A DNA stretch of 45,011 bases from Miltoncostaeaceae bacterium (GTDB taxonomy: Bacteria > Actinomycetota > Thermoleophilia > Miltoncostaeales > Miltoncostaeaceae): assembly GCA_044342355.1 (NCBI GenBank), contig JBIIQA010000001.1, forward strand, positions 1-45,011. The letters are read 5' to 3'. The notes below the pieces were generated by a model. It saw nothing but the letters and a program-made list of their open reading frames with translations, was not told where the DNA came from and did not search any database. Position numbers and translations under genes: made by a program. Each line of letters starts with the position of its first letter. The first letter of the stretch is position 1. Of the stretch, positions 1-45,011 are shown piece after piece.

Positions 1-387
1 CAGCGCAATCTTCTCGCCCGCCCCGACCTTGCCGACCGGGTGCGCCTGCTCGCGAGCGACGGGATGGCGGCGGTGCGGGACGAGCACTTCGAGGTGGTGG
101 TGTCGAACCCGCCCTACCTGGTTCCCGCCGATCTGGATCGGTACCCCGCGCTGCGGCACGAGCCCGAGGAGGCCCTGGTGTCGGGCCCCGTCGGCACCGA
201 GGACCACCTGCGCGTCGCCCGTGAGGCCGCGGGCGTGCTGGTGCCCGGCGGGTGGATCGTGCTGGAGGTGGGGGAGGGGCAGGCCACCGCGGTCGGGGAG
301 ATCCTCACCCACGAGGGCTTCACCGGCATCGCTGCGCGCCCTGATCTCGCGGGCATTTCGCGTGCGGTTCGGGGACATCTCGCCTAG
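1..387 (+). CDS. prmC: release-factor glutamine N5-methyltransferase PrmC/HemK, C-terminal part (5' end lies outside the window)
   Basis: Frame 1 is open from base 1. The translation contains [11 protein letters not shown] (NPPY catalytic motif) followed by a class I SAM-methyltransferase C-terminus. It lies upstream of wecA and the atp operon, as hemK does in mycobacteria. Confidence 0.85.
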
Positions 388-454
388 CGGGGTAGGCCGT
401 GGCCCCCGCTACCATTCGCCGCGTTCCCCAGTCGCCAAACGCCGGAGTGCGCGC

Positions 455-1747
455 GTGAGCTTCTTCGATCCCGATAGCCAGCTGTCCCAGGACATCACCG
501 AGGCCGATCCGGCGGTTGCGGGCCTCCTGCGCCGGGAACTCGAGCGTCAGGCAGACACGCTCGAGATGATCGCCAGCGAGAACTTCACCAGCATCGCCAT
601 CCTTCAGGCGGTGGGCTCGGTGCTCACCAACAAGTACGCCGAGGGACTCCCGCACAAGCGCTACTACGGCGGTTGCGAGGTGGTGGATGAGGTCGAGGAC
701 CTCGCCATCGCGCGTGCCACGGAATTGTTCGGCTGCGACCACGTCAACGTGCAGGCGCACTCCGGCTCCACGGCCAACGAGGCCGCCTACAGCGTGCTCA
801 TCAAGCCCGGTGACCGCGTCATGGGCATGTCCCTTGCCCACGGGGGGCATCTCACGCACGGGCTGAAGGTCAACTTCTCCGGCCGCATGTACGAGTTCCA
901 CGGCTACGGCGTGAGCCCCGGCTCATGCCTTCTTGACATGGACGAGATCCGCCGCCAGGCGCATGAGGTGAAGCCCAAGCTCATCGTGGCCGGCGCCAGC
1001 GCGTACCCGCGCACCATCGACTTCCCGGCGTTCCGCGAGATCGCCGACGAGGTGGGCGCCCGGCTGATGGTCGACATGGCCCACATCTCCGGCCTCGTGG
1101 CCGGTGGCGTGCACCCGAGCCCGGTGGGTATCGCCCACGTGGTCACCTCCACCATGCACAAGACACTGGGCGGCCCGCGCGCGGGATTCATCATGTGCGA
1201 CGAGGAGTTCGGCAGCGCTATCGACCGCGCCGTGTTCCCCGGCCTTCAGGGCGGCCCGCTCATGCACGTGATCGCCGGCAAGGCGATCGCGTTCGGCCAG
1301 TGCCTCACGCCCGAGTTCCGCGAGCGCCAGCAGCGCACGGTGGATAACTGCCAGGCCATGGCCGAGGTGCTCATGAACGGCGGCATCGACCTCGTCACCG
1401 GGGGCACCGACAACCATCTGGTGCTGGTCGACCTGTCGAAGACCCCCCTCACGGGCGTCGACGGCGAGGAGCGCCTCGATCGTGCGGGTATCACGGTCAA
1501 CAAGAACGGTGTGCCGTTCGACGAGCGCCCACCCACCGTCACCTCGGGCGTGCGCATCGGCACCGCCGCGCTCACCACCCGTGGCATGGGCCCCGACGAG
1601 CTGCGCGAGGTCGGTTCCATCATCGCCGGGGCACTCACCCCGGGTGCCACCGACGCCGACCTCGACGCCCTGCGCCAGCGCAGCAGGGCGCTCGGCGACC
1701 GCTTCCCTCTGTACCCCCAGCTCATCGCCGACACCGCCCCCGTCTGA
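455..1747 (+). CDS. glyA: serine hydroxymethyltransferase
   Basis: GTG at 455 gives the N-terminus VSFFDP...[11 protein letters not shown], and the PLP-lysine region reads [16 protein letters not shown]. The first 142 codons of ORF 29..1747 overlap prmC and look non-coding. Confidence 0.93.
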
Positions 1748-1763
1748 CGCTCGCCGTGCGCAC

Positions 1764-1895
1764 CGACGCAGGCGTGGCGCCCGGGGAATTGCCGGAGGGA
1801 AGACGAAACGATGCCTGTCCTCGGGGCGCAGCCCCGAGGCCACGCACTTCCGATTCGCGACCGGAGGCAACTCCCCGGGCGCCACGCCTGCGTCG
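1764..1895. repeat. 132-bp element bounded by 30-nt inverted repeats (29/30 complementary) with an internal GC hairpin
   Basis: Arm 1764-1793 (cgacgcaggcgtggcgcccggggaattgcc) is the reverse complement of arm 1866-1895 apart from one base. An inner hairpin cctcgggg/ccccgagg lies at about 1819-1839. Confidence 0.8.
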
Positions 1896-1907
1896 CATGG
1901 GGCCCCG

Positions 1908-2702
1908 GTGAACAGCACCGGCCGCGGCTGGGCGGTGGTCACGGGCGCGTCGGCGGGAATCGGGGCGGAGGTGGCCCTGCGCCTGGCGCGGCGCGGGCAC
2001 CCACTGGTGATCGTGGCGCGGCGCGGGGATCGCCTGGCGGTGCTCGCGGAGCAGGCGCGGCGCGAGCACGGGGTAGAGGTGCGCGGCGTGGCGGCCGACC
2101 TGTCGCGCGATGAGGGACGCGTGTCGGTGCGGGGGGTGCTCGACCAGCTGCGTGGCCCCATCGAGGTGGCCGTGCTGAATGCCGGCATCGGGACGCAGGG
2201 GCGGTTCGTCGACCTGCCGCGCGAGAAGGAGGTGCGCGAGGTGCGCCTCAACTGCGTGGCGGTGGTCGACCTGGCGTCGCACGTGCTGCCGGGAATGGTG
2301 GCCAACGGCCGCGGCGACCTGGTGATCATGTCGTCCGCGGCGGCGTCGCAGGCCATTCCCTACATGTCGACGTATGCGGCGACGAAGGCCTTCGAGATGC
2401 GACTTGCGCGCGGGATCGATCAGGAACTGCGGGGCACCGGGGTGCGCGCATTCGCAGTCTGCCCCGGTCCGGTGCGCACGGCGTTCCACCGGCTGGGGTG
2501 GGGCAAGGACCTGCCACGTCTCATGCCCACCGAGACGGCGGGGTCGGTTGCGGCCCGGGTCATCCGCGTGCTCGACCGCAGGCGCCGCAATCCCGTTGTG
2601 CCGAGCGGCCCGCTCGCCCCGATCACGATGCCGCTGTCCGGATTGCTGCCCGAGTCCGTTGCCGCATGGGGCGCCGGTCTCTATCACCGGCCCCGCCACT
2701 GA
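1908..2702 (+). CDS. short-chain dehydrogenase/reductase (SDR) family oxidoreductase
   Basis: Contains the TGASAGIG Rossmann motif, NAG, and the S...YxxxK catalytic pattern (SSAAASQAIPYMSTYAATK). GTG 1908 is the only in-frame start just before the Rossmann motif. Confidence 0.85.
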   Translation: MNSTGRGWAVVTGASAGIGAEVALRLARRGHPLVIVARRGDRLAVLAEQARREHGVEVRGVAADLSRDEGRVSVRGVLDQLRGPIEVAVLNAGIGTQGRFVDLPREKEVREVRLNCVAVVDLASHVLPGMVANGRGDLVIMSSAAASQAIPYMSTYAATKAFEMRLARGIDQELRGTGVRAFAVCPGPVRTAFHRLGWGKDLPRLMPTETAGSVAARVIRVLDRRRRNPVVPSGPLAPITMPLSGLLPESVAAWGAGLYHRPRH

Positions 2703-2792
2703 GCCGCGCCCGGTCCTGCCGATGGGGCTGCCGACGGGGCTGCCGACGGGGGCGCGGCGACACGACGGGCGCAGGTGCCCGGGCCGCGCTCG

Positions 2793-2798
2793 TAGAAT
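2793..2798 (+). promoter_or_regulatory. possible -10 hexamer TAGAAT upstream of wecA
   Basis: TAGAAT lies 34 nt upstream of ATG 2832 in an otherwise GC-rich spacer. No clear -35 element is present. Confidence 0.25.
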
Positions 2799-2831
2799 GA
2801 GTGGACACGGCTCCGCCGGGGCCGTTATCCC

Positions 2832-3956
2832 ATGACGACGACGCTGATCCCCATACTCAGCGCGATCGCGGCGGCACTTGTCGTCCTGATCCTGACGCCC
2901 GCCTCGATGGCGCTGGCGCGTCGCGTGGGCGCCGTCGACCGGCCATCGGCCCGGCGGATCCACGACCGGCCGGTGCCGCGGCTTGGCGGCGTGGCCATCG
3001 TCCTCGGTTTCCTGCTGCCGGTGCTGTGGTTCCTGCCGGCCGATCCCGCTGCCCGGGGGCTCATCGCCGGTGCCGTCCTCGTGGCCGCACTGGGCATCGC
3101 CGACGACGTCCTCGGCATGCAGCCCGCGGTCAAGCTGGTGGGTCAGGTGGCGTGTGCGTCCGTTCCGGTGGCCGCCGGCCTCACGATCGACCACCTCACG
3201 CTGCCCTTCGTCGGTGCCTTCGACCTCGGGGCCGCGCAGTACCCGCTCACGATCCTGTGGTTCGTCGCGATCGTCAACATCATCAACTTCACCGATGGCA
3301 TGGATGGCCTGGCGGCCGGGGTGGTGGGAATCGGCGCGACGACGTTCGCCATCATCGCCGCGTCCCTCGGGCGCGCCGACGCCGCCATCATGGCCGCGGC
3401 GCTGGCAGGCGCCTGCGCGGCATTCCTGCGCTTCAACTTCCATCCCGCCCGGACCTTCATGGGGGACGGGGGATCGATGTTCCTCGGCTTCATGCTTGCG
3501 GGCATCGCCATCAGCGGGGTGATGAAGAGCGCTGCCGCGATCGCCATCGTGCTGCCACTTGTCGTGCTGGCGATTCCGATCCTCGACACGTCATTCGTGA
3601 TCCTGAAGCGCCTCAAGCACGGCAACCCCGTGTACTCGGCCGACAAGAGTCACTTCCATCACCGCTTCCTGGCCATCGGCTGGAGCCAGCGACGGACCGT
3701 CCTGTCCATCTATGCGTGGACGGCCCTGATGTCGGGGCTGGCGCTGGCGATGCGATTCGTGCCGTACACGGACGGCAGCGGAAACTGGAACGCCGGGTGG
3801 ACCGCCCTTCTGGCGGCGATCGCCGTCCTTGGGCTGGCAGGCGCGGTGTACCTGGTGTACGTGCTGGAGATCCTGAAGTGGCGCCACGAGCCCGTGGTGC
3901 AGATCGTCCGCCGCCGCCGGGCCGGCGGTGACGAGGTCGCGACGCACGACCGCTAG
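2832..3956 (+). CDS. wecA: UDP-GlcNAc:undecaprenyl-phosphate GlcNAc-1-phosphate transferase (glycosyltransferase family 4, MraY/WecA-like)
   Basis: Polytopic membrane protein with DRPSARRIHDRPVPRLGG, NFTDGMDGLAAG and FMGDGGSMFLG motifs typical of WecA/Rfe. Its position before the atp operon matches Rv1302. Confidence 0.9.
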   Translation: MTTTLIPILSAIAAALVVLILTPASMALARRVGAVDRPSARRIHDRPVPRLGGVAIVLGFLLPVLWFLPADPAARGLIAGAVLVAALGIADDVLGMQPAVKLVGQVACASVPVAAGLTIDHLTLPFVGAFDLGAAQYPLTILWFVAIVNIINFTDGMDGLAAGVVGIGATTFAIIAASLGRADAAIMAAALAGACAAFLRFNFHPARTFMGDGGSMFLGFMLAGIAISGVMKSAAAIAIVLPLVVLAIPILDTSFVILKRLKHGNPVYSADKSHFHHRFLAIGWSQRRTVLSIYAWTALMSGLALAMRFVPYTDGSGNWNAGWTALLAAIAVLGLAGAVYLVYVLEILKWRHEPVVQIVRRRRAGGDEVATHDR

Positions 3957-4028
3957 GTCTTTTTTCGGGGAACGCGGGACGACCGTCACCCCGGAACGCG
4001 TGTGGTAGCCCGGGCGCCGGGGTGACCG

Positions 4029-4555
4029 ATGGGTATGCTCCCGCCCGTTGCCGCGAGATCCCGCGGCGAATGTTCCACGCCCGGAGGGAAGAGCATCATC
4101 TCAGCCGCCCCTGGCCAGGCTGCGAACGTTGCACCGGCACCCGCCTCGAAGGAGGCTTCGCGCCGCGTCACCGTCATCGCCACGGCCGCCAGCCTCGCCG
4201 CCTGTCTCGTGGCGCTCCCCATCGTTCTCGCCCTCGGCGGACCTCTGAATGGATGGGTGCTCGGGACGGTGCTCTGGATCGCCAACTGGTCGGTACAGCT
4301 TTTCACCGCCAAGCACGCGATGACGATGGGCCAGACGGCCGCCGTCGGCATCACCGGAATCTCGTTCGTCATCCGCGCCTGGTCCGTGGCGGGCGTTCTC
4401 TTCATCACCGCGCTGCGCTTCGATGAGACAGTGGCCCTCGTGGGCGCCGCAATCTTCCTGGTCGCCTTCACGGCCGATCTTCTCGGGCGCGGCCTCGCGT
4501 TCGCCGCCCGCGAGAAGGCCAATGCCCCGGCACCGGCTTCCGAGGGGGACGACGC

Positions 4556-4559
<4 letters not shown>
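4029..4559 (+). CDS. small membrane protein, AtpI-like (ATP synthase protein I position); start uncertain
   Basis: Three or four hydrophobic helices. The stop overlaps the atpB start (ATGA at 4556-4559). Same position as Rv1303/atpI. No diagnostic motif was seen. Confidence 0.55.
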
Positions 4560-5720
<1,161 letters not shown>

Positions 5721-5723
5721 ACC

Positions 5724-6266
5724 ATGGGTCCCCTTTCAGACGTCGATCCCGTAGGAGCGAACCCGCTCCTCGAGCTCAGTCCGGGTCTCATGATCTGGAC
5801 GGTCGTCGTCTTCCTGCTCACCCTCTGGATCCTCAAGAAGTTCGTCTTCGGCCCTGTGGGCGAGGCGCTCGAAAAGCGCCGTACCTCCATTGCCACGGCG
5901 ATCGAGGAAGCAGAGTCGAGCCGTGATGAGGCCGTGAGGCTTCTCGACGAGTACAAGGTGCAGCTTGCCGCGGCCCGTCGTGAGGCTGATGAGCTCCGCG
6001 ACGCGGGACGTCGTGAGGGTGAGCGCCAGAAGACGGAGATCGTGGGACAGGCAAACGAGCAGCGTGACCGCATCGTCACCGACACGAAGACGCAGATCGA
6101 CGCCCAGGCCCAGGCGGCCGTGGCCGGTATCCGCGACGACGTGGTGGTGCTGGCGATCGCCGCGGCAGAGAAGGTCACCAAGAAGTCCCTGTCCGACGAC
6201 GAGCACCGCACGCTGGTCGAGGAGGCACTCGCCGACGCCGACCTCAGCGGGCTGCGTACCGCCTGA
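5724..6266 (+). CDS. atpF: F0F1 ATP synthase subunit b
   Basis: N-terminal TM helix followed by a long charged coiled coil. Position between atpE and atpH. Confidence 0.9.
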   Translation: MGPLSDVDPVGANPLLELSPGLMIWTVVVFLLTLWILKKFVFGPVGEALEKRRTSIATAIEEAESSRDEAVRLLDEYKVQLAAARREADELRDAGRREGERQKTEIVGQANEQRDRIVTDTKTQIDAQAQAAVAGIRDDVVVLAIAAAEKVTKKSLSDDEHRTLVEEALADADLSGLRTA

Positions 6267-6823
6267 TGGGAGTCGCGGCCACATACGCCGAGGCACTGTT
6301 CGAGGCCGCCGAGGCGCAGTCCGCCGTGGATCAGGTGCGCACTGAGCTCCGCGAGTTCAGCGAGGCAATGGCCCCGGGTACCGAACTGCGCGCGGTGCTC
6401 ACGAGCCCCGAGATCGAGACGCCGGCCAAGAAGGCGGCCGTATCCGACCTGATGGAGGGCGCCCACCCGGTGTCCACGGGGCTGGTGCAGGTGCTCGTCG
6501 ACCGTGGTCGCATCAGCGAGATCGGTGATGTGGTCGTCGCCTACGGCCGTCGCGTCGACACGGCCGAGGGCCGGGTGGTCGTCACCGCCGTCACCGCCGT
6601 GCCCCTCACCCCTGAACTGCGAGAGCAGATCCGGGTCAAGGTCCGCGCCCAGACGGGCCGGGATGCCGAACTCGAGGAGACCGTGGACCCGTCGATCATC
6701 GGCGGCCTCGTTCTCCGCGTGGGAGAGGTCGTCGTCGACGCCTCGCTCCGCACCCGGCTCGAGGAGATGCGCCGCTCCCTCGAGACGGCCCCCGTCGATC
6801 TTTCCACCGCCGTCGAGGCCTGA
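6266..6823 (+). CDS. atpH: F0F1 ATP synthase subunit delta (OSCP)
   Basis: ATGA overlap with atpF. OSCP-like sequence (YAEALFEAA..., [22 protein letters not shown]). Confidence 0.9.
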
Positions 6824-6867
6824 CGCGCGGCTCCGCCGCATCAATTGAGAAAGGTATTCACCGCCCG

Positions 6868-12171
<5,304 letters not shown>

Positions 12172-12205
12172 CGGCCCGGCCCGGAAGGGCGATATCGTAG
12201 GTCGT

Positions 12206-12231
12206 GCGAGGGGCCCGAAAGGGCCCCTCGC
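12206..12231 (+). terminator. GC-rich hairpin after mdh (gcgaggggccc-gaaa-gggcccctcgc)
   Basis: Perfect 11-bp stem with a GAAA tetraloop 35 nt after the mdh stop. No U-tract, as is common in high-GC actinobacteria. Confidence 0.55.
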
Positions 12232-12246
12232 GGCGTTCCATAGGCT

Positions 12247-13467
12247 GTGCGTATGAGTATCGGCCTGCCCGCCGTGCTGCGCGTCCCGGCGTTCCGCAAC
12301 GTCTGGATGGGCAGCGTGGCCTCGAATGGGGGAACGTGGTTCCAGGCGGTCGCCGCCGGATGGCTCGTGCTCGAGATCACCGGCAGCGCCACGATGGTGG
12401 GCCTCCTCGCTCTTGCCTATCGTGCCCCGGCGTTCGTGTTGTCGACCTGGGGCGGGAAGCTGGCCGACCGCCATGACTGGCGGCGCATCGGCATCGCGGC
12501 GTTCCTCGTCGAGGCCATCGGGGCGCTCATGCTGGCCGTGCTGGCCTTCACGGGCGCACTGTCGGTGGGGGCCATCTTCGCGGGGACGGTGGTGATGGGG
12601 TCCGCATTCGCGCTTGGCCTGCCGTCGGTACTGGCCCTCGTCCCGTCACTGGTTCCCGCACCGCGGTTTCAGGAGGCCGTGGCGCTGAACGCCGCGGGGA
12701 TCAACGTGGCCCGCATGGTGGGGCCGGTGCTCGGGGGGGTGGTGCTTGCCTTCGCGGGAGCCGCATGGTGCTTCGCCGTGAACGCGGCCTCGTTCCTCGT
12801 TCTCGTGGTGGCCCTGGTGCTCGCGCCGCACGTCGCGCAGGGCCCTAAGACTCCCACACGCCTGCGCACGGCCCTGCGGTATGCGGCCGGTGATCCGGCT
12901 GCACGCCGTCTGCTCATTGGCATGTTCGTGTTCATGGCGTTCGCGGGGCCCATTCAGGAACTGGCGCCCGTGGTGGCACGGCGGCTCGGAGGGGGTCCCG
13001 TCGCGCTCGGCATGATCCTCGGCGGCATGGGCGGCGGGGCCCTGCTCGGCGCCTGGCTGCTTCAGGTGCTGTCGAGCCGTGGCCTGCCACGCCACCTGGC
13101 TATTCCGATTGCCACGCTGGCCTTCGGCGTGGCCCTTCTCCTCGTCGCGGCATCGCCGGTGCTGTGGCTGACCGTCCTCGCGATGATCGCCGCCGGTGCG
13201 TTCTGGATCTGGATCCTCACGCTCACCAACACGGCGATCCAGCTGTCATCGCCGTCCGGGATCCTCGGGCGGATGCTGGGCCTCTATCAGCTGTCGGTGA
13301 TCACCCCGATCGCCGTTGGTTCCGTCGCATTCGGTGCCCTCGCCGGTGTCATCGGCATCGGGTGGAGCATGGCCATCGCGGCGTGTGCGCTTCTGGCGTG
13401 GGGTGCATGGACGCTTACGCACCCCACGCGGGAGATCGACCGCGACATCCGCACGATCGGGCGCTAG
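12247..13467 (+). CDS. MFS transporter (EntS/MFS_3-like), about 12 TM helices
   Basis: Hydrophobic throughout, with N-terminal FRNVWMGSVASNGGTWFQAVAAGWLVLEITGSA and GGKLADRHDWRR in loop 2-3. The start may instead be ATG 12253. Confidence 0.8.
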   Translation: MRMSIGLPAVLRVPAFRNVWMGSVASNGGTWFQAVAAGWLVLEITGSATMVGLLALAYRAPAFVLSTWGGKLADRHDWRRIGIAAFLVEAIGALMLAVLAFTGALSVGAIFAGTVVMGSAFALGLPSVLALVPSLVPAPRFQEAVALNAAGINVARMVGPVLGGVVLAFAGAAWCFAVNAASFLVLVVALVLAPHVAQGPKTPTRLRTALRYAAGDPAARRLLIGMFVFMAFAGPIQELAPVVARRLGGGPVALGMILGGMGGGALLGAWLLQVLSSRGLPRHLAIPIATLAFGVALLLVAASPVLWLTVLAMIAAGAFWIWILTLTNTAIQLSSPSGILGRMLGLYQLSVITPIAVGSVAFGALAGVIGIGWSMAIAACALLAWGAWTLTHPTREIDRDIRTIGR

Positions 13468-14276
13468 GAACGCAGGAAACGCGCGATGCGGGTCCAGGCC
13501 GTGGCCGGAGTGCGGTCATCGCGTGCCAGGGCATGATTGGCGCCCGGCACGGCGAGGAAGGCCACGGGTCGCGAAGCGGCACGGCGTGCCGCCACGAGTG
13601 CGCGGCCATCGGCGAAGGGCACGGTGGCATCGCGCGTGCCGTGCACCACAAGTACCGGCGCGGGCAGTAGCGCCGCGTCGCGTCGCGGGTCGCGGCGCAG
13701 GGTCTCGCGGGCGGCGCGTTCACCGCCGACCGCGGCGATGATGCGGCGCACGCCCGGACCCAGGTTTCCGAGGGGCCTCGCGGGTGCCGCCATTGTCACC
13801 ACCCGATCAGCAGGGGCCGTGCGGCCGGCCCGGAGGGCGATGTCGCCGCCCTGGCTGTGACCGAGGGCCCCTGTCCGTCGCGAATCGGTGTCGGGCTGTG
13901 CGGCCAGCCACCGGAGGGCGGCGGACGCATCGGCGGTGAGGCCGGGCAGGTCGAGCCAGCCGAGTGCCGGCCCCGGCGAATCACCGATGCCCCGCTTGTC
14001 ATAGCGCAGGGTCATGACCCCCCGCGTGGCGAGTTCGCGCGCCCACGACGCGTACAGGCCTCCCTGCGGCCCGCCGATCAGGAACCCGTCGCGGGTACCG
14101 GGGCCGAAGCCCGACACGATGACCGCCGCGGGGTGCGGTCCGGGCCCGTCCGGGATCGTGAGCGTGGCGGCAAGTGTGCGACCGGACCCGCCCGGCAGGG
14201 TCACATCGCGCTCGGTGACCGACAGCGCGGTGGTCGGCACGATCAGGAGCACGATTATGGCGAGGGCCCGCCGCAT
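13464..14276 (-). CDS. secreted alpha/beta-fold hydrolase
   Basis: ATG at 14276 gives the signal-like N-terminus MRRALAIIVLLIVPTTALS. Nucleophile elbow GHSQGG, and a C-terminal HGTRD...NH pattern. Confidence 0.8.
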   Translation of the reverse strand: MRRALAIIVLLIVPTTALSVTERDVTLPGGSGRTLAATLTIPDGPGPHPAAVIVSGFGPGTRDGFLIGGPQGGLYASWARELATRGVMTLRYDKRGIGDSPGPALGWLDLPGLTADASAALRWLAAQPDTDSRRTGALGHSQGGDIALRAGRTAPADRVVTMAAPARPLGNLGPGVRRIIAAVGGERAARETLRRDPRRDAALLPAPVLVVHGTRDATVPFADGRALVAARRAASRPVAFLAVPGANHALARDDRTPATAWTRIARFLRS

Positions 14277-14331
14277 TCCGCGACGGTATCGCGGGAACCC
14301 CCGGTGGGCGGGCGTGTCGGGTGCGTTGGCT

Positions 14332-15459
14332 ATGCTGGTCCACGTGGATGAAGTCCGTCTGGCCGAGCGGCTCATCGCCCATGACACCTCCCACCCGGCG
14401 GGCCTCGCCGTGGCGACCGACTTTGTCGCCGGTTGGTTGGAGGGGAGGGGCGTCGACCTGACGCGTCGTGACCTCGGTGATCGTGAGGTGCTCGTCGCCA
14501 CGGCCGGATCAGGGCCTGTGCGCATCATCTTTCACGGCCACCTTGACGTGGTGCCGGGCCATGCCGATCAGTTCCGCCCGCGTATCTCCGGCGAGCAGCT
14601 CTTCGGTCGCGGTGCGTACGACATGAAGGCCGCGCTGGGGGCCATGATGCTGGCCACCTCTGCGCTGGCATCGCACCCTCCGCAGGGCGTTCAGGTTGAT
14701 CTGGTCATCGTGCCGGACGAGGAGCGGGCCCAGCGCGGACCGAACGCCACCGAGATGATGGTGGGAGAGGGCCTGCGCGCAGACCTCGTGGTGTGCGGTG
14801 AGCCCACCGACATGCAGGTGGGGGTTCAGGCAAAGGGCGTCATGATCCTCGAGGTGGTGGTCGAGGGCCGGTCCGCCCATGGGTCCACCCCGTGGCTCGG
14901 CGACAACGCCATCATCCGCGCCCTCGAGGTATACCGCCGCCTCGAATCCCTTCCGTTTACCTCGGCATCCACGCCCTTCTTCGCGCGGCCATCCGTCAAC
15001 CTCGGCTGCATCGAGGGCGGCGATGCCGTGAACAAGGTGCCTGATCACTGCCGGATGGACGTGGACGTCCGCTACCTGCCGGGGCAGGACCCCGCCGAGA
15101 TCCTGCGGCAGGCCCGGGATGCGGGGGCCACCTCGGTGGAGGTGTCCATCGCACGTCCGCCCGCCGACACCGACCCCGCGCATCCGCTCGTGGTGGCGCT
15201 CGTCGACGCGGCATCCCGCCACCACGAGTCGTCCACATCGGTAGGTCGTGACGGAGCCTCCGACGCCGTGTCCTTCCTCGAGGTGGGCGTGCCCGCCGTC
15301 GAATTCGGCCCCCGCGGCGCGGGGCACCATGGACCCGAGGAGCACGTGGACATCCCGAGCCTCATCGGATACCGCCGTGCGCTCGAAGACTTCGCCGCCG
15401 CAGCGGGCGCTCTGGCCCCCGTGCTGATCACCCAGCGCGATGAGGAGGCCTGCGCATGA
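14332..15459 (+). CDS. M20 family metallopeptidase (ArgE/DapE-like)
   Basis: Contains HGHLDVVPG, GRGAYDMKAALGAM and the VPDEE metal ligands. The upstream part of ORF 14014.. overlaps the divergent hydrolase gene. Confidence 0.85.
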   Translation: MLVHVDEVRLAERLIAHDTSHPAGLAVATDFVAGWLEGRGVDLTRRDLGDREVLVATAGSGPVRIIFHGHLDVVPGHADQFRPRISGEQLFGRGAYDMKAALGAMMLATSALASHPPQGVQVDLVIVPDEERAQRGPNATEMMVGEGLRADLVVCGEPTDMQVGVQAKGVMILEVVVEGRSAHGSTPWLGDNAIIRALEVYRRLESLPFTSASTPFFARPSVNLGCIEGGDAVNKVPDHCRMDVDVRYLPGQDPAEILRQARDAGATSVEVSIARPPADTDPAHPLVVALVDAASRHHESSTSVGRDGASDAVSFLEVGVPAVEFGPRGAGHHGPEEHVDIPSLIGYRRALEDFAAAAGALAPVLITQRDEEACA

Positions 15460-17342
15460 GTGATGAGGTGAACGGCGGCATTTCCCCCGGGGGTGTGGAG
15501 CCGAAGGTGCAGGTCGACGACGTCGAGCGTCCCGCGCGCTGGTACCGGGTGCCCCGCCGCCGACGCAGATGGCCCTGGGTGTTCCTGTGGATGGCCGTGA
15601 TCGTCGTGGGTGCCGGCGCTGGCCTCGCCGTGGCCAGCTACCAGATCCTCGGCAATACCCTCGACAAGGCGAGTCCCGATAGTCCGATAGTGAAAGACGC
15701 CCAGAAGGCCGTCGATGCCGATGTGCCCGGGGAGCCCGTGAACATCCTGCTCATCGGCTCGGACAAGCGGGCGGGCGACAAGGGCGACCCCGGTCGGTCC
15801 GACTCGCTCATCCTCATGCGTATGGATGGCGACCAGGGCTTCATCTCCATGCTGTCGTTCCCGCGCGATCTCTATGTCGACATCCCCGGCGTGGGGATGG
15901 ACAAGATCAACGCCTCGTTCGCGAACGGCGGACCGGCCAAGACCATCGAGACCATCAAGCAGTTGACGGGCCAGCCCATCAACTACTTCGTGAACATCGA
16001 CTTCGAGGGCTTCGTGAAGCTCGTCGACCAGGTCGGCGGCGTCTACCTCGACGTCGATCGCAAGTACTTCAACAAGAACGTGGTCGGTGACGGCATCGAC
16101 GACTACGAGGAGATCGACCTCAAGCCGGGCTACCAGCGCATGAACGGCGTGGACGCGCTGGACTACGTGCGCTACCGGCACACCGATTCCGACTTCGCCC
16201 GCATTGCCCGCCAGCAGGCGTTCCTCTCAGAGCTCAAGCGCCAGACCAACCGCTTCGGCAACCTGCCCGAGATTCCGGCGTACGCGGGGATCTTCGCCGA
16301 CAACATCACGACGAACGTGCGCTCGGTACCGCGCCTTCTGGGCATCATGGAGCAGGCGATCACCACCGACAAGGACCGCATCGCCCGCCACAGCATCTCG
16401 GGCACGCCCACCATGCGGAATGGCGCGTCGATCGTCGAGGCCCCGCAGTCGGAGGTGGATGCCAAGGTCGAGGCCTGGCTCAACCCCGAGTTCACGCAGG
16501 GCGCCGCCGCCGCGGTCGTCAGCCCCAATGCGGTGCAGGCGAGGGTTCTGAACGGCAACGGACGCCTGCTCGATGCCGAGACGGCCACCGACCAGCTGCG
16601 CTCCAAGGGTTACGACGCGGTGTCCGGTGGAAACGCGGACAGCTTTGGGAAGGCCGAGACCATCGTGCAGTACGCCGCCGGCCAGCGCGATGCCGCAAAG
16701 AACATCGCGCGCCTGTTCGGGCCCGACACCGTGGTCGCCGCGCTCTCCGCGGCCAAGACGCCGGATGGAATCGACGTGGTGGTCACGGTGGGCGAGTCAT
16801 ACGACGGGGAGCTGATCACCCCGAAGAAGGCCAAGAAGCAGCCCAGGGCGACCGCCGACGTGGTGGACACGACGTCACTCGTGCCCCTCGGAAAGCGCAT
16901 TCAGAAGGCCACCGGCCTGCGCATCATGGTGCCCACACGTGTGCCCGCCGGGTCGGAGCTCAAGATCGTGCGCGCCTACCGGGTGAACACGGGCGGAGAG
17001 GGCCCGCAGGCTCTCAAGATGGTGTTCAGCGTGCCGAGGGGTACCTACTGGGGGTACCAGGCGCTCGACTGGGCCGACCCGCCGCTCCTCGAGGGGCGCA
17101 CCGGTGTGGTGACCAGCGGTGGCCGTGAGTACTCCACGTTCTACGACGGCAAGAACCTCATGCGGCTCGCCTGGCAGAAGAACGGCATCACGTACTGGAT
17201 CGCGAACACGCTCGACTACGCGTTGTCGCCTGAGACGATGTACGCCATCGCGAAGTCGGCGCGGCCGGTTGGCAGGGTGACGCTGCGCCCGGGGGCGAAG
17301 CCGGTCGACATTCCCATCGAGCAGGACGCGTACACCCCCTGA
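15456..17342 (+). CDS. LytR-CpsA-Psr (LCP) family glycopolymer ligase with LytR_C-like region and an extra C-terminal domain
   Basis: N-terminal TM anchor. LCP core ILLIGSDKR...RSDSLILMRMD...SFPRDLYVDIPG...KINASF. LytR_C-like ARVLNGNGRLLDAETATDQLRSKGYDA. About 190 further residues are of unknown fold. Confidence 0.85.
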   Translation: MSDEVNGGISPGGVEPKVQVDDVERPARWYRVPRRRRRWPWVFLWMAVIVVGAGAGLAVASYQILGNTLDKASPDSPIVKDAQKAVDADVPGEPVNILLIGSDKRAGDKGDPGRSDSLILMRMDGDQGFISMLSFPRDLYVDIPGVGMDKINASFANGGPAKTIETIKQLTGQPINYFVNIDFEGFVKLVDQVGGVYLDVDRKYFNKNVVGDGIDDYEEIDLKPGYQRMNGVDALDYVRYRHTDSDFARIARQQAFLSELKRQTNRFGNLPEIPAYAGIFADNITTNVRSVPRLLGIMEQAITTDKDRIARHSISGTPTMRNGASIVEAPQSEVDAKVEAWLNPEFTQGAAAAVVSPNAVQARVLNGNGRLLDAETATDQLRSKGYDAVSGGNADSFGKAETIVQYAAGQRDAAKNIARLFGPDTVVAALSAAKTPDGIDVVVTVGESYDGELITPKKAKKQPRATADVVDTTSLVPLGKRIQKATGLRIMVPTRVPAGSELKIVRAYRVNTGGEGPQALKMVFSVPRGTYWGYQALDWADPPLLEGRTGVVTSGGREYSTFYDGKNLMRLAWQKNGITYWIANTLDYALSPETMYAIAKSARPVGRVTLRPGAKPVDIPIEQDAYTP

Positions 17343-18646
17343 TGCCTGCGCGCATCGGAGTGATCGGCGCGGGCTACGTGGGCCTTGTCACCGGGGCCTG
17401 CCTGGCGTCACTCGGCCACCAGGTGACCCTGCGTGACATCGATCCCGCGAAGGTCGAGATGATTCAGGGCGGCGAGCCGCCCATCCACGAGGATGGCCTG
17501 AAGGAACTGATGGCCGGCTGCGAGGGCCGCCTTCACGCGACGCTCGACCTGGCCCAGATGCTCGGGGCCTCTGAGATCGTCTTCATCGCGGTCGACACCC
17601 CGCCCACCCACTCGGGCGATGCGGATCTGTCGCGGGTGATGGGCGTGCTCGATGAGCTTGCGGCCATCGGGCCCGAGGCCACTTCCGGCCACGTGCTGGT
17701 GATGAAGAGCACCGTTCCCGTGGGCACCGGCGAGCGGGTGCGCACCGAGCTGGACAAGCGCGGCCTTTCCGGTGTTGGCTACTGCTCGAACCCGGAGTTC
17801 CTGAAGGAGGGCGTGGCCATCTCCGACTTCCTCTCACCCGACCGGGTGGTGGTGGGCGACTTCCGCGCCGAGGACGGCGACCGGGTTGCGGCCCTGTATG
17901 CGCCCCTTGGCGCCCCGCTGATCCGCACCTCGGTGCCAACGGCCGAGATGATCAAGTACGCATCCAACGCCTTCCTCGCTACCAAGATCTCGTTCATCAA
18001 CGAGATCGCGAACGTGTGCGAGGAGGTGGGGGCCGACGTGACCGAGGTGGCCGAGGGCATGGGCCTTGATCCGCGCATCGGCCCGAAGTTCCTCTCTGCC
18101 GGGGTGGGCTTTGGCGGAAGCTGCTTCCCCAAGGACGTCTCGGCCCTCAAGCAGCTGGCAGGAAACAGCGGCTACCACTTCCAGCTGCTCACCTCGGTGA
18201 TCGAGGTCAACGAACTGCAAAAGCGCCGGGTGGTGGGCAAGCTCAAGCGCCACCTGGGCGACCTGGAGAACAAGGAGATCGCGCTCATGGGCCTGGCCTT
18301 CAAGCCGGGCACCGACGATATGCGCGAGGCATCGAGCGTGGTGCTGGCCGCGCGGCTGCTGGCCGAGGGCGCCAACGTGCGCGCATACGACCCGGTGGCG
18401 CTCGGGGCCGCGGGGCATCGCCTGAGCGCCGTGGCGCTGCACGACGACCCGTGGGAGTGCGTCACCGGTGCCGATGCGGTGGTGATCGTCACCGAGTGGT
18501 CCGAGATCGTGGGCCTCGACTGGGTGCGGGTGGCGTCGGTCATGCGGGGTGACGTACTGGTGGACGGTCGCAATGCCCTTGACCCCCTCCAGATGGTGGC
18601 CGCAGGATTCGCCTACGAGGGCATCGGGCGGGTCGTCCCCTCGTGA
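17342..18646 (+). CDS. ugd: UDP-glucose 6-dehydrogenase
   Basis: GAGYVGL Rossmann motif and catalytic GFGGSCFPKD. ATGA overlap with the LCP gene. Confidence 0.92.
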   Translation: MPARIGVIGAGYVGLVTGACLASLGHQVTLRDIDPAKVEMIQGGEPPIHEDGLKELMAGCEGRLHATLDLAQMLGASEIVFIAVDTPPTHSGDADLSRVMGVLDELAAIGPEATSGHVLVMKSTVPVGTGERVRTELDKRGLSGVGYCSNPEFLKEGVAISDFLSPDRVVVGDFRAEDGDRVAALYAPLGAPLIRTSVPTAEMIKYASNAFLATKISFINEIANVCEEVGADVTEVAEGMGLDPRIGPKFLSAGVGFGGSCFPKDVSALKQLAGNSGYHFQLLTSVIEVNELQKRRVVGKLKRHLGDLENKEIALMGLAFKPGTDDMREASSVVLAARLLAEGANVRAYDPVALGAAGHRLSAVALHDDPWECVTGADAVVIVTEWSEIVGLDWVRVASVMRGDVLVDGRNALDPLQMVAAGFAYEGIGRVVPS

Positions 18647-19704
18647 CCGCCACAGCCGGAGTGGATCAGGCCGTCATCCTGGTGGGCGGCCAGGGCACGC
18701 GCATGCGGCCTCTCACCGACACCCTGCCCAAGCCCATGCTGCCCCTCATGGGCGTGCCGTTCGTTGAGCGTCAGGTCGATCACCTCGCCCGCGCGGGCGT
18801 CACGCGCATCGTGTTCTCGTGCGGCTACCGCCCGCGCGAGATCGAGGAGTACTTCGGCAACGGCGCATCACGCGGGCTCGATGTGGGCTATGTGGTGGAC
18901 CCCGAGCCGCTCGGCACGGCGGGGGCCATCGCCAACGCCGCGCCGCTGCTGTCCGATACGGACGTGTTCGTGTTGAACGGCGACATCCTCACGGACCTCG
19001 ACCTCGCAGCGCTTGTGGCGCACCACCGCGCGCTCGGCGCCGAGGCCACCATCGCGCTCACCCCCGTGGGCGACCCGAGCGCCTTCGGCCTCGTGCGGAC
19101 CGATGCCGACGGCCGGGTCACGGAGTTCGTGGAGAAGCCCGGCCCGGATCAGCTGGTGCCCGGCGAGCCGTACCGCATCAACGCGGGCACATACGTGCTG
19201 TCACCCGGCGCGCGCGCGGCCATCCCGCCCGGCGTGCAGGTGTCGATCGAGCGCGACACCTTCCCACTGCTGGCTGCGCGGGGTGCGGTGGGTGCCCTCT
19301 CATCGGAGTGCTACTGGCGCGACATCGGCACACCGGCCTCGTACCTCGATGCCCACCTCGACGTGCTTGCAGGCCTCGTCGGCTTCATTCCATCACCCGG
19401 CACGGCGTGGATCTCGGATGGCGCGCACATCGATCCGACGGCGGTCATCGGCGAGGGGGCCTGTGTGGCCCCCGGGGCGTCGGTGGGGCCGGGTGCCCGG
19501 GTGAGCCATGCGATCCTCGGCACCGGATGCCTCGTGGGGGAGGGCGCCTGCGTGGAGGGGGCGGTGCTCGGGCGGGACGTCATCGTGGAGCCCCGCGCCG
19601 AGGTGATCGGCATGGTGGTCGCGGGCGACGGAAGTACTGTGCCCGCCGGCCTGCACCTCGCCGGTCCGGCCGATGTACCCACGGGGTCGGTAGCCTCCGC
19701 CTGA
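18643..19704 (+). CDS. sugar-1-phosphate nucleotidyltransferase (GDP-mannose pyrophosphorylase-like) with C-terminal left-handed beta-helix
   Basis: LVGGQGTRMRPLTDTLPKPMLP signature with hexapeptide-like repeats in the C-terminal third. GTGA overlap with ugd. Confidence 0.85.
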   Translation: MTATAGVDQAVILVGGQGTRMRPLTDTLPKPMLPLMGVPFVERQVDHLARAGVTRIVFSCGYRPREIEEYFGNGASRGLDVGYVVDPEPLGTAGAIANAAPLLSDTDVFVLNGDILTDLDLAALVAHHRALGAEATIALTPVGDPSAFGLVRTDADGRVTEFVEKPGPDQLVPGEPYRINAGTYVLSPGARAAIPPGVQVSIERDTFPLLAARGAVGALSSECYWRDIGTPASYLDAHLDVLAGLVGFIPSPGTAWISDGAHIDPTAVIGEGACVAPGASVGPGARVSHAILGTGCLVGEGACVEGAVLGRDVIVEPRAEVIGMVVAGDGSTVPAGLHLAGPADVPTGSVASA

Positions 19705-20804
19705 TGTCAGAACTCGACCTTCCCGAGGTGCTCGGCGTCGACCGCGCGGGCCTCATCGACGGCCTGTCCTCATCGGTCGAGATATTCGACGCCTCGCGCT
19801 CCGCCGCCGAGGCGCTCGAGATCCCGTTCGCGGGCGACATCATCCGCGATGTCCTCATCTGCGGCATGGGCGGCTCGGCCGTGGCCGGCGACCTCATCGC
19901 CACCACGTACTACGAGCGCATGCGGGTGCCGCTGCTGGTGCACCGTGGCTACTACCTGCCCGGTTGGGCCGGGGACCACACCCTCGCCATGCTGCTGTCG
20001 TACTCCGGGGAGACCGAGGAGACGCTCACAGCCGCCATGCAGGCGCTCGAGCGCGAGTCGCCGGCGATTGCCATCACGAGTGGCGGCAAGCTCGACAGTT
20101 GGTACAACGCCCGCCACGGCATCCCGGTGCACTCGCTGCCGGGCGGACTCCAGCCGCGAATGGCACTGATGTACATGCTTATCCCGGCCGTGGTCTTCCT
20201 GTCGCGACTGGGAATCATCCCGCCGCAGGGTGACGACCTCGACGCGGCGCGCGATGCCATCCAGAGCGCAATCGACACCTACGGCCCCGCGCGCCCGGCC
20301 GACGCCAACCCGGCCAAGCAGCTGGCGATGCGCCTGCACGACAAGGTTCCGGTCATCTACGGCGCCGAGGTCACCTCGGGTGTGGCGTTCCGCTGGAAGT
20401 GCCAGTTCAACGAGAACGCGAAGCAGCCGTCGTTCTGGGCAGCCCTCCCCGAGATGAACCACAACGAGATCGTGGGCTGGGAGAAGGCCGGTGCATTCGG
20501 TGATCAGGCCCAGGTCGTGGTGCTGCGCGATCCGCGCCAGCACCGTCAGGTCGAGCGCCGCATTGCGCTCACGCGCCAGATAATCCGCCCCCACGTCAGC
20601 GACATCATCACCATCGAGGGCGAGGGTGACAGCCCGCTTGCGCGGATGATCGACCTCGTGCTGCTCGGCGACTACGTGTCGCTCTACTCCGCCTGCCTGC
20701 GCCGGGTCGACCCGGAGCCTGTCGACAGCATCGGTGCCCTGAAGCAAGGGCTCGCCACCACGGGCAATCAGCGCCTTCAGGCAGGGGAGAGCGGCTCCAT
20801 CTAG
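19704..20804 (+). CDS. bifunctional phosphoglucose/phosphomannose isomerase (double SIS domain)
   Basis: ATG 19704 overlaps the upstream TGA. SIS motifs ICGMGGSAVAGD and LSYSGETEET. The first 295 codons of ORF 18819.. are an out-of-frame read through the previous gene. Confidence 0.82.
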   Translation: MSELDLPEVLGVDRAGLIDGLSSSVEIFDASRSAAEALEIPFAGDIIRDVLICGMGGSAVAGDLIATTYYERMRVPLLVHRGYYLPGWAGDHTLAMLLSYSGETEETLTAAMQALERESPAIAITSGGKLDSWYNARHGIPVHSLPGGLQPRMALMYMLIPAVVFLSRLGIIPPQGDDLDAARDAIQSAIDTYGPARPADANPAKQLAMRLHDKVPVIYGAEVTSGVAFRWKCQFNENAKQPSFWAALPEMNHNEIVGWEKAGAFGDQAQVVVLRDPRQHRQVERRIALTRQIIRPHVSDIITIEGEGDSPLARMIDLVLLGDYVSLYSACLRRVDPEPVDSIGALKQGLATTGNQRLQAGESGSI

Positions 20805-20876
20805 CGCGTGCCGGTCGGGGGGACATCCCTCCCCGGTAACGAATCACCACCCGGGGGCGCGGCTGTTCCGTGTTAG

Positions 20877-22181
<1,305 letters not shown>

Positions 22182-22294
22182 GCCAGCCGGGCTCACGCAG
22201 TACCCCGGGTGGGGCCGATGGGGCGGGGGGGAAGGCTCCCCCGCCCGGCCTCGCCCCGGAGGACATCCTCTCCCTCCACGATGGCGCCGTCGTC

Positions 22295-23311
22295 ATGCTC
22301 GATCAGACGCGGCTGCCGGGTGAGGTCACCCATGTCACCCTCACGGGCTGGCCGGACGTTGTCGACGCGATCCAGTCCATGGTGGTGCGCGGCGCGCCGG
22401 CGATCGGCGTGGCGGGTGCCATGGGCGTTGCCCTCGCCGCACGCGGTGCCGCCCGCACCACCAGCACGCGGGAGGCGTTTGACGCCGAGATGGGCCGCGC
22501 CATCGCCGCGCTGCGTGATGCCCGGCCCACGGCGGTGAATCTGGCCTGGGCCGTCGACCTTCTCGCGGGCACGGTCGCCGACCACGAGGGAACGCCGGCG
22601 CAGATCGCCGACGAACTCGAGTCCGCGGCCCGGCGGATCCACCACGACGAGGTCGACCGCTGCCGCGCGATGGGGGCCCATGCGCTGCCCCTGCTCACCC
22701 GCGGGGCACGCATCCTCACGCACTGCAACGCGGGGGCCCTTGCCACCGGTGGGTACGGCACCGCGCTCGGGGTCATCCGCTCGGCCCATGCGGCCGACCC
22801 CACCATCAGCGTGGTCGTCGACGAGACGCGACCATTGCTGCAGGGCTCGCGCCTCACCGCCTGGGAGCTTGAGCAGGAGGAGATCCCGTACATCCTCATC
22901 AGCGACAACATGGCCGCCATGCTCATGGCTGAGGGGCGCATCACCCATGTGGTGGTGGGGGCCGACCGCATCGCCGCAAACGGGGACGTGGTGAACAAGA
23001 TCGGTACGTACGGCGTGGCGATCCTCGCCCGCGAGCACGGCATCCCGTTCATCGTCGCCGCGCCCACATCGACGCTCGATCTGTCGATGGCGAGCGCCGC
23101 GGACATCCCCGTCGAGGAGCGCGCGCCCGGCGAGGTGCGCGGGCTCAGCCTGTTCGGGCGACCCGCCGCGTCACCCGAGGCGCCGGTGGCCAACCCGGCG
23201 TTCGACCGCACGCCGGCGCGCCTTGTGACCGCCATCGTCACCGAGCAGGGCGTGCACCGTGCACCGTTCGAGCGCTCGCTGCGCCGGGCCTGGGACTCCG
23301 CCGCGCACTAG
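22295..23311 (+). CDS. mtnA: S-methyl-5-thioribose-1-phosphate isomerase; true start possibly upstream
   Basis: LDQTRLPGEV, VRGAPAIGVA and GADRIAANGDVVNKIGTY match the eIF-2B/MtnA family. Family-like sequence (ILSLHDGAVV) continues upstream of the first canonical start. Confidence 0.88.
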   Translation: MLDQTRLPGEVTHVTLTGWPDVVDAIQSMVVRGAPAIGVAGAMGVALAARGAARTTSTREAFDAEMGRAIAALRDARPTAVNLAWAVDLLAGTVADHEGTPAQIADELESAARRIHHDEVDRCRAMGAHALPLLTRGARILTHCNAGALATGGYGTALGVIRSAHAADPTISVVVDETRPLLQGSRLTAWELEQEEIPYILISDNMAAMLMAEGRITHVVVGADRIAANGDVVNKIGTYGVAILAREHGIPFIVAAPTSTLDLSMASAADIPVEERAPGEVRGLSLFGRPAASPEAPVANPAFDRTPARLVTAIVTEQGVHRAPFERSLRRAWDSAAH

Positions 23312-23337
23312 GTGCGGGCGCGGTCCCAGTGGCGGGG

Positions 23338-23634
23338 CTACTTGAGGCGGTAGGTGATGCGGCCGCGCGTGAGGTCGTACGGGGAGACCTCGACCTTGAC
23401 GCGGTCACCCGGGTTCACCCGGATGTAGTTCCGGCGCATGCGGCCGGCGAGCTTCGCCAGCACCACGTGCCCGCCGTCGAGTTCAACGCGGAAGAACGTG
23501 TTGGGGAGGGCCTCGGTGACCTCGCCCTCGAACTCAATTGCCTGTTCCTTCTCGGTGGAGGCCGTAGTGGTTCCTCTCGTCGCTTGCGGGGCACTGGGCC
23601 CCGTCCCGACCCTGAAAGGTAGCGCGATGGGCAC
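23338..23634 (-). CDS. infA: translation initiation factor IF-1 (maximal ORF; functional start probably near 23565)
   Basis: The C-terminal 72 residues ([70 protein letters not shown]) align with IF-1 end to end. GTG 23634 would add 26 atypical residues. Confidence 0.9.
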
Positions 23635-23699
23635 GAAACGGCACGCCCGTGGTCCATCCGGTGGTGAACGCGTGCGGGCATGGTCACCACACTGGGCGC

Positions 23700-24449
23700 A
23701 TGCCCACCTGGCGCATGCTCACGGCGCTCCTCGACGTCATCGTGCCGGGGGAGTGCGCGGCCTGCGGGCTTCCGGGGGATCCCCTGTGCACCGACTGCCT
23801 GTCGGCGCTGCCCGTACTGGAGGGAGCGGCCTGCATGCGGTGTGGCTATCCGATGCCCTGCGAGGCGTCCGGTTGCGCCGAGTGCATCCCCGGAGTGGGC
23901 TGGGCGCGGCAGGCGTTGTCGTACGGGGATCCGGTGCCGCGCATCATCTCGGCCCTCAAGGACCAGCGGCGCAGGGTCCTCGCCGCGCCTCTTGCCGATG
24001 TCATGGCCGCTGTCATCCCGCGACCGGGGCCGGGATCGGTGCTGGTTCCGGTGCCGATGGCTCCCGGGGGGCGTGCCGACCGGGGTTTCAACCAGGCGGA
24101 ACTCATCGCCCGCCACCTCGCGATGCGATGGGCTCTGCCGCTGGATGACGCGCTCGCCCGGCACGATGGCTCCCATCAGCGCGGAGCCGACCGGGCGGCA
24201 CGCCTCACGCAGGTCGGGGGATCCATGCATCTGCGGTCCGCGCCGCCGGTGCACGCGGTCCTGGTGGATGACGTCATCACCACGGGCGCAACGATCACCG
24301 CGGCCGCCCGGGCTCTCCGTGCCGGTGGGTGCGCACGCGTTGGCGCCGTGGCACTTGCGCGTGTGACCCTCGCCCTGTCTCCGGCTACAGTCGATAGACG
24401 GAAGATCCACCGAGGGGGACACGGACATGGAACTCCAGGTGAGGGGTAG
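23700..24449 (+). CDS. comF: ComF family protein (phosphoribosyltransferase domain with N-terminal Cys4 zinc ribbon)
   Basis: CAACG...CTDC...CMRCG...CAEC cysteines, [10 protein letters not shown], and the PRT motif [13 protein letters not shown]. The start could be 23649, 23700 or 23715. Confidence 0.82.
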
Positions 24450-25014
24450 GAACGTCCCGGTCACCGACGCTCTCGAGGCCCACGCCGAGAAGCGCATGCA
24501 CAAGCTCGAGCGCGTGCTCGGGCCGTTCGCGGAGACCGCGCACGTGGAGGTCGAGCTCTCCGTCGAGCACAACCCCAGCATCGCCAACAGCCAGATCGCC
24601 GAGGTGACGGTGCGCACGAAGGGTCCGGTCATGCGCGTGCGCGAGGCCGACTCCGACATGTACGCCGCAATCGACCTCGCGGCGCATCGCATCGAGCGCA
24701 GCGCGCAGCGCCTGCGCGAGCGCCGCAAGGACCATCACGGCCCGGGCATCGAGGCCATTGCATCCACGCCGGCCGAGATCGCGGCGCTGGAGCGCCTGGG
24801 AGCCGACGCCACCGACGCCCTGGAGTCGCCTCCGCCCATCCGCATCGTTCGGAGCAAGCGGTTCGACATGCCGTCGCTCAGCCCCGAGGATGCCGCCATG
24901 CGGCTCGAACTCATCGACCACGCGTTCTACGTGTTCCGCAACGAGGCCAGCGGCGAGACGTGCGTGATCTACCGCCGCCGCGACGGTGACTTCGGTCTCA
25001 TCGAAGGGGCCTGA
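24427..25014 (+). CDS. hpf: ribosome hibernation promoting factor, long form
   Basis: N-terminal S30AE domain ([29 protein letters not shown]) plus the C-terminal dimerisation domain (IVRSKRFDMPSLSPEDAAMRLELIDHAFYVFRN). Classic comF-hpf-secA order. Confidence 0.92.
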   Translation: MELQVRGRNVPVTDALEAHAEKRMHKLERVLGPFAETAHVEVELSVEHNPSIANSQIAEVTVRTKGPVMRVREADSDMYAAIDLAAHRIERSAQRLRERRKDHHGPGIEAIASTPAEIAALERLGADATDALESPPPIRIVRSKRFDMPSLSPEDAAMRLELIDHAFYVFRNEASGETCVIYRRRDGDFGLIEGA

Positions 25015-25148
25015 CGCGGCTCGTCGCCTCCTTGTCTGGACCGAACTGCTCACGCGCGGCGGGTCGGTGGTGACACCGCGCACGGGGTAGGCCCCATGGC
25101 CGTTGGTACGATTGTCTTTCCCGTAAGCGGCCGCTCGGATATGCCTGC

Positions 25149-27788
<2,640 letters not shown>

Positions 27789-27801
27789 CGTCGCCCGGAC
27801 G

Positions 27802-28977
27802 ATGAGCGACGACTCCACGCGTGCCCCCGTCGGGGCCGACCCCGACGCCCTGGCGCAGCAGGCCGCGCGCCTCGCCGAGCGCGTGCAGTTGCTCGGCGAG
27901 TACCTCGACCCTGATGCGCTGGCATCACGTGTGGCCGAACTCGAACAGGAGATGGGCGCCGGCGACTTCTGGGATGACCAGGAGCGCGCGGCAAGGGTGT
28001 CTGCGGAGCATGCCCGCAACGCCGGGCGCCTGGCGGGGTATGCGTCGCTCTCCGAGGATGTCGCCGACCTCGGCGAGCTCGCCGCCATGGCTCGTGAGGA
28101 GCAGCGCGCGGGAGCGCCGACGGGTGAGTTCACCTCGGAGATCGTCGACGGCCTGGCCCGTGCCGAGGACCGTCTCTTCGTGCTCGAGGAGTCGCGGCTC
28201 TTCGGCGGCGACCACGATGCCGGCGACGCGGTGGTCACCATCCAATCGGGCGAGGGAGGCACCGACGCCCAGGACTGGGCAGAGATGCTGCTGCGCATGT
28301 ACCTGCGCTGGGCAGAGACCCGGGGTCTCACGGCTGTAGTGCAGGACCGCCTCGACGGCCAGGAGGCCGGCATCAAGAGCGCGACCTTCACGCTGTCGGG
28401 GGTCAACGCCTACGGCCTCATGTCGGCTGAGCGCGGCGTGCACCGCCTGGTGCGCCTGTCGCCATTCGACTCGGCCAACCGCCGCCAGACCTCATTCGCC
28501 GCCGTACAGGTGGCCCCGCTGGTCACTGATGCGGCCGAGGTGGAGATCGACGAGAAGGAACTTCGCATCGACACCTACCGCGCCAGCGGCGCCGGTGGGC
28601 AGCATGTGAACAAGACCGACTCCGCCGTGCGCATCACGCATCTGCCCACCGGTGTCGTGGTGCAGTGCCAGAACGAGCGCTCGCAGACCCAGAACCGCGC
28701 CACGGCGATGAGCATGCTGCGCTCCCGCCTGCTGGAGCTCGAGATCCAGCGCCGTGAGGAGGAGGCCGCGCGTGAACGCGGGGAGACCATGACCATCGGT
28801 TTCGGATCGCAGATCCGCTCGTACGTGATCCATCCGTATTCGATGGTCAAGGATCTCCGTACCGGTTACGAGACGGGCAACACCCAGGCTGTGTTCGATG
28901 GCGCGCTCGACCCGTTCATGCGGGCCGAACTCGAACGTCGCGCAAAGGGTCTCGCCATCGTCGGGGAGGACGCCTAG
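27802..28977 (+). CDS. prfB: peptide chain release factor 2 (single ORF, no programmed frameshift)
   Basis: SPF tripeptide ([15 protein letters not shown]) and GGQ motif ([19 protein letters not shown]). ATG 27802 lies 14 nt after the secA stop. Confidence 0.93.
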
Positions 28978-29468
28978 TGGCGCGCGCCATCGTGGTGGTG
29001 GGGTCGCGCCATGGCGGGACCCTCGAGATGGGGGAGTGGGTGTCTGAGGGCCTGCGCGCGGGCGGGGTGGACGTGGAGTTCCATGACGCCGACGGTGCGC
29101 CGTCGCCCGAGGGCTTCGACATGGCCGTGGTGGGCGGCGCCGTCTACGCCGCGCGATGGGTGGAGAACGTGCGCGAGTGGACCCGGGCGCATTCCGATGC
29201 CCTCACGGCCATGCCCACGTGGATCTTCTCGTCGGGGCCGGTCTCGGGCCCGCCCTTCCCGTCGGACGAGGAGTCGGTGCAGTACCGCCGCCTGCTCGAG
29301 TGGACCGGGGCACATGAGCACCGCGTCTTCCCGGGGCGCATCGATCGCCCCAATCTGCGTCCGCGCGAGAAGGCCATGGTCATCACCATGCGCGTGGACG
29401 ACTGCGACTTCCGGCCGAAGGACGACATCGTCGCCTGGGGCCGTGAGATCGCCACCGCCAGCCTGTAA
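28977..29468 (+). CDS. flavodoxin-like domain protein
   Basis: GTG shares a base with the prfB TAG stop. IVVVGSRHGGT...VVGGAVYAARW pattern of the flavodoxin_5/HemG-like family. Confidence 0.65.
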   Translation: MARAIVVVGSRHGGTLEMGEWVSEGLRAGGVDVEFHDADGAPSPEGFDMAVVGGAVYAARWVENVREWTRAHSDALTAMPTWIFSSGPVSGPPFPSDEESVQYRRLLEWTGAHEHRVFPGRIDRPNLRPREKAMVITMRVDDCDFRPKDDIVAWGREIATASL

Positions 29469-29482
29469 GGCGTATTGCAGGT

Positions 29483-29504
29483 GCCCCTCCCCGGGGGGAG
29501 GGGC
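29483..29504 (+). terminator. G/C palindrome gcccctcccc-gg-ggggaggggc after the flavodoxin gene
   Basis: Perfect 10-bp arms 15 nt after the stop codon. Confidence 0.4.
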
Positions 29505-29576
29505 GGGAGGGACCGCGGCGAAACCCGACCCGGTAAGGCCGAACCCATCCCGAGACGGAGTGGAGCCAGTACTTCC

Positions 29577-30452
29577 ATGGCACGAATCGATGACATGCAC
29601 GACGACCCCGGCAGCAGCCGCCCGTCCTTCACCCTGGTGAAGGTCCCGGATGAGGCCGCCGCCGAGGAGTCGGTCGCGCCGATGTTCAGCGAGCCGGTTC
29701 AGGACGGCAAGCGCCGCAAGGGCGACATCTTCCGCCCGGGCCCCGGACCGATGGTGGAGCTCCGGGGGGTAACCAAGACCTACGACGGCGACAACCGCGG
29801 CCTCGACGGCGTCTCGCTGCGCATCAACACCGGCGAGTTCGTGTTCCTCGTGGGACCGTCCGGCTCGGGCAAGTCGACCTTCATCCGGCTCATCATCCGC
29901 GAACTGCGCCCCACCGCGGGCAGCGTGGTGGTGGGTGGCCGGGACCTCGGTGAACTGCGACGGAGCAAGATTCCGTACCTCCGCCGCGCCATCGGGTGCG
30001 TGTTCCAGGACTTCCGCCTCCTCCCCGACCGCACCGCGGCGGAGAACGTGGCGTACGCCCTTCAGGTGACGGGTCACTCCGCGAAGGAGGTGCGCCGTCG
30101 CGTGCCTGAGATCCTCTCGCTGGTGGGCCTTGACGACAAGTTCGACCGCCTCCCGCGTGAGCTGTCGGGCGGCGAGCAGCAGCGCGTGTCGATTGCCCGC
30201 GCCCTCGTGAACCACCCGCGGCTGCTCATCGCCGACGAGCCCACGGGCAACCTCGACCCCGACACCTCCTTCGAGATCATGGATCTCCTCACCCGTATCC
30301 ACCGCACGGGTACCACCGTGCTGGTGGCAACGCACGACCAGCACACGGTCGACCGCATGCAGATGCGCGTGATCGCGCTCGAGGACGGTCGTCTGGTGCG
30401 TGACGAGGAGTCGGCCGGCTATCACGAGACGACGGGGGAGGTCCACGCATGA
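29577..30452 (+). CDS. ftsE: cell-division ABC ATPase FtsE (start either ATG 29577 or ATG 29751)
   Basis: The canonical FtsE core begins at MVELRGVTKTY (29751), with Walker A GPSGSGKST, LSGGEQQRV and Walker B LLIADEP. The in-frame ATG 29577 would add a 58-aa acidic/Pro-rich extension. Confidence 0.88.
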   Translation: MARIDDMHDDPGSSRPSFTLVKVPDEAAAEESVAPMFSEPVQDGKRRKGDIFRPGPGPMVELRGVTKTYDGDNRGLDGVSLRINTGEFVFLVGPSGSGKSTFIRLIIRELRPTAGSVVVGGRDLGELRRSKIPYLRRAIGCVFQDFRLLPDRTAAENVAYALQVTGHSAKEVRRRVPEILSLVGLDDKFDRLPRELSGGEQQRVSIARALVNHPRLLIADEPTGNLDPDTSFEIMDLLTRIHRTGTTVLVATHDQHTVDRMQMRVIALEDGRLVRDEESAGYHETTGEVHA

Positions 30453-31351
30453 GGGTCGGCATGTTCTTCCGCGAGGCGCTCCGCAGCATCCGCGCGAACG
30501 CCGCCATCTCGGTTGCCGCCACGGTCACCGCGCTGATCGCCGTGTTCATCCTCGGCGCCTTCATCCCGTCGTACATGTACGTGCAGTCGGCCGTTGACTC
30601 GCAGAAGGCCAAGGTTGACGTCGACGTCTACATCTCCGACAACGCCACCGTCGCCCAGGTGAACACGCTGCGCGACAAGCTCAACGGGCTTCGCACCGAT
30701 GGCACGGTGGCCGCCATCACCTATGTCTCGAAGGATGACGCACTGCGCATCATGCGCGAGCGCCTGCGTGACCCGTCGGTGCTCGACGAGCTGCCGAGCA
30801 ACCCGTTGCCGGCGAAGTTCAACGTCAGGCCGACCGAGGCCGAGAACGCCGATGTCATCGTCGCCGCGGTGAAGGACGACGCTGCGCTCGACCCGACCGA
30901 GGGCATCGTGTACCCCGAGAGCACTGCTGACCGTCTGCTCACGGCCGCCACGTTCGTGCAGTGGGCGGGCTTCGCCCTGATCGGCGTGCTGCTCCTGGCC
31001 GCCGTGCTGCTCATCGGCAACACCATCCGTCTCTCGATCTTCGCGCGACGCCGCGAGGTCGAGGTGATGCGCCTCGTGGGTGCCACCAACTGGTTCATCC
31101 GGTGGCCGTTCATGATCGAGGGAGTGATCTGCGGCCTCGTGGGCGCGGTCGTGGCAGTGGGGATGCTCTGGGGTCTCAAGGTGGGCGTGGTGGATGCCTG
31201 GGCTGCGGGTGCGGACACGGCCCTCACCAAGACGGGCTCCACGGCCGGGGCCATCGCGTTCCCCATGCTCACACTCATCCTCGTGGGAGCCGGTGCGCTG
31301 CTCGGCGCCGTCGGCAGCGCCATCACCCTGCGCCGCTTCCTGCGCATCTGA
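30449..31351 (+). CDS. ftsX: cell-division permease-like protein FtsX
   Basis: ATGA overlap with ftsE. TM1, then a periplasmic domain (YISKDDALRIMRERL...NPLPAKF), then three C-terminal TM helices. Confidence 0.92.
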   Translation: MRVGMFFREALRSIRANAAISVAATVTALIAVFILGAFIPSYMYVQSAVDSQKAKVDVDVYISDNATVAQVNTLRDKLNGLRTDGTVAAITYVSKDDALRIMRERLRDPSVLDELPSNPLPAKFNVRPTEAENADVIVAAVKDDAALDPTEGIVYPESTADRLLTAATFVQWAGFALIGVLLLAAVLLIGNTIRLSIFARRREVEVMRLVGATNWFIRWPFMIEGVICGLVGAVVAVGMLWGLKVGVVDAWAAGADTALTKTGSTAGAIAFPMLTLILVGAGALLGAVGSAITLRRFLRI

Positions 31352-31402
31352 TCGGTTCCGCGGCGGCGGCGCCTTCGCGCGCCGCCGCCCGGACGCCATA
31401 AC

Positions 31403-32596
31403 ATGGGGCCAGTGCGAACGCCGCCCCGCCCCACACGCCGCCGTATCGCCATCGCGGGCGGTGCCGTTCTCATCGCGGTGGCCATCTTCCTGCTCGGTGC
31501 GCTGTTCGGCACGCCGCTGCGCGAGACGGTCACGCAGACCCGGTCGGGCTCGCTGCCCGATCAGGTGACCGGGGTCATCGTCGATCGCTTTCGGGGCCCG
31601 GTGGACCGGGAGAAGCTGGAGCGGATCGGGGCCAAGGCGATCGCCGATTCCCTCGGTGATCCCTACACCGCGTACCTCACGCCGGAAGAGTATGCGCGGC
31701 TGAAGAGGGCGAGTAACCGCGCGTACATCGGTGTGGGCATCCGCGTGCGCCAGACGCCCTCCGCGCTCGTGGTGCGACAGGTGTTCACGGGCAGTCCCGC
31801 CGCCGCGGCCGGCCTGCGCGTGGGTGACCGGATCGTGGCGGTGGGCGGGGTGCCGGTGTCGCGCCGCGGCCCGCTGCGCAGCGTGGAGGGGATTCTCGGC
31901 GCGGCGGGCACATCGGCGGTACTGCGGGTGCGCACGGGTGATGATCCCCCCCGCACGGTGCGCATCACGCGCGGGGACGTGACGCAGCCGATGATCGAAA
32001 CCCGCATGGTCACGGCGCCCGGTGGCGGGAAGGTGGGGGTCATCGTGCTCGACCGCTTCGAGTCCGGTGCGGGCGATGAGGTGGGAGACGCCGCACGTGG
32101 CCTCATCGATGACGGCGCGCGCGCACTTGTTCTCGATCTCCGTGGTGATCCGGGCGGCCTGCTGGACGAGGCGGTGTCGGTGGCCGGTGTGTTCCTCCCC
32201 AAGGGCGACGTGGTCGTGAGCACGCGCGGACGGGCATCGCCCGAGCGGGTACTCAGGGCCGACGGCGACCCCATCCCTGCGGACATCCCGGTTGCCGTGC
32301 TGGTGGACGGCCGGAGCGCCAGCGCATCGGAGATCGTCGCCGGGGCACTCAAGGACCAGGGCCGCGCGGTGGTGGTGGGCACGCCGACGTTCGGCAAGTC
32401 GAAGGTGCAGGTGACGCAGGGCACGAGCGACGGCGGGGCCGTGCGCGTCACCATCGCCGGATATGTCACGCCGAAGGGGACGGATATCGGCAAGGGCGGC
32501 GTGATGCCCGACGTGCGGGTGTCCGACGCCCCCGGCACCGATGCGGATGAGGCCCTCGACCGTGCCGTGGCCGCGCTGCAGTCGAAGGGGGGCTAG
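31403..32596 (+). CDS. S41 family C-terminal processing peptidase with PDZ domain
   Basis: PDZ region GSPAAAAGLRVGDRIVAVGG. LDLRGDPGGLL, and catalytic SASASEI...GTPTFGKSKVQ (Ser/Lys dyad context). Confidence 0.88.
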   Translation: MGPVRTPPRPTRRRIAIAGGAVLIAVAIFLLGALFGTPLRETVTQTRSGSLPDQVTGVIVDRFRGPVDREKLERIGAKAIADSLGDPYTAYLTPEEYARLKRASNRAYIGVGIRVRQTPSALVVRQVFTGSPAAAAGLRVGDRIVAVGGVPVSRRGPLRSVEGILGAAGTSAVLRVRTGDDPPRTVRITRGDVTQPMIETRMVTAPGGGKVGVIVLDRFESGAGDEVGDAARGLIDDGARALVLDLRGDPGGLLDEAVSVAGVFLPKGDVVVSTRGRASPERVLRADGDPIPADIPVAVLVDGRSASASEIVAGALKDQGRAVVVGTPTFGKSKVQVTQGTSDGGAVRVTIAGYVTPKGTDIGKGGVMPDVRVSDAPGTDADEALDRAVAALQSKGG

Positions 32597-32600
32597 CGCC

Positions 32601-34349
32601 GTGGCGAGGGGGCGCACCGGTGCATCGTTCGTTGCGGAGATGGTGCCCGCGGGCCGCGGCATGGCCGCGCGCCCGGCCTTTGTGATGGGTCCTGAGGTGC
32701 CGTTGCTCAAGGCGCGCCGCGGCGACGCGCGCATCGGTGATCTGGTGACCGCGCGCCTGAAGGGAGGGGGATGCGAGGTGACGGCGGTGCATGGCCGGCT
32801 GACCTCCGCCGGTGCCGCGATCCGCGCGCTCATCGCCCACGAGGGTCTTGGACGGGGCTTTGGGTCGAAGGCCCGTGAGGAGGCCGAGGCCGCCGCCCTG
32901 GAGCAGGTGCATGCCGATGCCGGCCGCCGCGACATGCGGGATCAGCGCGTCATCACCATCGATCCCGCAGGCGCGAAGGACCATGACGACGCCATCGCCG
33001 TGGCGCGTGAGGGCGACGGAATCCGCCTGTGGGTGCATATCGCCGACGTGAGCCGGTTCGTGCGTGCCGGCGGTGCGATCGATCGCGAGGCCGAGCGGCG
33101 GGGCTGCTCGGTGTACCTCCCCGGAGTCGTCGATCCCATGCTGCCGGAGCGGCTCTCGAACGACATCTGCTCCCTCCGGCCCGATGAGGACCGCTCGGCC
33201 CTGACCGCCCACATGCTGGTGATGCCCGACGGCACGGTGACGGGGGAGGGATTTCACCGTTCCCTCATCCGCTCGGACCGGCGGCTGACCTACCCCGAGG
33301 TGGATGCCTTCCTCGAGGGCACCGCCTCGCTCGGCGATGGCGTGATGGAGGGCGACGTGCAACTGGCCATGGAGCTGGCGCGCGCGCTGCGGGCGCGTCG
33401 CATGCGGCGGGGCGCACTCGACATCGCCACCACCGAGCCCCGCTTCCGCTTCGATGGCGACCGGGTGCTGGCGGTCGACCTGGAGCGCCAGACCGACGCC
33501 CACTCGCTGATCGAGGAGTGCATGATCGCCGCCAACGAGGCGGTCGCGCGGTTTCTCATCGCCAAGCGCGTCCCCGCCCTCTACCGCGTGCACGCCGACC
33601 CCGACCAGGTGGCCATCGAGGACCTGTGGGCCCGGCTGGAGGTGGTGGGTATTCCGGTGCCGCCGCTGGCCGATGGCATCCTCACGTCGGAGCAGCGCCG
33701 CGACGCAGCGGGCGTGGCCGCCCACGCGGTGCGCCTGTATGTGGAGCGAATGGGGGAGGGCGAGGCCTCGCTCCCCTTCATGGTGCTCCGGGCACTCCAG
33801 AAGGCCGTGTACCGCCCCGACGAGACCTCGCATTCGGGCCTCGCGAGCCCCGCGTACCTGCACTTCACATCCCCTATCCGCCGGTACCCCGACCTTGTGG
33901 TGCACCGCGCGCTCGTGCATGCGCTGGGCCTCGGGGAGCCCGCGCCCGACGCCGCCATGCTGCCGGAGGTGGCGCGTGACTCCTCCGACCGGGAGCGCGA
34001 CGCGACCATGCTCGAGCGCCGGGCCGACCGGATGTGCCTCGCCTACCTGCTGGCCCACAACCTCGCGGCCGATGACGAGTGGGACCGCCCCCGGGGTGGC
34101 GAGGTGACGGGCATCGGCCAGTCGGGGTTGTTCATCACCTTCGACGAGGTGTTTGACGGCTTCCTCCCATTCCGGCGCATGCTCGACGACCACTACGTGG
34201 CCGACCAGACGGAGGCCGAGGTGGTGGGCGAGGACACCGGTCGCCGCATCCGGCTGGGCGACGCCCTGCGCGTGCGTGTGGTCGATGTGGAGCCGCTGCG
34301 GGGCCGGGTCACCCTCGAGCCGGCCGATCGTCCGCCTCACCGGCGCTAA
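32601..34349 (+). CDS. rnr: RNB-family 3'-5' exoribonuclease (RNase R/RNase II-like) with C-terminal S1 domain
   Basis: ITIDPAGAKDHDDAIAV and the RNB core are present, followed by S1-like GEVTGIGQSGLFITF...VRVVDVEPLRGRVTLE. rnr-smpB adjacency is typical. GTG 32601 follows the upstream stop; ATG 32640 is an alternative start. Confidence 0.85.
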   Translation: MARGRTGASFVAEMVPAGRGMAARPAFVMGPEVPLLKARRGDARIGDLVTARLKGGGCEVTAVHGRLTSAGAAIRALIAHEGLGRGFGSKAREEAEAAALEQVHADAGRRDMRDQRVITIDPAGAKDHDDAIAVAREGDGIRLWVHIADVSRFVRAGGAIDREAERRGCSVYLPGVVDPMLPERLSNDICSLRPDEDRSALTAHMLVMPDGTVTGEGFHRSLIRSDRRLTYPEVDAFLEGTASLGDGVMEGDVQLAMELARALRARRMRRGALDIATTEPRFRFDGDRVLAVDLERQTDAHSLIEECMIAANEAVARFLIAKRVPALYRVHADPDQVAIEDLWARLEVVGIPVPPLADGILTSEQRRDAAGVAAHAVRLYVERMGEGEASLPFMVLRALQKAVYRPDETSHSGLASPAYLHFTSPIRRYPDLVVHRALVHALGLGEPAPDAAMLPEVARDSSDRERDATMLERRADRMCLAYLLAHNLAADDEWDRPRGGEVTGIGQSGLFITFDEVFDGFLPFRRMLDDHYVADQTEAEVVGEDTGRRIRLGDALRVRVVDVEPLRGRVTLEPADRPPHRR

Positions 34350-34361
34350 CCTCACCGGGCA

Positions 34362-34862
34362 ATGGGCAAGAAGGCCAACTCCAAGGGCGCCGCGAAGGTG
34401 CCGCCGCGCAAGGACATCGCGCAGAACCGCAAGGCGCTGCACGAGTACGAGATCTCGGATCGATACGAGGCGGGCATCGCTCTCACCGGAACCGAGGTGA
34501 AGGGCCTGCGCGAGTCCGGAGCGATGATCCGCGAGGCCTACGCCCAGGTGATCGACGACGAGGTGTTTCTCGTGGGCGCGCACATCAGCGACTACGGGCC
34601 GGCCGGTGGCCGCGGGCACGACCCGCAGCGCACGCGCCGCCTGCTGCTGCACCGCCGTGAGATCGACAAAATCGCCGGAAAGGTTGCGGAGAAGGGCGTG
34701 GCCCTCATTCCGCTGCGCATGTACTTCAACGACGACGGCCGCGCCAAGATCGAGCTCGGGATCGGCCGCGGCCGTACGCAGTACGACAAGCGCGTGGCCA
34801 TCAAGGACCGTGAGATGAACCGTGAACTGTCGAGGGCCAACGCCCGCCGCGGCCGCGGCTGA
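34362..34862 (+). CDS. smpB: SsrA-binding protein SmpB
   Basis: NRKALHEYEI...GIALTGTEVK...RTRRLLLHRREI...IPLRMYF...KIELGIGRGRTQYDKR. Confidence 0.95.
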   Translation: MGKKANSKGAAKVPPRKDIAQNRKALHEYEISDRYEAGIALTGTEVKGLRESGAMIREAYAQVIDDEVFLVGAHISDYGPAGGRGHDPQRTRRLLLHRREIDKIAGKVAEKGVALIPLRMYFNDDGRAKIELGIGRGRTQYDKRVAIKDREMNRELSRANARRGRG

Positions 34863-34882
34863 TCACCGACGGGGGAGAGCAC

Positions 34883-35338
34883 ATGAGGAACGCAATCGTC
34901 GCGACCGCCGCCATCGGAGTGGGCAGCCTCGTCATGTTCGCGGGGTCGGCGGCCGCCGCGCCCGCGAGCCTGCCCCGGCCGCAACTGACGGGGTACCAGA
35001 TGGTCAACCGGTTCATGGCCAACCTGGAGTCGGGCAACGTGGCCAGACTCAACGCGCTGCTGGCGCCGTCATTCGTCGTGCAGCGCGCGAATGGCACATG
35101 GGCGGCCAAGCCGGCCTACATGAAGTCGCTTCCGCGGGTCGCGTCGTATGTCATCAGCGCGTCGTTCTCGACGTACTCCGCGGGGGCCCTGACGGTGCGA
35201 TGGGAGCTCGCGGCCAGCGAGACGCTGCCCGGCGCGCCGGTGGGCAGTACCCCTGCGCCGCGACTGTCCACGTTCATCTGGACGCCATCCGGGTTCCGGC
35301 TCACCTCACACGCCAACTTCAACCCGCCGGTGTCGTAG
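34883..35338 (+). CDS. secreted NTF2/SnoaL-like (DUF4440-type) small protein
   Basis: Signal peptide MRNAIVATAAIGVGSLVMFAGSAAAAP, then about 120 aa with an NTF2-like pattern (FMANLESGNVARLNALLAPSFVVQRANG). The family call is tentative. Confidence 0.55.
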   Translation: MRNAIVATAAIGVGSLVMFAGSAAAAPASLPRPQLTGYQMVNRFMANLESGNVARLNALLAPSFVVQRANGTWAAKPAYMKSLPRVASYVISASFSTYSAGALTVRWELAASETLPGAPVGSTPAPRLSTFIWTPSGFRLTSHANFNPPVS

Positions 35339-35356
35339 GGGCGCGGGCGCCGTGCG

Positions 35357-35404
35357 CCCCGACATCAGGCTCACCGCCGACGGCACATGCTCCGGGGCGG
35401 CGAA
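35357..35404 (-). pseudogene. 48-bp relic of a lutC 3' region (encodes ..PEHVPSAVSLMSG..)
   Basis: 43 of 48 nt are identical to 37514-37561 inside lutC, in the same orientation. No start and no continuation are present. Confidence 0.75.
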
Positions 35405-35505
35405 ATCGGGGACGAGAGGTACGTGAGGCGACGCCATGCCCGAGCAGGCATCGGCCTCTCTATGCCCACGGCCCATGTACGGCCAGCGGGGAGCGCATTG
35501 AGTGA

Positions 35506-37401
35506 TCACTTCTCCATTGGCCATGCAGACGAACGCGTGAATGCATCGGCGTAGGCGATGCGCGGGTTCGTCGCGCTCACGGGCTGGAGCGGGTCGGTGG
35601 CGATGCGCCGCACCACAAGAATCTGGGCGCGGCGCATGACGGCAGGGGTGACGGCGCGGGTGCGGCGCACCACGCTCGATACGGTGACGTTGACGCCCTT
35701 GGCCCCGGGCCACGGAATGGACGGCGCAACCGAGGTCGCCCCGAGCCTGGTGTTCCCGACCATCGATCCCGCCAGCTGCATGATGCGCTTTCCCGTGACG
35801 GGGTCGCGAAGGATCATCGTGGTGCGAACCCGGCATGCGCGGGCGGGGTTACTCGCCACCGTCAGCTGCGCCCTGACGAGGTAGACACCCCGGTCCGGAT
35901 CAAAGGCAAGCCGTCGCGGGTCGTCCTGCATGAAGTTGCCCTCGCACGGTGTGCGGTAGTTCGCCACGAAGGGGTTGGTGCCCGACGGCCCGACCAGGTT
36001 GGCTGCGCCGAAGGCGACCTGCTGCGCGAAGAAGCCCACCACGGTGGTCGACGCGTTCGACGCGCTGGCCACTCCCGTGCCGCGGTTGGTGCCCGCGCCC
36101 CCGGTCCCGGTGGCCCAGGCCACCTGGCCGTTCGGCTGCACCCGTGCAACCAGCACGCTGCTGCCCGAACCGGCAGGCAGCGGCGTTCCGCCGAAGGTCG
36201 CGCCGCCCGTGCCGGAGTAGAACCCGGTCACCGTGGCCGATCCGTCGGGGTGCGTTGCCACGGCCTGGCCCCGGTCGGTACCGGTGCCGCCGCCGCGGAG
36301 TGCCCAGGCGAACTGACCCCTCGGGGTCACCTTTGCCACGAAGATGTCGTTGCCGCCAGCTGTCTCGAGGGCAGTGCCGCCCAGGCGCGCCGGGGTGCTG
36401 CTGAAGAAGCCCGTCACCACGGACGAGCCATCACCGAGTGCCGAGACGCCCATACCCCAGTCCACGCCCGTGCCACCGGCAGAGGTTGCCCACGCCACGC
36501 TGCCGCCCGCGGTCACCTTGGCCACCCAGGCGTCCTTGTCACCGGCGCTGCCGAGCAGGCGCCCGCCCAAGGTCATGGTTCCCGTGAACAGCCCGGTCAC
36601 CACCACGCCGCCCGTTGGCAGTGCCGATACCCCGTAGGCGCCGTCGTCGCCGGTCGGCGAGCCCCCGGGGATTGCCCAGGCGACCGTGCCGCTGGGCATC
36701 ACCCGGGCGATGAACGCATCCCAGCCCCCGGTGCTCGTGAGGGTGGTGGATCCGAGCGTCATCTGGCCGTTGAACTCGCCCACCACGATCGTCGACCCGT
36801 CGGCAAGGGCCGCAACCGACCTGGCGCCCGCCTTCTGGCCGACCGCCCCGGTGGTGCCGGGGATGGCCCAGACCACGCTGCCGGTGGGGGTCAGCTTCGT
36901 GACGAAGGCGTCCCAGCCCGTGGACCCGCCTCCGCCGGTGAGCGTGGTGGACCCGAAGCTCGCCGGCCCCACGAACTTGCCCACCATCACGGACGACCCG
37001 TCGGGCAGCGTGGCCACCCCGGTTGCCTCGTCGGCCCCGGCGCCGCCCACCCGCGTGGTCCACTGGAATGCCCCGCGCTCCGTGACGCCGGTGGCGAACG
37101 CATCGGTGCCCGACGCCCCTGCCTGCGTGAGCGTGACCGGGATAGGTGTGATGATATTGCCCACCACCACGGACGACCCGTTCGGACCGCGGGCGACTGC
37201 CGTGCTCCAGTCGGTGCCGGTGCCGGAAACGGTGGTGGCCCAGGGCACGCCCACGCCCGTGGGCAGGGAAGCGGCCAAGGCGGGAGGCGTGGTGACGGCC
37301 GCGGCGCCGACCGCGATGAGCCCGGCGGCAATGGCAGTGCGCGCGTGAATGGGAATCCTCCTGGGGCGCGGGGACGGGGGATGCTCCGAAGAGCATGCCA
37401 T
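35506..37401 (-). CDS. secreted SBBP-type beta-propeller repeat protein with an unassigned C-terminal domain of about 170 aa
   Basis: Signal-like N-terminus (RRIPIHARTAIAAGLIAVGAAAVTTPPALAAS). About 8 repeats of about 50 aa, with the pattern D-A/I-F-V-x-K-V/L..G..xWA..GG.g.D.g.gVa.L.DGS..VtG.F. GTG 37425 is an alternative start. Confidence 0.8.
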   Translation of the reverse strand: MACSSEHPPSPRPRRIPIHARTAIAAGLIAVGAAAVTTPPALAASLPTGVGVPWATTVSGTGTDWSTAVARGPNGSSVVVGNIITPIPVTLTQAGASGTDAFATGVTERGAFQWTTRVGGAGADEATGVATLPDGSSVMVGKFVGPASFGSTTLTGGGGSTGWDAFVTKLTPTGSVVWAIPGTTGAVGQKAGARSVAALADGSTIVVGEFNGQMTLGSTTLTSTGGWDAFIARVMPSGTVAWAIPGGSPTGDDGAYGVSALPTGGVVVTGLFTGTMTLGGRLLGSAGDKDAWVAKVTAGGSVAWATSAGGTGVDWGMGVSALGDGSSVVTGFFSSTPARLGGTALETAGGNDIFVAKVTPRGQFAWALRGGGTGTDRGQAVATHPDGSATVTGFYSGTGGATFGGTPLPAGSGSSVLVARVQPNGQVAWATGTGGAGTNRGTGVASASNASTTVVGFFAQQVAFGAANLVGPSGTNPFVANYRTPCEGNFMQDDPRRLAFDPDRGVYLVRAQLTVASNPARACRVRTTMILRDPVTGKRIMQLAGSMVGNTRLGATSVAPSIPWPGAKGVNVTVSSVVRRTRAVTPAVMRRAQILVVRRIATDPLQPVSATNPRIAYADAFTRSSAWPMEK

Positions 37402-37429
37402 TACCTCGTGTCCGTGTGTCTGCACCGGC

Positions 37430-38005
37430 CTACCGGATGATGACGACGTGCTCCGCGAGGGCGCCGTGCGCCCCGAGAGTGGAGATCTTCTCGATGTCGC
37501 TGGTGCGGCTGGGCCCCGACACCAGGCTCACCGCCGACGGCACGTGCTCCGGGTTCGCGAAGGTCTGCGCCAGTGCCTCACCGAGGGTGGCGACGATGCG
37601 GTCCTCGGGCAGCAGGGCGACGTGGTATCGGCTGGTGACGTCGAGGCCACGGCCGTGCAGCGGGGATGCCGCAAGCACCACCGTGCCGCGCTCGGCAACG
37701 GCGAGCGATGGCACGGTCACCCCGCACACGTCCTCCGGGCCCTCCAGTCCGAGCACCTCACGCCGCCCGAGCCCTGTGGGCCAGCGCAGGACGTCGATCC
37801 CCTCGCGGCGAAGGGCGTCGTCCAGCCCGACGTCGTCGACGATCGGGTCGGATGCCAGGACCGCGCGCACCACGCCGTGGTCGGCCATCCACGTGGCTGC
37901 GGCGCGCGCGGCGGATGTGCGGCCCACCACCTCGGAGGACGCCTTGCGCCGCGTGAGCGATGCCACCATCTCGTCCACCAGGGCGCTCACCGGCGCGGCG
38001 GCCAC
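37430..38005 (-). CDS. lutC: lactate utilisation protein C (LUD domain, YkgG-like)
   Basis: C-terminal SGPSRTSDIEKISTLGAHG signature of the LUD family; last gene of lutABC. Confidence 0.85.
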   Translation of the reverse strand: MAAAPVSALVDEMVASLTRRKASSEVVGRTSAARAAATWMADHGVVRAVLASDPIVDDVGLDDALRREGIDVLRWPTGLGRREVLGLEGPEDVCGVTVPSLAVAERGTVVLAASPLHGRGLDVTSRYHVALLPEDRIVATLGEALAQTFANPEHVPSAVSLVSGPSRTSDIEKISTLGAHGALAEHVVIIR

Positions 38006-39399
38006 GTGGCAGGCATGTCACGAACCTGGGTCCAGCCGGCACCCGGCCCGGGCAGGTGGGTGACCCAGCCGCCCTTGCGGCGCACCCGCAGCATCAGCCG
38101 CCAGCCCATCATCCACAGCCGGTAGGTGAGCGGCCTGCGCCACAGGAGGCTCCAGGCGCGGAACACCAGCCCCGTCTTCCGGGTGTCAGGGGATGACGCC
38201 CGCGCGCGTGCCTTCACCAGGAGGTCCTGCAGCGGGATGCCCACCGGGCAGGCCTCGCCGCACGCGCCGCACAGCGACGACATGAACGGCATGTCGCGCG
38301 AGGTGGGGGACGAGGGCCCTTCGAGCAGCGGCGTGATGACGGCCCCGATGGGGCCGGAGTACGGCGATCCGTATGCCTGGCCGCCCACCGTCTTCCACAT
38401 GGGGCACGAATACAGGCACGCGCCGCAGCGGATGCACGACAGCGCCTCTTCGAACTCGGTTCCACGAAGCGCGCTCCGCCCGCCGTCGACGATGACCAGG
38501 TGGAACTCGTCCGGGCCGTCCGACTCGCCCTCGCGCCGTGGTCCCGTGATGAGGTTCACGTAGTTGGCGGCGTCCTGGCCGATGGCCGCCATGGGCAGCA
38601 CCTGCAGGATGTGCGCGGCCTCGTCCCAGTCGGCCACCACCCGCTCCATGCCCATCACGGCCACGTGGATGCGCGGCTGCGACGTGACCAGCCGCGCATT
38701 GCCCTCGTTCTCCACGATGCACACCGTGCCGGTGGAAGCCACCCCGAGGTTCACGCCCGACACCCCGATCTGCGCCTGCGCGAACTTCTCGCGAAGCCGT
38801 ACGCGGGCATGGGCCACCAGGCCCTCGCGGTCGGTGGGCACATCATCGGTGCCGGCCTCCTCGCGGAAAAGCTGCGCCACCTGATCGCGGTTCAGGTGCA
38901 CCGCCGGCGCGATGATGTGCGAGGGGTGCTCGCCGCCCAGCTGCAGGATCCACTCCCCGAGGTCGGTCTCGACCACTTCGATCCCGGCCTCGGCCAGCGC
39001 CTCGTTGAGCTTGATCTCCTCGGTGGCCATCGACTTGCTCTTGGCCACCACCTTCGCGCCCCGTGCGCGGGCGAGGTCAGTGATGTACCGGCAGGCCTCG
39101 TGGCCGTCGGCGGCACGCACCACCACTCCGCCATTCGCGCGCACCTTGGCCTGCATCTCGCTCAGCAGTGCGGGCAGGTTCCGGATGTTCGACCGGCGTA
39201 TGTCGCGTGCCCGGTCGCGCATGTCGTCGAATCCGTGGTCGCGCGACATGGCCTCACGACCCGCCCCCCAGCTGTCGGCAGCGGTGCGCAGGTTGCCCCG
39301 CAGGGTGCGGTCGGCCATGGCGTCCACCGTGCGCTCGCGCAGCGTGCCCTCCACGTCGGAGTAGGCCACGCCCGCGGAGCGACGACGGGGAACCCTCAC
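37987..39399 (-). CDS. lutB: lactate utilisation iron-sulfur protein LutB (YkgF-like)
   Basis: GTG 39399 overlaps the lutA TGA (GTGA). LUD domain plus two ferredoxin-type cysteine motifs, CIRCGACLYSCP and CGACGEACP. Confidence 0.88.
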   Translation of the reverse strand: MRVPRRRSAGVAYSDVEGTLRERTVDAMADRTLRGNLRTAADSWGAGREAMSRDHGFDDMRDRARDIRRSNIRNLPALLSEMQAKVRANGGVVVRAADGHEACRYITDLARARGAKVVAKSKSMATEEIKLNEALAEAGIEVVETDLGEWILQLGGEHPSHIIAPAVHLNRDQVAQLFREEAGTDDVPTDREGLVAHARVRLREKFAQAQIGVSGVNLGVASTGTVCIVENEGNARLVTSQPRIHVAVMGMERVVADWDEAAHILQVLPMAAIGQDAANYVNLITGPRREGESDGPDEFHLVIVDGGRSALRGTEFEEALSCIRCGACLYSCPMWKTVGGQAYGSPYSGPIGAVITPLLEGPSSPTSRDMPFMSSLCGACGEACPVGIPLQDLLVKARARASSPDTRKTGLVFRAWSLLWRRPLTYRLWMMGWRLMLRVRRKGGWVTHLPGPGAGWTQVRDMPATWPPRR

Positions 39400-40103
39400 T
39401 GCCCGAGCACCTCGGCGATGTGCCGGGCACGTATGGCGATGCCCTCGCGATGGGCCACGCCGGCGATGTGCATGAGGCATCCAAGATCGCACGACACCAC
39501 CTCGCGCGCGCCTGAGTCGGCCGCAGCGCGGGCCTTCTCCTCGCCAAGGCGACCGGAGAGTTCGGGGAACGTGATGGAGAACACGCCCCCGAACCCACAG
39601 CACTGGTCAGTGTTCGCCATCTCGCGCACCTCGCAACCGGGCACGCGCGCAAGCGCCTGCCGCGGGCTCTCCTTCTCGTCCAGCACCCGCAGCATGTGGC
39701 ACGAGTCGTGAACGGTCACGGGGCCGCCTGTGCGCGGCCGGGGGTCGAGGTCGTGCTTCACGAGGAACTGGGTGAGTTCGATGGTGCGCGCGGCGAGGTC
39801 GATGGCGGCCTCCTCCTCGGGGCGGCCGCGGAACATCTCGGGGTAGGCGTGCACCACCATGCCGGCGCATGAGCCTGACGGCACCACCACCTCCTCCGTG
39901 CCCGCGAACACCTTCAGGGTGTGGCGAGCCACCACCCGCGCCTGGTCGGGGTGCCCGGCGGTCCAGGCGGGCTGCGAGCAGCACGTCTGGCCCCGCGGCA
40001 CCCGCACCTCCACCCCGGCGCGCTCGAGTGCCCGCCGTGTGGACTTCCATACGACCGGCGCCACGGCGTCGGACAGGCACGTGCGCATGAGGAGGACCCG
40101 CAT
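39396..40103 (-). CDS. lutA: lactate utilisation Fe-S oxidoreductase LutA (YkgE-like, two CCG domains)
   Basis: ATG 40103 gives MRVLLMRTCLSDAV.... CCG-domain cysteines are present (TCCSQP, PSGSCAGM, HDSCH, QCCGFGG, SCDLGCLMH). Confidence 0.88.
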   Translation of the reverse strand: MRVLLMRTCLSDAVAPVVWKSTRRALERAGVEVRVPRGQTCCSQPAWTAGHPDQARVVARHTLKVFAGTEEVVVPSGSCAGMVVHAYPEMFRGRPEEEAAIDLAARTIELTQFLVKHDLDPRPRTGGPVTVHDSCHMLRVLDEKESPRQALARVPGCEVREMANTDQCCGFGGVFSITFPELSGRLGEEKARAAADSGAREVVSCDLGCLMHIAGVAHREGIAIRARHIAEVLGQ

Positions 40104-40113
40104 GGGCGGGAGT

Positions 40114-40461
40114 CTAGGAGGGTGGCCCGACCTCATCGTGCAGCGCGCGCAGCGCGGCCACGCCCCCCTCCGCGTAGGCGATCCAGTCGGCGCCCTTGCC
40201 CTGCTCCCCGTGCTCGGCGAGTTGCGCCTCCCACCAGGCGATCTCCGCCGGCAGCGGGTCTGCCCCGGGGGCAGCGAGCCGCAGCGCATCGCGGGCGTCG
40301 GCAAGCGCCACGGCCGCGCCCTCGCGGCGCTTCACCTCGAGGAGATGGCCCGTCTGGTCGTCACCGATGCGGCAGAGCGCGCCACCACCGGTCGCCTCGG
40401 CGAGCGCCTCACGGGCGGCATCGAGGCGCGCGAGCGTGATCACCAGGCGGTCGTCATCCAC
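40114..40461 (-). CDS. hypothetical protein (115 aa) heading the lut operon
   Basis: Strong third-position GC bias in this frame. It ends 10 nt before the lutA start. No recognisable motif. Confidence 0.55.
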   Translation of the reverse strand: MDDDRLVITLARLDAAREALAEATGGGALCRIGDDQTGHLLEVKRREGAAVALADARDALRLAAPGADPLPAEIAWWEAQLAEHGEQGKGADWIAYAEGGVAALRALHDEVGPPS

Positions 40462-40534
40462 CGCGCCAGCGTACCGCGGCGTGAGGGGCGGCCACGCCGC
40501 CAGTGATACCCTTGCAATCAGCAGGAACCTTCAC

Positions 40535-40899
40535 GGGCCCGAACCAGTTTCGACGGGGTGGCGAAGGATTGGCAAGCGAGCCGCGGACCCTGAGGACCGC
40601 GTTACCAACAGGGAACCAAACGTAGCTGCGGATTCTCGCCAGCTCGCTCTCGCCGCCTAGTAAGCGGTACTGAGAGTCGTCGGCCCTCCCTTCGGATCAC
40701 GAGGGGGATCACCGGCGTCGCATAGTGATCCTGGCCCCGAGGCAGTGTTCCTCGGCCAAGGGGCGAGATTTCAGGAGGGACTGGGGGTGGAGTGATTTGC
40801 CGGAGATGGCACCCACCCCGAGACACACATCATCGGCTGCGCTCGGAGAAACCCATCTGGAAACGCCTTCGGACGCCGGGGCAGTGCCGGCCGGGTCCA
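40535..40899 (+). ncRNA. ssrA: tmRNA (SsrA), 365 nt, CCA not encoded; predicted tag ADSRQLALAA (or AADSRQLALAA)
   Basis: 5' GGGCCCG (40535-41) pairs with CGGGUCC (40892-98), including G3-U70, and the discriminator is A 40899. GUUUCGACGGGG matches the conserved 5' region. The tag ORF is GCG GAU UCU CGC CAG CUC GCU CUC GCC GCC UAG UAA (40628-40663). The 3' end reads UUCGGAC-GCCGG-GGCAGUG-CCGGC. smpB lies 5.7 kb upstream. Confidence 0.85.
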
Positions 40900-41099
40900 T
40901 AGGGGCCTCTTCAGCAGAGAGTTCTGAAGAAGCCCAAAATGAAGAAAACAAGCGGGAGCTGAGGGGGCCAACTGGGGCTCCCTCAGTCGTTGTGGGGCCC
41001 GGCGGCGCCCAGAGGCCCATCGGGGCGGCGGATTTGGCGCGTGCAAGCACATCGGCCCACGTCAACGTGCCCGCTGCGTGGCGGGCGAGGCGGGGCTAG
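40899..41099 (+). pseudogene. 5'-truncated copy of the small acidic protein family (lacks about the first 34 codons; ATA where copy 3 has an in-frame ATG)
   Basis: ..ASSAESSEEAQNEENKRELRGPTGAPSVVVGPGGAQRPIGAAD.. aligns with the 43743 and 44798 genes. Homology begins exactly at the tmRNA 3' end. Confidence 0.6.
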
Positions 41100-41194
41100 G
41101 CGGGCTGGAAGCCCGGTGGGGCCTTGCCGACGGCGTAGCCGCCGCCGAGCAGGAAGGCGCGCCGCCGTCGGCGCATCAGGCTTGCAAACCGCCC

Positions 41195-41356
41195 GTCATC
41201 AATGGTGATCTCGATAACGCCGAGACGCGTCAGGACCCGATCTTCGACCTGCACGTGCCGGTGAGCGTGCCGGGGGTGGACCCGAAGCTGCTCGACCCCA
41301 TTCAGACCTGGCCGGACCCCGCAGCGTTCGAGGAGACCGCCCGCAAGCTTGCGGGC
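41195..41356 (+). pseudogene. pckA: internal C-terminal fragment of ATP-dependent phosphoenolpyruvate carboxykinase
   Basis: VINGDLDNAETRQDPIFDLHVPVSVPGVDPKLLDPIQTWPDPAAFEETARKLAG aligns with E. coli PckA ..[39 protein letters not shown]...AETLAKLF. There is no upstream PckA body, and the last roughly 15 residues are missing. Confidence 0.8.
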
Positions 41357-41360
41357 GGGC

Positions 41361-43508
41361 CTACTTCACGCGCCTGGTCACCACCGACTGCGCCACGATG
41401 GTGCCATTCTTCGCGCGTGCGGAAGTGGTGACAGTCCAGGTGCCCTTCTTCACACCAAGCCTGCAGGCGAAGGTGCGCTTGATCTTCTTCCCCTTGCCCG
41501 TGGCCTTCACAGAGCACGTGGCGCGCGCAGCCTTCTTGCCCACAGCAGTCGCTGACTGCCCGATGCGAGTGGCACCTGCAGGCAGCGTGCCCGTGGTGGT
41601 GCAGACGGTGCCCTTGCATGTCATGCGCACTTTGAGCGCTGCGGGCTGCGCGGCGGAGTTCGGTGGCGCCGGGGCGGGCGCGGGCGCGGCGGAGTCACCG
41701 GCTGTGGGAACCACCTGATTGGACGGCTCGGACGCAGGTGAGGTGCCGGCCGCGTTGGTCGCAGTCGCGGTGAAGGTGTGCGCCACTCCGTTGGCGAGGC
41801 CCGAGATCACGCACTGGGTGGCAGGGGGCGTGATGGTGCAGGTGCGCCCGCTGGGGTTCGCGGTGACGGTGTACCCGGTGATCGAATCATCCGCAAGCGG
41901 CGTCACCGACACGGTCGCCTGCGCATTTGCGGCCGTGGCGGTGGGGGCGCCGGGCCGGGCCGGCACCAGGACGACACGGGTGATGAATGCATCGAGGGGC
42001 CCGAGGCTGGTGAGCGTGGTTGATCCGAAGGTGGCGGCGCCACCGGAAGACCCCCCAAATACTCCTGTGATGATCGCTGACCCATCGGCGAGCACCGCGG
42101 CGGCCGTGCCGTAGTCATCCCCCGATCCGCCGGCCCTGGTTGCCAGTGCATGCGCGCCGTCGGCCTTCACCTTGGCGACATAGATATCCCTCTCCCCGGC
42201 GCTGGTGAGCGTGGTTGATCCGAAGGTGGCGTCGAGGGGACCGGGAGACCCCACAAGAGGCCCCCCAAACCCGCCCGTGATGATCGATGAGCCATCGGCA
42301 AGGGCCGAGACGCTCGTGACGTCGTCGTTACCAGTGCCCCCGGCGCGCGTTGCCCATGCGAAGGGGCACCCTCCGACATAGCAGGTGCCTGTCTTGGCGA
42401 CGAAGACGTCCATGTCTCCAGCGCTTGGAAGCTCGACCACACCAGACACTGTCTCGAACCGAGCGGTTGGCCGGAATTGTCCCGTGACAACCGATGAGCC
42501 ATCAGCGAGCGCCGCGACAGATATGCCTCGTTGGAGGCCCGTGCCCCCGGCTGTTACGGCGCCTTCGTAGAAGGTGCCATTGGCGTTCAGCCGGGTGACG
42601 AACATATCCTCGCCGACGGCGCTTGTGACGAGGGTGCTCGATCCGAAGGTGGCCGTTTCCTGAAAACTCCCCGTGACGATTGAGGATCCGTCGGCGAGTG
42701 TTGAGACTCCATAGCCCACGTCGTACTCCGGACCACCGGCCTTGATCGCCCAGACGAAGGAGCCAGTGGCGCTCACCTTGGCGACGAAGATGTCGGAATA
42801 TGTCTCGTCGTACGTATCGTCGCTGGTGAGGGCCGTGGGTGTGGGCAGAGTGCCGAAGGTGGCGGTTTGCGCGAACGAACCTGTGATGATCGAGGAGCCG
42901 TCGGCAAGCACCGAGACGCCGTAGCTGTCGTCGTAGTCCGGACCACCGGCCTTGATCGCCCAGACGAAGGAGCCAGTGGCGCTCACCTTGGCGACGAAGA
43001 TGTCCGTCTCGCCCTGCCACTCGAGCTCCGTGGGAGTGGGAGTGTCGAAGGTCGCGTCGCCCATGAAGGAGCCTGTGATGATCGAGGAGCCATCGGAGTG
43101 CACCGAGACGCCATAGCCGAAGTCATTTGATTCCCCCCCGGCCCGCACCGCCCAGGCGTAGGAGCCATCGTCGTTCACCTTGGCGACGAAGATATCTTCC
43201 TGCCCGGCGCTGGTGAGGCTCGTGGGTGTGGGAGTGCCGAAGGCGACGGTTCCCTGGAAGGACCCGGTGACGATCGATGAGCCGTCGGCGAGGGCCGCGA
43301 CGCTGCGGGCCTCGGTCTGAACCCCAGCGCTCCCGGCCTGTGTTGCCCACGGGAAGGAGGCCGCGGCAGCGGTTGACGTGCCCGCCATGATGGCGAAGAG
43401 GATCGCGAACAGCGCAACGGTGCCGACCAAGGCGCGGTGCACAACGCTCACAGGAATCCGCTTGGGCATTGCCGAGTGCGCCAGCGCAGCCAACCTCATG
43501 CCGCTCAT
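41361..43508 (-). CDS. secreted SBBP beta-propeller repeat protein with FN3-like domain, Pro/Ala linker and Lys/Cys-rich C-terminal module
   Basis: Signal peptide ..MPKRIPVSVVHRALVGTVALFAILFAIMAGTSTAAAAS. About 8 repeats (DIFVAKV..G.. WA..AGG...D.GYGVS.LADGSSI.TGSF). FN3-like PGAPTATAANAQATVSVTPL...HTFTATATNAAGTS. The start is ambiguous (43538, 43508, 43499 or 43469). Confidence 0.8.
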   Translation of the reverse strand: MSGMRLAALAHSAMPKRIPVSVVHRALVGTVALFAILFAIMAGTSTAAAASFPWATQAGSAGVQTEARSVAALADGSSIVTGSFQGTVAFGTPTPTSLTSAGQEDIFVAKVNDDGSYAWAVRAGGESNDFGYGVSVHSDGSSIITGSFMGDATFDTPTPTELEWQGETDIFVAKVSATGSFVWAIKAGGPDYDDSYGVSVLADGSSIITGSFAQTATFGTLPTPTALTSDDTYDETYSDIFVAKVSATGSFVWAIKAGGPEYDVGYGVSTLADGSSIVTGSFQETATFGSSTLVTSAVGEDMFVTRLNANGTFYEGAVTAGGTGLQRGISVAALADGSSVVTGQFRPTARFETVSGVVELPSAGDMDVFVAKTGTCYVGGCPFAWATRAGGTGNDDVTSVSALADGSSIITGGFGGPLVGSPGPLDATFGSTTLTSAGERDIYVAKVKADGAHALATRAGGSGDDYGTAAAVLADGSAIITGVFGGSSGGAATFGSTTLTSLGPLDAFITRVVLVPARPGAPTATAANAQATVSVTPLADDSITGYTVTANPSGRTCTITPPATQCVISGLANGVAHTFTATATNAAGTSPASEPSNQVVPTAGDSAAPAPAPAPPNSAAQPAALKVRMTCKGTVCTTTGTLPAGATRIGQSATAVGKKAARATCSVKATGKGKKIKRTFACRLGVKKGTWTVTTSARAKNGTIVAQSVVTRRVK

Positions 43509-43742
43509 GTTGGGCAACGTCGAGCCTGGCTCGATCATCACCGATCGCCGACAGGAGCATTGCGAGGCTTTGCGCACGGGGGGCCTTCTTGACGGGACCT
43601 GCCCCCGGGCCTCCATCGATTGGCGAGGCGGCGGTCTGTGGGTGTGGGCCGATAGGCCAGCCTACGAAAACGCCGCAAAAGAATATCAAATGGATCAGGA
43701 GGCGTGGGAACCCGGACGGGGTGCACTCGGAGCCCCCTGGCC

Positions 43743-44012
43743 ATGGGGTGTGTGCAGGACCCGGGTAAGCGCGTGCGGACGGTCTGGCTGCACGCGACAT
43801 ATTCGTCAGTGCCAAAGGGGCGCTCGACTACTTCAGAAGAGACAATCGAAGAAGACAAGCAGGATCTGAGGGAGCCAACTGGGGCTCCCTCAGTCGTTTC
43901 GGGGCCGATTGGCACCCAAACCCCCATCGCCGGCGGCGACACGCAGACGCTGTCGGTGGGCACCGTGACCCTGCCGAAGGTCGCCATCGGACCGATCCCG
44001 GTGACCGGCTAG
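43743..44012 (+). CDS. small protein (89 aa), member of a local paralogous family; unknown function
   Basis: MGCVQDPGKRVRTVW...TSEETIEEDKQDLREPTGAPSVVSGPIGTQTPIAGGD...VTG. The C-terminal half has very high third-position GC in this frame. Differences from the other copies include synonymous changes. GTG 43704 is an alternative start. Confidence 0.6.
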   Translation: MGCVQDPGKRVRTVWLHATYSSVPKGRSTTSEETIEEDKQDLREPTGAPSVVSGPIGTQTPIAGGDTQTLSVGTVTLPKVAIGPIPVTG

Positions 44013-44112
44013 GCCGCCTGGCCGCAATGTGAGCGAAGCCGGTAACCGCGTGTGAAGCATTTCGGTGCCCGCGACCGGGCTCGCCGCGGTCTCGAACGAA
44101 ATGTGCGGGGGT

Positions 44113-44140
44113 CCAAGAGGGCCGGAGACGGCCCTCTTGG
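44113..44140 (+). terminator. GC hairpin ccaagagggccg-gaga-cggccctcttgg followed by tgtgggc
   Basis: Perfect 12-bp stem. Homologous to the hairpin at 44723-44750, with one compensatory base-pair change. Confidence 0.5.
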
Positions 44141-44215
44141 TGTGGGCGGGGCCCATCCCCGCGGACCCGCAGTCCAGCGGGGGCGACGTGGGTAGGCCGG
44201 CCACGTCGCCGTGCG

Positions 44216-44221
44216 TAAACT
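44216..44221 (+). promoter_or_regulatory. possible -10 hexamer TAAACT preceded by a perfect 10-bp inverted repeat (44182-44191 / 44201-44210)
   Basis: TAAACT lies 52 nt upstream of ATG 44273. ggcgacgtgg-N9-ccacgtcgcc ends 5 nt upstream of it. The RBS GAAAGGAA sits at 44259-44266. Confidence 0.3.
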
Positions 44222-44272
44222 GACCCAAATGGGTCTACCGCCCTAGCAGCCCCCCAAAGAAAGGAATCCGTC

Positions 44273-44695
44273 ATGGGTAGGCATGACGATCAGTTGACTG
44301 CGGCGATGGCTGATCTCCGCGCCCGTGCAGAGCAGCACGGCGAGCCGTCCCTCAGGGATGGCGTTCTCCACTTCGGAGACGCAGCGATTCCCCGTCCCGA
44401 CTTCCCCATCGTCACTGGTGTGGAGGACCAGTTCGGGTGCACGGTCTCGATCTTCGTGGTTCAGGGCGATGGCTTCGTGCGCGCCACGACCAACATCCAC
44501 CGGGACGAGGTCCGCGCGCTCGGGACCGAACTGGACCCGACGGGTCCGGTCATCGGCCCGATCAGCGGCGGAGAGTCCTACCGGGGGCCGGCGGACATCC
44601 TCGGCGTGATGCACGACACGTATTACGAGCCCATCGTGGATGGCGGCGGCACCGTGATCGGTGCTTTCCTCGTCGGCTACCCACACGAGGACTAG
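44273..44695 (+). CDS. stand-alone cytoplasmic Cache-type ligand-binding domain protein (Cache_3-Cache_2-like), 140 aa
   Basis: CTVSIFVVQGDGFVRATTNIHRDEVRALGTELDPTGPVIGPISGGESYRGPADILGVMHDTYYEPIVDGGGTVIGAFLVGY matches the sensor module of chemoreceptor and histidine-kinase Cache domains (tiF...fvRvaTnv...RavGT.l....G.sY.G.a.ilG..y.t.Y.Pi.d..G.viGalfVG). Good RBS. No TM segment or output domain. Confidence 0.7.
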   Translation: MGRHDDQLTAAMADLRARAEQHGEPSLRDGVLHFGDAAIPRPDFPIVTGVEDQFGCTVSIFVVQGDGFVRATTNIHRDEVRALGTELDPTGPVIGPISGGESYRGPADILGVMHDTYYEPIVDGGGTVIGAFLVGYPHED

Positions 44696-44722
44696 GGCTT
44701 CAAGAAGGCGATCGCGTGTGCA

Positions 44723-44750
44723 CCGAGAGGGCCGGAGGCGGCCCTCTCGG
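44723..44750 (+). terminator. GC hairpin ccgagagggccg-gagg-cggccctctcgg followed by tgtgggcc
   Basis: Perfect 12-bp stem 28 nt after the Cache gene stop; paralogue of the hairpin at 44113-44140. Confidence 0.55.
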
Positions 44751-44797
44751 TGTGGGCCAGAATCATGCGACGCGGGTGCGCTGAAAATGGCTTGGCT

Positions 44798-45011
44798 ATG
44801 CGGTGTGTGCAAGACCCCGGTAACCGCGTGTGCAAACGGTGGGTACGCGGGAGCGAGATCAACGCCCTGGTGGGCCGCAGGCCTACTTCAGAAGAGACCC
44901 ATGAGGGCCTCTTCAGCAGAGAGTTCTGAAGAAGCCCAAAATGAAGAAAACAAGCGGGATCTGAGGGAGCCAGCTGGGGCTCCCTCAGTCGTTTGCGGGC
45001 CGGCTCCGGAA
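44798..45011 (+). CDS. small protein family member, third copy (3' end beyond the window)
   Basis: MRCVQDPGNRVCKRW...LLQKRPMRASSAESSEEAQNEENKRDLREPAGAPSVVCGPAPE.. is open to the window edge. The N-terminus is homologous to the 43743 gene and the middle is near-identical to 40899-40990. Confidence 0.55.

Follow-up and report, generated by a model that had tools for sequence, protein, structure and literature searches.

The Start of the Tail at ssrA

The window analysed here, a stretch of 45,011 nt from a Miltoncostaeaceae contig, ends in a 4.1-kb tail that begins directly after the tmRNA gene ssrA, and the locus raises the question whether this tail is a genomic island targeted to ssrA, as originally predicted. 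That reading is partly supported: the mosaic after ssrA is real and forms an accessory array anchored at the gene, while a classical island is not supported, and the small genes thought to belong to it are not genes. As judged from sequence comparison, the tail is probably the proximal part of a tandem, recombinase-less cassette array anchored after the tmRNA discriminator, with cassettes that may be mobilised in trans. The anchor comprises two features:

40535..40899, + strand: ssrA, the tmRNA gene (Rfam RF00023, 87.1 bits, full length 1-374)
40887..40914, + strand: ssrA-side junction, attB/attL-like (junction alignment)

The Rfam match to tmRNA spans 40535-40902, and the 3' end of the gene consists of the acceptor 3' strand CGGGTCC and the discriminator A (40899), CCA not being encoded. 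Unlike Rfam, an ARAGORN run on the window did not call the tmRNA. The gene is 90-94% identical to ssrA of L001, L003, L004, L006, L008, and L009 (loci of relatives) and, being full-length, supplies the intact tRNA/tmRNA gene that Islander expects at one boundary. Upstream of it lie lutABC and smpB; the DNA upstream of ssrA also varies among relatives. The ssrA-side junction is composed of the tmRNA acceptor strand CCGGCCGGGTC as left arm, the spacer CATAGG, and the right arm B GGCCTCTTCAG, with the cassette boundary CCA|T at 40899|40900.

The accessory mosaic had been predicted to start at the base after the discriminator, and relatives do differ in content at that point. Comparison of their ssrA neighbourhoods, suggested as a search for an empty site, revealed both occupied and less-occupied configurations: ssrA is joined directly to the window's third trailer copy (see below) in L001 (100% over 113 nt), it is followed by a short trailer and then a katG flank in L009, and intact units are lacking in L018 and L022.

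Trailer Copies and Terminator Hairpin

A repeat of about 100 nt is present in three copies (40897-40999, 43804-43906, and 44899-45001), which are the conserved 3' trailer of ssrA, an inverted-repeat arm followed by a covarying terminator hairpin. In relatives this trailer lies directly 3' of the tmRNA discriminator. The hairpin core has three occurrences vs. none expected by chance and is absent from the rest of the 45 kb. The first copy and a related segment were delimited as follows:

40900..40995, + strand: trailer copy 1, long type (nhmmer trailer profile E = 2.2e-23; fold z = -2.84)
44700..44757, + strand: short trailer-like segment (repeats D10 and I11; fold z = -5.64)

Trailer copy 1 contains, in this order, arm B, a loop, arm A' (together hairpin 1), the terminator hairpin (40959-40986), and TCGTT; the same trailer comes after ssrA in L001, L003, L008, L015, L018, L020, and L023. 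A hairpin scan yielded nine loci, all of them Thermoleophilia/Miltoncostaeaceae MAGs, and in six of the nine the trailer abuts ssrA. The terminator stem is 98.3% paired, with 7 of 11 pairs compensatory, a result reached by none of 500 shuffles, whereas arms A and B are nearly invariant in sequence. The trailer hairpins fold below shuffles (z = -2.8 to -5.6) and have the properties of an intrinsic terminator or ssrA 3' trailer, being stable, GC-rich, structurally conserved, and located downstream of an RNA gene; a consensus terminator scan calls none of them because of their weak T-tract (TCGTTT). GC hairpins followed by GGTGTGGGC, described in the original prediction as module borders, were found at two places (44113-44147 and 44723-44757). 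The second belongs to the segment at 44700..44757, which carries a perfect 14-bp hairpin, hairpin B (44721-44752), before GGTGTGGGC and abuts the P arm of unit c3 on its upstream side.

P Arm and the Repeat Unit

Upstream of each extra trailer copy is a conserved segment of about 140 nt, the P arm, with CAGAAGAGACC-CA as its last bases. With the trailer it makes up a unit of about 240 nt, found in 12 of 16 related Thermoleophilia/Miltoncostaeaceae loci; in these same 16 loci the units occur only downstream of ssrA and only on the ssrA strand. Over 222 kb, nhmmer gave 19 P-arm and 32 trailer matches, all on the ssrA strand and downstream, with none upstream, and a fixed spacing of 70 nt was seen in eight units. 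The window contains the following parts of such units:

43715..43898, + strand: unit c2 (nhmmer P-arm E = 2.5e-24, trailer E = 1.7e-14; junction alignment)
44026..44147, + strand: decayed unit (nhmmer E = 5.9e-6; hairpin z = -3.94)
44764..44901, + strand: P arm of unit c3 (nhmmer E = 1.9e-36)
44900..45011, + strand: junction c3 and trailer copy 3, with spacer CATGAG, arm B GGCCTCTTCAG, and hairpin 44961-44988, cut by the window end

The P arm of c3 bears four direct GKGTRCR heptamers (44773, 44804, 44827, and 44840), the palindrome CGGTAACCG, a small hairpin, and arm A CAGAAGAGACC (44889-44899), and closes with CCA at 44901. The heptamers were observed 24 times vs. 2.1 expected, for a motif defined post hoc on homologous sequences. 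In unit c2, the P arm (43715-43843) is accompanied by a degenerate A arm with its junction (…CAGAAGAGACAATCG) and by a short trailer whose hairpin lies at 43866-43893; the unit is probably an inactive, fixed junction. What remains of the decayed unit is part of a P arm (profile positions 42-103, with CGGTAACCG among them) and, as its terminator, a hairpin-B variant (44113-44142) that precedes GGTGTGGGC; the stem of this hairpin is a compensatory variant of hairpin A. The P arm was also considered as a structured non-coding RNA, which was rejected, as its fold was not below shuffles (z = +0.65), RNAalifold gave a covariation term of -0.66 and no well-supported helix, and an Rfam search had no match at E <= 1.

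Junction Core and Breakpoints

The 11-bp arms at the boundaries are CAGAAGAGACC and GGTCTCTTCTG. In long-type units, arms A and B are complementary at 8-11 of 11 positions around a 6-nt spacer, as compared with 5 of 11 at the ssrA-side junction, where the left arm matches arm A at 4-5 of 11 positions, near chance. The spacer consensus at cassette junctions is CATSAR, and the boundaries read CCA|TCARGG. Many junctions are of a short type without arm B; therefore, either arm B is not required or such junctions no longer function.

At trailer copy 3, the window and L016 share 99.3% identity to the left of CCA|T and 67.8% to the right; the 25 positions up to the junction are all identical, and no mosaic P arm exists at the breakpoint. 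Junction c3 of the window and L001 show 100% identity on the right and 51.6%, i.e., unrelated sequence, on the left. The position of a difference between strains 97-99% identical, exactly at CCA|T, points to recent exchange, all comparators being MAG or metagenome contigs, which may be chimeric at repeats. With two inverted arms, a 6-nt spacer between them, and strain breakpoints that map to this spacer, the long-type junctions resemble core sites of the tyrosine-recombinase type, in which the overlap is 6-8 bp.

Cargo and Its Distribution

Cassettes of roughly 0.7-3 kb, each with one or two cargo genes, lie between the units, and the cargo across arrays includes toxin-antitoxin pairs, oxidoreductases, and secreted proteins. 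In the window, a pckA fragment and an SBBP/FN3 gene are followed by a Cache-domain gene. All three had been recognised from the letters of the DNA, and Pfam and NCBIfam matches agree:

41177..41353, + strand: stranded C-terminal fragment of ATP-dependent PEP carboxykinase, ~59 codons (NCBIfam NF006822, Pfam PEPCK_ATP)
41361..43508, - strand: gene of a secreted beta-propeller-repeat (SBBP-like) and FN3 protein (longest ORF to 43616)
44273..44695, + strand: gene of a stand-alone single-Cache (sCache_3_3) protein, 140 aa (Pfam E = 1.5e-23 and 1.9e-20)

The pckA fragment, residues 34-92 of the frame 41078-41431, covers profile positions 449-507 of 537 in NF006822 (E = 8.6e-15) and 435-463 of 465 in PEPCK_ATP. 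The opposite-strand SBBP/FN3 gene (Pfam fn3, E = 8e-7; NCBIfam SBBP lipoprotein, E = 2.9e-9) has internal repeats of ~200 nt and a GC3 of 0.80, and it is 38% identical to a paralog at 35509-37527. A 70%-identical homolog of the Cache gene resides in a core dcw/gcv context without units, and a 67-nt fragment of the gene was found in the L001 array. The AT-rich patches that had been thought to set the tail apart amount to a weak contrast: the GC content of the tail is 0.63-0.71, and other parts of the window contain bins like these.

Cassettes recur at different array positions in different genomes. A FAD-monooxygenase cassette (95-96% identical) is located directly after ssrA in L008 and L007, after a unit in L005 and L017, and distally in L002; an extra SnoaL cassette in L008 separates two cassettes that are adjacent in L002; and cassette 1 of L015 is homologous to cassette 2 of L023.

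Search for a Recombinase

No recombinase domain was found in the window (genes read by eye, gaps by Pfam), in keeping with the earlier reading. An integrase-bearing island extending beyond it is not supported, as neither the window nor the stretch of about 4-10 kb that follows ssrA in the relatives studied contains an integrase or another recombinase. Recombinase domains were absent from the array ORFs of nine loci and from the called genes of L018-L024, and among the called ORFs of ~25 cassettes in 12 arrays none was an integrase or a recognisable fragment of one. No cognate autonomous element with its own integrase was identified in about 16 loci, IMG/VR, PLSDB, or INPHARED, and no unit was found on a phage, plasmid, or viral contig that might be a vehicle. 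IS elements were seen in L003 (DDE_Tnp_1) and L015 (IS21) as unrelated insertions.

The window holds no second tmRNA 3' segment, as had been noted; the repeats begin at CCA and consist of trailer. Direct repeats bounding the modules are present, as proposed, in the form of trailer plus element-borne arm and not of a displaced tmRNA 3' segment, of which L001 has the only case (an 87-nt ssrA 3' piece ~4 kb downstream). With no displaced tDNA fragment and no integrase in the window, the array would not be called a tDNA-integrated island by Islander criteria. The features of an integron are likewise missing, with no intI next to the array start, no integrase within 10 kb, and no paired attC R/L boxes or GTTRRRY core at the boundaries. 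The array has the composition of a cis-mobilizable one, i.e., tandem att-type repeats without recombination genes, with co-oriented units bounding every module; island-finding rules would miss it because it has no integrase and no tDNA fragment beyond CCA.

Proposed Mechanism and Alternatives

A cassette has an ssrA 3' trailer copy (arm B, first hairpin, and terminator hairpin) at its left end, one or two cargo genes inside, and a P arm of ~140 nt with arm A CAGAAGAGACC and CCA at its right end. Where two cassettes, or ssrA and a cassette, meet, arm A (or the acceptor strand), CATSAR, and arm B would form a recombinase-type core site. In the proposed scheme, cassettes may be gained and lost when site-specific recombination takes place across the spacer. 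Neither excised circles nor polymorphism at the level of reads were observed. A putative tyrosine or large serine recombinase encoded elsewhere would catalyse the exchange, and the P-arm repeats and palindrome are candidate binding sites for accessory proteins. By analogy with tRNA-targeting islands, which restore the tRNA 3' end, the left-end trailer may restore ssrA 3' processing and termination after each insertion.

Decay of integrase-bearing ssrA islands, in which the integration genes were lost and the array is an immobile graveyard of fixed scars, is the first alternative and an unlikely one. It would account for the classical displaced fragment in L001, the degenerate junctions (window c2, the window remnant, and traces in L018), and the stranded gene pieces (pckA and Cache), and such accumulation beside tRNA/tmRNA genes is part of the tycheposon model. 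The lack of integrase remnants among the called ORFs of the cassettes argues against it, as do their uniformly small size, the good conservation of the P arms (nhmmer E down to 1e-36), and the difference exactly at CCA|T between near-identical strains.

It is quite improbable that no dedicated recombination is involved and that a duplicated ssrA terminator with an adjacent regulatory segment became mosaic because a permissive hot spot between genes underwent ordinary homologous recombination, duplication, and indels. The trailers do look like functional, covarying terminators that would serve any gene, homologous exchange is possible between repeats of 100-240 nt, and the variability extends upstream of ssrA; yet this leaves unexplained why a conserved, unstructured 140-nt P arm accompanies unrelated cargo, why the 6-nt spacer between the inverted A and B arms is constant, why the units keep strictly to one orientation and lie exclusively downstream of ssrA, and why no mosaic P arm is seen at the breakpoint between the window and L016.

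Even the start of each cassette with B and its end with the inverted copy A could be read otherwise, as TIRs (B…A) of non-autonomous transposon-like elements with 6-7-bp CATSARG duplications, or as hairpin-guided HUH elements inserting 3' of CCA, the transposase being elsewhere. Flanking hexamers are alike or identical (CATCAG on both sides in L015 and L020), and all copies have a single orientation and subterminal hairpins; however, no transposase is associated, insertion is at one site type only, and a shared spacer is equally expected from a site-specific recombinase, so that there is only a slight chance of this being correct.

The notion of paralogous small protein-coding genes (truncated, full, decayed, and window-edge) interspersed with accessory genes has next to no probability and was rejected: ORFs do cross all three copies with a common peptide LREP(T/A)GAPSVV, but LREPTGAPSVV is what the hairpin stem gives when translated, in seven homologous copies the start codon is missing or a stop lies in frame 0-60 nt upstream, the peptides beyond the conserved part are unrelated and 17-422 codons long, 1-nt indels separate the copies, GC3 is 0.67-0.74 vs. 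0.80-0.91 in real genes of the window, the same sequence directly follows the tmRNA discriminator in many genomes, and Pfam, NCBIfam, and PHROG searches gave no family match. The supposed three-copy family is thus non-coding junction sequence, with trailer copy 1 in place of a 5'-truncated gene (40899-41099) and a partial P arm and hairpin in place of a decayed N-terminal remnant (44026-44147).

Comparison with Known Systems

The array, with cassettes that may be mobilised in trans, resembles integron cassettes in size (~1 kb), in the one or two genes with an own recombination site at one end, in unidirectional arrays with frequent toxin-antitoxin cassettes, and in a recombinase not encoded by the cassette. 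Unlike integrons, it has no adjacent intI, no attC R''/L''-L'/R' structure, and no GTTRRRY core, cargo orientation is mixed, and an RNA gene, with its 3' end, takes the place of attI as the anchor. Recombinase-less modules moved in trans also exist in SCC and pseudo-SCC arrays at the rlmH (orfX) 3' end and as Xer-dependent dif modules; there, too, short recombination sites bound the modules, which accumulate at a fixed chromosomal site or behind an essential gene at its 3' end, whereas the hosts, site sequences, and enzymes (CcrAB, XerCD) are different. To our knowledge, the A/B arms bear no resemblance to dif XerC/XerD half-sites.

Among the ssrA-specific islands of Dehalococcoides, which are ~10 kb or more in size, 16 of 31 carry a CcrB-like serine recombinase module and 15 have no integration module and were interpreted as cis-mobilizable (McMurdie et al. 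2011, PMC3146451). Tandem modules bounded by direct repeats directly downstream of a single-copy tmRNA gene, and strain-level diversity, are common to both systems (PMC3146451). The repeat in Dehalococcoides is a 20-bp ssrA 3' piece with insertion in the T-loop; here, in contrast, the boundary follows the discriminator, the repeat is the trailer, every module has a 140-nt arm, and the modules are ~1 kb in size with none bearing a recombinase. Islander-defined tDNA islands share the intact tmRNA at one end, foreign cargo, direct repeats, and an element-borne sequence restoring what insertion displaces (Hudson, Lau & Williams 2015, PMC4383910). Known crossovers in those islands take place within the gene (at the anticodon loop, T loop, or T/acceptor junction) and displace a piece of the tDNA, and an integrase gene is required for a call (PMC4383910), whereas here there is neither a tDNA fragment beyond CCA nor an integrase. 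Prochlorococcus tycheposons likewise accrete beside a tRNA/tmRNA gene with the newest material proximal, and degenerate elements and co-transferred host DNA accumulate in a streamlined aquatic host (bioRxiv 10.1101/2020.12.28.424599). They encode tyrosine or large serine recombinases together with replication modules, and partial tRNA copies lie between them (bioRxiv 10.1101/2020.12.28.424599), whereas the present array showed no mobility genes and has trailer-plus-arm units as separators.

Repeats Downstream of the tmRNA Gene

A full-length tmRNA gene (ssrA) was found at positions 40535-40902 of the window (Rfam, 87 bits), its acceptor 3' strand CGGGTCC and discriminator A setting the end of the gene at 40899; CCA is not encoded. 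ARAGORN run on the window did not report a tmRNA despite this full-length match, and ARAGORN-based annotation may systematically miss the tmRNA genes of this lineage. The following genes lie downstream of ssrA.

PEPCK-ATP (pckA) C-terminal fragment
Secreted FN3/SBBP gene, minus strand
Lone sCache_3_3 gene

The original prediction listed the content of this region largely correctly, except for its three "small genes", which are re-read here as non-coding copies of the ssrA trailer. A ~100-nt repeat is present in three copies in the window tail, along with two GC hairpins, each followed by GGTGTGGGC; these repeats do not occur elsewhere in the 45 kb. A scan of the genome collection with the hairpin core yielded nine contigs, all of them Thermoleophilia/Miltoncostaeaceae MAGs, and in six of the nine the hairpin was located directly 3' of a tmRNA gene. 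Since it abuts the tmRNA 3' end there, the supposed 5'-truncated gene is the conserved 3' trailer of ssrA.

Three elements make up the trailer: an arm (arm B), a first hairpin, and a terminal hairpin with TCGTT after it. Over 21 distinct copies, pairing in the terminal hairpin amounts to 98.3%, and compensatory changes were observed in 7 of its 11 pairs, which none of 500 shuffles reached; in slid controls pairing dropped to 39-62%. The window GC hairpins ending in GGTGTGGGC are stem variants of this terminal hairpin. A scan for consensus terminators and promoters was uninformative in this GC-rich DNA. A small protein-coding gene family was rejected, as seven trailer copies show either no start codon or a stop 0-60 nt upstream, the frames end in unrelated C-terminal parts (17-422 codons), GC3 is low (0.67-0.74 vs 0.80-0.91 in real genes), and protein-family searches with the frames gave zero matches. 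The frame LREPTGAPSVV is the hairpin stem translated as codons; palindromic GC-rich terminators had been mistaken for a conserved "small protein", an annotation trap that is corrected here.

Junctions and the Repeat Unit

The junctions, described from an alignment of all those found, have a common architecture. The left side is formed by the tmRNA acceptor strand or by arm A (CAGAAGAGACC), each terminating in CCA; on the right, beyond the proposed boundary between CCA and T (CCA/T), T-C/G-A-R-G-G is followed by arm B (GGTCTCTTCTG), which repeats A in inverted orientation. In units of the long type a 6-nt spacer separates A from B, and 8-11 of the 11 arm positions are complementary; at ssrA the left side reaches just 4-5 of 11. 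The arms are nearly invariant in sequence, whereas the terminator stem covaries; this is the pattern expected of protein-recognition half-sites rather than of a purely structural stem. Short-type junctions have neither arm B nor the A'-like repeat after it, and could have arisen from the long type if the ~38-nt B-loop-A' segment, flanked by two T(C/G)AAGG repeats, was lost.

Every trailer copy that does not adjoin ssrA is preceded by a conserved arm of ~140 nt (P arm). Eight units, drawn from different genomes, keep a distance of exactly 70 nt (69 once) from the GACCCCGGTAACCGCGTGTG block of this arm to CTACTTCAGAAGAGACCCA. Within the P arm are the palindrome CGGTNACCG and, in conserved places, four GKGTRCR heptamers as direct repeats (24 observed vs 2.1 expected, for a motif defined post hoc). 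As RNA it folds no better than shuffles (z = +0.65), covariation support is negligible, and an Rfam search gave no match at E <= 1. Being unstructured as RNA but carrying heptamers and a palindrome, the P arm looks like a DNA-level protein-binding region. These negative results also led us to reject the P arm as a structured or tRNA-like RNA ending in CCA, and the nil Rfam result, together with the lack of a visible alignment, to reject it as a diverged tmRNA 3' half. Profiles derived from the unit alignment matched 19 P arms and 32 trailers in 222 kb of related loci, all of them downstream of ssrA and on its strand; a two-motif pattern scan of metagenomes recovered only three contigs.

Several minor features were observed at or near such sites. 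At 41341-41368, directly after the pckA fragment and overlapping the stop of the SBBP gene, GCGGGCGGGCCTACTTCA is similar to the final ~18 nt of the P arm/A arm (GGGCG..CGCCTACTTCAG); it may represent an older junction that has been truncated. Two contigs that are 99% identical over 2.6 kb (L005, 149-165, and L017, 128-145) differ by 3-4 changes, one of them an indel, in ~14 nt just after CCA/T, covering the spacer and the start of arm B, which suggests local hypervariability at the proposed crossover. The window A arm TTCAGAAGAGACCCA (44883-44901) has the frame TTCAG-N7-CCA in common with TTCAGRSMGMRKCCA, a 15-bp motif reported from Dehalococcoides islands, where it precedes the direct repeats of ssrA (PMC3146451); this likeness may be a coincidence. 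In L018, a locus without intact units, weak remnants of a P arm (7688-7723, E = 0.006) and of a trailer hairpin (8965-8998, E = 0.013) downstream of ssrA suggest decayed former cassettes.

Proposed Exchange of Cassettes Between Genomes

All sequences compared with the window are MAG or metagenome assemblies. Its strain-level relative, metagenome contig L016, shows 99.3% identity to it over 300 nt on the left of the third junction (c3), with 25 of 25 positions matching in every bin up to the junction. On the right, identity is just 67.8% over 110 nt; the contig extends ~850 nt beyond c3, into a cassette different from that of the window. Over 113 nt the third trailer of the window and the trailer directly after ssrA in L001 share 100% identity, the left sides being unrelated. 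As this match stands directly at ssrA in L001, the window has ~4.0 kb (40900-44901) inserted relative to that contig. Plain homologous recombination at the duplicated terminators is a rival explanation for such arrangements.

Other loci differ by the position of whole cassettes. A FAD-monooxygenase cassette (95-96% identical) is found directly after ssrA in L008 and L007, behind a unit in L005 and L017, and distally in L002. An extra SnoaL cassette in L008 separates two cassettes that adjoin in L002, cassette 1 of L015 corresponds to cassette 2 of L023, and the last trailer of L002 with its flank corresponds to the ssrA-adjacent trailer and flank of L009. L023 has three cassettes of ~1.1-1.3 kb between ssrA and a glutaredoxin/SpoU flank in common with L018; intact units are absent from L018, L022 and the more distant L024. 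The predicted cassette array at ssrA is upheld. The compositional contrast claimed for the tail is weak.

Cassette Content

Cassettes of the relatives carry, among others, toxin-antitoxin pairs of the MazE and PHD types, enzymes (carbonic anhydrase, alpha/beta hydrolase, multicopper oxidase, FAD monooxygenase), SnoaL-like proteins, Fic, LacI, unknown lipoproteins and occasional IS elements. The closest long-contig homolog of the window Cache gene (70% identical; L026, 10001-10429) is located in a core context, between yqeY/gcvH and icd and beside the dcw cluster, with no units nearby; on this basis the copy in the array resembles a chromosomal gene that was captured. Taken with the stranded piece of pckA, the Cache homolog suggests that arrays capture ordinary genes of the chromosome. 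Directly behind ssrA, the arrays (L001, L015, L019, L020, L023, L024) most often hold toxin-antitoxin pairs (MazE-type, PHD/YefM-type, HipA-HTH), which are mostly transcribed towards ssrA.

Origin of the Array

No recombinase genes were found in the window, by Pfam analysis of concatenated array ORFs from nine loci (~2-5 kb downstream of ssrA), or among precomputed Pfam assignments for genes called within ~6-10 kb of ssrA in six further neighbourhoods with 10-kb flanks; across all three sets, tyrosine and serine recombinases, HUH enzymes and dedicated transposases were not found. The classical integrase-bearing island of the original prediction was not borne out. Scans of viral contigs (IMG/VR) with the P-arm 16-mer, hairpin and core gave chance 17-18-mers or nothing, and the unit had no match in PLSDB plasmids or INPHARED phages. 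Non-autonomous transposon-like elements are a further rival.

The tail is read most economically as an array of recombinase-less, att-bounded modules arranged in tandem. Site-specific recombination across the CATSAR spacer, which overlaps the tmRNA discriminator, would generate these modules, with a putative recombinase supplied in trans, and the cassette-borne trailer would take the place of the displaced ssrA terminator. A rival, that the tail is a graveyard of decayed conventional islands, can hardly be told apart from this reading. In its favor, L001 carries at 1293-1379 a second copy of the ssrA 3' part (87 nt, 92% identical, without the last ~5 nt), ~4 kb downstream of the intact gene and abutting a 67-nt Cache-gene fragment (1203-1269). 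This copy is a classical attR-like scar, different in kind from the CCA/T units, so conventional island events also took place in this clade.

The tmRNA gene is the most enriched known integration target for genomic islands; known tDNA crossovers lie in subsites inside the gene and leave a gene fragment behind (PMC4383910). Here, by contrast, the boundary follows the discriminator and the identity block lies wholly in the trailer. A displaced ssrA segment, as in a classical island, was not borne out for the window. Dehalococcoides is known to have tandem islands at ssrA, some of them without an integrase (PMC3146451), and accretion beside tRNA and tmRNA genes is known from Prochlorococcus (bioRxiv 10.1101/2020.12.28.424599). 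Unlike known arrays at tRNA and tmRNA genes, those described here have a 140-nt arm on every module, modules of ~1 kb, and a complete absence of recombinase genes in the regions examined. As current detection needs a displaced gene fragment and an integrase, and the arrays have neither, they would be missed.

A bolder reading, which we consider possible but rather doubtful, is that of a dedicated, integron-like gene-capture platform in freshwater Thermoleophilia, in which cassettes of ~1 kb would be inserted and excised directly behind the tmRNA discriminator by a recombinase encoded elsewhere in the genome. With every cassette would come its own ~240-nt recombination unit and a replacement ssrA terminator, and the array could recruit chromosomal genes (the Cache gene, the pckA piece, toxin-antitoxin pairs). 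Such a platform would parallel integrons in mechanism without being related to them, and the island and integron finders now in use would not detect it.

In these arrays, small single-function modules turn over exactly at the ssrA 3' boundary in an uncultured, abundant freshwater actinobacterial lineage, and such turnover could let genes flow where no prophages or plasmids were seen. The defined site (11-bp arms, 6-bp spacer, 140-nt arm with heptamers and palindrome) offers a handle for finding a recombinase; if one is found, site and enzyme would be a new pair that inserts DNA beside an essential RNA gene without damage.

Region Upstream of ssrA

Housekeeping genes upstream of ssrA include glyA, the atp operon, mdh, secA, prfB, ftsEX, and genes for an S41 peptidase and RNase R. 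Closer to ssrA are the following.

34350-34859, smpB
After smpB, DUF4440-like gene, SBBP-repeat gene, then lutCBA (minus strand)

The DUF4440-like gene and the 673-aa SBBP-repeat gene (34826-37527) separate smpB from lutC, which adjoin directly in several relatives; L022 has a different 630-aa gene at that spot. The array SBBP/FN3 gene was rejected as a recent duplicate of the upstream SBBP gene, because the two are only 38% identical. The DNA from lutA to the ssrA promoter is likewise lineage-specific (40128-40498 in the window; equivalents in L019, L020 and L022): the window has a 115-aa ORF on the minus strand (40114-40461) with no family match, L020 a 188-aa gene and an fn3 gene, and L019 and L022 a fatty-acid desaturase. 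Sequence conservation upstream of ssrA returns only 15-36 nt before the gene.
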